DNA from: a virus | Virus record (IMG/VR): IMGVR_UViG_2100351000_000014 | Length of the DNA: 64,000 nt | Strand: one strand, 5' to 3' | Shown here: piece after piece, positions 1 to 64,000 of the stretch | How positions within the stretch are numbered: the first letter of the stretch is position 1 | Layout of the letters: each line of letters opens with the position of its first letter | The notes under the pieces: model-generated | Database searches by the model: none | Seen by the model: the letters and a program-made list of their open reading frames with translations, nothing else | What the model was told of the DNA's origin: nothing | Translations under genes and position numbers: made by a program

Positions 1-99
1 ATATGGCTCTGAATCCATAACAGCAACGTTATACCAGTACTTAAAACCGTCCCACGCCCGAAACTTAATAATATCCATAGATACCTCCTTAAACTTTTG

Positions 100-519
100 C
101 TATTGCCTTTCTAAGTAATAAAAATCCTGTGTATCTTTGCTTTCTGAAACATGAAGTTTTACACGATACCCCATAGTTGCTAATCTACTAAGATATAGCC
201 TCATACGTCTTTCGCGATCTACCTCATAAGCTCCAATGGCAATATATTTAGGTTGCCATACGTCTAGATAATACCTAATAGAATCTTCAAGTTTCCGCAT
301 TATAACCATATTGAAGGTTTTTCTAATAGCCATAACTACGGCAGCGTGTTTTTCGTATGGCCTATTCTTAGCGGTCATCGCTGTTAGGTGTATATAGAAC
401 CAAGGTATATATCTACCTCCATCATCGAAAGGATTATCCTCCTTTGCAACATTAACGATATAAACATACCCATCATGTTCTATCCTGGACCAATCGCCCC
501 ACCTGCTAAGAACTGGCAC
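100..519 (-). CDS. hypothetical phage protein
   Basis: 139-aa ORF co-oriented with neighbours; no recognised motif. Confidence 0.6.
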   Translation of the reverse strand: MPVLSRWGDWSRIEHDGYVYIVNVAKEDNPFDDGGRYIPWFYIHLTAMTAKNRPYEKHAAVVMAIRKTFNMVIMRKLEDSIRYYLDVWQPKYIAIGAYEVDRERRMRLYLSRLATMGYRVKLHVSESKDTQDFYYLERQ

Positions 520-531
520 GATATATACTCC

Positions 532-1350
532 TTAGGCTAACGGTATATGATACTTACTCGCGCTCTGCATAGCGTTGCGAGTCGGGGCGGGTTGCTTGCC
601 CTTGTCCCTGTCTATCCACTTACGGATAGCAATATCATCGCGCTTGTATTTATACCCTTTAAGGGCCTTCCCTTGCGATAGCTCCTCTATCATCGCCTTT
701 ATCTTTTCTTCACCATAGTCCTTTATTAAAGCATCGTATTGAGAATCCGTCAAGAGGACATTATTCTCAGACCCATATTTGTGCCTTTGCGCGGGCGGAA
801 CAGTATCTTTAATTCCTTCCTGTTCGTTGCCACTCTCGGGGAATAAGGTGGAATTATTGCTTGAATCAGGAGAAAGCGGCGAAGGCGAAGCCTGAACCGC
901 TCTTATATTAGGATTATTGATAGAAGGATTATTGATAGAAGAGTCTTTTGCCCCCCCTGAATTGTCCTTTGTCACGGGACAACCCGGGGTAGTGACATGG
1001 GACATTCCAGCCCCACCCTGGACAAGTGGGGTATATACCTCTTCAACTAGCCTAAAACAAGAGAAGCTTCCACCTATATCTCTCTTGACGAATTGTTCCA
1101 TTAAACCGCACTCGATAAAGTTTCGGAAGTGCCTTCCTATGTTTTTAGGAGTGTTAATACCTAAGATGGGAAGATCATCTATGATAGCGCTATACTTTAC
1201 CCAGAGATATTCTTTACCGTCATTATATACCTTCGCCATTTTTCCCGTATGGTAAAAGTCAACGAACCATCTAAGAATTAAAGCATCGTCCGCGTCTAGC
1301 TTCAAAGAGACAAGCTTCTCTTGTGAAAATCCATTGATAGTGTATTGCAT
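532..1350 (-). CDS. phage replication initiator / replisome organizer
   Basis: N-terminal wHTH-like region (FSQEKL..LDADDALILRWFVDF), low-complexity linker with internal DNA repeats, C-terminal helical domain (YGSENNVLLT..Y..L..DYGEE...AIRKW) typical of lambda O-like phage initiators. Confidence 0.6.
   Translation of the reverse strand: MQYTINGFSQEKLVSLKLDADDALILRWFVDFYHTGKMAKVYNDGKEYLWVKYSAIIDDLPILGINTPKNIGRHFRNFIECGLMEQFVKRDIGGSFSCFRLVEEVYTPLVQGGAGMSHVTTPGCPVTKDNSGGAKDSSINNPSINNPNIRAVQASPSPLSPDSSNNSTLFPESGNEQEGIKDTVPPAQRHKYGSENNVLLTDSQYDALIKDYGEEKIKAMIEELSQGKALKGYKYKRDDIAIRKWIDRDKGKQPAPTRNAMQSASKYHIPLA
911..940. repeat. tandem 15-bp direct repeat (GGATTATTGATAGAA x2) inside the initiator gene; possible iteron/ori
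   Basis: exact duplication at 911-925 and 926-940; lambdoid origins lie inside the initiator gene. Confidence 0.5.
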
Positions 1351-1359
1351 TTTATTTAT

Positions 1360-1647
1360 TTATTCCTTTAGTGCCATAGCATCCGGTATTGCGTTTTTTA
1401 TCATCGATACAAATAGATCAATCTGTTCTGCAGAAAGGATGATCTCATCATACCCGTTCTGATTGAACGCACTAGGCTGTGAGATTCGGATAACCCCATC
1501 ACTACCAGTAACCTCAACTTCCAATACTTTCACTTTGTAACTCCTTGTAAAATAAAAAGCCCGACAATTCGACCGCCTGCATTCGGTCTTATCATCGGGA
1601 ATCCCGCACAAAATTGGCGGCGATAGATGCAGGGCTATCGTAGCCAA
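1360..1647 (-). CDS. hypothetical protein
   Basis: 95-aa ORF downstream of conserved promoter motif. Confidence 0.5.
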   Translation of the reverse strand: MATIALHLSPPILCGIPDDKTECRRSNCRAFYFTRSYKVKVLEVEVTGSDGVIRISQPSAFNQNGYDEIILSAEQIDLFVSMIKNAIPDAMALKE

Positions 1648-1693
1648 TCTCTACTAATTTGTCAACCGGCGTGCGGCTGAACTGTCTCTACAT

Positions 1694-1727
1694 AATATAT
1701 ACCATAAAGAGGCAAAAAATTGTACTG
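1694..1727 (-). promoter_or_regulatory. phage-specific promoter motif copy 1
   Basis: CAGTACAA-N15-TGGTATATATT on minus strand. Confidence 0.6.
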
Positions 1728-1747
1728 CATTATTTGGGCCATTTTAT

Positions 1748-2089
1748 TTACTCCTTATACTCAATTACTTTCAATCCGTGGGCGATTGCTCTAGATTTCA
1801 TATTTTCAGTACCACTCCCACCTGGAAACAAAATACACGCATCGGCATATTGTGCCATTTGTTCATTCCGCATAGGCCCAGCTGCTTTCCCGTATTTATT
1901 CCAGTCGGCGGGGAATGACTTTAATGGGAATCCCATGCGCTCCGCTATTTTCTCTCCCATCGCATCGGCCCCACTCGCTTTGCCTGAAACGACTTCGGTA
2001 CACTTCAAAGAAAGTAACATATCACGAAGCCAAAACCAAGCGCAACGAGTAGGGCGATAATCACGGCCACCGGCAATTATTACTTTCAT
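1748..2089 (-). CDS. SLOG family protein (DUF2493/YspA-like)
   Basis: KVIIAGGRDY...VVSGKASGAD...FPADWNKYGKAAGPMRNEQMA...FPGGSGT motifs. Confidence 0.85.
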   Translation of the reverse strand: MKVIIAGGRDYRPTRCAWFWLRDMLLSLKCTEVVSGKASGADAMGEKIAERMGFPLKSFPADWNKYGKAAGPMRNEQMAQYADACILFPGGSGTENMKSRAIAHGLKVIEYKE

Positions 2090-2757
2090 TATTGAAAGTT
2101 TTTCTCTATGATTGACTTTCTTTGTATAACAGGCATTCCACTAATAATCAATTGAGCATTTAGCCTTTGTGCCCTATCTAGTTTATTAAGACAATCAACA
2201 ACTACAGAATCGCGCGGGCTCTCATTTTCTTTTAGTCCATTAAGCTCCTTGAATTGGCTAGAAGTCATCTTCAGGACGATCTTATTTATCATATTAGCTT
2301 CTGCGCTAAAGCATAGTCTGTCATTGCCTATATATTTACTAATTGCCGAGGTCATTTCCTTATATCCCTGCTTCGATATAAACCTAGTTTCAATAAGGTT
2401 AACCATAGCCTCAAATGCTTCAATATATGCCAGCTTAAAGGCCATAGCCTTTTTACCTGTAAACCCCATGGCTATAAGAGTAAATCCTTTTCTATTCATG
2501 GTATAGCCAGGTTGACTTCTCCCGTAATTATCCTTATATGACATCTGGGAAAAATATCCCACATCTTTATTATCTAGATCATTTTCAATAGATCGAATTA
2601 CCTTCAATACATCATTGTGGGGCTTATCAAATACTCTAGCCAAATCTCGGCTAGATACCCATACTTCTTGTTTCCTTTCAAACAAGCCCAATTCGGCAAT
2701 CCCGTCTCTGATAGTTGCGTTTCCGACATTCACTAGATCGTTCACTTTGTACTCCAT
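2089..2757 (-). CDS. Rha family phage regulatory protein
   Basis: VSSRDLARVFDKPHNDVLKVIR...Y.MNRKGFTLIAMGFTGKKAMAFKLAYIEAFEAM. Confidence 0.9.
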   Translation of the reverse strand: MEYKVNDLVNVGNATIRDGIAELGLFERKQEVWVSSRDLARVFDKPHNDVLKVIRSIENDLDNKDVGYFSQMSYKDNYGRSQPGYTMNRKGFTLIAMGFTGKKAMAFKLAYIEAFEAMVNLIETRFISKQGYKEMTSAISKYIGNDRLCFSAEANMINKIVLKMTSSQFKELNGLKENESPRDSVVVDCLNKLDRAQRLNAQLIISGMPVIQRKSIIEKNFQ

Positions 2758-2939
2758 TTCCGCAATGCGGATATAAAAAAACGGATTAAAGCTACTCCTT
2801 GTCAGGGGAGACGCAGGGGAAATGTTGTGAAGCCCTGCTTAGCATAAATCCGTGTTAGGTACAATCTAATCTAGTTCAACACTTAGATACAAGCGGATGA
2901 CTAGTCCGCGTGAGAGAGATTTTCAATACCCCTCTACCT

Positions 2940-2973
2940 ATTATATATCACTATGTCCCATAAAATTGTACTA
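2940..2973 (-). promoter_or_regulatory. phage-specific promoter motif copy 2
   Basis: TAGTACAA-N15-TGATATATAAT. Confidence 0.65.
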
Positions 2974-2981
2974 CATTCCTG

Positions 2982-3347
2982 CTAATCATCTTTACGGCTA
3001 TCCTTGTCAAGTTTCTGGAGTTCGCGGGCCTCAATATCAGACTGTATCCATCCAAGGAGAATATCGTTAGGACGCGAGGCCCCAGAGTCGGCAAGGAGAT
3101 GGCACCAATGATCGAACACATCGATAGGCCATACGAAATGGTAGAAGTCTAGGCCCTGGGAGCGGAGGGCGTCACGAGGCTTGAGTTTCCCGGGAGTCTT
3201 GGGCGGGGTCTGTGCCGGGCCCTTGGGCTTCTTTTCCTTTGTCTTAGGGGCTGGCTTGGGAGTTGGCTTGGGCTGTCCGACTACCTTGTCAGCTTGAGCG
3301 GAAACGGGGCGCTTAACCTTAACGATGAAATGTTTAGTTGTGGGCAT
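2982..3347 (-). CDS. hypothetical protein with Pro/Lys-rich N-terminus, possibly DNA-binding
   Basis: PKPTPKPAPKTKEKKPK tract then short helical domain; GGAG RBS upstream. Confidence 0.6.
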   Translation of the reverse strand: MPTTKHFIVKVKRPVSAQADKVVGQPKPTPKPAPKTKEKKPKGPAQTPPKTPGKLKPRDALRSQGLDFYHFVWPIDVFDHWCHLLADSGASRPNDILLGWIQSDIEARELQKLDKDSRKDD

Positions 3348-3394
3348 GTATCCTCCTATAAATATCCCCGTCCGGTTAGGGGCGGGGAATAAAC

Positions 3395-4036
3395 TTAGCT
3401 ATCTTCCGCTTCGTCAAAATCAGATTCTGCCATATTTGGTATTGCGTCGTCATTGGAAGATTCTGGCATATCTCCCATTTCCCAAGCATTTGAAAAGTCT
3501 TTATCTGCAAATAATTCAGCAAGCCCGGTTATTTGTTTAAGACGCAAAAGCTCATCCTTATCCATTCCGATATGTTTCATCATCCATCCGTCGCTCATTC
3601 CTGCCTTCGTAAGCTCTCCTACGATGTTAGACATAAGTTCAACAGAATGTTCTCCACGTGCACGATTATGTCTAATAGTCGATGCTATACGATTATCAAT
3701 GTCCTTATCAATTACAACAACAGGTAAAAGTCCATGCTCGCGTTTGTTTATCCGCTCGCTAGTCATTATAACAGTATAACGATGGTAACCATCTACAATC
3801 TCGTATACATCTTCGCTAGCGAGATAGTAGCAAACAATAGGCATAGTATAACCATCTTCCCATATTGAAAGTTCAAGCAATTTCATTTCGGGCGGAGCTA
3901 CATGATTAGGATTATATGAATTAGCCCTAATCTTGCTAACTGGTACACGCAAAACATTATAGACTGGGCTAGTGAAATTAGGGTCTATAACATTAGCTTC
4001 TTTATTCACATCGTCAAAAAGATTGCCACTCATCAT
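3395..4036 (-). CDS. IbrB-like ParB/Sulfiredoxin-domain protein
   Basis: ANSYNPNHVAPPEMKLLELSIWEDGYTMPIV...IVDGYHRY...STIRHNRARGEH. Confidence 0.9.
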   Translation of the reverse strand: MMSGNLFDDVNKEANVIDPNFTSPVYNVLRVPVSKIRANSYNPNHVAPPEMKLLELSIWEDGYTMPIVCYYLASEDVYEIVDGYHRYTVIMTSERINKREHGLLPVVVIDKDIDNRIASTIRHNRARGEHSVELMSNIVGELTKAGMSDGWMMKHIGMDKDELLRLKQITGLAELFADKDFSNAWEMGDMPESSNDDAIPNMAESDFDEAEDS

Positions 4037-4587
4037 CGTACTCCTTTCATCACAACTATCGGCCTATTAAAACCATCAAGTAAATGACTTTTAGCACTCC
4101 CTATCTTGATAGCATCGCTAGGAATAAAATAATTCTTCCTTACATTGGGTCGTTTAGAATCATCGAGCGCAAACTCTGCAATGACATAATCTCCAATACC
4201 GCGCATAGCACTAATCCATTCCTGTGTATCTCCTGGTAAATGATGCAAAACAGACATAGCCAATACAATATCAAAATGACAACAGTTTTTCAATATGGCA
4301 AGATCGGGCAATGACAACTTCCTTTCCAATAGCATTAACTTATCAGTCTTGTTTTTTCTAACATTATCCATACGCATATAAAAATGATCATATTCAAACG
4401 CCATTACAGAACAATTAAAATCTTCTATAAGGCGCAAACCAAAGTAACACATATTAGCCCCAATGTCTAAAACTGATACAGGCTTAATACTTTCACAAAA
4501 ACCTTTCACTATATTATACCTATCGCCACATTGTCTAATGCCAGAAGAAACTAATTTGCCATTGCACCATGTATCCTCATAAACCAT
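4033..4587 (-). CDS. class I SAM-dependent methyltransferase
   Basis: SVLDIGANMCYFG (motif I), FDIVLAMSVLHH. Confidence 0.8.
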   Translation of the reverse strand: MVYEDTWCNGKLVSSGIRQCGDRYNIVKGFCESIKPVSVLDIGANMCYFGLRLIEDFNCSVMAFEYDHFYMRMDNVRKNKTDKLMLLERKLSLPDLAILKNCCHFDIVLAMSVLHHLPGDTQEWISAMRGIGDYVIAEFALDDSKRPNVRKNYFIPSDAIKIGSAKSHLLDGFNRPIVVMKGVR

Positions 4588-5883
4588 TAGAGCTTCCTAT
4601 ACATTTCAAGAGCTTTTCGTTTTCTGCTATTTTGATCTTTAGTCCTTTGGCATCCCATATAAGTCAATGAAAAATACATTCTTCATAATAGTAATACATA
4701 CTCCTTTCCAACTTGGGCATATCCTAAAATTAGCATGGATACTAGTTTCATCCGGCATGCCTGATTTTATTTTTACGATCTCGTATATATCTGGTTTTGT
4801 GCAATTCTTAGCAATAGCATGAGTATTTTCTATCTCAATGCCTTCTTCTTGCATAGCTTTAATTACTCTTGGGTTGCGTCCATATCCTTCTTCGAACCAT
4901 GTTTTTTGCAACCTACCTAAGTGATAAAGTAGTTTTTTTTTAGTAGAATCGGGAAGAGTGTTTATTAAAAACTCAGCATACTGTTTCCATGTAAAATGTT
5001 TGGGCTTTGTAATATTCTTCCAGCCCATAGCAATAGTGCCACCATACATTCCTCCGAAATTGCAACCGTTTACCCTGCCTACCATCCTTCCCCACGTATC
5101 CGGGTCTATGACGCGATACAAATGGAGACTTGCCTGTCCGCACTGATGGAAAGAAGAAGCGACACGCATTTGATCAATAGTTAAACCAGCCTGATAATAC
5201 AAATCGTATACACGGTTATAGTCCCATCCGAATCTACAATTGGCTATCCATACATCCTGGGCCTTCCAGTCAAAAATAGGATAAAAATTACAAATCTTAT
5301 CACTTATCGTTTTAGACCACTTAAGCCCATCGTGCATATAGCGCCTATGCTGGCTAGTGAAAATAGCTCGCCTAGTAAGTGACTCATCAGCACGTATTCC
5401 TACTAATACGGCAGTTTTGCCATAGGTATTAGAAAACCATTCAGCGAAGTATTCACGAGTGTCGAAACCTTTTGTTTTAGGAATGAAAGGGAAAGGGCAA
5501 TTGTCCTCATTAACCACATAATCATATTCCGGCATTGGTCTTACCCATATATCCTTTGATTCCTTTGCCCATGGATACCACCTATTGTCATACATCGAAA
5601 CAGAACAGGCGGCAGAGATAGGGAGGCAAAGCCAAAACCTATGGGCTACATCATTCATAGTCTTGAATGTTCTATCGGCATACTCATGGGTAAATCGATA
5701 ATCAGCTTCATAGTCTTCGTAATAAAAAGACAATTTATGTAAAAGTTTATTTTCCTTAGCATATTTATATGCAAGATTCAGCATTATACCACTATCCTTG
5801 CCACATGAAAATGCTACCAATACATTATCAAAATCAGAGAATATCTTAGCCATTCTAGCCCAAGCTGCATCATATACATTCAC
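4587..5883 (-). CDS. IbrA-like PAPS-reductase / DUF3440 protein (1-nt insertion near 4676)
   Basis: VAFSCGKDSG PP-loop, VGIRADESLTR, YPIFDWKAQDVW; removing one base at 4676 gives the C-terminus KNDFSLTYMGCQRTK...KALEMYRKL ending in a TAATG overlap with the next start. Confidence 0.85.
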
Positions 5884-6260
5884 ATCTTCCTCCTAAACAT
5901 ATCTAATTGGCCTTCATCATAGCATTTTACTCCTCTTTCAGTCAACTCCCTTTTCTTTAATTGCATATATAATTCACATTGTGGGCGAGAGAACCCTAGT
6001 GTTTGAAGCTGAACATCGTTTTTAAGTATGGCCTTACATATTCTCCTATATGATGGTACTAGGCCTCTAGACTCTAGTTCATTAGGGGCTTCATCTGGAA
6101 GGCCGTCTGGATAGCATCTATTCTCCCATGTTTTTATATAAGAAATTATCTTTTCATATTGAGTCATAAGTAAGCTCCATTTGGTAGCTATACAAATATC
6201 TATTGTTCCATAACGCAATAGCATAGTCTGCTCTAGCATTAGCTTTATCTCGTTGCTCAT
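5880..6260 (-). CDS. stand-alone DUF3440 C-terminal-like protein (true start probably about 6167)
   Basis: YIKTWENRCYPDGLPDEAP..LE..GLVPSYRRICKAILKND..LGF resembles the IbrA C-terminus. Confidence 0.7.
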   Translation of the reverse strand: MSNEIKLMLEQTMLLRYGTIDICIATKWSLLMTQYEKIISYIKTWENRCYPDGLPDEAPNELESRGLVPSYRRICKAILKNDVQLQTLGFSRPQCELYMQLKKRELTERGVKCYDEGQLDMFRRKM

Positions 6261-6615
6261 CTGTTAGTTCCCACCATGCTTGCCTTGTTATTTGCTCTGG
6301 ACAATTTATTGCCATACAACATGCAGCATGGCCTATCCATGCACGATGATTTATTGACATATCAGTGAAATTATTTTCACATGATATTGGCCACTCTTTA
6401 GCAACACGCAACATCCAACTTCCATACAATTCATCATCTCCCGTAAAATCGATAGCCAGCCTCAGTAATGATTCTTGTTCCTCCCTATCAAGTTTTCTAT
6501 ACATACCATGTAAGTAGTCCTCCCATAGAGTATATGGATACCACTTCTGCCTAATTTCCTTTAGATTTGTCATATACAATCTTATCATCACTGTATGGGC
6601 TACAATAATAAACAA
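6154..6615 (-). CDS. conserved hypothetical partner of ibrAB-like clusters
   Basis: WEDYLHGMY...EWPISCENNFTD...NHRAWIGHAACC...CPEQITRQAWWELT; family association from recall. Confidence 0.6.
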   Translation of the reverse strand: MFIIVAHTVMIRLYMTNLKEIRQKWYPYTLWEDYLHGMYRKLDREEQESLLRLAIDFTGDDELYGSWMLRVAKEWPISCENNFTDMSINHRAWIGHAACCMAINCPEQITRQAWWELTDEQRDKANARADYAIALWNNRYLYSYQMELTYDSI

Positions 6616-6784
6616 AGTGGGCAGTATTACAATCCTTGCAATGGCTAACCGCCGTCCTAGCCTCAGAGAAGAAATTAAACTTGCAATTACAATCTACACG
6701 ATAAGGCCCCATGCGCTTCGATTGTCTTTGCGCCAAAGATTTTCTTTCTTTCCCCAAAATACACTCCTATAAAAATAAAATACT

Positions 6785-6866
6785 TGCGAGCGAGAGGACT
6801 TGAACCTCCACGCCTTGCGGCATCGGGGCCTAAACCCGACGCGTATACCAATTTCGCCACGCTCGC
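6785..6866 (-). tRNA. tRNA-Leu (anticodon UAG), class II with long variable arm
   Basis: GCGAGCG/CGCTCGC acceptor, TCGGG-TTTAGGC-CCCGA anticodon arm, GGAGG-TTCAAGT-CCTCT T arm, A73. Confidence 0.95.
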
Positions 6867-6872
6867 ATAATT

Positions 6873-6946
6873 TGCCCCAAGAGGGACTCGAACCCTCAAT
6901 AAATTGATCTTGAATCAACCGTGTCTGCCAATTCCACCATCGGGGC
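6873..6946 (-). tRNA. tRNA-Leu (anticodon CAA) with short 5-nt variable loop
   Basis: GCCCCGA/TTGGGGC acceptor, Leu-type D loop GGAATTGGCAGAC, GTTGA-TTCAAGA-TCAAT, variable region TTATT, T arm GAGGG-TTCGAGT-CCCTC. Confidence 0.9.
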
Positions 6947-6948
6947 GA

Positions 6949-7030
6949 TGCCGTAGATGGGACTCGAACCCATAAATGAACGGGGTTTAGGCCCGCGCGC
7001 TGTACCAGTTCGCACTTATCACACTACGGC
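6949..7030 (-). tRNA. atypical tRNA-Leu-like gene (anticodon UAA, C33)
   Basis: perfect GCCGTAG/CTACGGC acceptor and T arm; loop CCTAAAC; about 6 extra nt between acceptor stem and D arm; short variable region. Confidence 0.7.
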
Positions 7031-7167
7031 ATTTTGAGGGCTTCCACCACTTCACCGTGTTTACGGCTCCAAGCTCCTAAAGGTATCCTGGAATCTCTCG
7101 CCTAGCGCTGCCATGCGCCGTTAGGTTTACACTACTTGGGCGGCACTATCGCAACCTCGCTTTCTAT

Positions 7168-7377
7168 TTACGCCTTCTTAACTCCGAACAGTCCCGCAAT
7201 AACTCCCGCGAGAACGAAGACGGCCGCAACCACTCCGCCCACGACAGTCTCACCGACACCGGCGAGATACAGGGCAACGCTACCGCCGACAATTCCAACC
7301 ACGCCGCCGATCTTGAGCCAATTCTGTTTAGTCACTTTTGCACCTCGATAAAATAAGATATTGGAGCTAGGCCCCAA
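7168..7377 (-). CDS. small two-TM membrane protein
   Basis: two Gly/Val-rich hydrophobic segments. Confidence 0.6.
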   Translation of the reverse strand: MGPSSNILFYRGAKVTKQNWLKIGGVVGIVGGSVALYLAGVGETVVGGVVAAVFVLAGVIAGLFGVKKA

Positions 7378-7416
7378 ACTGGAAACAGTGTAAACGAAGT
7401 GCCCTATCTAGTCAAG

Positions 7417-7674
7417 TCACTTCCCCCAATAATCGCGTAATACTTTAGGTGAAAGCGGTTCAATCCATCGATTCTTAGGATTGCAGTGATTATCATAATT
7501 GCGATATAGGTTAGACCGATAGTCCCATATATCCCAAGAGTCAAACACACGCTTGTAGTTGCACCCATTAGACAAATCGAAATGCCTTGCCTTCTTAGCC
7601 GCGAGACGCTTTGATATTCGAGTAGGACCACAAGCGATCTTAATAATTGGAGTATGCTTTTCTGATCGGCTCAT
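7417..7674 (-). CDS. small basic hypothetical protein
   Basis: MSRSEKHTPI..., GGAGG-like RBS; N-terminus resembles 7679-7906. Confidence 0.6.
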   Translation of the reverse strand: MSRSEKHTPIIKIACGPTRISKRLAAKKARHFDLSNGCNYKRVFDSWDIWDYRSNLYRNYDNHCNPKNRWIEPLSPKVLRDYWGK

Positions 7675-7678
7675 ATTG

Positions 7679-7906
7679 CTACCACGTCCAGTCCCTAGCT
7701 ATGGGAGTATTTCTTCCGCGCTCGGCTTCGGCGTTAATGAGCTTAGTCTCATCCTCATCTATCGGGGCGTGCCTGATTTCCTTCCTAGACCATCGCTTTA
7801 TAATTTTGTTGCGAGTGTTTGAATACTTGCTATATTGATCTCGCCATGTGTCAGTAGCCCAATCAAAGAAAGAGCTAATCGGCTTATGAACGTATGTGCG
7901 GCTCAT
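7679..7906 (-). CDS. small basic hypothetical protein
   Basis: MSRTYVHKPI..., GGAGG RBS, sigma70-like promoter upstream. Confidence 0.6.
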   Translation of the reverse strand: MSRTYVHKPISSFFDWATDTWRDQYSKYSNTRNKIIKRWSRKEIRHAPIDEDETKLINAEAERGRNTPIARDWTW

Positions 7907-7961
7907 GTTGTTACCTCCGATTGCTAGTGTAGCTCGAATGTATCTCTTGTGTCAAGTGTAA

Positions 7962-7991
7962 AATAAAATAAAAGGCGACCGAAGCCGCCTT
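7962..7991 (-). terminator. intrinsic terminator after ssb
   Basis: AAGGCGGC-TTCG-GTCGCCTT followed by TTATTTT. Confidence 0.8.
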
Positions 7992-7997
7992 ACTGTA

Positions 7998-8480
7998 TTA
8001 GTGAACTAATATGCTAAAAGGTATTGAGTCCTCACCTGGAATATCATTCTTGAATGGAACCGTGCTAGGCCGTCCATTATTCGGGGTTGTGGGATTAGTA
8101 GCTTTTACCGGTTGCGTTGCACCTTGCCCCGTTCTCGTTCCATTGGGGGCATTATTCCGTGCCATGGGCTCGACCTTGAAGGCAATGATCTTCACCTTGC
8201 TACGATCTTTGCCATCCGAGTCTTTCCACTTATCCATAGTCATCTTACCTTCGACGTGGACAAGCGTTCCCTTAGTGAGTGGCGCGCAAGCCGTAGCGGT
8301 ATCCCTGAAGGCGCTAACATCGAAAAAATACGATTGTTCAACCCACTCCTCGCCTTTCTTATAGTTATCATTATAGGCAATAGAAAGATCAGCGATTGCC
8401 GTACCAGAATTAGAGTATTTCATCTCTACGTCACGGCACAGATTGCCTTCGATTATAACACTATTGATATACTTTGCCAC
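7998..8480 (-). CDS. ssb: single-stranded DNA-binding protein
   Basis: INSVIIEGNLCRDVEMKY, KGTLVHVEGK...W.DSDGKDRSKVKI, DIP..SIPF tail. Confidence 0.95.
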   Translation of the reverse strand: MAKYINSVIIEGNLCRDVEMKYSNSGTAIADLSIAYNDNYKKGEEWVEQSYFFDVSAFRDTATACAPLTKGTLVHVEGKMTMDKWKDSDGKDRSKVKIIAFKVEPMARNNAPNGTRTGQGATQPVKATNPTTPNNGRPSTVPFKNDIPGEDSIPFSILVH

Positions 8481-8481
8481 C

Positions 8482-8667
8482 TTAGTACTCTCCTCCGCCT
8501 TGTTTGTAGGCCGCTATCAAATTATCACGGGCCGCAATATACGCGACTCTGATTTGCTCATATTGTGCTAGTGCCATGTCATTTAAGTTAATCCCCGTAT
8601 CGTCTTTATAGATTGAAGGAATGCCCTTATCTGGAACTATGATATTTCTAGTTAGTTTTACTTTCAT
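8482..8667 (-). CDS. hypothetical protein
   Basis: 61-aa ORF translationally coupled to dut. Confidence 0.5.
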   Translation of the reverse strand: MKVKLTRNIIVPDKGIPSIYKDDTGINLNDMALAQYEQIRVAYIAARDNLIAAYKQGGGEY

Positions 8668-9140
8668 CGGCCACTGCTTCCGAAACCGCTAGCGCCGCGT
8701 ATTGAATCTGAAAGTACTGAAACTTCCTTGACCTCAATATAAGGGAGCAATACTACAATTCCCTGTGCAATCCTATCGCCAGTATGAATAGTAAAAGCAT
8801 CCGTTCCGTGATTATAGAGCCGTAAAATGATCTCGCCACGATAGCCGGAATCTATCACTCCAGCGTTACACTCTTCTATTCCGCTATTAATAGCAAGACC
8901 AGAGCGGCCCTTAATAATCATAGCGGGCTTCCATCCAATATACATTTCATATCCGTCAATATTTGTATCAGGTTCCCACGCTACGCCTGTAGGGATATTC
9001 GCGCCATTGTTTGGCATAATCACAGTATCGCAGTGTTCTGGCAAACAAGCATAAAAATCTATCCCAGCATTGCTAGAATCACCATGCCCAAAGCTAGGTA
9101 TAGTCGCATCGGGTCTAAGTTTCTTAAAGTTTACATGCAT
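8664..9140 (-). CDS. dut: trimeric dUTPase
   Basis: AGIDF, GRSGLA, GVIDSGYRGEI, GDRIAQGI, RGASGFGSSG motifs. Confidence 0.95.
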   Translation of the reverse strand: MHVNFKKLRPDATIPSFGHGDSSNAGIDFYACLPEHCDTVIMPNNGANIPTGVAWEPDTNIDGYEMYIGWKPAMIIKGRSGLAINSGIEECNAGVIDSGYRGEIILRLYNHGTDAFTIHTGDRIAQGIVVLLPYIEVKEVSVLSDSIRGASGFGSSGR

Positions 9141-9387
9141 TCTTTATTTCCTCCATAAAATCATGCTCTCCATAATCGCCTGAATAAAGCCATTCTACCG
9201 CGTGCATTTTATTTGACAATATCTTAGCCTCATCTGCAATCTTTTTAAGTTCCGCTATCGTCTCATCACTGTAATTGTCACAGTCCCCCCACTTATCAGG
9301 AATTTTATTGTTGTCTATCTTTCTTTGCAACTCATCGCCGAAATCATAAACTCTGCTAAAAACATGGTCAAAATCTCCGCCACTCAT
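9124..9387 (-). CDS. hypothetical protein
   Basis: MSGGDFDH...MHAVEWLYSGDYGE conserved-looking phage ORF. Confidence 0.55.
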   Translation of the reverse strand: MSGGDFDHVFSRVYDFGDELQRKIDNNKIPDKWGDCDNYSDETIAELKKIADEAKILSNKMHAVEWLYSGDYGEHDFMEEIKNACKL

Positions 9388-9668
9388 TTCCCCTCCTTAT
9401 ATCTAAACCTCATATTTTCTACGGCCTTCAATGACAGCCCCAAGTCTGCAATCTCATTGTTTATTCTGTTATCTATATAATTACAAGCAGAAACTATCAT
9501 CTCGTTTCTGCTATATGCATCCCTATCAAAATAGATCGAGAGTCTATCGATATTTCCTATGAATTGTTTGAATCCATTTTCTGATTCCCTGTCGCCTTCT
9601 TTATCGGTAAACAAGTAAGAATATTCACCGTCTCTATTTCTAATTGATAACTCTGTTATATATGCCAT
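9384..9668 (-). CDS. hypothetical protein
   Basis: coupled ORF. Confidence 0.5.
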   Translation of the reverse strand: MAYITELSIRNRDGEYSYLFTDKEGDRESENGFKQFIGNIDRLSIYFDRDAYSRNEMIVSACNYIDNRINNEIADLGLSLKAVENMRFRYKEGK

Positions 9669-10008
9669 TTATTTATTATCCTTATTCAAGGTACAACTAT
9701 AGAAATTAGTAATTACATATTTCCTCTTATCTTTACCTTTCATAATTAATCTCCTTTCAAAACCATGCCATTCAGAATAATCGCAAATAGCGCAATTATG
9801 TCTTGTGCAATTATCTGGAGGTTTAATTTTTATCATTATAGCATTCCGGTTTTTCAGCAAAGACGCATATAGGCGGGTCTGGCTTTCCCCACCATGCTAG
9901 CGCCCTCAAGTGAACATCTGGGCCTAGTGCGCTTGGGCACCTAAGCCATTTTGAACAAGTCTCATATTCGCAGAATGTTTTATCAAGAAAACAAATCATA
10001 GCACCTCC

Positions 10009-10224
10009 TTAAAGTAAAATCTTGCTATTCCAAGAATCAATAGCCTCTTCCTCTGTTTCGTATTCCATAGTGCTACAATGTATATTCGCCCAACTATCAG
10101 AATCACCACAACAGAAAACACTATATTTCCCATTAACAAACCTATCTTCTGGCATTGATAAAGCAACAAATGGGGCCATTCCACAAATTGGGCACGGCGA
10201 TACAGGTTTTCTAGCATCTCTCAT
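10009..10224 (-). CDS. Lar-like restriction alleviation protein
   Basis: PCPICG...C...EEEAIDSWN pattern. Confidence 0.65.
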   Translation of the reverse strand: MRDARKPVSPCPICGMAPFVALSMPEDRFVNGKYSVFCCGDSDSWANIHCSTMEYETEEEAIDSWNSKILL

Positions 10225-10538
10225 TTTTCACCCCTATCTATTGCCGCTAAAATCTCGTCAATTAGCTTCTCTTTCTCTATGATATTCTTATCACAGTTCC
10301 ATTTGTCGTTACAAGCCCCTATAGAACAAACCGAAACAAGGTTAAGAGAATGGTTGATAATTTCAGAGCCGTACTTTTTTAGATTAGCCTTGCTCTTACA
10401 TATTTTATGAGCCAACTGTGGAGTACCATGGGTATAGATTGATTTCCCGCAAGATTGACAAGTCCAATTATCGCGGGAGAATATCTCTTCTCGTTTATCG
10501 TTAGCCTCTAGCTTTTCAAGATTAGTCATTATTTCCAC
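10221..10538 (-). CDS. HNH endonuclease-like protein
   Basis: IFSRDNWTCQSCG...QLAH...NLVSVC...CN. Confidence 0.7.
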   Translation of the reverse strand: MEIMTNLEKLEANDKREEIFSRDNWTCQSCGKSIYTHGTPQLAHKICKSKANLKKYGSEIINHSLNLVSVCSIGACNDKWNCDKNIIEKEKLIDEILAAIDRGEK

Positions 10539-10873
10539 TCATATTTTGCTACAAACTTACGGGGACTATTATTGCTCAATGCTTTGATACTCCATATCGC
10601 ATAAAAAATAAATGATATAGGGTCAAGAATCATTCCGTGGTTATCAAAATAAATGCAACTATATCCGATGAAACTTTTCATAGAATTATCATCAAATAAT
10701 GACTTACCAGTCTTGTGCCACGATCTCGAATTATAACACTTAATAAAGTTATTAAATGTAGAAAAACTCCATCCATTACAATCATCTTCAGTTACAACCA
10801 TAGAAATATGTGCAATATAAAAAATAAACCACAATAATACCAATGCTAAAAGAATTACATACCACAAAATCAT
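10529..10873 (-). CDS. hypothetical membrane protein
   Basis: N-terminal hydrophobic helix. Confidence 0.5.
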   Translation of the reverse strand: MILWYVILLALVLLWFIFYIAHISMVVTEDDCNGWSFSTFNNFIKCYNSRSWHKTGKSLFDDNSMKSFIGYSCIYFDNHGMILDPISFIFYAIWSIKALSNNSPRKFVAKYEWK

Positions 10874-10883
10874 AGATTCCTCC

Positions 10884-11672
10884 CTAAAATAATTCTTGCT
10901 CTATCTCACCACGAAATACTTCGGCAACCATACTAACCGCATCTTTCTTTTTCGTCAACGGGGCTTCGACTGTTACCGCTCGGGATTGTTTTTCGACTTC
11001 CGGTTCTGCTGTTACCGCTCGGGATTTTACTTCCTCAAGATCGGCCATTAGATTTTTGTAGTCAACCGCATTGTCAAGATCGATACCATAACTCAAGAGC
11101 TGTTCCTTAACGTGCTCGGACAGTTGGCAAAACTCGGCTACGTTCATATAGGACGAAGTTTTCCAAACAGTGAATTGCATAACTTGTTTTTCTGGAATCC
11201 ACTTTTCATCGACTACGCGGCCCATGGTTTCGTTTATCATCCGGCGTACTGCATCAACCATACCAGGTTGAACATCTATCACGCCGCGAGGGGCATAGCG
11301 TTCAAGGTAGTCCTCGTGTATCATTTCAGGCGTAACGCTTCCGGCTTCACTCCATTTAATCTTTTGGTTATCAGTCCATGCCGACTTGTGTCCGTTGACG
11401 ATATTGGCCTCTAGTGTATGAGCTTCCCATAGCCAAGCATTTTGATCTAGCGAGCGCTTGACGTAGTGCACGTCGATGTTTACGTCCAATTCCACGGGCT
11501 CTTTCCCATTGGCTTTGTTCTTTGCATTTTTCTCTACGATCTTCCGCATTTCGGCGCGGATTTTATCACGATACACCTCGGGATAACTAAGGATTAAAAG
11601 ATCATCTCCTTTCGTTATCCCGAGCCGGTTATATTCTTTTAGGTCGAGAGTGGCCGGAAAGTGAAGGCGCAT
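10884..11672 (-). CDS. hypothetical protein with NinB-like motif
   Basis: KRSLDQNAWLW resembles the NinB/Orf RS..QN..LW motif; lies in the recombination block. Confidence 0.45.
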   Translation of the reverse strand: MRLHFPATLDLKEYNRLGITKGDDLLILSYPEVYRDKIRAEMRKIVEKNAKNKANGKEPVELDVNIDVHYVKRSLDQNAWLWEAHTLEANIVNGHKSAWTDNQKIKWSEAGSVTPEMIHEDYLERYAPRGVIDVQPGMVDAVRRMINETMGRVVDEKWIPEKQVMQFTVWKTSSYMNVAEFCQLSEHVKEQLLSYGIDLDNAVDYKNLMADLEEVKSRAVTAEPEVEKQSRAVTVEAPLTKKKDAVSMVAEVFRGEIEQELF

Positions 11673-12017
11673 TTATTCCTCGCTTCTAAGAGCATCTATA
11701 GCATATTGCGGAACACGATAGCCCATCGCCCGCAATGATTCGAGCCTATCCGCACACTCGCTAGCCGTATCATCGTTGTACGATTCACTATCGCAAGGAA
11801 GGCCAATAGCTACAAGTTCGGCCTCGTCTACTATTTTCATAACTTTCCCATATCGTTCAAGCCATTGATTGCTCTTTTCAAGTGGTACATCGGGCGGAAT
11901 AGGCTCTTTAAAAATGCGCTTATATCCTGCTACATGAGTAGTGAATCCACTATCGCAATCTTCATAGACGTAAACATCGCATTGGAAGTCATCGCTACTC
12001 CATCGGCAATAACTCAT
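11673..12017 (-). CDS. conserved hypothetical phage protein
   Basis: MSYCRWSSDDFQCDVYVYED...GYRVPQYAIDAL. Confidence 0.65.
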   Translation of the reverse strand: MSYCRWSSDDFQCDVYVYEDCDSGFTTHVAGYKRIFKEPIPPDVPLEKSNQWLERYGKVMKIVDEAELVAIGLPCDSESYNDDTASECADRLESLRAMGYRVPQYAIDALRSEE

Positions 12018-12075
12018 TTCACAACCTCCTTGAATAAAGTAATTCCGTCTAAACTAATTAGACGGAATTGGTTGA

Positions 12076-12681
12076 CTAATACTTAGAAGCCCACTTGTCT
12101 TTATAGATTGCGAGGTATTGCGGGAAGTTATTAAGCCAGTCCCAAAATGACTTGACGTTTGGAATAACCGACTCGACTACTTCCCGGCGATACTCGTCAA
12201 TATACACGCCAGCACCATCGGCATAGACATAGCGCATCCCGATAGGCCCATCGATCAAATCAAGGTACATTTTAGTCTGAGGGCTCTTGTGATACTTGCC
12301 CATCTCGAAAGACTTCCCAAACTTTATATCGTTAATCCAAGGCCCCTTGAGAGCATCGAGACGGCCATAAAGCAAGAAGCTAGTACCATCTATATCGACC
12401 TCTTTAGACGCCTTGAGTTGAAAGCATCCGCCACGAACATAACTTGCGACCTCACGGACACAATCGCCATAGACCCCATCGCCGGGCTCCTTGCCCTCAT
12501 CGCAAAAGTCCGTGACGGCATCCTCGAAATCACGGCCCGCTTTCATGGCTGGATTGTCGGGAATTGATTCACGATTAAGCGACGACACAAAGTCCGCTAG
12601 GGCCTGTTCCTCCCCGTCATCCCAAGAGTTTAGATACCACTCCCAAGAGCCGAGGAGGGACGCCGTAACAAGGAGACTCAC
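12076..12681 (-). CDS. PD-(D/E)XK exonuclease-like protein
   Basis: LYGRLDAL...INDIK motif; coupled to the Sak4-like ATPase. Confidence 0.7.
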   Translation of the reverse strand: MSLLVTASLLGSWEWYLNSWDDGEEQALADFVSSLNRESIPDNPAMKAGRDFEDAVTDFCDEGKEPGDGVYGDCVREVASYVRGGCFQLKASKEVDIDGTSFLLYGRLDALKGPWINDIKFGKSFEMGKYHKSPQTKMYLDLIDGPIGMRYVYADGAGVYIDEYRREVVESVIPNVKSFWDWLNNFPQYLAIYKDKWASKY

Positions 12682-13603
12682 TTGCCAGCCTCGAAGCCCT
12701 TATCCTTGACGTACTCAAATCCGAGGGCCTTGATCTTTTTATTCAGTAGATACTTGCTCTCCGCGAGGCTACCAAAAACATGATCGGTCGTATTGATAAG
12801 ATTCAGGGCCGCATTTGCATCATCGGGCGTCTTGATCTCATCCATCATATTGCGGAAGCCCGACATGATCTTATCATAAGCCTCGCCGAGCTTTGCCTCT
12901 TCCTGAACATTGGCCGCTATCTTAGCAAAGAGCGTTGAAAGGAAGTCGTTAGGCTCGCCCTTCATGACATTGGGAAGCTCTATAACTCCCTCAATTCCAT
13001 GTGTACCCTTTGCATAAAACCTATCCGAGGGAGAGAAACAGATAGTCCTCTTGTTCCCGTTAGTCTCCATAAAACCGCCCAAGTCCATGGGCTTCCAAAT
13101 TTCATTTCGGCTCTTGCCGTCCATGTCGAGGCGATAGACGTTTACGTCGTTGTCCGTCTCCTCCTTAACGTGAAAGGTAATAACTAGATGCTTCCTAAGC
13201 TCCTCGCGGATATAGACTACCATGCGCGAGAACTCATTGGCGAGAGCGCCATAGCCTTGCATTGAAAGCGTCTTTCCATCGTGCTGGACATTCTTTGGAG
13301 CCTGTTTAATGACCCAAGGCTTCATGAGGTTCAGAAACGAACCGCCCGTATCAATTGCGATGGTCTCGAACTGTCCGAGGTTAGCAGGGACAAGATCGGT
13401 AAGTACCTCTTCGTAGTCTTTAGGTTCGATGCGCTCGGCCTTGCGGCAATGCGCGGGAATCCTGTCCACCCCCCCGGGTCTGTCATCACCGCTAGCGTAG
13501 CAGGGCCGGAAAGCGCAAGAGTTGACTTTCCAATTCCGGGAACTCCAGCAAGAAGCACAGAGTAGCGCCTCGCACTAGACACTTCATTCGGCTTGAGAAT
13601 CAT
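12678..13603 (-). CDS. AAA_24 / Sak4-like ssDNA-annealing ATPase, split by a frameshift at the G7 tract 13469-13475
   Basis: Walker A GVPGIGKST in 13331-13603; IAIDT and rest of the domain in 12678-13469; frames join at GACCCGGGGGGGTGGAC. Confidence 0.8.
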
Positions 13604-13615
13604 CCTATAGACCTC

Positions 13616-13867
13616 CTAGTAAAACTTGAGAGTATCTTGCAACTCTTTTCTTTTAGCTCTCATCCCTTCGATCAATTTCCATGGGTCATATCCGGCCCAA
13701 TTAGCAAATACCTCAAAATCTCCCGACTCGAAAAAGTTTAGCGCATCGTCACGGAAAAAGCAAGTGCCCTCGGCGTAGTCGTCAAGGGCCGATTCGAGCA
13801 CGGCCATGCCTAAGTCCCTAGCCGCTATCTCGGGGGTTACCCTAACTGGCATTGTCCACAATCCCAA
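13616..13867 (-). CDS. hypothetical protein
   Basis: AVLESALDDY...DALNFFES pattern seen in small phage proteins. Confidence 0.5.
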   Translation of the reverse strand: MGLWTMPVRVTPEIAARDLGMAVLESALDDYAEGTCFFRDDALNFFESGDFEVFANWAGYDPWKLIEGMRAKRKELQDTLKFY

Positions 13868-13996
13868 TCATCGAAGGGCCCGAATGTACAAGACCAGGAT
13901 TCCGCAAGGCAATGCGCGCAAGGGCCGGACAAAAATTGGGGATAGGGCGATAGAGTCCCGAGGTATCATCGTGTTTCTGCTTCTCGCAAGTCCCGA

Positions 13997-14188
13997 TCAT
14001 CCTTTAATCTCCTTTGCCGTTACGGCTATAACATGGTTAAGGTCAAATGCCAAAAGAGCTATCTCGCAACCCTCCCAATACAATTTTGTAAAATTAGATT
14101 TTTCATTTTGTTTGGTATCAAATTTCGAACAGTTAATAGTGATAATGGCACCACTATCCATATAAACACTCACATTAAATTTAGCCAT
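13997..14188 (-). CDS. hypothetical protein
   Basis: GGAGG RBS, coupled ORF. Confidence 0.5.
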   Translation of the reverse strand: MAKFNVSVYMDSGAIITINCSKFDTKQNEKSNFTKLYWEGCEIALLAFDLNHVIAVTAKEIKG

Positions 14189-14370
14189 TATTTATCCTCC
14201 TTTGCAGCGTACTCAATAATAGCATCGGCAAGAGAAAGTGACTGACTAGCTATTCGCAACTTTGCCGCCGGTGTAATCTGTCCACTTTCCCTAGCCTCGA
14301 CTCCCGCTAGATTCCCTGCGATTCTAGAGGCTACCTCGATTTTCTTTACAATACGCTCTTCGTCGGTCAT
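14188..14370 (-). CDS. hypothetical protein
   Basis: coupled ORF. Confidence 0.5.
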   Translation of the reverse strand: MTDEERIVKKIEVASRIAGNLAGVEARESGQITPAAKLRIASQSLSLADAIIEYAAKEDK

Positions 14371-14382
14371 TTATCTTTCTCC

Positions 14383-14871
14383 TTATTCATAAAATCCGCC
14401 CATGCCATCGGCGTCGAGCCTGTCTAATTCATAGCGCGTAAACTCCAGCTTACTTTCAATACTATGAATATCGGCAAGGAGTATCTCACGCTTTAATTCT
14501 CTGGACGGTTTAGCCCCCTTTAGAATAAAATAACTCCCTCCGCAATAAGTACCGCCTGAATCAGTAGGGGCCCAAAAGCGTTTATCTTCTGGATATTCTT
14601 CCCATATCCCCTTATTGGTTTTTATTACTTTATCGAAATCTAAAATGAGGCTAAACTCATCGAAGTTGTCATCGGTAAGTTTGAAAGAAAGTGATTCGCT
14701 GGAACTCCAATAAGTATCGCGCATCCAGTATTGGCCATCGTCTTCAAGAACAGTGAAAGTCCAGTTTTTACACCACGTGGGCTCATGTCCATATCCAGTG
14801 TCTGGCTCTGGTATTTCATGCTTATAAAGTCCGGTTATCACTAGTTTGTCAATGTTAGATTGAGAAAGCAT
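14383..14871 (-). CDS. hypothetical protein
   Basis: GGAGG RBS; sigma70 promoter upstream. Confidence 0.6.
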   Translation of the reverse strand: MLSQSNIDKLVITGLYKHEIPEPDTGYGHEPTWCKNWTFTVLEDDGQYWMRDTYWSSSESLSFKLTDDNFDEFSLILDFDKVIKTNKGIWEEYPEDKRFWAPTDSGGTYCGGSYFILKGAKPSRELKREILLADIHSIESKLEFTRYELDRLDADGMGGFYE

Positions 14872-15011
14872 TTGCCCTCCTTAGATCGGCGCTCTTTTGT
14901 CGCCCGTATTTTATAACTCAATACTATAATAGTATTGTGAGATTGTCAACTAAAATCGTAAAATAATGTCGGGCGGTAATGGGCCGCCCTATCCCTACTT
15001 GGGAACACTAT

Positions 15012-15224
15012 CTAGCAATCCAGCCACTTATCAAGGCCATGCTTATAGGCGACAATATCGATCGATGCATAGTCGCGAGCAATGCCCACTTCGATTGAGC
15101 CATTAAGGCTAGTCTCATACATGCGGCTAGCAGCCATTTTTGCCCCGCGAAGTGTTTTAGCATTAGTCTCGTGCCACTTGCTGTCACCGGTCTTGCTGGT
15201 CACTACGTACTGTCCTGCTTCCAT
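15012..15224 (-). CDS. small early hypothetical protein (start MEAGQY)
   Basis: AGGAG RBS before ATG at 15224; own sigma70 promoter. Confidence 0.55.
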   Translation of the reverse strand: MEAGQYVVTSKTGDSKWHETNAKTLRGAKMAASRMYETSLNGSIEVGIARDYASIDIVAYKHGLDKWLDC

Positions 15225-15258
15225 CTTGTATCTCCTTTCTCGCTCTCTTGATAAGACT

Positions 15259-15287
15259 ATAATACAACTTCTCGGAAAGGCTGTCAA
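15259..15287 (-). promoter_or_regulatory. sigma70-type promoter
   Basis: TTGACA-17-TATTAT with TG extension. Confidence 0.75.
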
Positions 15288-15289
15288 TA

Positions 15290-15559
15290 CTATGCCGCAA
15301 GTTTTTTCAACAGATTTTTTTTAATATATATCGCACAACCGACTATAGTTTTGTTGCTATTGTATAGAGGCGCTATCCCAAAACTTGCAACCTTGCCCTT
15401 GTTTAATTGATCTTCAATTGTTACATAGTTAACGGCTTCCGCGACCATTTTCTCGAGCTTATCAATTTCAGATTGATCTTTAATACCCAAAACATAAAAC
15501 TTGCTTTTACTGCCTTCTGACTTGTCTTGGAAATGATAACCATTGAAAATATAATCCAT
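15290..15559 (-). CDS. small early hypothetical protein
   Basis: GGAGG RBS; own promoter. Confidence 0.6.
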   Translation of the reverse strand: MDYIFNGYHFQDKSEGSKSKFYVLGIKDQSEIDKLEKMVAEAVNYVTIEDQLNKGKVASFGIAPLYNSNKTIVGCAIYIKKNLLKKLAA

Positions 15560-15586
15560 ATCGTTCCTCCCTTACTTGATAATATG

Positions 15587-15615
15587 AGTATACAACTTTA
15601 TGGAAAGTCTGTCAA
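15587..15615 (-). promoter_or_regulatory. sigma70-type promoter
   Basis: TTGACA-17-TATACT with TG extension. Confidence 0.8.
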
Positions 15616-15801
15616 GCAAAATAAACAAATAAAGCGCATTATTTTGAAAGTATATAGCTACACTAATGTATAGTAATTTTGACAGTATGGCGTATTATGT
15701 CGATAAGATTAGACATTATAAAAAGCCCCATCATGGCGGAGGTTTCCACGGTGGGGCTAAGTAACCTAATAAATGGATGATAACAACTATTATGATATTA
15801 T

Positions 15802-16176
15802 TCAAGTGGGGGTATTAGCCCATTCAACTAGCTCATCGATTGACTCAAAAACTGGCATGTCGAAAACGTGCATTGCGATAATCCGTTCCCACTTTGCGCC
15901 CCAGGATTTTTGCCAGCCTCGAAGCAAAAAAACCGCATCGCAATCGCACATTGCCTTTATATCCTCACGCATGAACCCATAACGAGAAGGCATTGCCCTT
16001 ATACCATGCTCGACCTCGTAGAAAATCTCTCTTGCAATATCGGCAGGATTTGAAAACATTAGACCATTAACAGCGATAAGATGAGCGGCCTCATCGAAGG
16101 CGGGGAAGTTATTATCGGGAAGGCCCGTCATTTTCCCGCTGATATATATCTTCTTTAGTCTATGAACTGTTGCCAA
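15802..16176 (-). CDS. DUF4406 / nucleoside 2-deoxyribosyltransferase-like protein
   Basis: KIYISGKMTGLPDNNFPAFDEAA...NPA...CDAVFLLRGWQKSWGAKWE. Confidence 0.85.
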   Translation of the reverse strand: MATVHRLKKIYISGKMTGLPDNNFPAFDEAAHLIAVNGLMFSNPADIAREIFYEVEHGIRAMPSRYGFMREDIKAMCDCDAVFLLRGWQKSWGAKWERIIAMHVFDMPVFESIDELVEWANTPT

Positions 16177-16439
16177 TTAGTCCATCCTTTCTCAACACAA
16201 AGAAGGGCAAGGTATCCAACGCAATCTGAAATATCATTTTGCCTTAGCTCATCGCTATTTTTTACCCTTCCCAATTTATCGTCAAGTCTAATCCTGATAG
16301 AGCTTTCTGCATCGAGCTTATTAAAAACATGAATAGGCGATAAAGCAGAATCGCCATATCGTTTGTTTTTCTCCAGCACAAGATCGCGTATCCCGTTGAA
16401 TACCGCTGTAATTTCCTCGGCTCTAGATTGCTCTATCAA
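16155..16439 (-). CDS. nucleotide modification-associated domain 1 (Nmad1/DUF1599-like, MazG-like fold)
   Basis: LEKNKRYGDS...IRLDDKLGR...DISDCVGY. Confidence 0.7.
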   Translation of the reverse strand: MIEQSRAEEITAVFNGIRDLVLEKNKRYGDSALSPIHVFNKLDAESSIRIRLDDKLGRVKNSDELRQNDISDCVGYLALLCVEKGWTNWQQFID

Positions 16440-16696
16440 AGTGCTCCTCCCTCATCATCGCTATCGTTCCCGACAGCACCTTCTAGCATTGCGTCTTTTC
16501 TCATGTTCACGCATTTGTCTACTTGTTTCATCCATTTATCAATTGTGTCTTTCTTAGAATCTACTTGCGTCATATCCATCGAAACGTCACTGGCATTGAT
16601 ATGGATTGAAAACTCATAGCATTGCGTTTCAGGCTCGAAACGATAAGAGCCATATTCAACATCGAGAGGGTTAACAGAATAGCGACCGATTATCAT
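16436..16696 (-). CDS. hypothetical protein
   Basis: coupled ORF. Confidence 0.5.
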   Translation of the reverse strand: MIIGRYSVNPLDVEYGSYRFEPETQCYEFSIHINASDVSMDMTQVDSKKDTIDKWMKQVDKCVNMRKDAMLEGAVGNDSDDEGGAL

Positions 16697-16903
16697 ATAA
16701 GCTCCCTATATCTACCCAATGCCGTATCAGTGCAAACTCCCAAAGCCTTTGCTACGTCATCATGTTTTCTTTTTGGCCAATACTCTAAAAGTATAGCATC
16801 CTCTTCTTTAGTCCACGTTCTTTTATTAGCGCTATGAGGCTCGGGCAAAATATCAAGTCTCTTCCGTATCTCGCTAATATCTAATCTCTATATGTTCTCT
16901 CAT
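16693..16903 (-). CDS. Myb/SANT-like HTH protein (missed by the ORF track; 1-nt insertion near 16884)
   Basis: frame reads ...KRTWTKEEDAILLEYWPKRKHDDVAKALGV...; ATGA overlaps with both neighbours once one base is removed. Confidence 0.6.
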
Positions 16904-17709
16904 TTTTCTACCTCATCGAAATCGACATGCTCATATCCCTCATCGTGATATAAGCTAACGTCCATTTTTATGGGAGTATAAACAGGCTCCCTGTCATCAT
17001 ACAAGTCAAGAATTGAAAGCCCGACAGTGTAATACCATGCTGTATACCTACGCCCATTTGCGGAAGCTATCGGCAAGCAAAGGCATGGGCAAGCCGCCGA
17101 TATTCTACCATCACGATTAACACTAAGGCTATAGTGGACATGGCCCCTCAATATAATATCAGGAGCATCCTTATCCTCAAGAAAAGCCTCATGTTCCATT
17201 CTTGCAAGCTCTTTAAGAATTGGAGTAGCTTGTCCATACGAAATATCAGAACGCCCAACAACGTGCCGAGTATGAATCTTCCATCCAAGTATGTCTAGTT
17301 TCTGAACATCTTTTATAGAACATCCAATCTCCTCAGCTACGGCGTCTTCATATTCACACACTCCATTTGAGTGGAACGGGGTACCGCGTACAAGAAAGAT
17401 AAGCGACGGGTCTACTCCAGTTCTCAAAAGCAAACTAGCCGCACATTTTGCTTGTTTCCTAACATCTGAAAATAAAGTATCAAGCGTCCCCTTTTTCCCT
17501 TCACCATCTGTAAAATCTCCGAGCCCTAAACAAAAATCAAACGGCCCATACTTATCAAGTGTTGTCTCATACCAGTTATAAAATATCTCTTGTGATTTCC
17601 TTATAAAACTATCTCCGAAATAATCAGGGCTAACCAATCCTCCGATATTACCGCAATGAGGGTCTGAAATTACTACCCCTCTTCGATGTTCTGACATGTT
17701 ATCCTCCAT
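16900..17709 (-). CDS. calcineurin-like metallophosphoesterase
   Basis: ISDPHCG, LGDFTDG, RGTPFH, ILRGHVH motifs. Confidence 0.8.
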   Translation of the reverse strand: MEDNMSEHRRGVVISDPHCGNIGGLVSPDYFGDSFIRKSQEIFYNWYETTLDKYGPFDFCLGLGDFTDGEGKKGTLDTLFSDVRKQAKCAASLLLRTGVDPSLIFLVRGTPFHSNGVCEYEDAVAEEIGCSIKDVQKLDILGWKIHTRHVVGRSDISYGQATPILKELARMEHEAFLEDKDAPDIILRGHVHYSLSVNRDGRISAACPCLCLPIASANGRRYTAWYYTVGLSILDLYDDREPVYTPIKMDVSLYHDEGYEHVDFDEVEK

Positions 17710-17711
17710 CT

Positions 17712-17740
17712 AAAATAAAGGCGCAGCACAAGCCACGCCG
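17712..17740 (-). terminator. intrinsic terminator ending the lysis cassette
   Basis: GGCGTGGC-TTGT-GCTGCGCC then TTTATTTT. Confidence 0.65.
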
Positions 17741-17778
17741 ATAATATAATAACTAATTATAAATTGCGCAAGTAGGGT

Positions 17779-18237
17779 CTACCACAATCCGGCAATATGC
17801 CCACCGATATATCCACCCATTATAATCGATAGACCGCCTAGAATGTAATTCAATTTATGGGATGCTACGTATGAAGCATTTAACTTTTTCAAGTCCGTCG
17901 ATAACTGATTGAATGTCGTTTCCTGTTCCATCAAGTTCGCTCGCTGCTTCGTCAAGAGATCGTTTGATTCCGTCAATTGTTTCTTGAGAGCGTCTATTGC
18001 TATCTGCGAGTTGTTTTTCGAGTCCGTCAATTGTGCTTGAAGATTGTCTATTAAGGTCTGTGAGTCTGTTATTTTCTGCTTCGATTCTCTTATTTGTTTC
18101 TGCACCGATTGTAATTTTATTTGATAAGTCGTCAACGATTCTATCATGGTATCTTTTGCCGATTGCCCCGACAATAAGGCCACCGATAAGCAAACAAACA
18201 ATACTGACAATAAAATAGCTTTTGATTTTATCCACAT
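17779..18237 (-). CDS. spanin-like coiled-coil protein with N- and C-terminal hydrophobic segments
   Basis: signal-like N-terminus, Q/K/L heptads, C-terminal TM; last gene of the lysis cassette. Confidence 0.6.
   Translation of the reverse strand: MWIKSKAILLSVLFVCLSVALLSGQSAKDTMIESLTTYQIKLQSVQKQIRESKQKITDSQTLIDNLQAQLTDSKNNSQIAIDALKKQLTESNDLLTKQRANLMEQETTFNQLSTDLKKLNASYVASHKLNYILGGLSIIMGGYIGGHIAGLW
17855..18235 (-). CDS. i-spanin-like coiled-coil protein nested out-of-frame in 17779-18237
   Basis: GTG start 2 nt after the host ATG, N-terminal TM, heptad repeats. Confidence 0.55.
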   Translation of the reverse strand: MDKIKSYFIVSIVCLLIGGLIVGAIGKRYHDRIVDDLSNKITIGAETNKRIEAENNRLTDLNRQSSSTIDGLEKQLADSNRRSQETIDGIKRSLDEAASELDGTGNDIQSVIDGLEKVKCFIRSIP

Positions 18238-18246
18238 TGCTACTCC

Positions 18247-18489
18247 CTACGGCTTGGGTATTTTATCGGTGAATGCCGCAACGCCTAAAAGCACACCGCC
18301 GAAAATAAGATAGGCCCACAAAACTTGCGGATTAGAATTAGCTTGAAATCCGTATACCATGCCTAGTATAACCGATGCAATCCCGAGGACTCGCTTCTCA
18401 TCACCATCATTGTTCTTATCGGTCACAAAGTCCCAAGCGAGCTTCCCAGCTTTATCAAACAATTCTTTGATCTTCATTAAAAACTTCAT
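18247..18489 (-). CDS. holin-like two-TM protein
   Basis: basic N-terminus, two TM helices, position in the lysis cassette. Confidence 0.55.
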   Translation of the reverse strand: MKFLMKIKELFDKAGKLAWDFVTDKNNDGDEKRVLGIASVILGMVYGFQANSNPQVLWAYLIFGGVLLGVAAFTDKIPKP

Positions 18490-18498
18490 GTTGTCTCC

Positions 18499-18966
18499 TT
18501 ACGCTAAAATCTGGAAAATCCGAAGTCCATCACTTTTAGGTGCTCCTTCTCGTACAGTTCTAGAGCCCCCCGCGATAGGGTCGAATATCACCGGCCTTTT
18601 AGTACCAACTACAAAATGGGTAAACTTTGTATTAGGATTGTACCACGCGCAAATAGTATAGCATCCAATAGCTTGGGGGGAGTCGATAGGGTAGTGTCCG
18701 GGAATATATCTAAGTTTGCATCCGAGTAAATTAGCTAGACGTTGCCAATCTTGAACCTCAAGTTGCCCCGCATCATCGGTATCACCATCTTTATTCAGGT
18801 CGCCAGAGATTATACCTTGTTTCTTTGCCTCATCCCATATCTGGTTCAACGCGGAAGCTGTCCACGGTTCACCTTGAAAATGTTCACGGAAGAAAGCCAA
18901 AGAAATGTAGGCGCAGCCCACATGGTTTATCTCTTTATTCAATCTAGGGTCATTCTGAAATAACAT
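18499..18966 (-). CDS. DUF261 / C39-like papain-fold peptidase, candidate endolysin
   Basis: QNDPRL....VGC....THFVVG...IFDP (Q-C-H-D arrangement). Confidence 0.6.
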   Translation of the reverse strand: MLFQNDPRLNKEINHVGCAYISLAFFREHFQGEPWTASALNQIWDEAKKQGIISGDLNKDGDTDDAGQLEVQDWQRLANLLGCKLRYIPGHYPIDSPQAIGCYTICAWYNPNTKFTHFVVGTKRPVIFDPIAGGSRTVREGAPKSDGLRIFQILA

Positions 18967-18981
18967 ATTCTGCCTCTTCGT

Positions 18982-19281
18982 CTATTTAATTATGCTAATA
19001 ACTATCACGCCGATTCCAGTGAGTGCATTGATAGCAACAAACAACAATTCAGCGTTGCTTATTTTCTTCTTGCTAGATTCTTCGTGCATTTGAATATGCA
19101 AATCCATTTTCGTATTAAGCTCTTTTATAGCTCCCATGAGATCGCGCTCACGCAATGCGGCTTCTTGTGCCTCTTGCCGTACTGATTTTTGTTCTAGTTT
19201 TATATCTTCAATGTCTTTTTCAAGACTACTCATTCTTGCTTTCAAATCAGCAATTGCGGCCTTATCTTCATCGCTGCCCAT
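18982..19281 (-). CDS. coiled-coil protein with C-terminal TM (XhlA/holin-accessory-like)
   Basis: heptad region followed by one TM. Confidence 0.5.
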   Translation of the reverse strand: MGSDEDKAAIADLKARMSSLEKDIEDIKLEQKSVRQEAQEAALRERDLMGAIKELNTKMDLHIQMHEESSKKKISNAELLFVAINALTGIGVIVISIIK

Positions 19282-19283
19282 TT

Positions 19284-19901
19284 TTAGATTCCTTTCTTTT
19301 CTTCTTCTAACTTTATCTTATCAAGGGCCTTGATAGCATCGCGGGCCACGCTTGTCGCTTCATCGATAATGCGCATATATTTTTCGCGTTCAACACTTTC
19401 TTTCTGTCTAAGTTTTTCTATTGAGTCCCGGGAGATAGACCAGAGCATAAAAAGGAATATGTCTATAAATGCAAGCCATTCGAGCGCGTGAACATATTTG
19501 TTTTCTGTATTCATAAGTGGAATGAAAATAAAAATAATGTATAGCAATACGTCAACTGAAATGCACTTAATTAAATAATGCTTTTCTACAAAACCGTATG
19601 CGAATAAAAGGACTATCGAAATTGAAATTATTGCAAGACCGAAAAAGTCAGAACGCGGAGAATAGCAAAGAGACCATACACCTAAAGAAAAAACTATTAT
19701 ACATTGAAATACTTTTATAAATCGTTTATCAATTGTAGATGAAAAAAAGAATAGTATCGCGATAAACGGATAACATATTTTAGGATACTGTACTAATACC
19801 ATTGCCGGACTATGCGTAAATAAACAGGTGCATATTTTTGATATGTACAATACAAGCGCAAATAGCGCAATAATTCTACCTACTCGCACTTGTGTTTTCA
19901 T
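19284..19901 (-). CDS. polytopic membrane protein with C-terminal coiled coil
   Basis: 5-6 hydrophobic segments. Confidence 0.6.
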   Translation of the reverse strand: MKTQVRVGRIIALFALVLYISKICTCLFTHSPAMVLVQYPKICYPFIAILFFFSSTIDKRFIKVFQCIIVFSLGVWSLCYSPRSDFFGLAIISISIVLLFAYGFVEKHYLIKCISVDVLLYIIFIFIPLMNTENKYVHALEWLAFIDIFLFMLWSISRDSIEKLRQKESVEREKYMRIIDEATSVARDAIKALDKIKLEEEKKGI

Positions 19902-20294
19902 TTAATCATCCCATACAGATTCAACTGCTTCGCTAGCGCTCATTACACTAGCAATTTCAGGATAACTAACTTCTGCTGCGGTCGCTTCCTTTACAAGGCT
20001 ATCCGACGTAGCTTTAAGATCGGTATTCCCATGCTCTTTGATTTTGTGGTTAAGATAGATTATCTTAGCGAGTCGTTTGCATTGCTCTTTTGCCCCATCG
20101 TCATTGGCATTAAAAGCGAATGAAACTTCCATGCGGTTAACAAAATCTTTCTTATCCTCATCGTTCTCGTCGAACGGAGTGCCACCCGCAAGTTCAGCAA
20201 GGTACATATTCTCAATTACCCATGCCCACCTATCAGCGTTTTTAGCTCCGCAAAGTTTTGGCATTGACTTGAAGAAATCTAGCGTAGTTCCCAT
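19902..20294 (-). CDS. hypothetical protein
   Basis: GGAG RBS; between tail and lysis genes. Confidence 0.55.
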   Translation of the reverse strand: MGTTLDFFKSMPKLCGAKNADRWAWVIENMYLAELAGGTPFDENDEDKKDFVNRMEVSFAFNANDDGAKEQCKRLAKIIYLNHKIKEHGNTDLKATSDSLVKEATAAEVSYPEIASVMSASEAVESVWDD

Positions 20295-20304
20295 GTTGTT
20301 GCTC

Positions 20305-20526
20305 CTATGATAAATTGTATTTAGCTCTAAGCTCGGATATTTCTGTTCTCATTGTCGCGCGTTTGGTCTTTACTTCATCTGGTATCTCTGTTCCTGTTTC
20401 AGCATATCGAGCGACGTACCAGTCTGTCGAAAGTAGATATGCCTCATCGTTTGAAATTGCCTCTTTCGCGGTCTTCAATGCATTAGCAGAGTCAATATCG
20501 CTTTGTGTCAGTTTTGTTAGATTCAT
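20305..20526 (-). CDS. tail fibre assembly chaperone-like protein
   Basis: YLLSTDWYVARYAETGTEIPDEV...R..R pattern. Confidence 0.7.
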   Translation of the reverse strand: MNLTKLTQSDIDSANALKTAKEAISNDEAYLLSTDWYVARYAETGTEIPDEVKTKRATMRTEISELRAKYNLS

Positions 20527-20855
20527 ACCTCGACCTCAATCTTGTGATATTGGCCATCGTCCCAACTACCCGAGCAGCCGTTGATTTCCGTATACGTCCC
20601 GTTCGCTGTTTTTGTAACCGATATAACTGTACTTGTGTAGTATCGCGTGACCGTGAGGTAGAGGTCTCCGTCTGCGCGGTGGGCTTCATTCACGGCCCCG
20701 GCCGTTTCGGTTGAGACATTGGGCCAGCTAACTCCGTCGAGATCGAACGGCCCAATCTCCTCGCCATCAATTGAGATAGCTGTATCGCTCAACTTCTTTA
20801 TGATCGTGTCTTTCTTTGCAAGGCACGGGGAAAACTTGATATAAACTTCGCTCAT
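20523..20855 (-). CDS. tail fibre-associated protein
   Basis: follows the tail tip gene; coupled. Confidence 0.55.
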   Translation of the reverse strand: MSEVYIKFSPCLAKKDTIIKKLSDTAISIDGEEIGPFDLDGVSWPNVSTETAGAVNEAHRADGDLYLTVTRYYTSTVISVTKTANGTYTEINGCSGSWDDGQYHKIEVEV

Positions 20856-20858
20856 AAT

Positions 20859-22673
20859 TTACTCCGTATAAAAACCGATTGCTAACCAATTAACATATCC
20901 GTTTTGTGCGGAGCCAGTATTATTAACAACATAGCTAAATGTATATTGACTACCTGCGGTGTCGACGGACACGATGTCTATACCAATCCAAGTAATAGCC
21001 GGTACTGGAGTAACGAAAATATTTAACGCGTTATACTCATTAGAAAATATTGCTGGATATGGAGTAACATGTCCCGTTACTCCATTGGCCCAATTGGTTG
21101 TTGATGACTTACCCCAGCACACCTGTATCCCCGTCCCCGTGCCGAATGGATGCCGTAGCCAATATCCGTTTGAATTATATCCTAAAGTCCATGCACTATC
21201 CTGGTACACGTTCGTACCGTCACAAATAATGTCACCGGAAAAATACGTCGAATATGCAGAGGCCAACGAGGGTACACCGATAAACTTTGCATTGAGCCCG
21301 CCTGATACTCCAGTTGTTATCGTGACCTTATAAACGTTCGTGCTAGAATTAGTGCACTTGTTTACGATCTTGTATTTTTTGGTTCCGTTCCCAGCGCTGT
21401 CGGTGTAAAGTGTCAATGTTCTATCGGCAGTAAGCGCCCCGGTTAAAACTATTGTTTCGGCCAAAACTTCCGTAAGCGCTTGTGTATGATCGCCGGATGA
21501 AAAGTCATAAGTTTTTTGCGTTTCTTTGTAGTTTAGATTCCCCTTAGTCGATTGCGTCGAGTCGAGGGATGTTGACGTATCTGAAGCAACGCTAGAGATA
21601 GTCTGTGCCGCTTTACCGAATGTCATTGAGATTTCATAGTTGTTATTTTCCCACGCTTCCTCAACTTCGGTAATTTGTACGTCCCACGAAGTCCCGTATT
21701 CTTTTATGGTTATCAGGTCGCCTAGGTCATAATCAGTCCCGAGGACGAAAGGAGATTTTACAAGAGTTTGCGCGTCAACAGAAAATGAGGCCGCCGAAAG
21801 TGAAGCGAGCTCGGAAGTCCCCGCCGTGGTTAGGGCCGTGGTAGTCTGTAGGCTTGACTGGTCTATATATTCCTCGCGTCGTGTTATGTTTGTTGGTTCA
21901 GTAGCCGCATTGACTTTTATAATCGTTTTGTCCGCAAGCTCGCCTTGCCCGCCTACGTAGACAACGTTTTTATATCCCGATGATTGATCGGTAATTGTGG
22001 CTTTTTTAAGCGTGTCGTAATTAGAGGAAAAAATAATAACGGGGTTTACGCTCTGGCTTGCGCTATGATTTGTCCCTGGATTGCATTCAAGTATGAGCTT
22101 TAGATTGACAGTATCAAGGTAGCAATACCACCCCATGTACGGATTCTGTGATTCAGCCGCATTTTTTAGATCGTCCGCTAGGTTGGTGTAGAATCGGTTC
22201 ATAATGTAACTATTCCCGCGAGCTTGGTCTGTGGCAATTGTGAGTATACTGAACTGTCTCGATGTGCTAGAACCGGCCCCGCATTGATCGTATACCGTGT
22301 TTTTTATTACCGTTTCAATAGGTGCGCTTTGATTGTAATAGTTGTTTCCACTAGCCGGGATGATCAGACGGCGGGCGAAAATACCCTTTGCTTCCTTGCC
22401 AGTTATCGTGATTGTCTGCGAGCCCTTGCCGTCTTGATCAACTTCTTTTGATAAGTCTTCGATAATCCCGATCCTGCGAACATCGGGATAGAACCATACG
22501 AAATAATCCTTCTGGAAGGTCGAGGCAAAATTGGCATTGTAATTGATTTTTACTTGGAATGTCCCACACCCAGACTGCGAGCGGATAAAATATGCCTGTT
22601 CATAGGCATCTACCTCCGCTATAAAGGTTAGATTTGAGTCAAAAACACGAAGGGGGCATTTTTGCAAAGCCAT
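20859..22673 (-). CDS. siphovirus Gp37-like tail tip protein with fibre-like C-terminus
   Basis: YKNVVYVGGQGE..., DYDLGDLITI...ITEVEE...FG; C-terminal NGYWL..GIQVCWG. Confidence 0.8.
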   Translation of the reverse strand: MALQKCPLRVFDSNLTFIAEVDAYEQAYFIRSQSGCGTFQVKINYNANFASTFQKDYFVWFYPDVRRIGIIEDLSKEVDQDGKGSQTITITGKEAKGIFARRLIIPASGNNYYNQSAPIETVIKNTVYDQCGAGSSTSRQFSILTIATDQARGNSYIMNRFYTNLADDLKNAAESQNPYMGWYCYLDTVNLKLILECNPGTNHSASQSVNPVIIFSSNYDTLKKATITDQSSGYKNVVYVGGQGELADKTIIKVNAATEPTNITRREEYIDQSSLQTTTALTTAGTSELASLSAASFSVDAQTLVKSPFVLGTDYDLGDLITIKEYGTSWDVQITEVEEAWENNNYEISMTFGKAAQTISSVASDTSTSLDSTQSTKGNLNYKETQKTYDFSSGDHTQALTEVLAETIVLTGALTADRTLTLYTDSAGNGTKKYKIVNKCTNSSTNVYKVTITTGVSGGLNAKFIGVPSLASAYSTYFSGDIICDGTNVYQDSAWTLGYNSNGYWLRHPFGTGTGIQVCWGKSSTTNWANGVTGHVTPYPAIFSNEYNALNIFVTPVPAITWIGIDIVSVDTAGSQYTFSYVVNNTGSAQNGYVNWLAIGFYTE

Positions 22674-22683
22674 TAAAAACCTC

Positions 22684-22712
22684 TTGACAAAATTAATATA
22701 AATAAATATTAT
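22684..22712 (+). promoter_or_regulatory. sigma70 promoter of the lipoprotein moron
   Basis: TTGACA-17-TATTAT, then AGGAG RBS. Confidence 0.75.
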
Positions 22713-22727
22713 ATAACCAATATAGGA

Positions 22728-23018
22728 GTGAGTATGAAAAGATTTTTTTTATTGATTGCGATTTTTCTCCTGTTTTTTTCGTGTTCGCCCATAGCTAAGC
22801 AGGATTATCCTATTAATGTATATCTAGTTTATCATTCAGAACCTTCTTTATATGGTGACAAAAATCTTCTTAATTCAATTTATAAACAGGATATAGCATA
22901 TGATTATAATGAATTAAATAATATATTGATTGAATATAATAAAATAAAAACTATAAACCCATATCTTGTATTGATTATTGGATTATATGCACAACCTAAA
23001 ATGCCTAGTACTCAATAA
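22728..23018 (+). CDS. AT-rich lipoprotein moron, antisense within the tail operon
   Basis: MKRFFLLIAIFLLFFSC lipobox, own promoter and RBS. Confidence 0.7.
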   Translation: MSMKRFFLLIAIFLLFFSCSPIAKQDYPINVYLVYHSEPSLYGDKNLLNSIYKQDIAYDYNELNNILIEYNKIKTINPYLVLIIGLYAQPKMPSTQ

Positions 23019-24285
23019 TGATTATTCCTGATCCACCAGTACCGCCAGCCTTGCCAGTGCCACCACCACTTCCGCCGCCACCACCGCCGCCACCCCCATA
23101 ATTACCAGAACTACCAGCAGCGTTGCTAAGGCCTCCTTGACCACCGGCACCTCCTCCCTGCCCCCCGATACCACCAGCAGACTTACCGGCGTGTCCGCCG
23201 CCGCCAGCAGCACCTGCACCATTAGAAGATCCAGTACCACCAACACCACATGCAGTAACAGGATCGCCTCCATTTCCTCCGCCACCGCCTACACCAGTAG
23301 TAGCACCAGAGAATGTGCTACTTGTACCAGATGATCCATTAGCTCCACTTCCGGAACCGCCAGAACCACCCGAACCAACTGAATATGCTAACAATGTTCC
23401 AGGAGTAACTGATATAACATCTCCAATAACCGCACTAATATTTGTTCCGCCGCCACCACCGCCGCCAATACCTGGCACACTTCCACCATCGCTACCAGCC
23501 CCCCCACCTCCTCCACCTCCCACGCAAGTAACCCTTATTTTCCTTACTCCGTCAGGGACAGTCCAATTCCCAGAACCAGAAGTAAGAAGAACCTTTTCTC
23601 CGCGCCAAACATTGGAAGGATTATAGGCGAGAAAGGTTGGCCAATTTGTGCCTAAAGCAGTAGTTAATGCTGTATTCCATGAAGATTGAATTGCAAGTGC
23701 AGCAGAGGATGATGGAACATGAGACTGACTCAATGCTTCGGCTAGGGCGCTTGGCCAATTTGCTCCAATATCTGTTTTAAGGGCAGCAGCCCAATTTGTA
23801 TTCCCCGCTGGAATTGGTGCATAGACTCTTTGATCGGTAACGGCATAGCTATAAGTACCAGCCGTGTTAGTCGTGAGAACATCGGCAAGGTAAACATCCG
23901 TGCCAGAAGTGATTGAAGCGGGCGTTGCGGTATTAGCAATTAGTACAGACGTTCCAGCGATGGTTACAACGTGCATGGTATTAGGAGATGGTACAGAGTC
24001 AACACGAACGACGAATGTCGTGTACTGTTTATATCCTGGTGAAGGGAGAGTAAGGGCCTTTGTAAGGCTTGCGGTATTCTGGTATCCATGACCACTTTTG
24101 GTAGCGCAACCAGTATTAACTACTCCATTTCCAGCCCCATCAGAGGTAACAGAGAGAGCATTATCGAGCCCACGGATAACTCCATCTGGACGGCCCATTG
24201 TATTGTAAAGCCACGTAACGAAGTCAGTCGCCGAATAAGTTGGGGCACCCGTAACAGCCGTGAAGAAATAACTATTTTCTGCCAT
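23005..24285 (-). CDS. tail fibre / baseplate protein with glycine-rich C-terminal domain
   Basis: N-terminal baseplate-like region; LTSGSGNWTVPDGV..IRVTCVGGGGGGG...GGSGIIIIEY. Confidence 0.8.
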   Translation of the reverse strand: MAENSYFFTAVTGAPTYSATDFVTWLYNTMGRPDGVIRGLDNALSVTSDGAGNGVVNTGCATKSGHGYQNTASLTKALTLPSPGYKQYTTFVVRVDSVPSPNTMHVVTIAGTSVLIANTATPASITSGTDVYLADVLTTNTAGTYSYAVTDQRVYAPIPAGNTNWAAALKTDIGANWPSALAEALSQSHVPSSSAALAIQSSWNTALTTALGTNWPTFLAYNPSNVWRGEKVLLTSGSGNWTVPDGVRKIRVTCVGGGGGGGAGSDGGSVPGIGGGGGGGTNISAVIGDVISVTPGTLLAYSVGSGGSGGSGSGANGSSGTSSTFSGATTGVGGGGGNGGDPVTACGVGGTGSSNGAGAAGGGGHAGKSAGGIGGQGGGAGGQGGLSNAAGSSGNYGGGGGGGGGSGGGTGKAGGTGGSGIIIIEY

Positions 24286-24286
24286 A

Positions 24287-25162
24287 CTAAGCTCCTATAT
24301 ATCTATTGCTAAAATACAAAGTACAAATATCAGTAGTGCTAGATGAATCATCTGACAATTGTACTGAATTATTCCCTATTCCAAGTTGCCAAAAGGTTGA
24401 ACCTAGGTTCAAGAGATTCATTGCAGATACTTTTATTCCTGTCGCTATCGGAGTAAAGTAAACGGTCTTGTTTCCAAACTCTGTATTTATTTCTAGTAAG
24501 TCTCCGGCGACCATCGTCTTTGTTATTTTGATATATTCGCCAGTTGTTAGATTCTCAATTTTAGGATTAGTACACGGGCCATAAAGTATAATGTTTATTG
24601 GAGTTGTATAATCGCCAGTATTATTTACTATTTTTGTTGTGCCATAGTAATATGAAAGTATGATAGTCGGATTGAATGTAATCGGGAAGGTTGTGTTAGC
24701 CACGGTGTCTTGAAGTAGCACTGAACTTTGCGTAACATCGTACCAGTATGGGTCGGGACATTCGAATACAACAGAATAAGTTTGAACCGCGTCGTTGGCA
24801 TTTTTGTTCGGAAATATTTTACCATCGGCATAAACGAAAGCAGTGGTCTTGTAAGTCGTATTGTTATTTTGATAAGCAAGCGTACCAGTTCCAAGTTTAG
24901 GATTGAGTACACTTAGCATATTCCGTCTTGCGGTTTGTATCGCGCTTAGGTCTTGCGCAATTGCGATTCCACCCTGAATGTTTATGTCTCGAATATCATA
25001 GAGCCCATCGATATAGGTTGAACCATCCTGGAACGGGGCTTTCTGTGAAAAGACATTTAATGCTGGTGCGTCTATACCTTCGAGACTAGTAATATAGTAT
25101 TCAGAACCACCCCCGAATGTTATTGATTGACCTAGCGAATTAATAAACGTAAGTATACGCAT
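24287..25162 (-). CDS. distal tail protein (Dit)
   Basis: follows TMP; LEGID.P...QDGS....L..RDINIQG...F.CPDPYW...N.GDYTTP. Confidence 0.85.
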   Translation of the reverse strand: MRILTFINSLGQSITFGGGSEYYITSLEGIDAPALNVFSQKAPFQDGSTYIDGLYDIRDINIQGGIAIAQDLSAIQTARRNMLSVLNPKLGTGTLAYQNNNTTYKTTAFVYADGKIFPNKNANDAVQTYSVVFECPDPYWYDVTQSSVLLQDTVANTTFPITFNPTIILSYYYGTTKIVNNTGDYTTPINIILYGPCTNPKIENLTTGEYIKITKTMVAGDLLEINTEFGNKTVYFTPIATGIKVSAMNLLNLGSTFWQLGIGNNSVQLSDDSSSTTDICTLYFSNRYIGA

Positions 25163-25164
25163 TG

Positions 25165-27405
25165 CTAGACTCCATAGGCCAATTGACGAGCGGCAAGAAC
25201 AGCCTGACGCCGAGCTTCAAAAATCGAGAGCTGCTTAGGGGAATTAATCGTAATGCTTAGATTTTTAGAAGCAGAGCCCCCAAAAGCCGCGCTAGTTCCC
25301 GTTGCATTAGTAACCGTCGAGCCTTGCGGGATAGTTACGAGTTCCGGGCCTTGCTCTCCTACCATGTAGGTACCAGCAACAGAATAATCAGTTCCCGTCG
25401 CTGCATAGGACTGAGCCATCGCGCTAATCACACCAGAGGCAATTAAAGCAGCAACAGAGCCAGCAACAGCTATTGCAGCGCCACCCCAATCTAACGATAC
25501 TGCGTGAACTACGGCTAATGCGGCAAGTTGCTCGCCAATACTTTTCAAAATATCAGCCAGCGCCGATAATGCAACGTTAGCGAGAGAAGTCCACGCATCC
25601 TCACCTCGATAAAGAGCTTCCCCCATTGCCTCTAGCCCATCGCTAAATACAGAACCTATCGAAGATGCAATAGAACTAACTACATCATTCCAAGACTTTG
25701 CCTTTTCTACCATTTGCGCATAGGTATTAGCCCACGCATTAGCAACCGTAGTACCGGCAGCAATTTGTTTATCTTTTGCCTCATTACTTACTTGCACAAT
25801 TTGATCTTGATATGTCTTGTGTATATTTGCGATAGTTGCTTCGCTAGCTCCCATTGCCTTTGCTTTGGCAACTTCGGCGTCTTCCTGCTTTTCTATGCTA
25901 TCAATTGTGTATTGCAATGATAAAGCATCATAGCCCTTTTGTTTACTAAGCAAGTCAAGCGAAGACTTAGCAGCCTTGTCCGCCCATTCACTTTCATAGC
26001 TCGCTTTTTTATCAGCATCGTCTTTTTTCTTTTTAAGATAAGCGGCTTCCCATTCGGCTACTTCTTTTTCTTGAGACCATGAATCATAAACAGCTTTAGC
26101 GGCATCTTCTTCGGCCTTTGTTTGGGCTGCCAATGCAACAGCAGCAGCCTTTGAATTATCAGCCTGATTTTTAGATGCTGCTGCAAGTTTGTTTTGGGCA
26201 TCTCTAGTTGCATCTATTTGAGTCTCTACATTTTTTAATGCAGCGTTAATTCCTGTAGCGGTAGATATATCAACAGGGTCAAGGAACCTTATTTGTTTCC
26301 CGCCCAACGCCTTTGCTAAATTATTGTATGTAGCTATTACACCGTTTATTAGGGCTATGGTAGCATTCGCCATGTATGAAGAAAAGTCTAGTATGGCTTT
26401 CAAAACTTCAAGAGCTACTTTCTCTGTTTCCAGCCATAGCAGTTTCCATCCACCAGTGGCATTCTGCAATGAAAACAATGCGGTAACAACTAATGCAATC
26501 GCTCCTAAAATAGGATTAAACAATCCAATAATAAGAGATAGCGCGGCGGCGATTCCCTCGATTACTCCAATTACTATTTCCTTGTGTTGTACAAGGTATT
26601 CAATTATTTTAGTTATTATGTCTCGTATCGGCTTTATTCCACTCTCAAAAAACTCACCAAGAATAGACCTTAATTCACCTATTTGATTTTTCTGGTTAGC
26701 GATAGAAACAGCCGTGCTCCCAGAAAGAGTATCAGCAAATTGTCCATACTTCTTATTTACTATATCGATAGCTTCTCCGTGCTCCAATTGTTCTTTAGTA
26801 AGATCAGCCAACTCTGGAGTCATTTTAGCCATGCGCCCAGAGCTCCCTGAAAATGTTTGATTTAATTGAGCCAATGCCGTATTAAGATCTGTACCAGTAG
26901 CCGCAGCAAGGCCCTGAGCTGCGGTCATCATTTTTTTAATTTGATCTTCCGTTCGTCCAGTGGCCGATAGCATTGCTATTTGACTTTGCACCGATGAGGT
27001 AGTGTTTCCTGTGAGCAAACCGAAACTAGTTGCAAGATCATTTAGCCTAGCGTTAGCTCCTTCTGCCATTGAAGCATTAGCGGCTATTGCAGCATTAAAC
27101 TTTAATTGTGCTGTCTCATCTTCGGCGAAATCTGCGGTTGTTTCGGAAATTACTTTTTTCAATCCCTCGAATGCTGCGACCATAATGCCGACAGACCCCG
27201 CGAGCATGGGGCCTGTAGTTCCAAACTTTGAAGCCATCTGGTCAATATCAATTCCGAATCCCTTGAAAAAACTAGACCCCTTTTCATACATTTTGTCTAG
27301 GTTAATTCCCCAGTCATTCAAGCCAGATTCGAGATTATCGAAAGTGGCTTGGAATCCAGAGTCGTCTGCGGTTATTTTTGCATTTATTTCGTATGTATCG
27401 CTCAT
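25165..27405 (-). CDS. tape measure protein
   Basis: 746-aa Ala-rich helical protein with hydrophobic blocks between chaperones and Dit. Confidence 0.9.
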   Translation of the reverse strand: MSDTYEINAKITADDSGFQATFDNLESGLNDWGINLDKMYEKGSSFFKGFGIDIDQMASKFGTTGPMLAGSVGIMVAAFEGLKKVISETTADFAEDETAQLKFNAAIAANASMAEGANARLNDLATSFGLLTGNTTSSVQSQIAMLSATGRTEDQIKKMMTAAQGLAAATGTDLNTALAQLNQTFSGSSGRMAKMTPELADLTKEQLEHGEAIDIVNKKYGQFADTLSGSTAVSIANQKNQIGELRSILGEFFESGIKPIRDIITKIIEYLVQHKEIVIGVIEGIAAALSLIIGLFNPILGAIALVVTALFSLQNATGGWKLLWLETEKVALEVLKAILDFSSYMANATIALINGVIATYNNLAKALGGKQIRFLDPVDISTATGINAALKNVETQIDATRDAQNKLAAASKNQADNSKAAAVALAAQTKAEEDAAKAVYDSWSQEKEVAEWEAAYLKKKKDDADKKASYESEWADKAAKSSLDLLSKQKGYDALSLQYTIDSIEKQEDAEVAKAKAMGASEATIANIHKTYQDQIVQVSNEAKDKQIAAGTTVANAWANTYAQMVEKAKSWNDVVSSIASSIGSVFSDGLEAMGEALYRGEDAWTSLANVALSALADILKSIGEQLAALAVVHAVSLDWGGAAIAVAGSVAALIASGVISAMAQSYAATGTDYSVAGTYMVGEQGPELVTIPQGSTVTNATGTSAAFGGSASKNLSITINSPKQLSIFEARRQAVLAARQLAYGV

Positions 27406-27617
27406 AAATCCTCGAAGGGGTCATAATCGCTAGGAACCGTTGTATCATCTACCGAAGTATCTTCAAGTTTCCCGCCATTATTCAAGTAAGCAATCAATTT
27501 CATTTTTTCAAGGTCAATCTTTTTTTTCTCATCGAGCATCGTTGTCATTATTCTAGGCGTTACATTCCAAAACCATTCTTCACTTTTGCCAAGCTCGGTT
27601 TGTGCGGCCGTGAACAA
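27402..27617 (-). CDS. tail assembly chaperone, T (frameshift) portion
   Basis: LGKSEEWFWNVTPR; -1 frame open back into the upstream chaperone. Confidence 0.7.
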   Translation of the reverse strand: MFTAAQTELGKSEEWFWNVTPRIMTTMLDEKKKIDLEKMKLIAYLNNGGKLEDTSVDDTTVPSDYDPFEDL

Positions 27618-27637
27618 ATACGCCCACGGCCACCCCG

Positions 27638-28036
27638 TTATTCCTGCTTGGCCTTCCGAGGGTTTTTCTTTCCATCGCTTTTGGGTAGAGACTGGCTCAT
27701 AGCATCCTTAACAACTGATAGGACTTCCACAATATCATTCATACCATCGAGATCATCGAGCCAATTAGAAACCATGTCTTCGGTAATGTCTTCACTAGGT
27801 TCTTTAACAATACCAATAAGCAGTATATACGGAAGCTCCTTGAAAGGTCGGTCGGTCATTGCCTCACGTACTTTCAAGAAACCATCATACTTTTCCTCTA
27901 GAGCTTGCCATGCCCTAAAACTGTACTTTATCTTTCGATCTTTACCGCCGAGATTTATTACATACTCATGCGGTGCAATCTTATCAACCTCATTATCACT
28001 CATGCCTTCCACGTCCTTGAAACTATTAACAGCCAA
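27638..28036 (-). CDS. tail assembly chaperone G
   Basis: position after MTP; INLGGKDRKIKYSFRAW..LEEKY. Confidence 0.75.
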   Translation of the reverse strand: MAVNSFKDVEGMSDNEVDKIAPHEYVINLGGKDRKIKYSFRAWQALEEKYDGFLKVREAMTDRPFKELPYILLIGIVKEPSEDITEDMVSNWLDDLDGMNDIVEVLSVVKDAMSQSLPKSDGKKNPRKAKQE

Positions 28037-28077
28037 ACTAAGCCGCCCCTAACACAACGTCAGGAGCGGCAATCAAA

Positions 28078-29013
28078 TTACGCCGGGGTAACAGTGACCG
28101 CCTTCTGCACAACGGCCACGCCGTTAGCATCATGGAGAAGTCCGGTAACAAAGACCGTGTACGGAACTCCAGTAAGAGTCGAGGAAGTAACAACCGCGAG
28201 AGTCGGCGTAGTGCTAGCCGATCCTGGGGTAAACGAGGTAAGGGGAATAAGCGTACCAGTCGAAGCAAGCGCGATTGCGACGTTAGCCGCGCTCGCATCC
28301 GCAACCGTAGTAGTCCCGCCGCCCGCCTTAGCGAAGGTGAGGGTAAAGGTCTTGGTAGAAATAACTCCAGCCCCAGAAGTAAGGGTGAAGGCTCCAAGGT
28401 CGACAGAGTTTGAAATCACAGGCTGATTAAACCAAGCCGAGACAATAGAGGCGGAAACATCGGTCGCATCGGTACGGATAACAGAGCGAATGTTATTCGT
28501 CGTGCTAGAAGTGAGTTTTGAGAACTCTGCGGCGAGCGTCATGTGCTGATAGTTGAGAGTATCTTTCTTGGTCTCGCCACCCTCTTGAGACTTAGAGAAC
28601 TTACCCTTGAACAGCCAGACATATCTATAAACCGCATTGCCACTACCATCATGCCCGGCAAGAAGCTGCTTATATCCGAATGCAACATAAGGGGCGGTGT
28701 CGAGAGAACCGTCAATTGTGATACCGTTAGCGCGAGACTGCCCAGTTATCTCTGCATAAGCAGCAGGATCAACGTCCTGAGCCTCAAGAGACACTTGCCA
28801 TTTACCAGTTGTCGTCGCAATAAACGAAGGGCCATCATCGCCCCAGTCAGTCGCTACCGTTCCGTTGGGATTTACGGTGAGTTTAGCGGTGGGGAAAAGA
28901 TTTTTCACAGTCCCATACGAAGGAGTCCCACCGATAACATCGGAGGACTCATCGAGCACTGAATACACAGCGCCAGAAATACCTATTGCCGGTCTAGAAT
29001 TAACAACTGCCAT
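28078..29013 (-). CDS. major tail protein (phi13-like) with C-terminal extension
   Basis: IGISGAVY...GDDG...APYVAFGYK...YVWLFKGKF...ETK.D. Confidence 0.9.
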   Translation of the reverse strand: MAVVNSRPAIGISGAVYSVLDESSDVIGGTPSYGTVKNLFPTAKLTVNPNGTVATDWGDDGPSFIATTTGKWQVSLEAQDVDPAAYAEITGQSRANGITIDGSLDTAPYVAFGYKQLLAGHDGSGNAVYRYVWLFKGKFSKSQEGGETKKDTLNYQHMTLAAEFSKLTSSTTNNIRSVIRTDATDVSASIVSAWFNQPVISNSVDLGAFTLTSGAGVISTKTFTLTFAKAGGGTTTVADASAANVAIALASTGTLIPLTSFTPGSASTTPTLAVVTSSTLTGVPYTVFVTGLLHDANGVAVVQKAVTVTPA

Positions 29014-29062
29014 AATTTAACCTTCCTTATAATTGATATGGAAATCTTTCCACTATCTACTT

Positions 29063-29096
29063 ATTATATATCACTCAAGACATAAAAATTGTACTA
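29063..29096 (-). promoter_or_regulatory. phage-specific promoter motif copy 3 (upstream of MTP)
   Basis: TAGTACAA-N15-TGATATATAAT. Confidence 0.7.
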
Positions 29097-29462
29097 GATG
29101 TCACCATTTACAAGCGGCCTACTAAATCTCATGCTTCTATGGCGTATTGAGGCGTCGGGGTCAGGGACTAAATTATTGTATTCACAAGACCACAAGACAT
29201 TCTTAAACGCATTACAAATTGCCATTGCTATCGGCGTAGGTGTATCATCCTTGATGAATATATCGACACTCACAACCGCATAACTTCCGACTGGCAAGTT
29301 ATCCACAAACTCAACATCCTTTTGTGAATCGTCGAAAATTACCGTAGGAAATACCGTAAATGCCTCGGGCCACGAAGAAAGTATTTGATCGGTGCTTACT
29401 AGCGCTGTTAGTGTCGAGTCATTTATAAGTAGATTGCGTGTGAATGTGCCAACGTCAAACAT
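29094..29462 (-). CDS. tail terminator / tail completion protein
   Basis: synteny; WPE..TVFPTVIF...VDIF...RHRSMRF. Confidence 0.7.
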   Translation of the reverse strand: MFDVGTFTRNLLINDSTLTALVSTDQILSSWPEAFTVFPTVIFDDSQKDVEFVDNLPVGSYAVVSVDIFIKDDTPTPIAMAICNAFKNVLWSCEYNNLVPDPDASIRHRSMRFSRPLVNGDI

Positions 29463-29918
29463 TTATGATTCTCCACCATCCGTACTAATCTCAACTTCCC
29501 GACCCTGAATTGCGCTAACTATCATCGAATGGATTTTCTCTCTGTTAACTTCTACCGAAGGTTTAAGCCATGGTCGTGGGGACATTTTACTAGTACCTGT
29601 TTCGAGATAACTACCATAAACTAGATTTGTGCCAACTCTTCCGACTACAGTTGAACCATCTTGCTCTACGTCATGCGTGATTGATTGCCTAAGCGCTCCA
29701 GTATCAACCGCAGGATATGCGCCTTCTTGTGACGCATAATGTGTCTTCCTACCGCCTTGCCTCGAATATGCTTTCTCTGGGTCTGTTTCGGTATCGGTCA
29801 TCCCACGCTTTGCAGTGGTCTCTACTAGGTAACAGGCATTAGTCACCGATCTACCTAAATTAGAATGTACCATCGCAGAACGGCGGCGCATCTCATCTTG
29901 GAAATCCTTTACGTCCAT
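29463..29918 (-). CDS. HK97 gp10-like tail completion protein
   Basis: PAVDTGALRQSI...VGTNLVYGSYLETGTSKMSPRPWLKPS. Confidence 0.85.
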   Translation of the reverse strand: MDVKDFQDEMRRRSAMVHSNLGRSVTNACYLVETTAKRGMTDTETDPEKAYSRQGGRKTHYASQEGAYPAVDTGALRQSITHDVEQDGSTVVGRVGTNLVYGSYLETGTSKMSPRPWLKPSVEVNREKIHSMIVSAIQGREVEISTDGGES

Positions 29919-29919
29919 T

Positions 29920-30309
29920 TTATTGTCCTGCCACCGGAACTAGTATATACTCCAAATGCGATGGCCATTCATTTCGAGCCCTTATATCGTACACTGTCCC
30001 ATAATCAACTCGCGCTCGATTTCCTATTACAAAATACGGGCTACCAATAAAATCATAAACAGCTTTCGCATCTTGCGATAATGTACTAATTCCCCATTGT
30101 TTTAGTTGCGCCTCGCTTAGAGACTTTGGTTGTACGTCCATCGTCATTACAACATCTGCACCATCATACCAAATTAGATTATCATTCCAAACTTGAGAAT
30201 CGTCCCATACACCGCCACAGAATCCTTGATACTGCCATACTTTTTTAAGTGTACCATCTGAGGTTATAACTGGACTTTGTATGTATATCTCTACGGTCGA
30301 ATTAAGCAT
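29920..30309 (-). CDS. head closure / head-tail adaptor
   Basis: synteny, size. Confidence 0.55.
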   Translation of the reverse strand: MLNSTVEIYIQSPVITSDGTLKKVWQYQGFCGGVWDDSQVWNDNLIWYDGADVVMTMDVQPKSLSEAQLKQWGISTLSQDAKAVYDFIGSPYFVIGNRARVDYGTVYDIRARNEWPSHLEYILVPVAGQ

Positions 30310-30313
30310 TTAA

Positions 30314-30541
30314 TTAGCTCCAGGCAACAAAAGCTAGAGGCGCGCGTACCCAAGTATTAGTAGCTGTGCAGATATAAATATAAGTCGTATCAATTGCGAC
30401 TTGCCCAACTACTCCGCTTGCGGTGGCACTAGCCGGTGCTGATACCAATTCAGTTTTTCCATTCAACGAAGAAAAGTTCGCATTGAGTTTAGACCTAACT
30501 GATGAAAGAGTTTCGCCATTGTTTATTGTGCTTATTGTCAT
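30314..30541 (-). CDS. small structural/fibre-like protein
   Basis: SVRSKLNANF and PASATASGVVGQVAIDTTYIYICTATNTWVR segments typical of virion fibres. Confidence 0.55.
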   Translation of the reverse strand: MTISTINNGETLSSVRSKLNANFSSLNGKTELVSAPASATASGVVGQVAIDTTYIYICTATNTWVRAPLAFVAWS

Positions 30542-30679
30542 TTTGCTATCCTTCTAAAAGAAGCCCGTTTCGCTCCGTGACGAGGAGGAGGCACTGGACA
30601 CCACGAAACTAGCGGGCGGGTAAACATGATTTTGAAATACTCTTAACTATTTTATAAATGGGATTAACCCAATGCCTTC

Positions 30680-31546
30680 CTAGTTCAGTTGAACCGCTAG
30701 AGACATAATAGGAGCGCTCATAGCCTTTACATAAAAAATATCAGCGTTGCTAGAAGCTCTCAAAAAAAGATTATTCTGGAATGAATCAATTTTGTTAAGT
30801 CTTATCGCCTTATTATCGGCGCATCCACCCGTTCCCGTTGTTGAATGATCGATTAAAACGAGTCCACTATCTACAAGGAAGCATACTCCATTCTGCCCTG
30901 CGGAAGTTATAGCAGTCCATGCAGTATTTGAAGCAGAATACAAACTAGTAGTGGTGGCCGGGCTAGAAACTGGAAGCTCATACCAAACGAGGCCCATTAC
31001 AAAATCGATAGCAGAACCGTAGTTGTTTGTAATTTCAACGCATATTTTAGTCCCAGGTTGAAGCATAATCGGAGAAGTTGCGCTAGCCGCTCCCGATCTA
31101 TTAACCTGTTGCTCATTACCGGTAGCGCCTAGGACATATTCGCGAAGATCGGTTCCTGGTGTATCGGTAGAAGTAATCCCATACTTTACAACAGACGAAG
31201 CAGTGATTGTATTAGTTGTAAGATAGTTTAATTTATTCGAGTCCCATGCGGTTCCGCCTGTGTACGTTGTGATTTTGTATGTTCGCACAAGTACTGGCCC
31301 GCCAGTGGCCGCAAAGACGAGTGGCAAGGTAAATACTAATGAAGTGGAAGTAACTGCCGTGGTATCGAAAACTAATTTTGTTACACTAGCGGCAGCTAAA
31401 GCGGCAAGCCTTCTCTGAACATTGAAACCATATCCTCTTATAATATAATCATCTGCGTATCCGGTTGTCAAAACAGCATCGCCACTAGCAGATTTTTGTC
31501 TAAGCTCTTGTTCAAAAGGATAGTTGCTTATCATGCGGCACCCCAT
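30680..31546 (-). CDS. Thr/Ser-rich beta-type putative virion protein
   Basis: in the head-tail joining region. Confidence 0.55.
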   Translation of the reverse strand: MGCRMISNYPFEQELRQKSASGDAVLTTGYADDYIIRGYGFNVQRRLAALAAASVTKLVFDTTAVTSTSLVFTLPLVFAATGGPVLVRTYKITTYTGGTAWDSNKLNYLTTNTITASSVVKYGITSTDTPGTDLREYVLGATGNEQQVNRSGAASATSPIMLQPGTKICVEITNNYGSAIDFVMGLVWYELPVSSPATTTSLYSASNTAWTAITSAGQNGVCFLVDSGLVLIDHSTTGTGGCADNKAIRLNKIDSFQNNLFLRASSNADIFYVKAMSAPIMSLAVQLN

Positions 31547-32205
31547 CTGCGATATGCATTAAGCACAGCGCAAGTATCGTCAGTTAATCCAGCGCTAGAT
31601 AATCCAGCCAGTTGGCTGTTACTGGACTTGCCCCATCCCCAAGAAATACCGCCCTCGCTATACGAAGTAAGCCCCTCGGATCTTGCCGTTGCGCGTCTGT
31701 ATTTTGAAATTGTCTCTTGCATACAAGCCGAGGAAATGGCATAAGGCAAAGAAGTGTCCGAACCTTTTACATAAAGAACATCATCGGGGAAATACCATCC
31801 GGCCTCATACGAAACTACTATATCGCGCTTCCCGCCCACCGGGTCATATGTCATGTTTCGCGTAAAGTAATTCCCGCACCAACCTACTCCTCTGTACAAT
31901 CTACCTGCCTTTGCATCGCATGGATTATATTGATAATTGTCATCATTCGTTCCAAATGCAATTGTCACTCCCGCAATAGTAACCGCGCTCACCGACTGGA
32001 TGGGCGCGGCATTGAGATACACTAATTGGTTATTGTTGATCTCGTGTCTCTCGTTGGCATAGGTTGAACGCTTGGCTTGGTACCCCAAATAGGTATTCAT
32101 TTGCTCTGATACAGTGTCAATAAACAACTGTATTTTAGCATCTTGAGTCGTGTCGGTGAGTCCGAGCCACGTTTTTACGTCAACGAGAGAACACATTCCG
32201 CTCAT
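31531..32205 (-). CDS. head-tail connector (gp6/gp15-like adaptor)
   Basis: SLVDVKTWLGL...D..IQ.FID...YEAGW...P.AI..AC...TSYSEGGIS. Confidence 0.75.
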   Translation of the reverse strand: MSGMCSLVDVKTWLGLTDTTQDAKIQLFIDTVSEQMNTYLGYQAKRSTYANERHEINNNQLVYLNAAPIQSVSAVTIAGVTIAFGTNDDNYQYNPCDAKAGRLYRGVGWCGNYFTRNMTYDPVGGKRDIVVSYEAGWYFPDDVLYVKGSDTSLPYAISSACMQETISKYRRATARSEGLTSYSEGGISWGWGKSSNSQLAGLSSAGLTDDTCAVLNAYRRWGAA

Positions 32206-32211
32206 TGCAGT

Positions 32212-32628
32212 TTACGCCTTAGCGAGGGGGACAACTGCGGTGCCAGAGGCGGGGTCAACGGCGGCATCTCCAAGGAGAATGTCAACGTCGAAAGTCACCG
32301 ACGTAGCGGTACTAGGAGTGACGGTCGCCTTGAAATACTTATTGAAGCCATCAAGCCTCACCTGATACACCGTCTGGCCAACTGCGGTCGTATCAATAAC
32401 CACGGGAGTGGCATTGAGAGTGACAGCAGTCGCTGGCGAGGACGTAGCACCATCGTAGAGCTTGAGCGTAAGCCCGTTGCCGGACGAAACGCCATTCTTC
32501 ACAATTACGAGAGCCGAGCCATAGCCAGTCCGGTCAACTGCGGCGGTAGAGGTCTCGGTCGTTGCGGTAAGCGTAGTCGAGGCAAGCCCGTACACGCTCT
32601 TAATCCTATCAAGAAGGAAGGTAATCAT
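32212..32628 (-). CDS. head decoration / cement protein
   Basis: 138-aa beta-rich protein directly after MCP. Confidence 0.55.
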   Translation of the reverse strand: MITFLLDRIKSVYGLASTTLTATTETSTAAVDRTGYGSALVIVKNGVSSGNGLTLKLYDGATSSPATAVTLNATPVVIDTTAVGQTVYQVRLDGFNKYFKATVTPSTATSVTFDVDILLGDAAVDPASGTAVVPLAKA

Positions 32629-32701
32629 TTTCTTTATTCTCCTTTAGTCTTTTGTAAAATAGAGCCGCCGTTATTGACGGCCCTATTATTAGTTAGTTCT
32701 A

Positions 32702-34015
32702 TCAGCTACCCTTGGAAACGAAAGCCTCGATGAACGACACAGGGTGACGAACATTGAAGTCCTGCTCGGTGATGAGTCTGATGAGAGTCTCGTCCCTCTG
32801 GAAAGCAGAAACCGTGGTACCAGCGGAATTGACGTAGGAACCCTCACGGGAAACGTCAATCGAAATATCATAGCTCACGCCCCAAACAAGTTCGGAGAAA
32901 TCAGCGAGCCAGATATTCGCCCAGGTGGGAGAAGCGCCGCTGTTCTTAATCGTCGCGCTGGAAACGAAAGGATAACCATTGAGGGTCTTGGTCATGTTCA
33001 TCTCGTTCGCCCAAGCGAAGGGGCCGGAGCTGAACGCCTTGCCCATGAGCCATCCCTTGGCAACTGGGTTCATAATCCAAGCGACATTCTCCATCGGCAC
33101 GTTAGCCTGCTCGAGTAGAGCCATCATGTCAATCGGGAACTGGGGAGTAAGAGCGGTCGCAGAGCCGGAAGAGCCGGAAGTCTGAATACCAGAAATGTTC
33201 TCAAGGCCCTGAGGCTGGTACTGATTGCCGAGACCATAGAAAAGAGCGTTATCAATTGCGACGGTCGCGATTCTCTGGAGGTCTTTGGAAATCAGGCCAT
33301 CAATACCAATTGCATTCTGCCTAAGCAGAGAATTGGAAAGAGGAACGATTGCCGTGCCCTTCTTAGCATTGAGGGTAATATCGCCAAGCGTAGGCTGTGT
33401 GCCGTTGCCAGTGGGAGTCTCTCCGCCCCAAGAGAAAGAACTAGTTGCATCGACCCTAGCGAGCCTCATGCTACCGTTAACCATCGGGTACTTGCGAGCG
33501 CCCGCCCTATCAAGAATCGTCTTATTGTAAAGATACTCAATATAATCGGGAAGAAGAATCTGAGGAATACCATAGCCACCGGCAGACGGCACGTTAGCCG
33601 TCATATCCTTCTGCATAATCGCATGAAGAGCCTTGTCCTCGGGGAACATCTTCTTCGCATAGTCGAAGGCAAGCTGCTTATCGACAAGGTGCATCTGGTT
33701 AGTCTCTTTAAGAGCAAACGCGCCAGCTGCCGCAATCTTAGCAACCATAGAAGGAGCATTGATAGCAACGTCACCATTAGCCTTAGTCTGCCCCATGTCG
33801 CGAAGAGCTTCCCACTGAGCAGACGCGGAGCTAATCTTCTTGTCAACCGTCTCTTGGAGCGACTTAATCTGCCCCTCAAGCTCGGCAATTTTCTCTGCGC
33901 CACCGCCAGCCTTTTTAATCTCGTCAATCTGAGACTGGATAGGCTCGATGCTTTTCTTGACGCCCTCCGTAACGGCGGCAGTCAGTTTCTCAACGGTCAT
34001 TTCAAGTTCAGCCAT
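32702..34015 (-). CDS. major capsid protein, HK97 fold
   Basis: N-terminal coiled-coil delta domain; GGYGIPQ, W.GE, L.AKK, LNGYPFV.S, FQRDETLIR. Confidence 0.95.
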   Translation of the reverse strand: MAELEMTVEKLTAAVTEGVKKSIEPIQSQIDEIKKAGGGAEKIAELEGQIKSLQETVDKKISSASAQWEALRDMGQTKANGDVAINAPSMVAKIAAAGAFALKETNQMHLVDKQLAFDYAKKMFPEDKALHAIMQKDMTANVPSAGGYGIPQILLPDYIEYLYNKTILDRAGARKYPMVNGSMRLARVDATSSFSWGGETPTGNGTQPTLGDITLNAKKGTAIVPLSNSLLRQNAIGIDGLISKDLQRIATVAIDNALFYGLGNQYQPQGLENISGIQTSGSSGSATALTPQFPIDMMALLEQANVPMENVAWIMNPVAKGWLMGKAFSSGPFAWANEMNMTKTLNGYPFVSSATIKNSGASPTWANIWLADFSELVWGVSYDISIDVSREGSYVNSAGTTVSAFQRDETLIRLITEQDFNVRHPVSFIEAFVSKGS

Positions 34016-34069
34016 TTTCTGTTCTCTCCTAATTAGTTCTATTTGATTTTACACCGCGCCGATTGTTCT

Positions 34070-35398
34070 TCAACCGACTATTTTAATGATGGTAGCCGTA
34101 TCGGCCTTCTCACCACATTTACCCTCATCGACTTCCGGCTCCGTTTCTTCCGTAGCTTCTCCATCTTTAAGAGATTGTATCAATTGCACCATCTCATCCC
34201 TTGCGGAAGATAGTGTCTTTTGAACATCGTCAATCGAGGCCATAACCTTGTCGAAGTCGGCAAGTTTAGCCGCGATACCATCGAGCCTGGAAAGCGTATC
34301 AGCGGAAAGCCTGCGACCCGCCTTTTGCTCAATAGGCTTTGATTCCTTCGTCTCGACTTCAATTCCGAGCGCCTTAGCCTGTTCAACCCAAGCGGCCTTG
34401 TCCTCGGGCCATGTCAAATCCCATTCGGCATAATGTTTCTTCAAATGTGCCTTGACGCCATCGATATCTTTCTCTGGCAGTTTGACCCCGCCGCGCGCGC
34501 CAAGAATTGCGCCAGCCGCCGCAACGACACCAGCCTTGACCGTCTTATATCCATCGGATTTAGAGAGATGGTGAGGGAGCTTGAAATCACCCTTTACAAG
34601 ATCGGCTTCATCTTTGTCCGCTTTATAGGCACAGATTATGGCAAGATCGACAATGTCACTATCAGCGATGACCTTAGGGCCGTCCCATTCGGTATCTTCG
34701 TCGGCGAGGGCATAGTGCTTAAATGGGATAGCGGATTTGCTAGTTTCGTTAAAAGACTTGGTAACAAAATCAACAATGGCCTTTTCCATCCCAGGAGCGG
34801 AACTAAGCTGGACAAGAGCATGGGCGTTCGCCGGGACTGGCACGGCCGACACTTCCATAAGGTTCGATTGCGTAACACGCTTACCACGTGCATAGTCTGG
34901 AGTACCAGCAGGATAGTCCTGTCTCATTTCAGACTTTAAATACTGGCAACCCACCGAAACAGCGTTAAGTACGCCGAGCTTATACATATTAAAAATAGTA
35001 TCCACAGTCTTTGCATGTTCGCTAACTTCACCACTAGGGCAAAGTTCTTTAATAGTAGGGAAATGGGCTACCGCAAGAAGCCTATGAGGTACACTTCTAA
35101 GGTCTTTATTGATACTTGTAAATTTAGCAATCGGAAGTTTGTCATATTCGTGGAAACAAAGCATAACAGGGTTATACATAAACTCTGCTGTCTGCCAACC
35201 CTGAACTTCTATAATATCACCGTCCCTATCTTCGCTTTCGTCTGAGATAACGAAGGTAAGATCGCGGGAATCGGCAGGGCCTTCTTGCTTGATAACGGTC
35301 GAATAGATTTTCTTAGTTAGTTCCATTGTGAATCCTCTTGTCTCACGACAGTGGTTTGATTCTAATTCATAAGGGTTTTTCGGTATATCTCTCGACAT
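34070..35398 (-). CDS. HK97-type prohead protease with C-terminal extension
   Basis: DRDGDII, NPVMLCFH, LNAVSVG, EVSAVPVPAN; extra domain FKLPHH...GARGG...HLKKHY. Confidence 0.9.
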   Translation of the reverse strand: MSRDIPKNPYELESNHCRETRGFTMELTKKIYSTVIKQEGPADSRDLTFVISDESEDRDGDIIEVQGWQTAEFMYNPVMLCFHEYDKLPIAKFTSINKDLRSVPHRLLAVAHFPTIKELCPSGEVSEHAKTVDTIFNMYKLGVLNAVSVGCQYLKSEMRQDYPAGTPDYARGKRVTQSNLMEVSAVPVPANAHALVQLSSAPGMEKAIVDFVTKSFNETSKSAIPFKHYALADEDTEWDGPKVIADSDIVDLAIICAYKADKDEADLVKGDFKLPHHLSKSDGYKTVKAGVVAAAGAILGARGGVKLPEKDIDGVKAHLKKHYAEWDLTWPEDKAAWVEQAKALGIEVETKESKPIEQKAGRRLSADTLSRLDGIAAKLADFDKVMASIDDVQKTLSSARDEMVQLIQSLKDGEATEETEPEVDEGKCGEKADTATIIKIVG

Positions 35399-35420
35399 TC
35401 CTACTCAATACCCTCTACTA

Positions 35421-35454
35421 TATATATATCACTGTACCTCGAAAAATTGTACTA
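35421..35454 (-). promoter_or_regulatory. phage-specific promoter motif copy 4 (upstream of protease/MCP)
   Basis: TAGTACAA-N15-TGATATATATA. Confidence 0.7.
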
Positions 35455-35469
35455 CATTCGCCGGAATGG

Positions 35470-37809
35470 TTAATCTTCGGCCATATCATCCGTCAACCAC
35501 AGGCAAGTACACCTACAGTTCACACAATTCCCAGCGTCACCGGCGGGGTCTAATGGGTATTGCATGGGCTGTCCCGTCATAACGAACGGCTCATCAATTT
35601 CTACCGTCTCGCCATCGCAATTTATATGATCGAACTCGTCATCTGGGTCACTACCACGTGTACGTTCGTCGATCTGGGATAGCCACTGCTTGTGCGTCAT
35701 CCCGTCCGCTCTCGCTCCCATTAGGCCTCCTGCATTCATGGCGCCGGCGCTTTCTGTTCGAGCGATCATTTTTGCTCTGACCGCATCCATTTCGTCGTAA
35801 ACATTCTCGCAAATATCAAGTATGCTATTCTTAATTGTGTTTAGATTATCGCCATTGCTTATTCCTTCACTGATAGCATCTTGTAGTTTCTTGCGTAGCT
35901 TATCATTGGTCGTGTCGTTAATTCCTTCGGCCTTCAACAACCCGACAGACTCAATATATTCATTGACAAGTTTATTTTTAACCGAAAAAGAAGGGTCTAC
36001 TCTAGGGGCCTTTATTGCCTTACTTTTATTAGCTCCTATCATTTCGTGCGCATGATCTATTCCAGCTTCAAGAGTATCAGTCCATGCCGGTGCCAATGCC
36101 GATTTCAAAGCCTTATTCGCACTATCATTAAACACTGATTTCAGGGCCGATTCTATTTCAGTAACATAGGCCCCACCGCTTGAGATTGCAGTATCTAGCT
36201 TCTTAGAGTCCAGAGCGTCTATTACCCTTTTCTTTTGGCTTGCCGAATATCGCTTGACCGCTTGGATAAACTCGGCCTCTTTTGAAGTGGCCTTAGAATC
36301 AAAGGCTTTCCATATTGCAATACGGCGAGAATCGTCTTTCTTTCCCGCCTTATCTGATACTATCTTAATTGTAGTTTGATTATCACAATTGATAGAGTCA
36401 ACGACAGACTTTGACACTATGCGAATAATGGCCTTAGCGGTATCATCTTTAGGGGCTTCCATATTCGGGTCTTCAGTTGGCTTGTCTTCAGTTTCTCCCG
36501 TAGGGTTGCCCTCGGGAGTAGTTGGGTTGCTAGGTGGCATCTCTTCCGGCTCGCTTCTACCATCGGCTGGTACTTCGTACTGTGCGAACGTGCGAAGAAA
36601 TACCTTGCCTTTATTATTCGGAAGCTCGGGAAGATCGAACGCCTTGCGCCACTCGTCAATCTGTACAACTCCACCGGCTAGACCGGCATTCATAGTGCTA
36701 AGTTTTCTGTCTTCGTCCTCGGGAATATCGGGGTCAAACTTAAAGACCAATCCCTTATCGTATTCAGTTGCAACTAATTGCCTTGTAATCGCGCGCTCAA
36801 TGAATCCATACTCGTAACAAAGGACGTTTCGATTATAAAGATAAAAGGCGCTATCTATCGTGGCCCTATTGCTATTCTCTATTCTCCCTAAAATTTCCGG
36901 GGGAATCTGATAGTGTTCACTGGACATATCGCGGATAAACTTTCGTGACTCTATCATGTCCAATTCGACCGGGGACATTGCCAACGTTTGTATTTTAGCA
37001 TCAAAGCCAAGGATTCCGGGCTCGCGTCTGTGCCCCATCCCGCCTAGTTTTTGAAGCCACGACTGCTTAAAAGCATCCGCCGCATCCTTGGGCATACCTG
37101 GAGCAGTTATAATATAAGGAGGAGTTGCATCATTGTATGCAAAATTACTTTGCATATTGGCCATGTTTTCATCGGCGATAAACTCTTGCTCTAGAGGCTC
37201 GCTGTCTCCGCGCCCGCGCCCGTATGGGTCTGAAAGGTTGGGACGGCGAAAAACTATCATGTCATCGGGTGATACAGTTAAAGCTCTCGCGGAAGTCGAA
37301 CCATATGGATATACCAAATAATAAGGGTTTCCCATGGTCGGGGTCATCTGCACCCATGCCGGGGGAATAATGTCTAGCTCAATTACTTTGTTTGTATGTT
37401 CGTCGCGAACCTTTAGAAGGAAACATTCGCCGACTAGTTTAGTAAGGGCTTCGACGGTGTAGAAAAGGAAATAGCTATCCATTTCAGGGTAGCGCGTAAT
37501 TGGATTTTCAAGAAGGTCGAGAACATCATGATCGTATATGGGCTTTGCGGCGTCCCCATTTTGTCGATAGTCAATTTTATTAAAGACCTGATACGGCGTA
37601 GAAGCAACCGCTCTCGCTATAGCGGCGACTCCTGATAATCGAGGGTTTTTATGAAATAGCTCGGGGAGGTCGGAAGTATCTCGGCGGGGAGGCTTGCTCC
37701 AAACACGTTGAATGGCCTGATTAACAGTATCCCATCCCCCGCCTAGCTGATTTCTGCTTTTAATTATATTACTAAATAGTCCCATTGCAATCTCGTCTTT
37801 CTGTCTCAC
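35470..37809 (-). CDS. HK97-family portal protein fused to a MuF (gpF) head morphogenesis domain
   Basis: portal motifs (DPYGRGRG, ELDMIESRK, YQIPPEILG..E.SNRA); C-terminal RAKMIARTES...KQWLS..D.RTR...H...CVNCRC. Confidence 0.9.
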   Translation of the reverse strand: MRQKDEIAMGLFSNIIKSRNQLGGGWDTVNQAIQRVWSKPPRRDTSDLPELFHKNPRLSGVAAIARAVASTPYQVFNKIDYRQNGDAAKPIYDHDVLDLLENPITRYPEMDSYFLFYTVEALTKLVGECFLLKVRDEHTNKVIELDIIPPAWVQMTPTMGNPYYLVYPYGSTSARALTVSPDDMIVFRRPNLSDPYGRGRGDSEPLEQEFIADENMANMQSNFAYNDATPPYIITAPGMPKDAADAFKQSWLQKLGGMGHRREPGILGFDAKIQTLAMSPVELDMIESRKFIRDMSSEHYQIPPEILGRIENSNRATIDSAFYLYNRNVLCYEYGFIERAITRQLVATEYDKGLVFKFDPDIPEDEDRKLSTMNAGLAGGVVQIDEWRKAFDLPELPNNKGKVFLRTFAQYEVPADGRSEPEEMPPSNPTTPEGNPTGETEDKPTEDPNMEAPKDDTAKAIIRIVSKSVVDSINCDNQTTIKIVSDKAGKKDDSRRIAIWKAFDSKATSKEAEFIQAVKRYSASQKKRVIDALDSKKLDTAISSGGAYVTEIESALKSVFNDSANKALKSALAPAWTDTLEAGIDHAHEMIGANKSKAIKAPRVDPSFSVKNKLVNEYIESVGLLKAEGINDTTNDKLRKKLQDAISEGISNGDNLNTIKNSILDICENVYDEMDAVRAKMIARTESAGAMNAGGLMGARADGMTHKQWLSQIDERTRGSDPDDEFDHINCDGETVEIDEPFVMTGQPMQYPLDPAGDAGNCVNCRCTCLWLTDDMAED

Positions 37810-37831
37810 GACAGGAGTATATCTAGATAAT

Positions 37832-37858
37832 AAAGCGGCCTACTAGATAGACCGCCTA
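37832..37858 (-). terminator. hairpin/terminator after ferritin
   Basis: GGCGGTCTA-TCTAG-TAGGCCGC TTT. Confidence 0.5.
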
Positions 37859-37866
37859 TTGGTTGC

Positions 37867-38371
37867 TTACTTTACAAAAGTTTCCAGAACCCAAACGTCA
37901 ATGTCGTGATTGCGAGAGGGGCTCGCGGGGAAGTTCCGATACCTGTCAAGAATGGTAGAATATTCGCGCTCTTCGTCAAGCTGAATTGCGATCATATTTG
38001 AAGCCCAGTTCATAGCCATAACATCGTTTTCGGCAAGCGCCGCGATATAGATAGCCGTAAGAGCCTGGGTAGTATCATACTCAACGGCCTGGGCAGTCTC
38101 GAATAGGTTAATAAGATCGAACCAATTGTTAGGCTCATCGAAATTGATCGGCTGGATAGTGGCCATAGCGCTACGATCATTGATAAACTCTAGCACCTTT
38201 TGGGCGTGCTCGCGTTCCCCGTTGGCCTCTTGGTGATAGAAGGCCGCGCATCCGTTGTACCCGTTAAAGTCGCACCAATTGGCCCTCTGGTCGTATCGGA
38301 GGGTCGTTGTAAGTCTCATGCGCATATTGCAGATTGAAAAGATTTAGCATATTCTCGGACATTGTGCCCAT
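37867..38371 (-). CDS. non-haem ferritin (FtnA-like); 1-nt insertion at about 38304
   Basis: AGGAG RBS plus ATG at 38371; repaired protein MGTMSENMLNLFNLQYAHETYNALRY..W...GEREHA...VE...QLDEE matches the ferritin ferroxidase pattern. Confidence 0.8.
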
Positions 38372-38383
38372 TTTATTGGCTCC

Positions 38384-38569
38384 TTACTTATTATGATAAT
38401 TGCTAGAACACGTAGTTTGCCCATATGGAGGATAATCACCGACAAGGGGACGCCAATATGGAACCCATTGAACATTATAAGGCCCTATATCAACAGGCCC
38501 ACACGGGCAATGGTCTAACTCTGGGCTATTCACTCTTCCGCATTTCGGGCATATCCATCCAATTGACAT
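38384..38569 (-). CDS. small zinc-ribbon protein
   Basis: GWICPKCGRVNSP...CPC. Confidence 0.6.
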   Translation of the reverse strand: MSIGWICPKCGRVNSPELDHCPCGPVDIGPYNVQWVPYWRPLVGDYPPYGQTTCSSNYHNK

Positions 38570-38595
38570 AGTATCTCCTTAATGGGCCTCTATAT

Positions 38596-38629
38596 ATTAT
38601 ATATCACTAAAGGACAAAAAATTGTACTA
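38596..38629 (-). promoter_or_regulatory. phage-specific promoter motif copy 5
   Basis: TAGTACAA-N15-TGATATATAAT. Confidence 0.7.
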
Positions 38630-38634
38630 CATTA

Positions 38635-38952
38635 TCAAAATGGCTTTGTAGACCTAAACTGTATACCGCGCGTATTCCTTTTGTCCCAATTTTTATCAAT
38701 GTACTTTTCAATTGTTGCATAATCGGTGTGCTCTTGCTTAACACAATCTCTTTCGTATCTGTATCTAACAATGGAGCCATCTTTGTGGATAACGTAAATC
38801 GGCTTACCGTTTATATCGATCTTGTCTTTTTTAGTATTTGCCTTTGTACCCTGATTAGTCCCGCCATCCTTGAAATGGCCACTAATATAAACAAATCCGG
38901 GCGTGTTAGACCATTTATTCCCGGGCTCCATAACTCTGCAATAATCGCTCAT
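38635..38952 (-). CDS. hypothetical protein
   Basis: 105-aa ORF. Confidence 0.5.
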   Translation of the reverse strand: MSDYCRVMEPGNKWSNTPGFVYISGHFKDGGTNQGTKANTKKDKIDINGKPIYVIHKDGSIVRYRYERDCVKQEHTDYATIEKYIDKNWDKRNTRGIQFRSTKPF

Positions 38953-39130
38953 TCTTTAGTTGCCTTCCCTTCTCATATTGTTTATTGCTCTCTCGACTAT
39001 ATCCATCGACTTATCCATCTCTTCATAACTATCACAAAGCGCATTCCCCGCAATCTTTAGAGCCTCATCATCGCAAGTCTCAAGATGGGCGCGCACAATC
39101 GAAAGTAGCTCGGATGAATTGCTAGACATT

Positions 39131-39391
39131 TTATCCCCCTATACTTTTAATATGCCGGTCAATTGCGCCACGGTACATTTCCCAACACACAAGGCAATCA
39201 GTCTTAGGCTCAGCCTTGGCCGCATAGTGGGGGTGATCTTCGCAATGATCGGGAATTGGCTCGGGCTTAGATGCTTCACCGCTAACCGGCTTAACGTATC
39301 CGCAAGCCCAACACTTATCGGCATTCTTTTCTGCCCATGGATTCCACGGAGAGCCGCATCGGGGGCAATACTCGTAACTAGGTTCACTCAT
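39131..39391 (-). CDS. zinc-ribbon hypothetical protein
   Basis: CPRCG, CWACG, C..H...C..C. Confidence 0.55.
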   Translation of the reverse strand: MSEPSYEYCPRCGSPWNPWAEKNADKCWACGYVKPVSGEASKPEPIPDHCEDHPHYAAKAEPKTDCLVCWEMYRGAIDRHIKSIGG

Positions 39392-39646
39392 TTACTTTAC
39401 CTCCTCATCGTCCATGTCGGCGAGTATGGCGGCGCAAAACGCATTCACAGCTTCCCGCTTAATGAGTCCTAAAGACAGATCGCAGGCTATCGCCTTCTGC
39501 GCCCTATCCGCACATCGCTCGCGCTCCTTGCGCAACTCGGCGTCAATCACAAAAGCAACGTTTTGCAACGAGTCTTTTTTATTATCGCCCCAATATGATG
39601 CAATGCCCTCGATGGCTTCCGCCAGTTCCTTAGCTCTCTTGCTCAT
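39392..39646 (-). CDS. hypothetical protein
   Basis: LRKERERCA motif, GGAGG RBS. Confidence 0.5.
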   Translation of the reverse strand: MSKRAKELAEAIEGIASYWGDNKKDSLQNVAFVIDAELRKERERCADRAQKAIACDLSLGLIKREAVNAFCAAILADMDDEEVK

Positions 39647-39971
39647 TTATTCCTCCTTACTATGATATACCGCCTCACTAGTTAAATGCCACTGTCCACA
39701 AACCGGGCATTTATAAGATCGGCACGGAATCTTTTTACCAACATGGCCCTTTAGATGATAAGAATGGAACTGGTTTATCACCGCGTTAGCTTCTCGTTGG
39801 CTTGGATAGCTTACCTTCTCACACGTATCAACCTCCCCTCATAATTGATACAAACCATCGAACTACGATAGCCGCAACTCCGCCTAGGCCAGCCACTAAA
39901 ATAAGGCCAATAATTCCTAACATGATATTAGCTATCACAGTAGCAAAGACGTTTTCTTTCTGTGCCATTCT

Positions 39972-40523
39972 CTACTCCTTAGTATCTACCATTTTACGCA
40001 TTTGCGCAAGGCCCTTCTCTAGCGTCGTATATACCCACTTCAAACTATAGCCGTACTTTTCAGAGATAGCCCATAGACCCATACCTTCCGACCACGAAAC
40101 AATCACCGCCCGCGTAAATGGCTTTAATTGTGATAAAAGGTCTTCTGTCAAAAGTTTGCTATCGATATACTCATCGAATGGCGTTGATTCATCCTCGATG
40201 ATATTAGCCACTCGCTCGCTCTCACCATCGTGATATACGTTAACGTCAAGCGACGATGCAAAGTTTTCAATCTCACGCGAGCCTCTGTAATAACTACTAC
40301 CTATCCTTTGTGCCCACCTAAACAAAGAAACACCGACGTAGTTGTCTACCGGCGTTTTTCGTGCGGGATTGTAATTCCTAAGGCAATGTATCATTTTAAT
40401 ATATAGTTCCTGCGATGCGTCCTCCCTTTCCTCTCGTGTCAATTTTACAGGGATTGAAGATACAGCTCTATCGATCATTGCGCTGTGACTTTTTACATAG
40501 TTTTCAATCTGTCGAGAATCCAT
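39972..40523 (-). CDS. sigma70-family RNA polymerase sigma factor
   Basis: region 2-like EDASQELYIKMIHCLRNYNP; region 4 HTH GMGLWAISEKYGYSLKWV. Confidence 0.7.
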   Translation of the reverse strand: MDSRQIENYVKSHSAMIDRAVSSIPVKLTREEREDASQELYIKMIHCLRNYNPARKTPVDNYVGVSLFRWAQRIGSSYYRGSREIENFASSLDVNVYHDGESERVANIIEDESTPFDEYIDSKLLTEDLLSQLKPFTRAVIVSWSEGMGLWAISEKYGYSLKWVYTTLEKGLAQMRKMVDTKE

Positions 40524-40606
40524 ACACTTACTTCCTTATCAAGTTTTATTCCTCCGAATATCATAACAGTTATAACATTATCAAAACAATTGCACAAGTA
40601 GGGTAT

Positions 40607-40680
40607 AGCCGTCTCTCGGGCTCGAACCGAAAACCTTGGGATTACAACTCCCCACGCTCTACCAATTGAGCTAAGACGGC
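40607..40680 (-). tRNA. tRNA-Thr (anticodon UGU), irregular anticodon stem
   Basis: GCCGTCT/AGACGGC acceptor, GCTC-AATTGGTA-GAGC D arm, loop GTTGTAA, TTCGAGC T loop. Confidence 0.8.
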
Positions 40681-41072
40681 ATAAACCCCGTAGCAAAATA
40701 CGGGGCTAGAATCTTTAATCCGGTCTAGGCCCAAGAATTGCAATAAACGGGCCTTCAAATCCATGCGCTACAAAATCATAATCGTTTTCAGTCTCAACAT
40801 TGATACTGTCGCCAGACCAGGAAAGATATACAATTTTTGAAACGTGTACTACCTTTCCCGGTTTGATCTTTACCCACTCCTCACTCACTCTTCACCTCCA
40901 CAAACTCCTTACACGGCGCGGCCATTTTCTTCCAGTCAAGCCACTTCACGGCCTCGTCCTCATCGTTGCGATTGTGCGGAAGCCTCGCGCACTTCTCACA
41001 CTGGGCCTTGACGCTTGGATTGCCCATACAGTTGCTAATCTTCATTTGTCCTCCTTATTTGATCTTGCCTTA

Positions 41073-41300
41073 CTATACCGATTTATCTTTATCAACGTCA
41101 ATAGGCTTACCACAAAAAACGCAATAATTCAACTCATTTATTTTCAATGCGTTTTTAGTATCCTGCAATACCCATCTATTCCCGCAATCAGTGTCATAAA
41201 CGTCCGATCTTTTATTCCAAGTCCATTTACATTTTTCCATTCTACTTGCCCCATGATTCAAGCAAATCTTTAGCCTCTTCGTATAGACAATATCCATCAC
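41073..41300 (-). CDS. zinc-ribbon hypothetical protein
   Basis: C.W....D.YDTDCG...YCVFCGKPI. Confidence 0.55.
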   Translation of the reverse strand: MMDIVYTKRLKICLNHGASRMEKCKWTWNKRSDVYDTDCGNRWVLQDTKNALKINELNYCVFCGKPIDVDKDKSV

Positions 41301-41424
41301 ATTCTATATCATCCCATATTGCAGTAAGATCAAAAACGGAATAAATATAAGGCGACCTTTCTTGCTTTGCCATTATGTCTACCATGGCTTTTAACAAAAC
41401 CTTAGCACGCTCAGAATAATCCAT
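41242..41424 (-). CDS. hypothetical protein
   Basis: GGAGG RBS. Confidence 0.5.
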   Translation of the reverse strand: MDYSERAKVLLKAMVDIMAKQERSPYIYSVFDLTAIWDDIECDGYCLYEEAKDLLESWGK

Positions 41425-41432
41425 ACAACCTC

Positions 41433-41912
41433 CTACCTATTCATTCCCTCTTTAACTCGATTGACATAGCTATAATCAATCCCGTATTTCCTAACGCCAT
41501 TAACGCCCTGATTATGAGCGGCTATCGCGGCGTCAATTGACTTCAATCTGTTATAGTTATCAACAAAAATGCGGGCGGTTAGATAAGCAGTATCGTGGGG
41601 ATTTTTATAATCATAGCTTCCATACTTTTTAGCACGCTCGGCATGATAGCTTTCACGGATTCCAAAACGCTCTTTGTCTAACGGGTCATGGTGCTTTATT
41701 CCGTCGCGCTCCTTACTCTCGGCCCACGCTATGCCCCGGATAATTGAAGCGGGTACTCCTGTAGCCTCTTGCGCCATTTCGTATATCGACCAGTTAACGC
41801 AAGGGTCGCGGATTGACATAGGCGATGGCGCGCTAGGCGGCTTATACAAAGTTGACGAGGTGCCTACCATTGCAAAAAAGATAACAGTTAGAATAAATAC
41901 AAATTTTTTCAC
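41433..41912 (-). CDS. soluble lytic transglycosylase (SLT) with N-terminal signal/anchor
   Basis: IAWAES catalytic Glu, AIAAHNQG (AYNAG-like), YVNRV. Confidence 0.75.
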   Translation of the reverse strand: MKKFVFILTVIFFAMVGTSSTLYKPPSAPSPMSIRDPCVNWSIYEMAQEATGVPASIIRGIAWAESKERDGIKHHDPLDKERFGIRESYHAERAKKYGSYDYKNPHDTAYLTARIFVDNYNRLKSIDAAIAAHNQGVNGVRKYGIDYSYVNRVKEGMNR

Positions 41913-41999
41913 TTTTGATACTCCTATTTTATTGACTCGATTATCGCCACGATAAAAAGTAGTACCGCCATGATAGCCATAGCGATACCACCTATCAAA

Positions 42000-42275
42000 T
42001 TAAACACACCAACCGCAACAGCCAAACGAAAGCCCTTCTTCTAGCTTATCGCAAATCTCTTCATACTCGATTAGATTGATTCCATACTTATCAAGCAATT
42101 CTTGTTTTGGTTTTTTATTAGGTGTAAAATGCATATCACCACATCCATACGGTTCAGCAGAACTAGGGTCTATATCTCCCTGTTCCCCGAAATCATCGCT
42201 ACTGGCATCAATGCCGTTGACTATAAAAGTAGTGCAATAGCAAAGGGCATGCCCAAACTCAAGCTCTAATGTCAT
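42000..42275 (-). CDS. conserved hypothetical protein
   Basis: GINDA...DFG...YGCG...SFGCCGWCV. Confidence 0.55.
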   Translation of the reverse strand: MTLELEFGHALCYCTTFIVNGIDASSDDFGEQGDIDPSSAEPYGCGDMHFTPNKKPKQELLDKYGINLIEYEEICDKLEEGLSFGCCGWCV

Positions 42276-42663
42276 GACTTACTCCTTATTTATAGGGTCG
42301 TCTGTAGCATTGCCCTGGGTATCCTTCAAGGCCTTTTGCGCATTGTGCAAATCTTCAAGCGCAAGGTGATGAGCGAAAGAAGTTTCCTCTACTCGATGCT
42401 CGCAATTGTGCCAAAGTTCAATAGCCTTGTCTAGCTTTTCTTGACGGGTCATCTCTCTTTACCTCCAAGATCGAACTGAATAGGCGAGAAGCCTTTGCAT
42501 TCCTGCTCAGGGTCATCCTCGCATCCTTCATTAACATGGATACAATCGAGGCAAGTCTCTTCAACCCCGCGCTCATTCGAGAGTATTGCATCGGTATACT
42601 CTTCCAAAAGCTCGAATGGTACACCATAGGCGAACATATCTCCACGGATTGCCTTAATATCTC

Positions 42664-42972
42664 TCATATATCATCCTCCTCTCGGCTATAATCCTCGGCT
42701 TCCCCGGCTTGCTCGATGCAAAGAGACTCGATCTCATCGAGGGCTGAAGTATAGGAATCATCGCTCCCCTTTGCCCCATACCGTACCTCATAAAGCTCAT
42801 CGAGAAAATCGATCATTTCAATGTCTTCCATCTTTACCGACTCTATTTCAAACTCGGCAGGGGCACCTGGATAGCCGCTTCTGTCACTATAATACATAAC
42901 GGCCCGCTCTTCCCCATGATAGGTGCCCTTGACAGTAAACTCAAGGCCACGGTAAATAATGTCAACGGTCAT
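42664..42972 (-). CDS. acidic hypothetical protein
   Basis: coupled ORF. Confidence 0.5.
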   Translation of the reverse strand: MTVDIIYRGLEFTVKGTYHGEERAVMYYSDRSGYPGAPAEFEIESVKMEDIEMIDFLDELYEVRYGAKGSDDSYTSALDEIESLCIEQAGEAEDYSREEDDI

Positions 42973-43168
42973 TTAGTTCTCCTTACTTGCTCTATCGGTT
43001 GGGCCGAATAAACTACAATCGCTTCAACGCTATCTTTCGTCAGTTGCCCTATCACTTTCTTTGATCGCCCATCGGGGAAATAGAGCTTTACCCATTGTGA
43101 ACCTTTTTGTTGCTCTAGGATTGTCCCGTTACGAGACACATACCGTACCATGTTTCCTCCATGCCGAT

Positions 43169-43197
43169 ATACTAGCATAGTGCGGTCTTATTGTCAA
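43169..43197 (-). promoter_or_regulatory. sigma70-type promoter
   Basis: TTGACA-17-TAGTAT. Confidence 0.6.
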
Positions 43198-43558
43198 TAG
43201 CGCCCTATCGAATGATCTTCATGATCGTATGGGTCTTCGTCTACAATATTTCGCTTCACCCACGCCTTCCACGCTTCAGGGTGAAACTTGCTCATATAAT
43301 CGCATACACAAAAAATAGAGAAGGCCACCGCAATGATGATAACAACTACGATCATATAAAACTCCTTAATCTTTATCGAAAGCCGCATGGAATATGGCAG
43401 TCTCGAGCAAAACAAGGATAAGATTCAACGCTGCCCCTTCCAGTCGATACCGCCATTATTAATCCATCCCCATCCTACAGCAGAAGTCACCATACCCAAG
43501 AGCCCCGCCACAATAATAGAAAGTACATTAGCCATATAACCCTCCTTAAAATGAATTA

Positions 43559-43631
43559 TGGACTTGGCCGGAATCGAACCGGCTACCTCAACCTTGCAAA
43601 GGTCGCGCTCTACCAATTGAGCTACAAGCCC
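43559..43631 (-). tRNA. tRNA-Ala (anticodon UGC)
   Basis: canonical cloverleaf with G3:U70 identity pair. Confidence 0.95.
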
Positions 43632-43813
43632 GGTTCCGCTCCACGCGGGAGCGGTAGGAATTACATACTAGGTGTTCGCTAAAGAACCGAAGCTAGCCCC
43701 GGCGATTGCATAGACCCCGGTTTGTCGTGCATATATCCGTACACGAGCGGCAAGGGGGATGCCTTCCTTTTGCGGCCATGCCCGCGATATGCCCTCTCAT
43801 ACGAGAGGAGATC

Positions 43814-43886
43814 TTAGGAGAGCGGGGCTTGAACCCGCAACATTGGGATTCAAAATCCCATGCTCTGCCAGTTGCGCTACCTCCTA
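43814..43886 (-). tRNA. tRNA-Gln (anticodon UUG)
   Basis: TAGGAGG/TCTCCTA acceptor, TGGGA-TTTTGAA-TCCCA, GCGGG-TTCAAGC-CCCGC. Confidence 0.9.
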
Positions 43887-44226
43887 TTGAATTACTTCCT
43901 ATTGCTCTTGTGATACTTCCTCAAGTACCTTCCGTGATATTTCCGATCATGTTCCTTTTGCCACATGCAACCAATTAGAACTATTACAAGCATGATCGGT
44001 AGAAGAAAATCAACCGGGCTCAAATCCAGCCTCCTCAAGTTTATCGATGATCTTCCCAAGCCGATAGGCCCACTCGACTCGCGTACAGGCCATGCTCAAA
44101 TCTATCATAGATAGTCCGCTATTTTGTGCCTCATCATTGTCGATAAGCCTATAATACATTTCGGCCATATCACACAGATTGTGCTGGACTTCTTTCAGGG
44201 CCTCAAGCTCTTCCATGGCTCTCTCC

Positions 44227-44400
44227 TTATGCCCACACTCTATCACGCTTCTTGCCCGCGTGTCTATAGCCCCGGTCCAAAATCTTATCGAAATCTTGCG
44301 ACTCATCGAACATGGGAACCGTGGTCATCTTCCCGCTAGCTCTGATTCCGGCCTCCGCAATAATCGCCCTCGCCATCTTCGCATCATAACGATTGCACAT
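44227..44400 (-). CDS. small hypothetical protein (MCNRYDAK...)
   Basis: AGGAGG RBS; 57 aa, below the ORF-track cutoff. Confidence 0.5.
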   Translation of the reverse strand: MCNRYDAKMARAIIAEAGIRASGKMTTVPMFDESQDFDKILDRGYRHAGKKRDRVWA

Positions 44401-44493
44401 AATTGCCTCCTGGCTTATCGCCGACTAGCGCTTCCTGTTTTCAGGTCGGCGCTAGTTTCGTCTCACAATTTTCAGAGACTCTTCAGGGCGACT

Positions 44494-44748
44494 TTACTTT
44501 CCTCCGCGTACCGTCTTTGTATCTTTCATGCTAACCCATGCAGAGTAAGGCTCACCACAATCTCGCCCATCCGATTCGAGCGCGTAGACAGTAACAGCGA
44601 TTCGATCTCCCAATGCCCTATTAGGTGTAAAACCTCTATCCCTAAGAGACTGGGCGGCAGTATCAACGGCCTCTAGCATCTCTTTCGTGTAGGGAGTATC
44701 CCCTTCAATGATCGGCCTCATGATCTTTATTCCGTTGTACATCTGCAT
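44494..44748 (-). CDS. small early hypothetical protein
   Basis: own TTGACA/TATAAT promoter at about 44782-44809. Confidence 0.55.
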   Translation of the reverse strand: MQMYNGIKIMRPIIEGDTPYTKEMLEAVDTAAQSLRDRGFTPNRALGDRIAVTVYALESDGRDCGEPYSAWVSMKDTKTVRGGK

Positions 44749-44834
44749 ACTTGCCTTCCTTCTCTCGCTCTTGATACTGTCATTATATCACATAGACTAA
44801 ACTTGTCAATAGAAAATCGTAAACTAAATTAGTC

Positions 44835-45050
44835 TTAATTATACGTGCAAGCCCAAACCGTGGTATACATATTAATATTGGGCTTATTGATAACTCCGCT
44901 AGGGCAATTCTCTATTAACTTCTCGCCAACGTCGAAACGCACCTTCTCGCCATTAACTTCATACCTAACTATTTGCAGGGGAGCCGAAATAGCACATACC
45001 TCAACCTTCTTGCCTTCTTTTATCATCTTGTAAATCTCGCTAGCTTTCAT
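44835..45050 (-). CDS. small early hypothetical protein
   Basis: own promoter 45078-45106. Confidence 0.55.
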   Translation of the reverse strand: MKASEIYKMIKEGKKVEVCAISAPLQIVRYEVNGEKVRFDVGEKLIENCPSGVINKPNINMYTTVWACTYN

Positions 45051-45077
45051 ATACGTTCCCCCCTAACTGATAAAACA

Positions 45078-45106
45078 AGTATAGCAAGTTTATTTTAAGC
45101 TGTCAA
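45078..45106 (-). promoter_or_regulatory. sigma70-type promoter
   Basis: TTGACA-17-TATACT. Confidence 0.75.
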
Positions 45107-45123
45107 TGATAAAATGTAAAAAA

Positions 45124-45399
45124 CTAGTTATTTTCCTTCTCCCATTCGCATTCCCGTTTCGCAAGATCGATAAGATATTGTTTTACCGATTTATAAGTGT
45201 CATCGCCAGTCGAATCGATAGAAAACTTGGGATTGCCATAAACCTGCCCATGATCGGAAACGCGAACAGTAAAAGAGTCTTCGCTATTCTGAACAAATCT
45301 ATAATAGCGCGAGCCAGTGGAGGCAATATCGAAGTCAAAACAAAGGTGCAACTTTTGCGCCAAGTTTTCAATCTGCCAACCAGTCCGCCTAACATTCAT
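45124..45399 (-). CDS. small early hypothetical protein
   Basis: ASTGSRYY...VRVSDH motif; GGAGG RBS. Confidence 0.6.
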   Translation of the reverse strand: MNVRRTGWQIENLAQKLHLCFDFDIASTGSRYYRFVQNSEDSFTVRVSDHGQVYGNPKFSIDSTGDDTYKSVKQYLIDLAKRECEWEKENN

Positions 45400-45466
45400 A
45401 TCGTTCCTCCCTTACTTGATAAAACAAGTATAGCACAGATTATTGACAAGTGTCAATAGGCAATAA

Positions 45467-45739
45467 TCAATTATTATAAATAAACAAAAAACGGTTATTA
45501 TTACAAGCGTCCATACTAATTTCATTTCCGTTAATATCTGTTAAATTATTTTCCCTAGCTATTTTTTTTATTGCGATAGATTCTTCGTCACTAAAATGAG
45601 CATTTGCATATCTAGTATTAACAAATATACACTGTTTATCACATAATACATTAATATGTACCTGAGCTTCAATTCTATATTTACGTATCTGCTCTCTGAT
45701 ATGCTTTGCTATTTCAGAATGCGTCATGTTCCTCTCCAT
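45467..45739 (-). CDS. small early hypothetical protein
   Basis: own promoter 45751-45779. Confidence 0.55.
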   Translation of the reverse strand: MERNMTHSEIAKHIREQIRKYRIEAQVHINVLCDKQCIFVNTRYANAHFSDEESIAIKKIARENNLTDINGNEISMDACNNNRFLFIYNN

Positions 45740-45750
45740 TCGATGATTTA

Positions 45751-45779
45751 GTTATACACCATCTCGGAAAGTCTGTCAA
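45751..45779 (-). promoter_or_regulatory. sigma70-type promoter
   Basis: TTGACA-17-TATAAC with TG extension. Confidence 0.75.
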
Positions 45780-46065
45780 CAAAAATCGAACATAAACTCA
45801 AATTATTTTTTTACTTTACTTTTGTGTAGTAATATGTACTCCATATACTCGCCATGGGACATTATTAAAGTAGTCGTCTTTTTATAACTACGTTGCCGAT
45901 CTTACAACATCGCTAACAAAATAAAGCATACTAAAATCTAGCTCCCTGCAAAAGTCTCATTACGACCCATAAAGCGAGCAACGCAAGCCCGGTCACAAAG
46001 CCATAGAAAAAATTAGCGATACAAACTGGTAGTTTCATTTTAGCCTCCAGTTTTATTATCGGCCT

Positions 46066-46578
46066 TCACCTGGTTTGCTTAGATATTTTTTCTTTGATTC
46101 TGTTTACTTTGGTTCCTATCCTTTGCCTTGTTACCCCGCGCTGCTTTCCTATCTCGGAATAGGTATAACCGCTCGCCAGTTTTCGGATGATCGCACATTC
46201 ATCGGGGTTGATTATACCCTTAGATAGCATTATATCAATTGTGAGATAATAATCACTAGACCACTCGGAAGCGCCTTCTATCTCCTCTTCCTGCTTATAG
46301 TCAAGACCATTATAGTTCTGCCTGAAAATTATAGTTCGCCTACCGCTGAAGTAGTTTGAAATCTCTCCCCTAATATACTTAGTCGCAAGCGCTTGCAACG
46401 TGTATCCCTTGCTCTCATCGAAGTCGCAAATAGCATGATACAGCCCCATCATGCAATCTATTTTAAGATCATCCATTTCGTCATAACTTAGGCCATGGCT
46501 ATACTTATTTGTTAGCCGATAAACTATAAACATATATTTCTTTATTTCCGCGTCCATTGCTCTAGATGCTAAAATCAT
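46066..46578 (-). CDS. sigma70-family sigma factor (SigB/F/FliA-like region 2)
   Basis: DDL..DCMMGLYHAICDFDESKGYT...ATKYIRGEI; HTH GYTYSEIGKQRGVTRQRI. Confidence 0.85.
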   Translation of the reverse strand: MILASRAMDAEIKKYMFIVYRLTNKYSHGLSYDEMDDLKIDCMMGLYHAICDFDESKGYTLQALATKYIRGEISNYFSGRRTIIFRQNYNGLDYKQEEEIEGASEWSSDYYLTIDIMLSKGIINPDECAIIRKLASGYTYSEIGKQRGVTRQRIGTKVNRIKEKISKQTR

Positions 46579-46602
46579 TTTATGCCTTACTAAGTAAAAG
46601 TT

Positions 46603-46920
46603 TTACCACAAATCCTCGCTAGCTAATTGTGGTTTCCAGTTGTCTACATTTATTTCAAGCCCCACTAGTTCGCATGGTTTATATTCTTGCTTCTCGCATT
46701 GCCTGCAAGCGAGCGCTTCATAGTATGCCTGTTCGCGGTTAAGAAATTGAAGCTTGTCATTTATGAATCCCTGTTCACAATTAAAATGAAGTCGCCTAGC
46801 CGGTTCATAGTCAACGCCCATCTTTTTATTTATTGAGATGATATTAGCAAAGCAATCACCGTGCCGCTTGCCCACAAAGACGCTACCATCGACTAGCTTT
46901 ATTGCGGATGCTACTATCAT
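46603..46920 (-). CDS. conserved hypothetical phage protein
   Basis: IVASAI...GKRHGDC...QGFIND...FLNREQAY..A...Q...L.SEDLW. Confidence 0.6.
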   Translation of the reverse strand: MIVASAIKLVDGSVFVGKRHGDCFANIISINKKMGVDYEPARRLHFNCEQGFINDKLQFLNREQAYYEALACRQCEKQEYKPCELVGLEINVDNWKPQLASEDLW

Positions 46921-47105
46921 TTCCCCTCCTCGAATAGTTCCAATTGGCTTTCATCTTCCTGTTCCATTTCCTTTACAGTTGCAACTATATGCCTAGACTT
47001 GTGTATACACGGATGCAATATGTTTTCACAAATTGGCCCGGTTCCCCTTGCAATTGATTCCGGGTCTTTAAGTTTACGGCCACAAACTAGGCAACGGGAA
47101 AACAT

Positions 47106-47270
47106 CTAGGCCCTTTTATTCCATGCTTCAATTGCGTATTCTCTTGTCCAGTCGGTTTCAACTAGTCCCAATCCGCACTTATGGCATTTAACACGATACC
47201 CAATTCCACTATTATACTCTAGTTTTATTTCTTTGTTGCCACAGCATGAACATGGTTTTAGCTCTTCCAT
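47106..47270 (-). CDS. Lar-like restriction alleviation protein (second copy)
   Basis: hand translation MEELKPCSCCG...VKCHKCG...AIEAWNKRA; AGGAG RBS. Confidence 0.7.
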   Translation of the reverse strand: MEELKPCSCCGNKEIKLEYNSGIGYRVKCHKCGLGLVETDWTREYAIEAWNKRA

Positions 47271-47272
47271 AT

Positions 47273-47872
47273 TTACTCCTTAATTCCGGGCCTATGAATT
47301 AGGCTCTTGTCCCATGCGGGTAGATTGTTAACATTTTCCAAATAAACCCGTATGAAAGAATCGGAGACACAAATATATCGGCTAGTATATGAATACGTTT
47401 CAAGTTCTGGGCATTCCCGATATGCCCACACTTTGCCATCTTTGTCAATTGCTACCCAATTGTAGTTATCTGGTATCTTGTCCCAATCGACATAACTATC
47501 TGGCTCTCGATGGACAAGAGTGGACATATTAAAGTTAGCCAATGCCTCCTTGCTAGCAGCATAGTGCCACTTCCCATCGTAATCACGGCAAGCCAAATCA
47601 AGACAACCTTTATCGTCCCAATTAGGCCCTACCTGATTTCCATTAAGATAGTTAACCCATTCATTTACTTTGGAATATGGTATACAACTATCAGAAACAA
47701 GAGTTATAATAGTTTCAGCCCTATCACCGATAATTCCCGTACATGATTGTATTTCAATATGGGATTCCTCGCCCTCCGCTTTCTTTCTCTCATCATGCAA
47801 TATCGAAAACTCCATTTGATTTTCCTCGCACTTGTTTTTCTGTTCACGGATCTTCAATTCAATGTCGGTCAT
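47273..47872 (-). CDS. hypothetical protein
   Basis: 199-aa ORF; NWVAIDKDGKVWAY motif. Confidence 0.6.
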   Translation of the reverse strand: MTDIELKIREQKNKCEENQMEFSILHDERKKAEGEESHIEIQSCTGIIGDRAETIITLVSDSCIPYSKVNEWVNYLNGNQVGPNWDDKGCLDLACRDYDGKWHYAASKEALANFNMSTLVHREPDSYVDWDKIPDNYNWVAIDKDGKVWAYRECPELETYSYTSRYICVSDSFIRVYLENVNNLPAWDKSLIHRPGIKE

Positions 47873-48222
47873 TTTACCCTCCTTGCTCTTTCTTGCATGT
47901 ACTTTTGCCTACACGGCTTATGTATAAAAGTCACGCGACCCTGTGAACGATTCTGATAGAAGTTCTCGTCTTTGTCAAGTAGGCCGCACTTGTGACAAAA
48001 ATGATAACCAGCCGGATAGACCTTTTTTTTTGATACGTAAACCTTGGGCGGCGTGATTCTCCTAACTAGTGCAATCCCGCCAGCCTGTGGGTCTACGCCA
48101 CGCTTCTTGAGTATCTGCCTAACGCGCTCGCGGGTAATACTAAACTGCATACCGATGCTCGCAAGTGTATTCCCCTTGCCATACTCGACCTCAATAATTG
48201 CATTCCGTTCCTCAATATCCAA
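47869..48222 (-). CDS. HTH (sigma region 4-like) plus zinc-finger protein
   Basis: TLASIGMQFSITRERVRQIL; CHKC...HKPC. Confidence 0.65.
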   Translation of the reverse strand: MDIEERNAIIEVEYGKGNTLASIGMQFSITRERVRQILKKRGVDPQAGGIALVRRITPPKVYVSKKKVYPAGYHFCHKCGLLDKDENFYQNRSQGRVTFIHKPCRQKYMQERARRVK

Positions 48223-48633
48223 GATAACTAATCCTCCAGCCTTTCATCTAGTGTAAAATTATTCTTTATAATATTATCAATTTGATTATTGCAATCCTGG
48301 GCAAAATCTTCAAACCATCTCTTTTGCCACCTAAGGGCTTCGAGTATTTCCTGTTTGCTCATGTCCTCTTTACCCGCGAGTTGAGGAACATCAAATCCAG
48401 TAGCAGATAAAACTTGAGCATTAATACTATCCTTTAGTTTCAACTAGTCCTCCCCCAAAAAATTGTTGCGTTCCCTCATTTTTTGGAATAACGCACTAAT
48501 AATCGCGCCCCCAAGCAGGATAACCCCAAACCACCAATCAGAGTATTTTGCCATACCAGAAAAATGGAGTTGCATTAACACAGATATCACAATAAGATCG
48601 AACCAGTTAAATGTAGGCCTAAATAAAAACACA

Positions 48634-48915
48634 CTAATCCTCCCTTGCCACCTTAATTAGATCAATGACTTCCTGTTTTGTCACCCCGCTATCGATACGC
48701 CCCACTTCTTGCCCATCGTGCAACACTACCACAGTAGGGAGGCCACAGATATTATACTGTACGCCCATGTCCTCGCCGTCTGGGCCGGGCTTAGAAATAT
48801 CAACAAATCGGAGCGAGACGTTCATATCCTTACAAAGGGCGATGATATGCGGAGCCATGCCAGCGCAAACGCTACACCACGGGGCCTTAAAATAAAGCAC
48901 AGTTACATTATTCAT
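48634..48915 (-). CDS. thioredoxin family protein
   Basis: FKAPWCSVC, VDI, YNICGLPTVV. Confidence 0.85.
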   Translation of the reverse strand: MNNVTVLYFKAPWCSVCAGMAPHIIALCKDMNVSLRFVDISKPGPDGEDMGVQYNICGLPTVVVLHDGQEVGRIDSGVTKQEVIDLIKVARED

Positions 48916-48928
48916 TTCTGTTCACTCC

Positions 48929-49276
48929 TTACAATGTCCTATCGATAATATCGCCCATAAACTCACGACGCTGATATACAAGATCAAGATGCAATTTCTC
49001 AACCTCATTACGTAGTCGTATTACCTCTTTAGCGAGAATCGGGGCACCGGCGATAAGTACACCATTGTAACAGGCAGTACTAACTCCGCAGCGGGCTATA
49101 GCCTTTTCAGGAATACTAGCTATCCGATCCTCATCAAGCGAAGGGCCACAACAAATGGCCATTTTTTCGTGCCTATTCATGTCAAGTCCCGCACATTGAC
49201 GAAAATCCCATGGCCCCTCAGTCGCCTTCTCGCTTGCATCTAGTATCTTGTCTACGTCGGATTGAGTATAGTTCAT
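48929..49276 (-). CDS. Ead/Ea22-like hypothetical protein
   Basis: EKATEGPW...IAGAP..LAKEVIRLR. Confidence 0.55.
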   Translation of the reverse strand: MNYTQSDVDKILDASEKATEGPWDFRQCAGLDMNRHEKMAICCGPSLDEDRIASIPEKAIARCGVSTACYNGVLIAGAPILAKEVIRLRNEVEKLHLDLVYQRREFMGDIIDRTL

Positions 49277-49835
49277 TTACTTCTCCTCTATTTCGGCAAG
49301 TACGGAATCAAGAGCGGATATCGCATCAGCACTAGCAAGCTGCATCTTTTTACTATGCGCCTCCGCTTTTACTATTGCCTCTTTACACTTTTCTATAATT
49401 GCAACATCCCTAGCTATAATCATACCCTCTAGTTTATCTCTATCATATCCTCCTTTAACATTCATTTTATTTTCGATTTCAATAAAAAAATCATCCGCTG
49501 ATTTTAGTTTATACATAGTACCTCCTAGTCTTCTACGTCAAATCCATATTTATTAGCAATTGCTCTAAAAGCTAGCACAAAATTAGAACGGCCCCAATTA
49601 TTGTTATCATTCTCCATTCTGTCACTTGTATCACATATTTCACAAAGCATTGACATTGAAAGTACATTTTTAGATATAGGGCGCGGAGAGCTGATAAGGG
49701 TTAGAGCTTCCGTCGTATACTGTAATTCACCAGTAAGTGACATATGCCTCTCCCCCGATAAATCATCCCTATTAATTTGCAAAGCTTCCTTTATTTTCTC
49801 TACTTCTTCTTTTGTAAAAAATATTTGATCGGACA

Positions 49836-50234
49836 TTATACTTCTTCCTCTTTTAATGTTCCGCTATCGTCGCTAAAATATATCCTCTTCACTCCCGCTT
49901 CCTTCAACGCCATCATACAAATATCGCATGGCTTCGCGCATTTTGTCAAGCCACGTCGAGTAGACCTAACTACCATGATTGACTCTGCCTTAGTGCAACT
50001 TTTGACTAGCGCTCCGATTTCAGCATGAAGATATTCTCGGCACGGTCTACCCGCTTTTATCGCTAACCGCTTCTCCATCGGATGCGTCTTTACGTAGCTA
50101 TTTTGTGCGGTCGCTATTATATTGTTATGTTTGTCTAGCGTTGCGGCTATAACATAATAGCGTTTTGTCCCGTCCACCGACTCGCGTATCTCATCGGATA
50201 AACGGGAATAAATCTTTTCAAGGCGCATTTGCAA
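49836..50234 (-). CDS. cytidine/deoxycytidylate deaminase family protein
   Basis: LHAE and KPCDIC zinc motifs, GVKRIYFS. Confidence 0.85.
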   Translation of the reverse strand: MQMRLEKIYSRLSDEIRESVDGTKRYYVIAATLDKHNNIIATAQNSYVKTHPMEKRLAIKAGRPCREYLHAEIGALVKSCTKAESIMVVRSTRRGLTKCAKPCDICMMALKEAGVKRIYFSDDSGTLKEEEV

Positions 50235-50781
50235 CCCTACCGAAATAGGCTTCTATGGCTTCTCGCTCGTACCACTTGGGCTCTTTGTTATACATACCAT
50301 TAGAAAGATTGTCGTATTCGTTATAAATCCAATTAGGAACAAATGCGACATTAGAAATATTAAATCGCCATCCACGTGGAACGTATTGACCAACAAACCA
50401 AATGAGATCTCCAGCACTTTTCATACATCATCCTTTATTTTGTTCACTCTATTCCTTGTCACGCTTCTCACTCGGCATTGGAGTCCTCCTTTGGCAGTGT
50501 TATTCTAAATGCATGTCCATCGGTAACACTAAACAAATCACATTCGGCTTTTGTTAGAAGTTTGTATATATAGTAAAAATTGCCCATGTCTACTATATTA
50601 TCTTCACGATTAAAAACTATAACCGTATCCATAATATTAAGACTCATGATTCCTCCTTTGGTATCTCTACTATACGCGATAGCTGTGAATCAGTCAAGCG
50701 ATGGACAACTTTAGAAACCCTGTCATCAAAATAATCAGTAAATGATTTTTCTAGCTTCCGCCTTGCTTGGCTATTTTTTAG

Positions 50782-51021
50782 TTACACCCTTTTATCGTCT
50801 GTCAACAAATAGTACAAATGCGAACTATAACCATCATATCCCGGCTTATCTGTGCCAAGTTCCTTGCTGAAAGTTTTATGCATTTCTATCCGATATTTTT
50901 CATCGCCTATGAATGCTAGAGTTTTAGTTACCCTATCAATCTTTCCAGCATAACACATTGCCGAATCCATACCGCCAATATAGTACAGTTCGTCGCCTAC
51001 TTCTAGCTTATTGTCTTTCAT
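50782..51021 (-). CDS. hypothetical protein
   Basis: GGAGG RBS; follows a structured leader. Confidence 0.5.
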   Translation of the reverse strand: MKDNKLEVGDELYYIGGMDSAMCYAGKIDRVTKTLAFIGDEKYRIEMHKTFSKELGTDKPGYDGYSSHLYYLLTDDKRV

Positions 51022-51184
51022 AGATTACCCCTCCCCTGATGCTCTGATTAGCCGGTTACGTTATCCGGCGACTTGCCGATCTATGCCTTTCGACTCCCGA
51101 TCAAGCCCGTGCAAACTTGATACCCTAAGTATATCTCGCATTGTATGATTGTGTCAAGAGAAAAAGAAAAGATTTTTAGACTAC

Positions 51185-51421
51185 TTAAGCCCCTATATAA
51201 AATACTTTCCCTTTAGGCTTGCCAGTCTGTCTTGACCTGGCCGACTCCGCGAGCTTAGAACCCGAGCCCGTCCTGCTTGCCCACCTTAGCATCTCGCGGC
51301 ATATCCATCCTATATCCTGCTTCTCTTCGCAGGCCATTTCATCCCTAAGCCCTGTTCCTCTAAAAAGCCTAGCGTCGTATTTATTACCGATATGGGTAAC
51401 TTTTATATTATAATCTTCCAT
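51185..51421 (-). CDS. hypothetical protein
   Basis: GGAGG RBS. Confidence 0.5.
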   Translation of the reverse strand: MEDYNIKVTHIGNKYDARLFRGTGLRDEMACEEKQDIGWICREMLRWASRTGSGSKLAESARSRQTGKPKGKVFYIGA

Positions 51422-51824
51422 GCAATCCTCCTAGTTAGCGCACCATTATACTATACTTATGCCTTAACAAACCTTTTCCGTTGTGCCTTAGTCCATCCAT
51501 TCCAGGTCTCTTCGTCAACGTCATTGCATCTATGATTCCCAAACTCATCACTAGCAAGTTCAGGAAAAGTTGCCGCTAAGTCTCTGTACCTCTGATTCAT
51601 TTATTCCCTCCTTTATTCGTCATCCACCACGCAATAGCTTCCAGCTCGTCGGCGGTATATCTCACATTGTGATGCGGGTAAAACCCATCCCATCCGGGCT
51701 CCCAGCAATTATGAATAGCGTTATTCCCATCTATCCAATCATTGCCTATTATCTCTCTAGCCTTTGTCTCATCCATGATTACCTCCTTGAATTAAAAGGC
51801 CCTCGCAATGAGGGCCAATGTCTA

Positions 51825-52394
51825 TCAATGGGCTTTCATGTACTGGTCATAGAAAAACTTGATACCGTCTTTGGGATTGTCGAAGACGTGAATATCTGTA
51901 CTATCAACCTCTATATCATCGAGAGCTCCCTGCCCGGTATCGCAAGAGCTTCCCAATGTCCTTTCTGTGGCATTCTTTTCACTAAAGTTATGCCAACCAA
52001 AATAGTCGTCTATGTCTTTCCCGCACAAAAGATAGGGCTGTTTTTCAATAATAGCTACATAAATCTTGTTATCATCATATACAAGACCATCCCCTCGCTC
52101 TATGATCTCCCTAAGTTTCGCGGCCTCTCCTTCCAGCGCATCGAGCCTCTTGATTGCCTCTTCTTTGTCCATTCCCTTAGCCTCCTTTGATTTCAGAAAA
52201 TCCTCGAAAAACTTACGGCCCTTTGAATCAAGGACACCGCCCGAAAGAGAAGGAGCCATTTTATTAAGTCTTCTGGCAAGGCACTCTCTATCGCGACAAG
52301 CCGGGCAATGATCATTACCATTACACATTTCGCAATGAACTTCATTGCAATGTCCTTGCTCCAAAATCTTCCTAGCGGTCTCTACTTCTGTCAT
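51825..52394 (-). CDS. hypothetical protein with Cys-rich N-terminus
   Basis: C..V.C..C...CP; GGAGG RBS. Confidence 0.55.
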   Translation of the reverse strand: MTEVETARKILEQGHCNEVHCEMCNGNDHCPACRDRECLARRLNKMAPSLSGGVLDSKGRKFFEDFLKSKEAKGMDKEEAIKRLDALEGEAAKLREIIERGDGLVYDDNKIYVAIIEKQPYLLCGKDIDDYFGWHNFSEKNATERTLGSSCDTGQGALDDIEVDSTDIHVFDNPKDGIKFFYDQYMKAH

Positions 52395-52560
52395 TAAAGC
52401 CTCCTATCCTTAAAACTTACCCATAGCATAGGCACAAAATAGAATCAAGTCAAGTAGGATAACAAATAAAAATGCGTATTGTTTTTACCAGGATGGCACA
52501 ATACGCAAAGCCTTGATAGCCGTTTTTGCAAGGTGTCCGTCATCCTTGATATATCAAAAA

Positions 52561-52833
52561 TTAACTTCCCTCTGTAAGGTCTGGCTCATATTTATCGGGC
52601 TTGGGCCGTCTTTTCTTCTTGCCGCAATCAATCGTAGGATTGCACCCAAGTTTGCACATTGCCAGTCTTGACGGTTCATTGTCGCCAGTATGTACCTCTA
52701 TATTCGTGCTATGAACACAACCGCACAAATTAGAAAAGCGTATAGTATCTATCCCGTCGCATTGAGCTAATACTAAGCCTCCTTTCTTCATATCGCTAAT
52801 AATGTCAAAAGCATTGAAGCCGGTATACTTCAT
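52561..52833 (-). CDS. hypothetical protein
   Basis: coupled ORF. Confidence 0.5.
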   Translation of the reverse strand: MKYTGFNAFDIISDMKKGGLVLAQCDGIDTIRFSNLCGCVHSTNIEVHTGDNEPSRLAMCKLGCNPTIDCGKKKRRPKPDKYEPDLTEGS

Positions 52834-53534
52834 ATATCACCTATACTTTTATTTGTAGTTGCTATGATCTTTTTAGTTGCCATATTCTTATACATTTCTC
52901 CCAACTTTATCTTCCTAGTTTGATAATCCATTCCTAGCTTTATCATAGTTGAGTTATCACTCTCCAGCATCGTCACCGCATCTAGTTGCTCTTCCGTAGC
53001 ATTATCCCTGGCGGTTCCTTCCCTAACTCCAAATACTATTTCATTAATCATTAGAGCCTCATTCGAGAAGTGATAGCCCATAGCAGGATCATGCGCATCG
53101 TTGACAGCATCGCACAAGACCTTGTATCCATTGGCCGCGAGGATACGCTTTAGATTCCAGTCTTGTTTTCGTTGAGTGCCATTTATATAGGCCTGGTATA
53201 CTTTTATTTTGAACTCTACCGATAGCCATGCCGCAAAGTCCATAGCAATAAGTTCGTGCGCGAATGTACCACCATTCCTTCCCCTGGTCTTTTTTATTAC
53301 CTCACATCCGAGGTATTCAGATACAGCTTCAATTATCTCTTTTGCAGACTCAAGACGCATCCAGTTATCTAGCCTTTTCCCCGGGAAGAATGAATTAAGA
53401 TCATTAAGACATATAAAATTATCATTACAATGGATAACCCCAGCTACCCCACGATACTCTGTCTGTAGTTCTAGTGCCCTTTTCAGTTCCATGTTATACC
53501 ACCTACTAATAAAAATGCGCCCCATACGGGACAC
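52830..53534 (-). CDS. KilA-N domain DNA-binding protein
   Basis: FICLNDL...WMRLES...RGRNGGTFAHELIAMDFAAWLSVEFKIKV. Confidence 0.9.
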   Translation of the reverse strand: MSRMGRIFISRWYNMELKRALELQTEYRGVAGVIHCNDNFICLNDLNSFFPGKRLDNWMRLESAKEIIEAVSEYLGCEVIKKTRGRNGGTFAHELIAMDFAAWLSVEFKIKVYQAYINGTQRKQDWNLKRILAANGYKVLCDAVNDAHDPAMGYHFSNEALMINEIVFGVREGTARDNATEEQLDAVTMLESDNSTMIKLGMDYQTRKIKLGEMYKNMATKKIIATTNKSIGDI

Positions 53535-53585
53535 ATATAATATATATAAACTATACTAATTAGTAAATAGATTAATAGGGAGATA

Positions 53586-55001
53586 TTACCATACCTCGAA
53601 CTTGTTAACTAGACACTTCTCGCATAGCCCAGTTGCCGCGTCGAAAATATCATCGTGAAGCATCTTCCTAGTTCTGCTCGCATTCCTAAACTCTGCATAA
53701 ACTTGAGGCCATCTATCCTTCCATCCTTCGGGCCATATCAAACAATTAGTAACATTCGCGGAATTGGTTAAAATCCTAGACATTTTGTTAGCGGTTTGTG
53801 TAAACCATTCAACGTATGTATGAGGGTTCCCGTTCTCTCTCATTATCCGTTCGATAGCCCTAGCGAAGCTACGACCACCCGAATTTGATTCCACATAGAC
53901 TTTCGTTGTATTATTATCTGTTAGCATTTTTGCCGTTTGTGGCTCTGTTATTTCCATGGGGTCTTGAGTAAAAAGAACATCCAGAACGTCTAGAACTCCA
54001 TGATGGGCCCCTACCACAATAGCAGCTAGATAATCCTTCCCCTCATCCGCCGTATCAATGTACGCCTCGATTCTATCATACTTCTCTTGCCTATCGTGAT
54101 ATGTCTTGAACTCGCCATATAGTTTATCTTTGGCTTCCATCGGCTCTTGGTCATAGTTGGATGAAAATATGATCGGGTCGGTTCCTGGGGAGTTCTTTCT
54201 TTTCATGTAAGTCTTGTAGTCAAGTATGTCCTCGCAAAGCATCTTACCATCTTTACAAGCTGGCATTTTTATTACATGCCAATCGTCAGGGGCAGAGTTA
54301 ATTAGCTTCCCACAAAGATCGTTTACATTCCACCTAGTCATAACAACTAGTTCTTTCGCTCCCGTCTCAAGTCTGCTAGAGTAAGTATTATTGTAAAAGT
54401 CCCAATGCTCCTCTAGTATCCTATCATTGTAAGCTTCTTTCGCGTCTCTCACCAAGTCGTCAATAATTCCCCACTTACAGCCAACCCCGGTCATCGTTCC
54501 AGTCGGCGAAGTAGCCAGGAATGAAAATGGCGAGCCCTCGAGCGACCACATCTGGTAACTAGCATCGCCGTACTTTATCTTTGTGTTAGGGAATATGTCG
54601 CTATAAACTATTCTTCCAGAATCGGCCTTTATCTCCTGGATACCATCGCGAACGGTCTTTGCAGAGCGGCCCGAAAGAGTCTCATTGTAGCAAGCTCGGA
54701 TTATACTAGTTCGAGGGTCATGTCCAAAAAGCCATTGAGAGAACATATCAACTGTTAAAGTTTTTCCGTGACGGGGAGCCAAATTTATCATTAGCTTCTG
54801 TATCGGTTGCCCATCTTTATCTAGTATCTTGTCCTCTGCAAAATCTTGTAATGTATGGCATAGAGTATATAGATGGGTACGATGCGGAAGGTAAAAGCGT
54901 GGCTTAAGCATAACACAAAATGAATAGAAGTCATTTCGTGCTATCTCCGCCAAGTCTGCATTAGTTATAGTTGGTTCATTTTCTGTCAAGAGATTCTGCA
55001 T
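53586..55001 (-). CDS. terL: terminase large subunit
   Basis: MINLAPRHGKT Walker A, GIIDDLVRD Walker B, VVMTRW, YIDTADEGKDY, HDDIFDA nuclease motifs. Confidence 0.95.
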   Translation of the reverse strand: MQNLLTENEPTITNADLAEIARNDFYSFCVMLKPRFYLPHRTHLYTLCHTLQDFAEDKILDKDGQPIQKLMINLAPRHGKTLTVDMFSQWLFGHDPRTSIIRACYNETLSGRSAKTVRDGIQEIKADSGRIVYSDIFPNTKIKYGDASYQMWSLEGSPFSFLATSPTGTMTGVGCKWGIIDDLVRDAKEAYNDRILEEHWDFYNNTYSSRLETGAKELVVMTRWNVNDLCGKLINSAPDDWHVIKMPACKDGKMLCEDILDYKTYMKRKNSPGTDPIIFSSNYDQEPMEAKDKLYGEFKTYHDRQEKYDRIEAYIDTADEGKDYLAAIVVGAHHGVLDVLDVLFTQDPMEITEPQTAKMLTDNNTTKVYVESNSGGRSFARAIERIMRENGNPHTYVEWFTQTANKMSRILTNSANVTNCLIWPEGWKDRWPQVYAEFRNASRTRKMLHDDIFDAATGLCEKCLVNKFEVW

Positions 55002-55503
55002 ATGCTTGTGCCAGTTCCGCCTTAGTAGTTGCGCTCAATTTAGTAGCATCTACCATTGGAGTAGCCCCTACACTTCCAGCTAGTTCAACCTTATCAATAA
55101 ACAAGGCTGAATACTTTCCCAGAAGCTCTAGCGCCTTTATCCTATCTTTCCTATTTACACCTATCGCATTCCCTTCCTTGTCCCTTAAAACGTCACTTCC
55201 CTTAATATCATCCATGGCAATCTTGGCTAGCTCATCTAGCACCCTCGCCCGTATCTCTTCCTTTTGAGCATCCTCACGAGCTACCAGAATACGATCAATT
55301 TCGGCCCTTACCTTAGGATAGCTTAAAAGTAACGACCCTTGTACGCACGCGGAATCGGGGTTATCGCTATATCCCGCTCTTATAGCAGCTTGTTTTGAAT
55401 TAAAGTCAATTACATACTCCCTACAGAAAGCGAGCTGTCTATCGTTCAATTTAGGGCCTTCTAGCCCATCTTCATTCTCTTCTGTTTTTACTTCACTACC
55501 CAT
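54976..55503 (-). CDS. terS: terminase small subunit
   Basis: LNDRQLAFCREYVIDFNSKQAAIRAGYS...DRIKALELLGK. Confidence 0.95.
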   Translation of the reverse strand: MGSEVKTEENEDGLEGPKLNDRQLAFCREYVIDFNSKQAAIRAGYSDNPDSACVQGSLLLSYPKVRAEIDRILVAREDAQKEEIRARVLDELAKIAMDDIKGSDVLRDKEGNAIGVNRKDRIKALELLGKYSALFIDKVELAGSVGATPMVDATKLSATTKAELAQAYAESLDRK

Positions 55504-55504
55504 C

Positions 55505-55915
55505 TTATTGTCCCCTTATCGTTATTTTCTTACCGTATTTATTATTCCAATCTACACATTCCCTTTCATCGTGACCACAATACCCGATGGCCTTTTCATA
55601 TCCCCATGCTATTGCATTGTCGGAAAAAAATATTCCATTATCTCTGGCAATTTCTATACCCTTATTCCAACATTCTATTTCCTTTATTAAGGTATTAAAA
55701 TCCCATTTTACTATAAAATCCCACCCAATGACGTAATGACCTATTTCATGGAAAATAGAAATAAGTTTATATTCTTCATTGTCATATTTACCAATATAAA
55801 TATCTAATCCGGTACACCATGAGTCGTTGCTTATAGTATCATCATCATTGAAAACAAAACCATATTTCTTAAATAAATCATCTTTTATATGACTAATTTT
55901 TACTTCGTCGCTCAT
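55505..55915 (-). CDS. HEXXH-motif putative metallopeptidase (ImmA/IrrE-like)
   Basis: ISIFHEIGH...EIECW. Confidence 0.5.
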   Translation of the reverse strand: MSDEVKISHIKDDLFKKYGFVFNDDDTISNDSWCTGLDIYIGKYDNEEYKLISIFHEIGHYVIGWDFIVKWDFNTLIKEIECWNKGIEIARDNGIFFSDNAIAWGYEKAIGYCGHDERECVDWNNKYGKKITIRGQ

Positions 55916-55917
55916 AA

Positions 55918-56211
55918 TTAGCTCCCTATTAGCTCATACTTTTTATTAAAAACATCAGGCTTGCAAGGATAAAACTCACCACGTATGCCCTTGATAATAT
56001 AATCTCCTACGATACCGATCATAACTCCCTCAAGAGTATATACCTGTACATAACGCCCAGTAGGATTATCGCTAGTCGGTTCCGCTACAGGGCTATCAAT
56101 AACTTTACCATTAGACCACCCCCTAATAGTTTCACCATTAAACCCATCATAAAGAAAGGCTTCTATCTGGCACGGCTTAGTCTTGTAAAACCCTGCTTTT
56201 TTAGCGCTCAT
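55918..56211 (-). CDS. conserved small phage protein
   Basis: KTKP..IEA...TLEG...GDYIIKGIRGEFYPCKPDVF..KYE family motif. Confidence 0.75.
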   Translation of the reverse strand: MSAKKAGFYKTKPCQIEAFLYDGFNGETIRGWSNGKVIDSPVAEPTSDNPTGRYVQVYTLEGVMIGIVGDYIIKGIRGEFYPCKPDVFNKKYELIGS

Positions 56212-56215
56212 ATCG

Positions 56216-56506
56216 TTATTCCTTTACATTGCCATTAAGTTTGTCATAAAGCTTCTTTGAAGTATCCCAATAATGTCTTTCTGAAATACCTAATTGAATG
56301 AAATTAAAAATAACTAATCCTATTGCGATAATCACGCCGCAAAGACAAAGTAGCTTGTTTTTAGATATGCAAGCACAAATACCAAATGCGCTTAATGATA
56401 ATGGATTAACGAAAATACAAATAATAGTCCACATTCTATTATAAACCTGCGAACTCCAATTAGGTTCATATTGCGCATCATAAGGTTCAAATAGCCATCT
56501 AAACAT
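56216..56506 (-). CDS. two-TM membrane protein
   Basis: two hydrophobic segments. Confidence 0.5.
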   Translation of the reverse strand: MFRWLFEPYDAQYEPNWSSQVYNRMWTIICIFVNPLSLSAFGICACISKNKLLCLCGVIIAIGLVIFNFIQLGISERHYWDTSKKLYDKLNGNVKE

Positions 56507-56659
56507 ATTATAATTACTCCCTTATAACCTTACTATTCCCGCACTTCGGGCACTTATAGGTCTTGTAAACGTGCTTTGCGTCTTGACTGCTACCAATGTA
56601 TTCTAGTATCGCGCCGCAATTACAAGCTAACTCGTTAAATGGTTCAACCTTCTCTTCTA

Positions 56660-56939
56660 CGGCCTTAGTTACCTTTGACATAATTAACTCCTTTTATTTC
56701 AAATATAGGTTTTCCTTGCCCCTCTTCACGGGGAAGCCAATATTTAACATCATCGCAAAAAAGCCATGCCTTCCATAAAAACAATCTGAATAATATGCCC
56801 CATCTGGCTTGCCGTATGTATCGCTAACATCTTCTAGGCTATAAAACCCATCATACACCTTATTGAATACGTCAAAATAATACCAAACTGGTTGATCTTG
56901 CTTAGGCTTGGATACCTTTATGTCTTGCCAATTAGACAT
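56660..56939 (-). CDS. DUF551-like protein (1-nt deletion in the T6 run at 56757-56762)
   Basis: WQDIKVSKPK.DQPV...; shifted frame gives CDDVKYWLP. Confidence 0.5.
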
Positions 56940-57327
56940 TATCGTAAAACCTCTTAGCTATGATAGCTAGATTTACTCCTATGTCATGCGGAGCATCATT
57001 ACAATAATCGTGTACATACTTCGATAACTCTATAGCTAACTCGACATTAAACTCGGGAACGTGGGTGTTTATCTTATTCCATTCGTTACCGTCAGTAACA
57101 GACTTTATACTCTTTAGCATTCCGGCTTCTATTTTAGCCACAAACTCTATACCGTCATAAAAATATAACTCTCCTGTATAAAGAGAATGATAATCAAATA
57201 CCCCATTGCTATCAATATGGTAAACCGACAATCCACAATCGAGGTCTTTCGTCTGCCAATTGTGCCTACCATGGCAAGAATCAGGAAGCCATTTATCGTC
57301 TATCTCGATATTATCAAAGCAACCCAT
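56932..57327 (-). CDS. hypothetical protein
   Basis: MGCFDNI...WQTKDLDCGLSVY motif. Confidence 0.6.
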   Translation of the reverse strand: MGCFDNIEIDDKWLPDSCHGRHNWQTKDLDCGLSVYHIDSNGVFDYHSLYTGELYFYDGIEFVAKIEAGMLKSIKSVTDGNEWNKINTHVPEFNVELAIELSKYVHDYCNDAPHDIGVNLAIIAKRFYDNV

Positions 57328-57333
57328 AAATTA

Positions 57334-57708
57334 CTACTCCTTGGGCGGTTCAGGCAAAGGCATCCAATAAGTAGCATTCCGCCCTATTCTGGCATTAGTT
57401 ACATCCATATATATACTAACGCAATCATTCATTTGTGGACATATATAGTTAACACCTAAAAAATATCCCCCCTTACTTCCAGCGCACAAAACCAATTTCC
57501 CTTCATCTGGTACTTTATCCTTAACGCTTATCCACTCCCCGTATTTAGGATGTCGCATCTCTTTTACTTCCTCAAGACCGCGCATAATCGAAGCGGCAGC
57601 CTTTGACCTATATTGCTCGCATTCCGTCAAATTATATTCCGTAAAGTAGCATTGAGTCGGCCCACTCTCACAATTAGAACAGATATTCTTGAACATGTTT
57701 AGCCTCAT
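57334..57708 (-). CDS. DUF551 domain protein
   Basis: EWISVKDKVP...VL...TYWMPLPEPP. Confidence 0.8.
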   Translation of the reverse strand: MRLNMFKNICSNCESGPTQCYFTEYNLTECEQYRSKAAASIMRGLEEVKEMRHPKYGEWISVKDKVPDEGKLVLCAGSKGGYFLGVNYICPQMNDCVSIYMDVTNARIGRNATYWMPLPEPPKE

Positions 57709-58139
57709 TTGCCATGATCTTGTCTATATGCTCATTGTAGGTCTTTGCCCATTCGGCTCGCTCTTCCTTGCTCATACCCTGCTTAATATAGATTATACCT
57801 AGGGCCTCAAGCCGTGATTCTTCAATCATTCAATCTCGCCCACTTTATCAATGTATTCACTATTCTTACTAAAAGTAATGGCCTCGATCATATCATCTTT
57901 ATCGGTCTTAAAATCAGAGTAGATAAACCCCATTCGCTCCATGAGCTTAAACAAATTGCGCCACAAAAACCTCTCATACAGATTAAGGCTCTTTTCTTTT
58001 GCCATCACAGCCTCCCTTGACTATCTCTAGCGCCTTCCTAAGCCCTTTTATCTTACCATTCCAGTATTCTATATTCCTATCGCTAAACTCGTACTTTTCT
58101 ACGCTGCTAATCTCTTCCTCTATTTGAGATATGATAGTA

Positions 58140-58868
58140 TCAATTGACATTATCTTTAACCTCGACACCGAATAGACCTAGAATAAACTTTCTCCCTAGT
58201 CCAGTCCATAGTCTATCATAGACAACCTTTCCAGAATCGAGGACGGTATTCTTTATACTGGTATAATGCTCCCCGGAATAATCCGAGTAAAGTACCCATG
58301 TTCCATTCTGTTTGAACTGTATCTTCATATCGCTCAATTTATCATTAAGCTCACGCGCTGATCTAAGATGAAGCTCTTTCGCTATTTCGGTAGTCGTGTA
58401 CTCCTTGCTGAAATCGTGAACTAGCATTTTGACTTCGCCCTCAGCCTTTGCGCGAAGTTTCTTTTCACTCTCAATTACATTATTAGCAACTATAAGAGCA
58501 TGGGCAAGAATCTGCTCACTAGTCATTTTCTCTTGCCCTACAATATAACCGCCATTTTCACGAAGTGATGGAAGCACGGTACCAGTTATCCACTTCTTAA
58601 AAACCTTAGCATCCGGCTTAGTGCTACCCAAGATAGAAGCATATAATCCAGATTCATTTACTATATTTATTTCTCTACCCTGCCCCGACGACCTGTCGGT
58701 ATAGGTTGAAACATCTTCTTCGTCAATTCTCCTAGTCATTGCCTGTGTATCTGTATAATCAAGAATGCTGGCAATATCTTTAGCAATAAACCAAGGCTTA
58801 CCATCGATCATGACAGTTCTAATTTTATTAGCTTCAAAATCAAAAATCTGAACTTCATTATCACTCAT
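58140..58868 (-). CDS. BRO-N antirepressor-like protein with ANT/KilAC-like C-terminus
   Basis: IRTVMIDGKPWFIAKDIA..L...IVNESGLY..ILGS.KP.AK.FKKWIT..VLPS. Confidence 0.9.
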   Translation of the reverse strand: MSDNEVQIFDFEANKIRTVMIDGKPWFIAKDIASILDYTDTQAMTRRIDEEDVSTYTDRSSGQGREINIVNESGLYASILGSTKPDAKVFKKWITGTVLPSLRENGGYIVGQEKMTSEQILAHALIVANNVIESEKKLRAKAEGEVKMLVHDFSKEYTTTEIAKELHLRSARELNDKLSDMKIQFKQNGTWVLYSDYSGEHYTSIKNTVLDSGKVVYDRLWTGLGRKFILGLFGVEVKDNVN

Positions 58869-59292
58869 TGCCTTCTCCTCTCTCCGCTAGCACTTCCCAG
58901 AAACATTCTGGCAGATATACATTATCCATCTTTACGCAATCTTTGAACAGTGGAGCAATCTCGCGGGGCTTGTATCCTGATAGTCCCGTACCGATTGCGG
59001 TAACATAGTAGGTCTTGCCTTTGTTGACCCGCGCCTCATTGATAAACTTGTCTACGTAGTGCTTTATCGTCTCAATTGGAAGGGCATAGCGGATATTGGC
59101 GTCCTTAGTAGGGATTGCAAAAGATTGCCCATGCTGCCCATAGAATTGGCCGTACTTAGCGCCGAACAAATCACTAGCCGCCTTTGCAGTTCCGAGATTA
59201 TTCTTCCCGGCTAGATTGCTTCCGTATACAAAGACCTCATTTGACTTTAGGAGTGAGATATTCTCTGGCGTGATTCGGTTTGAATAGTCCAT
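58861..59292 (-). CDS. conserved phage protein, possibly macro-domain-like fold
   Basis: EVFVYGSNLAG...G.A.....FGA.YG...G..GQSFAIPT...YYVTAIGTGLSG; fold assignment from recall. Confidence 0.55.
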   Translation of the reverse strand: MDYSNRITPENISLLKSNEVFVYGSNLAGKNNLGTAKAASDLFGAKYGQFYGQHGQSFAIPTKDANIRYALPIETIKHYVDKFINEARVNKGKTYYVTAIGTGLSGYKPREIAPLFKDCVKMDNVYLPECFWEVLAERGEGNE

Positions 59293-59615
59293 TATTCGAG
59301 CCTACCTGTAAAAAGGAAATGAAGCCTAGAACGGAATGAATTATCATTAACCCTATAATTATCAGTATCATGCCTATTGTACTTTTCCATATACTCTATT
59401 TTGTTATCAGCATCATCTATATAGTCTTTTTGCCTTTTTATAATATCTTCCATTTTAGTAATAGCTTCGTCTTTTCCTACATAATTCACGGAAACATGTG
59501 ATATATAATCGCAATCTCTAGAACTACAAATAGTTATCTTATTCTCTTCCATCGCCCGCATTGCGTCATTCATCTTGATAAGCTCGTCAACCGGAACACT
59601 TGCCATACCTTCCAT
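59292..59615 (-). CDS. hypothetical protein
   Basis: downstream of promoter copy 6. Confidence 0.55.
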   Translation of the reverse strand: MEGMASVPVDELIKMNDAMRAMEENKITICSSRDCDYISHVSVNYVGKDEAITKMEDIIKRQKDYIDDADNKIEYMEKYNRHDTDNYRVNDNSFRSRLHFLFTGRLE

Positions 59616-59634
59616 TTCTATTGCCTCCCTATAT

Positions 59635-59668
59635 AATATATATCACAAAGCACCTAAAAATTGTACTA
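59635..59668 (-). promoter_or_regulatory. phage-specific promoter motif copy 6
   Basis: TAGTACAA-N15-TGATATATATT. Confidence 0.7.
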
Positions 59669-59671
59669 ATC

Positions 59672-60052
59672 CTAGTTAGTAGAAGATTTTAGCTTCTCAC
59701 ACCTAGCCTTCATTGCCCTATACGCCGATTCTTTCCTTGCTTGTGCGGCCCACTCGAAATACTTTTCCAAGTCAACGCGCTTAATTACACGATATGGGCC
59801 AATCTTTTCAGATTGCAACTTGCCCGTATTTATCGCCTTAGCTATACCCGATTCAGAGCGGCGATATTCATTCGCAGCTTTCTTCAATGTTAGGCAATCG
59901 GATGGAACTATATAGCGCTCCCTTTTTGTTTTATCCCTAGTAAGCGAAGCCGCCCTCTCCCGCCCATTCTCTTGCTGTTTCTTGACTTCTTTCGCTATTC
60001 TTGCGCCCTGCTTGTGCGCCGCTATGTAAAACTTTTCTCTAGCTGTTAGCAT
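59672..60052 (-). CDS. excisionase-like HTH (HTH_17) protein
   Basis: LTLKKAANEYRRSES.I..AI..GKL...KIG...VIKRVDLEKY. Confidence 0.7.
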   Translation of the reverse strand: MLTAREKFYIAAHKQGARIAKEVKKQQENGRERAASLTRDKTKRERYIVPSDCLTLKKAANEYRRSESGIAKAINTGKLQSEKIGPYRVIKRVDLEKYFEWAAQARKESAYRAMKARCEKLKSSTN

Positions 60053-60095
60053 TTTACAAACCCGATAGCCTTTCGACTACCGGGCATTACTCCTT

Positions 60096-60284
60096 TTAGC
60101 AATCGCCGAGAATGGCAAGAGTCACGATAGGAAACGGAGCCCTAACTGGTTCAGGCCCATACTCTCCATCGTCTCCAGGGAAATAGATGCATCCACAATC
60201 GTCATCCTTAACACGCTCGACCGTCATCATCGGACCGCCGCTTTTCAGCATAACAATGTCTCCGATCTCAAGAATAGTTTTCAT
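60096..60284 (-). CDS. YodC / DUF2158 family protein
   Basis: IGDIVMLKSGGPMMTV. Confidence 0.8.
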   Translation of the reverse strand: MKTILEIGDIVMLKSGGPMMTVERVKDDDCGCIYFPGDDGEYGPEPVRAPFPIVTLAILGDC

Positions 60285-60477
60285 TCTGTTTTCTCCTTGC
60301 TAAAATATGCGGCATTGATAGCCGTATTCAACTTGCCAATAGCCTCCATGGTATCATCATCAACCTCTACGTCATCCTCTTGCCACCTCCCTAGGATTGC
60401 GTCTGTAGTTCCTTTCAAGACACAAAGATCATCCGCGTAAACTTTAGGGACATTAAACATACCCATAGCCCCCCCCC

Positions 60478-61607
60478 CTAAAGATTGTACTGCAAAAGGA
60501 ACTTATTGTTAATGACCTTAAAACTGAAACGGCCACCCTCCATGCCCCTAACTCCATAGGGTCTATTATCAAGACTCCTGATAACTACTCCCTCATTCCA
60601 AGACTCGGGATTAAATGTAGATTTCGTTTCAACATACGAAAGCCACTCGTCGACCGTCAAGCCAATATCTTTAATGGTTTTATGATCGGATGGAACTACA
60701 AGCTGTGGGACAATCTCAATTGTAGCCCCGGCGTCTCGCAACTGCTTAAATGTATCAAGTAGCAGCTGGGGACCAAAGTACGTTTTCCTGTCACTGTCAA
60801 AAATACCGAAAAGAAAATAATGGAGTGAATCGAACTTATATTTATTGTCTTGGATAGACGGCCCGCACATTTCACCTTGCATACAGACATTGCACTTCCC
60901 AAATACCTTCTTGGCAGCTTGCGCGATATTTGTCTTTTCAGCAATTGCCCAATAATTATTGGTCTTTTTCTCAATATACCAAACATTCCGAGAGGCTACA
61001 GAAAATTTACCTTATTCCAAACGAAGGTAGTGGAAGACCCATCCATCTTCTGTGAAATGGCGATGGGTAAATCTTTATAAGTATCAAGAAATCCAGGCCT
61101 AAAAGATTGAAGCCTAGTTTCGTCCGTCTTACTTACAAGATGAGTCGGGAAGCTAGCACCTTCGCCGCACTTCTTGCGGAAAGGCTTTAAGAAAGGCAGG
61201 GTATATACGAGTTTCCACCATATTCCCTTGGGTTTCTTCTGATAGACTGTTTTATCAGCCGCGTCCTCCGGGTCATACTTCTTGACTCCGATAGTATCGG
61301 TAAGGTCTTTACCTACCGGATAATCTTTCAATCCAAGATCGGCAAAAGACATAAAAAGCCCCTGAGATATTGCACCTTTGAGCCGAATTGTGCGAACGCG
61401 ATACTTCCTATCCTTCATAAACTCAAAAGCAGGCAAAGGGGGCACTATAGAGTCAATCTCAAAATACACTCCAGTATTACCAACACTAAAAGCGCCCTTC
61501 TTTACAACGCATTGCCAACCTAAGATTTTTATCAGTTCAATTCTATCAGCACCTTCGATGGGTACTATCTCTAGAACTTTCTGAACACTAGCCAACATTC
61601 TAGCCAT
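60478..61607 (-). CDS. RNA ligase (DRB0094/Rnl2-like with N-terminal OB domain), split by a 1-nt deletion at about 61010
   Basis: LASVQ...I.GADRIE...GWQCVV; motif I KMDGSS; repaired join GKFSVASRN; QGEMCGPSIQ.N, EGVVIR, SFKVINNKFL. Confidence 0.85.
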
Positions 61608-61634
61608 ACAGCCTCCTTGTAATACACTTGCCTT

Positions 61635-61663
61635 ATTATAATCAACAAATGTGAATCAGTCAA
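61635..61663 (-). promoter_or_regulatory. sigma70-type promoter upstream of the RNA ligase
   Basis: TTGACT-17-TATAAT. Confidence 0.7.
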
Positions 61664-62063
61664 GGCCCATGCGCGAGACTAGCTCCTTATACTTTACCTC
61701 TATGCCCTCATAGTATTCTATTGGCCTATCCTCACGCATTTTGGAAGCCTCTTCAAGTTTGTCTAGCTTGCGCTCAGAATATGTATGCCTCATCCAATTG
61801 CTATACATTTGATCATCAAACCGATGGTGCCTCAAGTGACAAGCGTTACACATTCGATGAGCATTATCAAGATCGTATCTCAATTCAGGGCAAGCCTTTT
61901 TCCCATAATAGTGGGAACATTGGCCATTCTCTTTACTCCCACAAATAACGCATTTACCGTCTCGCAAAACTATGTACTTATTAAACCATCTATCGGCCTT
62001 GCGAATTGCGCGGGCTAGTTTTTTAGCGTAGGCCGTCTTGGAAATAGGCTTCGTATCGCTCAA
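61656..62063 (-). CDS. NinG/Rap-like recombination endonuclease
   Basis: WFNKYIVLRDGKCVICG...HY......LRYDLDN.H..C..C. Confidence 0.8.
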   Translation of the reverse strand: MSDTKPISKTAYAKKLARAIRKADRWFNKYIVLRDGKCVICGSKENGQCSHYYGKKACPELRYDLDNAHRMCNACHLRHHRFDDQMYSNWMRHTYSERKLDKLEEASKMREDRPIEYYEGIEVKYKELVSRMGLD

Positions 62064-62653
62064 TCATTGCCTTCTGTTATCAATTGCGAATAAGGAATGT
62101 TATCTTCCATCCACTTGCAAAATGTTTGCCACTGACTAAGTTTGTGATTCTTGCGGGCGTGGTAGATTCGGCGCATAGCCTGATAATTCAAAAGCATGTC
62201 ACGAGTCTGAAGAAAGCCCTCGGGAATCATCGCCTTTAATCCTTCAATAGTGCAATCACCACTAGCCACAAGTTTTCTTACTTCGTTCAACTGTTCAAGA
62301 TATGGTGAAGCAATATCGCTATTCTCAAAATCATCTGCAATAAAAGGCGCACTCATTTTCCTGTGCATAGTCGATTCGCTGCAATGTTCCTCGTCAAGAT
62401 CAAAGCGACCTAGCTTGTAAGTATCAAGCTCAATCCAGAAATAGCGCGGAGCTCTTACGGTTATTCCCGCGCCTATCATTCGCATAAACTTTGCATGGTC
62501 ATCACCATTCTTTGCAAGCCCGACCATGAGGCGCAAGTCATCTTCATTAGGCATATCCCCTAGACTCGCATCGCGTTCTTTATTCATCGGGCGACGAAGG
62601 GCTTTGAGGGCCGTCTTGAAACCATATAATTCATTGAAAGTAATGTCAATCAA
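62060..62653 (-). CDS. ThyX-like (flavin-dependent thymidylate synthase fold) protein
   Basis: H.KFMR.I...ITVRAPRYFWIELDTYK...ESTMH...IPEGFLQTR...NY...RRIYHARKNHKL. Confidence 0.55.
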   Translation of the reverse strand: MIDITFNELYGFKTALKALRRPMNKERDASLGDMPNEDDLRLMVGLAKNGDDHAKFMRMIGAGITVRAPRYFWIELDTYKLGRFDLDEEHCSESTMHRKMSAPFIADDFENSDIASPYLEQLNEVRKLVASGDCTIEGLKAMIPEGFLQTRDMLLNYQAMRRIYHARKNHKLSQWQTFCKWMEDNIPYSQLITEGND

Positions 62654-62703
62654 TTTTATTCCTTTAGGCCATGGTACCTTTTACGATACCATGGCCTTTA
62701 TGA

Positions 62704-62958
62704 TTAGTTCTTCTTTGTCGTATTAGTCTGACTTGCCTTCAAAAGCAATCCGCAAATCCATGAAAAACAAACAGCCGCCCACCATGAAATCTTTCCCGCA
62801 ATCGCGCCACTAGCCACAAGACCAGGGAATACAGCGGGAATCGCAACGGGCCAAATAAGCCAAACAATCGTCCCCGCAAAGACCGCCGCCACAAACACAA
62901 GAAAGAAAAATATAACCCCCGTCACAATTCCAGCCGCCACATCGCTACCGTCTGCCAC
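62704..62958 (-). CDS. small membrane protein
   Basis: hydrophobic throughout. Confidence 0.55.
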   Translation of the reverse strand: MADGSDVAAGIVTGVIFFFLVFVAAVFAGTIVWLIWPVAIPAVFPGLVASGAIAGKISWWAAVCFSWICGLLLKASQTNTTKKN

Positions 62959-63093
62959 TTTCGATCTCCTTTTTTGCCAACTCTCGGCAATCTTCTTTTC
63001 TTTTCTGCCAATCGCATTGATTGCAGTCTAGTGTACAAGCATCCTTAAACGCAAGCCCCTTAGCAATCTTTACAAGATCATCGTAACTAGGAA

Positions 63094-63879
63094 TCATCCC
63101 AATTCACTCCTTATCCTATTATACAAAATATCTTTGCACACCGAATCTATTTTATTAAAGTCTGGGGTTTCTCTTAGCGTACTCTTTATATATACTTCGT
63201 CACAAAGGTTAAACAATCTTTCAGATTCTGTTTTAACTTGTTCAAGGGTCCACTCGCCGCGTTTTATTTCAAGCAATTGTGTAGCATCATCTTGTCTTTC
63301 CACATAAAGGGTGCCCTCTGCCAAAAACTCAATCCCCATTCTAAGTAATCTAATTAGGTGAGCCGCATTTTTACAATCATATCCATATTTATCAACTAAA
63401 AGTTTACGCTTTTCCCCCATGTATCCATCATAAGACATATGTGTCATTCGATGAAATTGGCTATGGGCATATCCGCAAAATGAGTGATAAACATTTTTGC
63501 ACGTAAAGGCATCCCTTATTTCAACCAATGATCTCCAGCTATCATTCTGATATAAAATATATTTATCATCCAGCCACAACGAAGACAATACATTCGGATT
63601 CCCCTTGCATAGCAGAGAAACAATTTTCAAAAAATCATAATACACACAATCCCATTCCTTATACCACTTTTCCCTAACTTCTTTTGATTTATTTATTCCA
63701 ATATAATGCGATGCTGGCAAAATATATACTCCGATAATATCTTTATCATCGATGCTATTAGGGTCAGTATTGGGTACATACATCCCATGTGCTATAGACC
63801 CTCGATATCCTAAGAAAATCAAATCGTCAGGAATAAGTTCCCGTTTTTCAAGATCAGACAACCCCTTGAGATTAATCAT
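63094..63879 (-). CDS. RlaP-like (PF10127-type) DNA polymerase beta family nucleotidyltransferase
   Basis: RGSIAHG...DDKDIIGVY...KGNPNVL...YDCKNAAHLIRLL.MG.E.L..G.L.V.R.DA..LLEIKRG. Confidence 0.85.
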   Translation of the reverse strand: MINLKGLSDLEKRELIPDDLIFLGYRGSIAHGMYVPNTDPNSIDDKDIIGVYILPASHYIGINKSKEVREKWYKEWDCVYYDFLKIVSLLCKGNPNVLSSLWLDDKYILYQNDSWRSLVEIRDAFTCKNVYHSFCGYAHSQFHRMTHMSYDGYMGEKRKLLVDKYGYDCKNAAHLIRLLRMGIEFLAEGTLYVERQDDATQLLEIKRGEWTLEQVKTESERLFNLCDEVYIKSTLRETPDFNKIDSVCKDILYNRIRSELG

Positions 63880-64000
63880 TACTTATCCTCCATATTCCCG
63901 TACTTGCCGAAATAGTCCTTCACTTGTTTCTTCCATCCTTCGTACTTCGCTTTCGGGCAATGGCAATCCTTGGCTATAATTTTGTTAGCCTGTAAAAGAA

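Follow-up and report, generated by a model that had tools for sequence, protein, structure and literature searches.

The window analysed here is a stretch of 64,000 nt from the virus record IMGVR_UViG_2100351000_000014, in which the module of interest occupies positions 2982-6615. The features of the module and the tRNA genes next to it are as follows:

2982-3347, minus strand: Pro/Lys-rich ORF of 121 aa, no family match
3395-4036, minus strand: ibrB, ParB-like (phrog_2159, E 3.6e-77)
4033-4587, minus strand: gene for a predicted class I SAM methyltransferase of 184 aa, single domain, assigned to the WbdD family
4587-5883, minus strand: ibrA, PAPS_reduct (PF01507) plus DUF3440 (PF11922), phrog_2302
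5880-6167, minus strand: DUF3440-tail protein of 95 aa, covering Pfam DUF3440 profile positions 145-177, phrog_15645
6154-6615, minus strand: orf153, from a family without annotation; likely start at ATG 6573 (139 aa)
6784-6867 and 6873-6946, minus strand: two tRNA-Leu genes (anticodons TAG and CAA), found by ARAGORN and scoring 57-59 bits with Rfam tRNA

Five of these genes (orf153, the tail gene, ibrA, the methyltransferase gene and ibrB) are coupled on the minus strand, as the initial annotation had recognized, and are joined along the module by a 14-nt overlap and by GTGA, TAATG and ATGA junctions. The same annotation counted three tRNA genes upstream; ARAGORN and Rfam detect the two tRNA-Leu genes and no third. 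Genes for SSB and dUTPase also lie upstream of the cluster, and a replisome organiser gene lies downstream. A gene for a Rha-like regulator sits just downstream of the cluster. At the DNA level, megablast returned no close relative when the region was compared with 50,697 phage records; relatives of the terminase reach only about 45% identity, and their hosts are mixed. Promoter and terminator predictions in the cluster were not above shuffled expectation.

The first identification of the locus as an IbrAB-like cluster holds at both genes. IbrA has the fold of a PP-loop ATP pyrophosphatase (PAPS_reduct, PF01507, E 7.8e-11) followed by DUF3440 (PF11922, E 3.1e-51), and matches phrog_2302 with an E value of 3e-89; IbrB matches phrog_2159. 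No solved structure related to IbrA was found. Read literally, ibrA of the window runs into a stop at 4639, its frame being shifted by one extra T at 4676. Two independent assemblies (L097 and L098) lack this base and match the window at every other position over 8.3 kb (100% identity), and we therefore rejected a programmed frameshift. The intact IbrA of these assemblies is 431 aa long, and its stop overlaps the methyltransferase start as TAATG. The PP-loop motif SCGKDS (residues 26-31) is intact, and S26, G28, K29, D30 and S31 are each conserved in 100% of 65 relatives. Other conserved residues are D57, E59, R164, E167 and S168; only two cysteines, C86 and C396, are conserved among the same relatives.

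Like DndB/DndC and BrxP of BREX type 4, the pair combines a PAPS-reductase-fold ATP enzyme with a ParB-fold protein. Sulfur chemistry of the DndC type, which this resemblance had initially brought to mind, is not supported: IbrA scores 26.6 bits against the DndC model TIGR03183 (cutoff, 290.4), PADLOC returns only weak DndC and BrxP fragments, with the DndC match limited to residues 152-249 of IbrA, and the conserved cysteines number only two. In contrast to Dnd systems, IbrA of the window lacks the DndC-type cysteine set for an Fe-S cluster, and no DndA, DndD or DndE partner is present among the six cluster proteins.

IbrB, the ParB/Srx-fold partner of IbrA encoded in the same coupled cluster, is 66-82% identical to the IbrB of very different phages; the protein annotated as IbrB in phage CHPC877 stands at 66%. 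It carries the motifs DGYHR and RHNRARG, matches ParB_N weakly and, among solved structures, matches only Noc, again weakly, in the Noc/ParB N-terminal domain. The order of a PAPS_reduct plus DUF3440 protein and then a ParB-like protein is shared with IbrA/IbrB of the E. coli ECOR-9 island and with YbdN/YbdM. Homologues from Streptococcus phage CHPC877 and Lactobacillus phage AQ113 are 43-45% (IbrA) and 66-69% (IbrB) identical to the proteins of the window. Unlike the E. coli and Firmicute-phage versions, the cluster described here also includes orf153, the tail paralogue and a methyltransferase gene between ibrA and ibrB.

The names IbrA and IbrB go back to E. coli ECOR-9, where the two proteins were described as co-activators of the prophage eib genes, a description carried over into database annotations. 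It was through genetics that IbrAB was defined, as a system that activates prophage gene expression and not as one of modification, which counts against a role in modification. The module could be a regulator, in which IbrB, like ParB or DndB, binds DNA as a transcription factor and IbrA is a nucleotide-dependent switch that activates phage or prophage genes. The eib precedent and the nearby Rha-like regulator fit this idea, and DndB has itself been described as a regulator (PMC12839542). Several features nonetheless make it improbable. The PP-loop is intact and invariant and many other IbrA residues are invariant, which points to catalysis; the clamp-like tails and SNF2 partners described below suit DNA processing better than promoter binding; and only chance-level repeats were found in searches for parS-like or operator-like sites in and near the cluster. 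In the literature that we searched, we found no biochemical function for IbrAB or DUF3440.

ParB-like proteins are also known as partners of DNA-modifying enzymes. One such protein activates phage thymine dioxygenases (5mYOX) and is needed for their action on dsDNA (PMC13229309), and DpdB, the ParB-like partner of the DNA-modifying DpdA, is required for dsDNA in the same way (PMC12839542). IbrB may be analogous, as a small ParB-fold protein likewise encoded beside the enzyme, although the enzyme here has a PP-loop fold, in contrast to the TGT fold of DpdA and the Fe/2OG dioxygenase fold of 5mYOX.

Comparison across viruses defines what is constant in the cluster. Most of 80 IbrB-anchored viral loci have orf153, the tail gene, ibrA and ibrB together, and the four genes stay linked even where their order is permuted (L043, L078 and L080; L045, L084 and L037). 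Cultured phages have the set as well: Gaia (gp103-107), XCL1123, Amjad_SA and Mwe-JY13. The conserved core consists of orf153, a paralogue of the IbrA tail of approximately 90 aa, IbrA and IbrB, with the methyltransferase as an optional fifth member; the window carries the IbrAB-type module in full. The DUF3440 tail duplicate and the conserved hypothetical gene first noted here are real, but they are regular partners of IbrAB elsewhere rather than an expansion specific to this phage. In Lactobacillus and Streptococcus phages, a gene for an SNF2-family translocase overlaps ibrA on its upstream side, in place of orf153 and the tail gene.

The first of these small partners, orf153, adjoins the tail gene in most of the 80 loci and belongs to a family that numbers 852 clusters (50% identity) among 1.84 billion proteins. 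It has no Pfam, PHROG or NCBIfam match; Pfam searches with 23 members gave scattered chance matches only, and the Atlas gave no usable match. The AF2 model is all-alpha (pLDDT 93.9), with no fold relative in the PDB (Foldseek; the best Z score in a wide VIA-align search was 4.5) and matches only to its own family in the AFDB clusters.

The second partner is a paralogue of the last approximately 90 residues of IbrA, from a family of 1172 clusters at 90% identity. Its predicted fold resembles only the C-terminal part of PAPS-reductase/DUF3440 proteins and nothing in the PDB. It carries a C-terminal QLDMF peptide, 4 residues from the C-terminus. Similar endings recur throughout the family: the pattern Q[LI]x[LF](x)[FLIW] closes 106 of 120 database relatives, and 24 of the 38 homologues from related loci finish with QLKLF, QLKLxL or QLTLF. 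Among controls the pattern occurs in 6 of 768 ORFs and in none of 65 IbrA or 52 IbrB proteins. The tail protein of Pseudoalteromonas phage XCL1123 has QMEMF; some tail proteins, including Gaia gp107 and about 12% of the relatives, have no such ending. Clamp-motif-like C-termini are also found in 34 of 150 orf153 representatives, only about a quarter.

The consensus QL(S/D)LF has been quoted for beta-clamp binding at C-termini (PMC9690074), and the QLKLF-like endings of the tail proteins (here QLDMF) are likely to be beta-clamp-binding motifs, judged by their sequence. As in known binders (QL[SD]LF/QLxLxL), the motif comes at the very C-terminus of a flexible tail and is kept across a family whose linker varies; AF2 models the core with pLDDT 84-93, whereas residues 81-95, which hold the motif, are at a low-confidence 51-55 and appear flexible. 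The difference is that the putative motif is carried by a 90-aa paralogue of an enzyme subdomain and not by the enzyme. A linear pattern this short could also bind something else.

One consequence of clamp binding might be attack rather than attachment, with the small proteins hijacking or blocking the host sliding clamp for takeover or counter-defence, and IbrA and IbrB acting on nucleotides or proteins instead of DNA. Toxins that target the clamp with the usual motif exist, SocB among them (PMC9690074), both the tail protein and orf153 can carry clamp-type C-terminal peptides, and NTPs are handled by both ParB/Srx and PP-loop folds. However, the tail protein is paralogous to a subdomain of IbrA, it occurs naturally fused to the IbrA N-terminus in one locus (L024), and its gene is almost always co-located with ibrA. 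An adaptor fits these observations better than a free inhibitor, and we give the hijacking scenario only a small chance.

The methyltransferase is more variable. It matches Methyltransf_9/12/25 and phrog_9361 weakly, and a profile of its relatives (A3) finds WbdD in the PDB with an E value of 1.9e-6 over positions 5-144, the next match being at about 0.5 or above. No other solved structure is a clear relative, and the alignment with WbdD takes in the segment that precedes motif I; the likeness is nevertheless modest (about 30 bits). WbdD is the chain terminator of the E. coli O9a O-antigen, and it methylates a phosphate that its own kinase domain supplies. Phage homologues with 38-41% identity (L092-L094) fuse the methyltransferase to a C-terminal domain and so keep a WbdD-like two-domain layout, and a profile of these fusions (A4) reaches WbdD at E 1.6e-10. 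Their C-terminal domain has no Pfam match and no PDB match from single sequences; its profile gives only a faint match to the catalytic loop of the WbdD kinase. The window protein, by contrast, is a methyltransferase domain alone, with no kinase or other extra domain in its 184 aa, and its gene sits in an operon for nucleic-acid enzymes, not among the genes of a glycan pathway. Its invariant features are motif I (DIGANMxYFG), E65 and SVLHH. We rejected a DNA-base methylase (N6A, N4C or C5), as the catalytic motifs (D/N/S)PP(Y/F) and PC...ENV are absent from the sequence and alignment and the Pfam matches are to Methyltransf_9/12/25 only. By these comparisons the protein is a WbdD-family O-methyltransferase domain and not a DNA-base methylase.

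About 8 distinct viral contigs among the relatives have the methyltransferase gene placed between ibrA and ibrB; in these, the start and stop overlaps are kept and omega is about 0.03-0.25; synonymous sites are saturated, and the values indicate purifying selection. In close relatives the same slot contains a PD-(D/E)xK nuclease, one or more GNAT acetyltransferases, or nothing, and L005, which has the nearest IbrA relative of the window, has no methyltransferase gene. The methyltransferase is thus an optional accessory gene. The insertion noted in the initial annotation recurs, but the enzyme is not a core step of the multistep reaction suggested there, and the changing contents of the slot, which in part are those expected of a variable, unrelated insertion, count to that extent against the suggestion.

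This variability raises the possibility that the methyltransferase is unrelated cargo (a moron) at an ibrA-ibrB recombination hotspot, with a different target, perhaps a sugar-phosphate or a small molecule, as in its WbdD-like relatives. The slot could be such a hotspot, as the nearest IbrA relative lacks the methyltransferase and a nuclease, which is no tailoring enzyme, can take its place. Homologues also occur far from IbrAB, in a glycosylation-type cluster (L094) or with no IbrAB nearby (L092 and L093), and mycobacteriophage relatives adjoin kinase and glycosyltransferase genes. Set against this are the same translationally coupled position and the purifying selection in the roughly 8 diverged contigs, and the loss in the module of the C-terminal domain found in free-standing relatives, which suggests a new partner. 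On balance we regard cargo as a real possibility, although less likely than not.

The position of the module directly downstream of two tRNA-Leu genes, together with weak matches of the methyltransferase to CmoB and Methyltransf_9, might suggest that the adjacent tRNA-Leu is modified by a PP-loop enzyme of the TilS, MnmA or TtcA kind with a CmoB-like methyltransferase. We consider this very unlikely, and the earlier proposal of tRNA as an alternative substrate is correspondingly weak. Only 1 of 60 related loci has tRNA genes near the module, so the adjacency is not conserved and the two genes lie outside the conserved module. The match to the CmoB model is 29 bits against a cutoff of 209, and among solved structures WbdD, rather than CmoB, is the closest. 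The partners bear clamp-like motifs or are SNF2 translocases, and the clamp-like peptide on the tail protein argues for DNA rather than tRNA as the target.

A DNA target for the module is plausible, and the SSB and dUTPase genes upstream, the replisome organiser gene downstream and the SNF2 translocases of other phages fit it. We hypothesize that the cluster directs a modification to DNA as it is replicated, with the methyltransferase as an accessory tailoring enzyme, and that the resulting mark blunts host restriction; we hold this tentatively, as a little short of an even chance. The clamp-binding peptide of the tail paralogue, and often of orf153, would dock IbrA-IbrB on the clamps of freshly replicated DNA. 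There, IbrB may serve as a DNA-handling activator, like the ParB-like partners of DpdA and the phage thymine dioxygenases, and IbrA would spend ATP to adenylate a DNA position that is later substituted. In the sub-lineage that has it, the WbdD-family O-methyltransferase may methylate the product or an intermediate, and the outcome would be a covalent mark on phage DNA that weakens host restriction. A bolder version, in which the WbdD-family enzyme of a clamp-tethered IbrAB methylates a phosphate adduct or the backbone and so creates a previously unknown methyl-phospho DNA modification, is a long shot.

Pairs of the IbrA/IbrB type, often mislabelled as genes of sulfur metabolism, are among the commonest unexplained enzyme modules of phages. 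What is new here is a four-gene core with two partner families, orf153 and the tail protein, that previously had no annotation. A likely hook for the sliding clamp, with SNF2 partners elsewhere, provides a first mechanistic handle and points to replicating DNA as the substrate. The accessory slot, with its methyltransferase, acetyltransferase or nuclease, supplies natural variants for comparison, and Mycobacterium phage Gaia and Pseudoalteromonas phage XCL1123 are cultured carriers in which the set can be tested. If the modification of DNA is borne out, an extensive class of epigenetic or anti-restriction chemistry in phages would open to study.

The Pro/Lys-rich ORF does follow the cluster, as first described, but is not a member of the conserved set, from which it is set apart because it comes after a GC-rich hairpin (about 3366-3387). 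It had no homologue by tblastn in 84 related loci and no match in family searches; weak ribbon-helix-helix-like matches in the Atlas are the sole leads to its nature.

The IbrAB module of the window lies in a series of genes that are all on the minus strand (2982–6946):

6873–6946, minus strand: tRNA-Leu(CAA), detected by ARAGORN and Rfam
6784–6867, minus strand: tRNA-Leu(TAG), detected by ARAGORN and Rfam
6154–6615, minus strand: orf153; homology puts the start at ATG 6573
5880–6167, minus strand: DUF3440-tail protein (95 aa), matching only positions 145–177 of the DUF3440 profile
from 5883 downward, minus strand: ibrA (DUF3440, E = 3e-51; PAPS_reduct, E = 8e-11)
4033–4587, minus strand: class I methyltransferase, with weak Methyltransf_9/12 matches
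3395–4036, minus strand: ibrB (phrog_2159, ParB-like, E = 4e-77)
2982–3347, minus strand: Pro/Lys-rich open reading frame (ORF; 121 aa), separated from ibrB by 47 nt that include a GC-rich hairpin

The initial annotation described five of these genes, orf153 to ibrB, as tightly coupled, which is borne out by their junctions (a 14-nt overlap, then GTGA, TAATG and ATGA). It also counted three tRNA genes upstream, of which two were found; for a third, proposed as a tRNA-Leu(UAA) at 6950–7030, ARAGORN gave no prediction and Rfam no match at E ≤ 0.1. Domain and family profile searches returned no matches for orf153 or the Pro/Lys-rich ORF.

The literal reading frame of the window ibrA ends at 4639. 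Past this point, the next frame resembles the IbrA tails of relatives, and its stop codon is part of the TAATG overlap at which the methyltransferase begins. The same 8.3 kb occur in two metagenome assemblies of independent origin, L097 (ENA) and L098 (JGI), whose contigs measure about 69 kb; both match the window at 100% identity apart from one extra T (minus strand) that the window has at position 4676. Because these assemblies lack the extra T and encode a 431-aa IbrA, we treat the window ibrA as intact; the base probably reflects an error in sequencing or assembly, or else a private variant. Programmed frameshifting was rejected, as the otherwise identical assemblies lack the base. The Pro/Lys-rich ORF is present in the identical assemblies and absent from all related modules, with no homologues found by tblastn in the related IbrB-anchored loci. 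Its structure is poorly predicted (Atlas pLDDT 0.48), and its C-terminal half gave only weak ribbon-helix-helix or CopG-like leads.

We gathered 80 related IMG/VR loci through IbrB and placed all six window proteins in them by tblastn. Together, orf153, the tail protein, ibrA and ibrB co-occur in most of these loci, and the four genes remain grouped despite permuted order (ibrB–orf153–tail–ibrA in L043, L078 and L080; ibrA–ibrB–orf153–tail in L045, L084 and L037). In one locus (L024:3419–4996), the tail protein is naturally fused to the N terminus of IbrA (526 aa). The extra copy of the DUF3440 tail had been taken as an expansion of the cluster; because this copy and the conserved hypothetical protein, orf153, both recur with ibrA and ibrB in most loci, they are not an expansion peculiar to the phage of the window, but regular IbrAB partners. 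Both families are large: the tail protein forms 1,172 clusters at 90% identity, and orf153, searched for among 1.84 billion proteins, forms 852 at 50% identity, its relatives always being small, stand-alone proteins. The four-gene set also occurs in cultured phages, including Mycobacterium phage Gaia (gp103–107), Pseudoalteromonas phage XCL1123, Pseudomonas phage Amjad_SA and Microcystis phage Mwe-JY13. IbrAB is of a known kind, and the window module is a recurrent variant. In Gaia, a further gene, gp105 (L096:3134–3508), separates ibrB from the orf153 homologue. It has no Pfam match, its counterpart in the relative Nebkiss is annotated as GIY-YIG-like, and it may be another case of variable cargo inside the module.

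The SxGKDS PP-loop of IbrA is invariant, with many further invariant residues; among its cysteines, conservation is limited to two, C86 and, within the tail, C396. Nothing supports Fe–S or sulfur chemistry, and the proposed DndC-like sulfur transfer fares no better: IbrA reaches 26.6 bits on the DndC model against a cutoff of 290, which rules it out as a DndC orthologue. IbrB is 66–82% identical across loci in which IbrA shares only 38–75%, hinting at a tightly constrained interaction surface or target. A purely regulatory role for the module is less likely.

The C termini of the tail-protein family consist of a variable linker followed by QLKLF, QLKLxL, QLTLF or QLNLF; the window protein has QLDMF four residues from its C terminus and that of XCL1123 ends in QMEMF. 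Of the homologues in the loci, 24 of 38 carry the motif, as do 106 of 120 relatives from the database; the corresponding counts are 6 of 768 for control ORFs of these loci, 0 of 65 for IbrA and 0 of 52 for IbrB. This peptide matches the bacterial β-clamp-binding motif, QL(S/D)LF, which also has a hexapeptide variant (PMC9690074), and is likely to be a clamp hook. The AF2 model of the tail protein has a confident core and low confidence in the last 15 residues, the pattern that a short linear motif would give; its fold matches only the C termini of PAPS-reductase/DUF3440 proteins. About a quarter of orf153 relatives have C termini that resemble the clamp motif. For orf153, the predicted fold is all-alpha and confident (pLDDT 93.9), and searches of the PDB and AFDB found no relatives outside its own family. 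The fused tail copy in L024 lacks a clamp-type motif. That the module serves to hijack the clamp is a less likely reading of these peptides.

The window module is flanked by SSB/dUTPase on one side and a replisome organiser on the other. In Lactobacillus and Streptococcus phages, a compact SNF2-family translocase or helicase gene (389–411 aa) overlaps the ibrA start in place of the two small proteins (L001:1818–2984 in phage AQ113; L003:1776–3008 in phage CHPC877). These neighbours and partners agree with a DNA target. Modification of tRNA, raised earlier as an alternative from the adjacent tRNA genes, is less likely: such genes lie near the module in just 1 of 60 related loci.

Between ibrA and ibrB lies a variable slot, in which the methyltransferase is optional cargo. 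It recurs there in about eight other distinct contigs (L004/L006/L090, L013, L015, L022, L030, L033, L037 and L089), but in other close relatives the same slot holds a PD-(D/E)xK nuclease of about 175 aa (L007, L012, L038, L047 and L061), a GNAT acetyltransferase (L011) or a family of about 140 aa that is GNAT-like by eye only, with no Pfam match (L008, L025 and L048), and in some it is empty. On the IbrA tree, the window falls within a well-supported clade of 31 sequences, at the base of which methyltransferase, nuclease and empty states are intermixed; its sister, L005, has no insert. This mixture is consistent with the main rival explanation, in which a hotspot has taken up the methyltransferase as unrelated cargo; we consider it less probable than our favoured reading but likelier than the other alternatives. 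Where present, the gene is not transient: omega is 0.03–0.25, with synonymous sites saturated, and motif I (DIGANMxYFG), SVLHH and the acidic residue that follows strand 2 do not vary.

The window methyltransferase has no DPPY-type or PC...ENV motif. Against solved proteins, its profile has a sole clear match, the WbdD methyltransferase domain (E = 2e-6), all others being above 0.5. In WbdD, the phosphate that becomes methylated is first attached to a sugar by the kinase domain of the same protein. The window protein consists of the methyltransferase domain only and adjoins two nucleotide-handling enzymes. Phage homologues with 38–41% identity (L092–L094), remote from any IbrAB genes, are fusions of about 307 aa carrying a C-terminal domain; their profile matches WbdD at 1.6e-10 and, faintly, the WbdD kinase catalytic loop.

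The comparisons establish which genes are present, that the four core genes are linked, that the methyltransferase is optional and to which family it belongs, and that the C-terminal motif is conserved. For the mechanism, we tentatively favour a combined reading, at somewhat short of an even chance, in which the small proteins would anchor IbrA–IbrB to the sliding clamps of replicated DNA, IbrB would be a DNA-handling activator, IbrA would adenylate a position on DNA and the methyltransferase would tailor the product. Precedents for such an IbrB role are DpdB (PMC12839542) and the ParB protein that accompanies phage thymine dioxygenases (PMC13229309). Our literature search found no paper giving IbrAB or DUF3440 a biochemical function, nor any that describes either partner family, the clamp-type peptide or the slot with its changing contents.

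The L094 homologue, on a 112,862-base IMG/VR contig of a large phage, sits among glycosyltransferase and epimerase genes. Besides the WbdD-like fusion, the surrounding sugar-modification-like cluster (L094:600–6900) contains several methyltransferases of class I and an epimerase/dehydratase-like ORF; it is a candidate methyl-phosphate capping system for virion or cell-surface glycans.

Follow-up and report, generated by a model that had tools for sequence, protein, structure and literature searches.

Nested, co-initiated genes that close a phage lysis-type cassette are a candidate lipoprotein-free spanin equivalent

An open question in phage lysis is how phages that encode no recognisable spanins get past the outer membrane. 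Approximately 13% of surveyed phages belong to this group in a survey that did not search for other topologies; its authors anticipate such topologies, none of those listed being like the one described here (Kongari et al. 2018, PMC6139136). The Leptospira phages LE3 and LE4 are likewise described without any identified lysis genes (PMC6078989). The locus studied here raises this question for an uncultured siphophage known from 64,000 nucleotides of DNA (hereafter the window), in which the minus strand carries nearly all genes. The initial annotation of this DNA proposed that two coiled-coil membrane proteins are read from different frames of the same DNA, beginning at one ribosome-binding site at the end of the lysis cassette, and that they form an unusual spanin. 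We asked whether both frames are genes and whether their products could do the work of a spanin.

The first open reading frame, ORF A (17779-18237, minus strand), begins with ATG and is predicted to encode a protein 152 aa long. ORF B (17855-18235, minus strand) begins with GTG, is predicted to encode 126 aa and lies in the -1 (+2) frame relative to A. It starts 2 nt after A and is nested wholly within it. These coordinates and the 381-nt overlap confirm that two long ORFs in different frames start 2 nt apart; the third frame of the overlap contains 18 stops. The initial annotation had named no strand. A shared Shine-Dalgarno-like element, AGGGAG (18243-18248, minus strand), is located 5' of both starts and overlaps the stop codon of a holin-like gene, with a duplex energy of -8.4 kcal/mol and spacings of about 4 and 6 nt to the two starts. 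The ribosome-binding site and start motif given in the initial annotation are correct on the minus strand at 18246-18230. Across all 64 kb, a scan for co-initiated overlapping ORFs whose N-termini are both hydrophobic returned no pair other than A and B.

To compare this arrangement among relatives we read the DNA of 11 distinct loci, giving 12 with the window. Narrow scans of IMG/VR returned no locus and broader ones returned two. The first homologue searches yielded four A and five B proteins, and a search with a B profile gave 75 matches, about 70 of which are plausible homologues; there was no tblastn match to B among 50,697 phage records. The GC content of the loci ranges from 31 to 48%, and identity from 31 to 75% for A (a family of 15 sequences) and from 26 to 74% for B. 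In the database records of these relatives, gene callers annotated A alone or B alone at each locus. Both frames are open in all 12 loci, in the same relative frame each time and with starts within 7 nt of each other. The start of B is offset from that of A by +2 nt in 10 loci and by -4 and -7 nt in the two others, and a look-alike pair in the cultured phage TJE1, described below, has an offset of +5 nt. Clustered initiation of A and B is conserved across loci and the exact motif is not. Because the offset varies and the ATG of A overlaps the holin stop codon in four loci, translational coupling may count as much as a single ribosome-binding site.

Given protein A and the codon usage of the phage, the probability that the B frame stays open is 1.6e-7, and the probability that the A frame stays open given B is 3e-6. 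Across the loci, the probability of an open B frame given A is between 1e-6 and 2e-8; two values of zero, at L011 and L015, arise artefactually from the offset between starts. Among 24 other genes used as background, the longest stop-free run in the +2 frame was 66 codons, and one run in the +1 frame reached 126 codons. Since such a run exists elsewhere in the window, conservation is stronger proof than open-frame length. Substitutions in three independent locus pairs (25, 53 and 48 differences at positions 1, 2 and 3 of A codons, each of 378) showed that position 2, the wobble position of B, varies more than position 1 of A, which coincides with the second position of B codons (p = 6e-4). Within the overlap, the third position of A is less variable than it is in the tail that belongs to A only (p = 2e-4), and less variable than third positions of the endolysin-like gene (15/126 versus 56/141 differences, p = 1.5e-7). 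In the A-only tail, pN is lower than pS, indicating purifying selection. These substitution patterns are a signature of selection acting on both frames. The view that one frame codes and the other is a by-product could draw on the 126-codon run and on the linkage of conserved residues of the two frames through shared bases, but it would have to accommodate open frames in 12 of 12 loci down to 26-31% identity, their low probabilities per locus, the codon-position tests and the constraint on the A-only tail. It is refuted by these comparative data and we give it next to no credence. The initial annotation had named stops in close relatives as one finding that would overturn it, and none of the 12 loci has such an interruption. 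Thus, as judged from comparative sequence, A and B are two real genes, and their double coding is kept in distant relatives.

The pair lies directly downstream of an 80-aa two-TM holin-like gene (18247-18489, minus strand; weak PHROG holin match, E 0.02). This is preceded by a gene for a 155-aa DUF261-like protein (18499-18966, minus strand), a putative endolysin, whose match to Pfam DUF261 (E 3e-5) is under the curated cut-off. The protein contains a Q-C-H-D pattern that is C39/papain-like by eye and aligned to Borrelia DUF261 by hhalign at 84% over 53 columns; it had no sequence match in the PDB. Further upstream are three late genes (18982-20294, minus strand) predicted to encode a 99-aa coiled coil with a C-terminal TM, a 205-aa multi-TM protein and a 130-aa soluble protein, which form a conserved block in the same order in relative loci L001 and L003. 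A 269-aa metallophosphoesterase-like gene (16900-17709, minus strand) is located 3' of the pair. Wherever DNA 5' of the pair was available, a small TM gene of the holin-like type, a weak label, precedes it; the neighbouring enzyme gene alternates between DUF261/C39-like, YkuD-like and M23 types (weak calls as well). Lysis cassettes show mosaicism of this kind, in which unrelated candidate wall enzymes replace one another while the small membrane gene next to them stays in place. The pair therefore closes a lysis-type cassette as had been proposed, with the holin-like and endolysin-like genes before it resting on weak calls, and it is quite probable that A and B have a lysis role of some kind.

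We also considered a role outside lysis, in which the pair would be a membrane component of the virion, its assembly or entry, or a superinfection-exclusion module that ends the late operon. The presence of other unexplained membrane genes in this operon (the 205-aa multi-TM and 99-aa genes) would suit such a role, as would the lack of a significant family or structure match for the pair, but the pair is found with siphovirus and myovirus-type tail genes alike and directly after the holin-like gene in all loci with upstream DNA, and the signal peptide of A suits envelope export more than a capsid part. We judge a non-lysis role improbable.

Several features of the neighbourhood are recorded here in their own right. 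The 205-aa multi-TM and 130-aa genes (19284-20294) belong to no known family and are conserved 5' of the lysis block. Metallophosphoesterase genes of differing subtypes repeatedly adjoin this block (window 16900-17709; L010:841-1701; L011:6844-7806). YkuD (L,D-transpeptidase)-like proteins occupy the endolysin slot at L012:5155-5631, L015:3150-3641, L016:1047-1649 and L010:298-837, as does orf48 of TJE1, and two of the YkuD-like proteins in this slot belong to the unnamed phrog_26752. Two loci unrelated to each other (L012:5859-5999, L014:59-196) have a conserved basic ORF of 45 aa beside the holin-like gene.

By hydropathy and structural models, the anatomy of both proteins is as first described, with a signal, heptads and a C-terminal TM in A and an N-terminal TM and heptads in B. 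Residues 8-26 of B (18158-18214, minus strand) are predicted to form a TM anchor, with a mean hydropathy of 2.3-3.2 in all loci. In the model, a helix from residue 2 to 102 is followed by a hinge (103-107) and a second helix (108-124). Heptad repeats are marked by Asn at N48/55/62 and Leu at L51/58. The most conserved segment, residues 108-124 (17864-17914, minus strand; I112, G114, K119), corresponds to the short amphipathic helix after the hinge. The commonest match of the B family is the Rz-like spanin phrog_739 (13/51 members at E<=1e-3). These Rz-like matches are weak, the best having E 1e-5, and because A itself scores 15.9 bits on the B profile, coiled-coil composition alone can yield Rz-like scores of this size. 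Structure and fold searches with B gave no significant match and were not informative, an outcome to be expected of a long helix; nor did family searches return a significant match for the pair. Rz has two coiled coils joined by a linker (PMC5295617). We take B as the Rz-like subunit since its best family matches are Rz-like spanin PHROGs and its helix-hinge-helix model resembles Rz. With a predicted type II topology, a single N-terminal TM and a helical periplasmic domain, B looks like an inner-membrane spanin (i-spanin) in these models.

Residues 1-24 of A (18166-18237, minus strand) form a putative signal peptide with a conserved S/G-Q-S junction, in which Q25 is present in 14 of 15 sequences and S26 is invariant. 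From hydropathy and this motif we infer that signal peptidase I cleaves A after residue 24. Glutamine after a signal peptide is a Bacteroidetes trait, the Q-rule (PMC5837995), and the residue in A is partly fixed by the B frame; we rejected it as a spirochaete marker. Cys16 of A is not conserved and three loci have no Cys in A at all, from which it follows that A is not a lipoprotein. After the signal comes a heptad helix of about 100 residues; in both A and B the hydrophobic periodicity is 3.5 residues, and both are modelled as long helices. The C-terminal segment of A (residues 130-152; 17782-17850, minus strand) is Gly-rich and hydrophobic, starts just 3' of the stop codon of B and so belongs to the A-only tail. 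Its best 19-residue mean hydropathy, 1.1-2.4, is moderate. A of the window ends in Trp, as its relatives often do.

Comparison with known spanins showed both likeness and difference. As in lambda Rz/Rz1 and T7 18.5/18.7 (PMC6139136, PMC5295617), both genes lie on one strand, are read in different frames and close a lysis cassette. As in embedded spanins, one product (here B) is an N-anchored coiled coil in which a hinge leads to a conserved helix at the C-terminus, and the second gene is overlooked by gene callers. Unlike in those systems, the i-spanin-like gene is the nested one, and its partner A is longer, has no lipobox and consists of a coiled coil of about 100 residues with a C-terminal hydrophobic tail. 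The starts of A and B are a few nt apart, whereas an embedded o-spanin begins 0.4-0.5 of the way along the i-spanin. The two heptad helices here are co-encoded in register, in contrast to the staggered sensitive and silent domains of lambda. Two-component spanins have periplasmic Cys for intermolecular disulfides and none is conserved in A or B (2/69 B homologues have a Cys within the last 60 residues). The distinction from Rz/Rz1 drawn in the initial annotation therefore stands, with reversed nesting, a near-common start and no lipobox. Its proposal of an unusual spanin architecture is borne out for the two long coiled coils, the double coding and the cassette position, but A, having no conserved Cys, falls outside the o-spanin definition. 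Overall, the pair departs from two-component spanins in lacking a lipobox o-spanin, a downstream o-spanin start (the offsets here being -7 to +2 nt) and the periplasmic Cys. Between 16 and 21 kb, no frame contains a lipobox ORF, so no canonical o- or u-spanin is encoded there. A lipoprotein-like gene at 22728-23018 (plus strand) was rejected as an o-spanin, being on the opposite strand and 4.5 kb away; it is a small gene that lies between tail genes.

In the u-spanin T1 gp11, as in A, an export signal at the N-terminus is combined with a TM-like segment at the C-terminus, which in A corresponds to residues ~130-152 and is predicted with moderate hydropathy. It differs in that A has no lipoprotein signal or lipoylated Cys, is all-helical and is accompanied by an obligatory partner gene. 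A u-spanin-like product could also be formed from the two frames by a frameshift that joins the N-terminal anchor of B to the C-terminal anchor of A, the two starts being secondary. The frames would permit such a doubly anchored fusion, but we rejected it as highly improbable: no slippery heptamer is conserved in the 12 loci, and both N-termini (the signal of A and the TM of B) and the C-terminal helix of B are conserved, all of them needless for a fusion. Thus, the pair lies outside both the two-component spanin and the u-spanin definitions and plausibly works like them. Our searches of the openly accessible literature turned up no account of nested, co-initiated genes of this lipoprotein-free kind.

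We found a similar arrangement in the cultured Tetrasphaera phage TJE1 (NC_019930.1) via its YkuD-like neighbour protein. An annotation gap after the YkuD-like orf48 contains three unannotated ORFs (36859-37586, equivalent to locus L018:7486-8213). The first is a holin-like ORF (36859-37086) similar to the holin-like genes of the uncultured group. Directly after it are an A-like ORF of 167 aa with a signal and a Gly-rich C-terminal TM (37083-37586) and a B-like ORF of 136 aa with an N-terminal TM and a helix (37088-37498), in the same frame relation as A and B and with starts 5 nt apart. The gene 5' of this pair has weak similarity to the holin-like gene of the window (E 4e-4), the 205-aa gene of the window is similar to TJE1 orf46 (E 3e-5), and several further genes are common to both. 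TJE1 orf45 resembles the 130-aa gene of the window by size and place. Similarity of the pairs themselves is marginal (8.2 and 4.2 bits, exceeding 500/500 and 499/500 shuffles) and is not significant by hhalign. In a genome this rich in GC (57.7%), the open-frame null is also weak (P 0.01-0.05). At the level of sequence, the TJE1 pair is a match of design and position, homology not being proven.

On balance we favour the reading that A and B form a putative lipoprotein-free, co-initiated equivalent of a two-component spanin. Co-expressed late, they would jointly perform the final disruption of the outer envelope. B would be a type II inner-membrane protein with its N-terminus inside, followed by a periplasmic coiled coil, hinge and tip helix, as in Rz. 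A would be exported by Sec, cleaved after residue 24 and held in the outer or inner membrane by its Gly-rich hydrophobic C-terminal tail in place of a lipid. The helices of about 100 residues, each about 15 nm long, would pair as a coiled coil. After the holin and endolysin had removed the wall, the complex would rearrange and merge or tear both membranes, and the clustered starts would supply both subunits at the same time and in a set ratio. A bolder form of this reading is that the pair represents a third spanin class, a lipid-free two-subunit coiled-coil fusion device read twice from the same DNA, whose secreted rod would extend to the outer membrane via a C-terminal helix. We advance this as a tentative possibility, with the balance tipping slightly against it. 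A protein with a cleaved signal and a C-terminal TM is by default an inner-membrane protein, which makes an outer-membrane anchor for A only a candidate.

That default topology places both A and B in the inner membrane and suits a different explanation, in which the two are lysis helpers in the cytoplasmic membrane (B anchored at its N-terminus, A at its C-terminus) that need no outer membrane and act on wall or membrane or regulate the holin or endolysin. A helper of broadly this sort, acting on the envelope without being a spanin, is LysZ of corynephage CL31. The conserved position in the lysis cassette is compatible with such helpers, and so is the recorded host of TJE1, Nostocoides/Tetrasphaera jenkinsii, an actinomycete (Actinomycetota) without an outer membrane; provided that it is assigned correctly, this monoderm host is the chief evidence against a role at the outer membrane. 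Yet this assignment is doubtful. The GC content of such actinobacteria is about 70% compared with 57.7% in TJE1, for the genes tested TJE1 shares genes with the uncultured group and not with actinophages, and orf27 had no relative among 50,697 phage records. The Rz-like architecture and matches of B also speak against helpers of this sort. We consider this explanation unlikely, though it carries more weight than the other alternatives above. If the third spanin class proved true, the TJE1 lineage would infect a two-membrane host, and disruption of the outer membrane in a large group of 'spanin-less' phages would be explained.

A lipoprotein-free spanin equivalent of this design is a concrete and widespread candidate with another anchor chemistry, missed because gene callers take one frame. 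The overlapping coding is unusually complete: the same bases carry, in register, two heptad helices and two distinct membrane signals at the N-termini, all kept down to ~26-31% identity. The look-alike pair in TJE1 offers a direct experimental handle in a cultured phage.

Pattern scans of GTDB genomes gave no relative, and hence no prophage that would point to the host of this phage. The DUF261 link to Borrelia, together with Atlas neighbours that are mostly Spirochaetota (few members have taxa), hints that a Spirochaetota host is plausible. The Leptospira phages LE1 and LE4 resemble the window in that their putative lysis blocks end in a gene for an N-anchored membrane protein and then one for an exported protein whose C-terminal TM is rich in Gly. 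They differ in having separated genes, a lipobox-like Cys in the second product and shorter products; the likeness is one of design only, with no homology shown. The genes concerned, at L020:32600-33246 in LE4 and L022:4939-5663 in LE1, are unannotated spanin candidates at the end of late blocks. In LE4, the endolysin slot (L020:31634-32302) is occupied by a Q-C-H-D protein that is papain/C39-like by eye, has no Pfam match and has no similarity to the DUF261-like protein of the window. The presence of DUF261-like proteins in the endolysin slot (window 18499-18966; L017:3989-4405) suggests that the DUF261 proteins of Borrelia plasmids and prophages are candidate wall peptidases.
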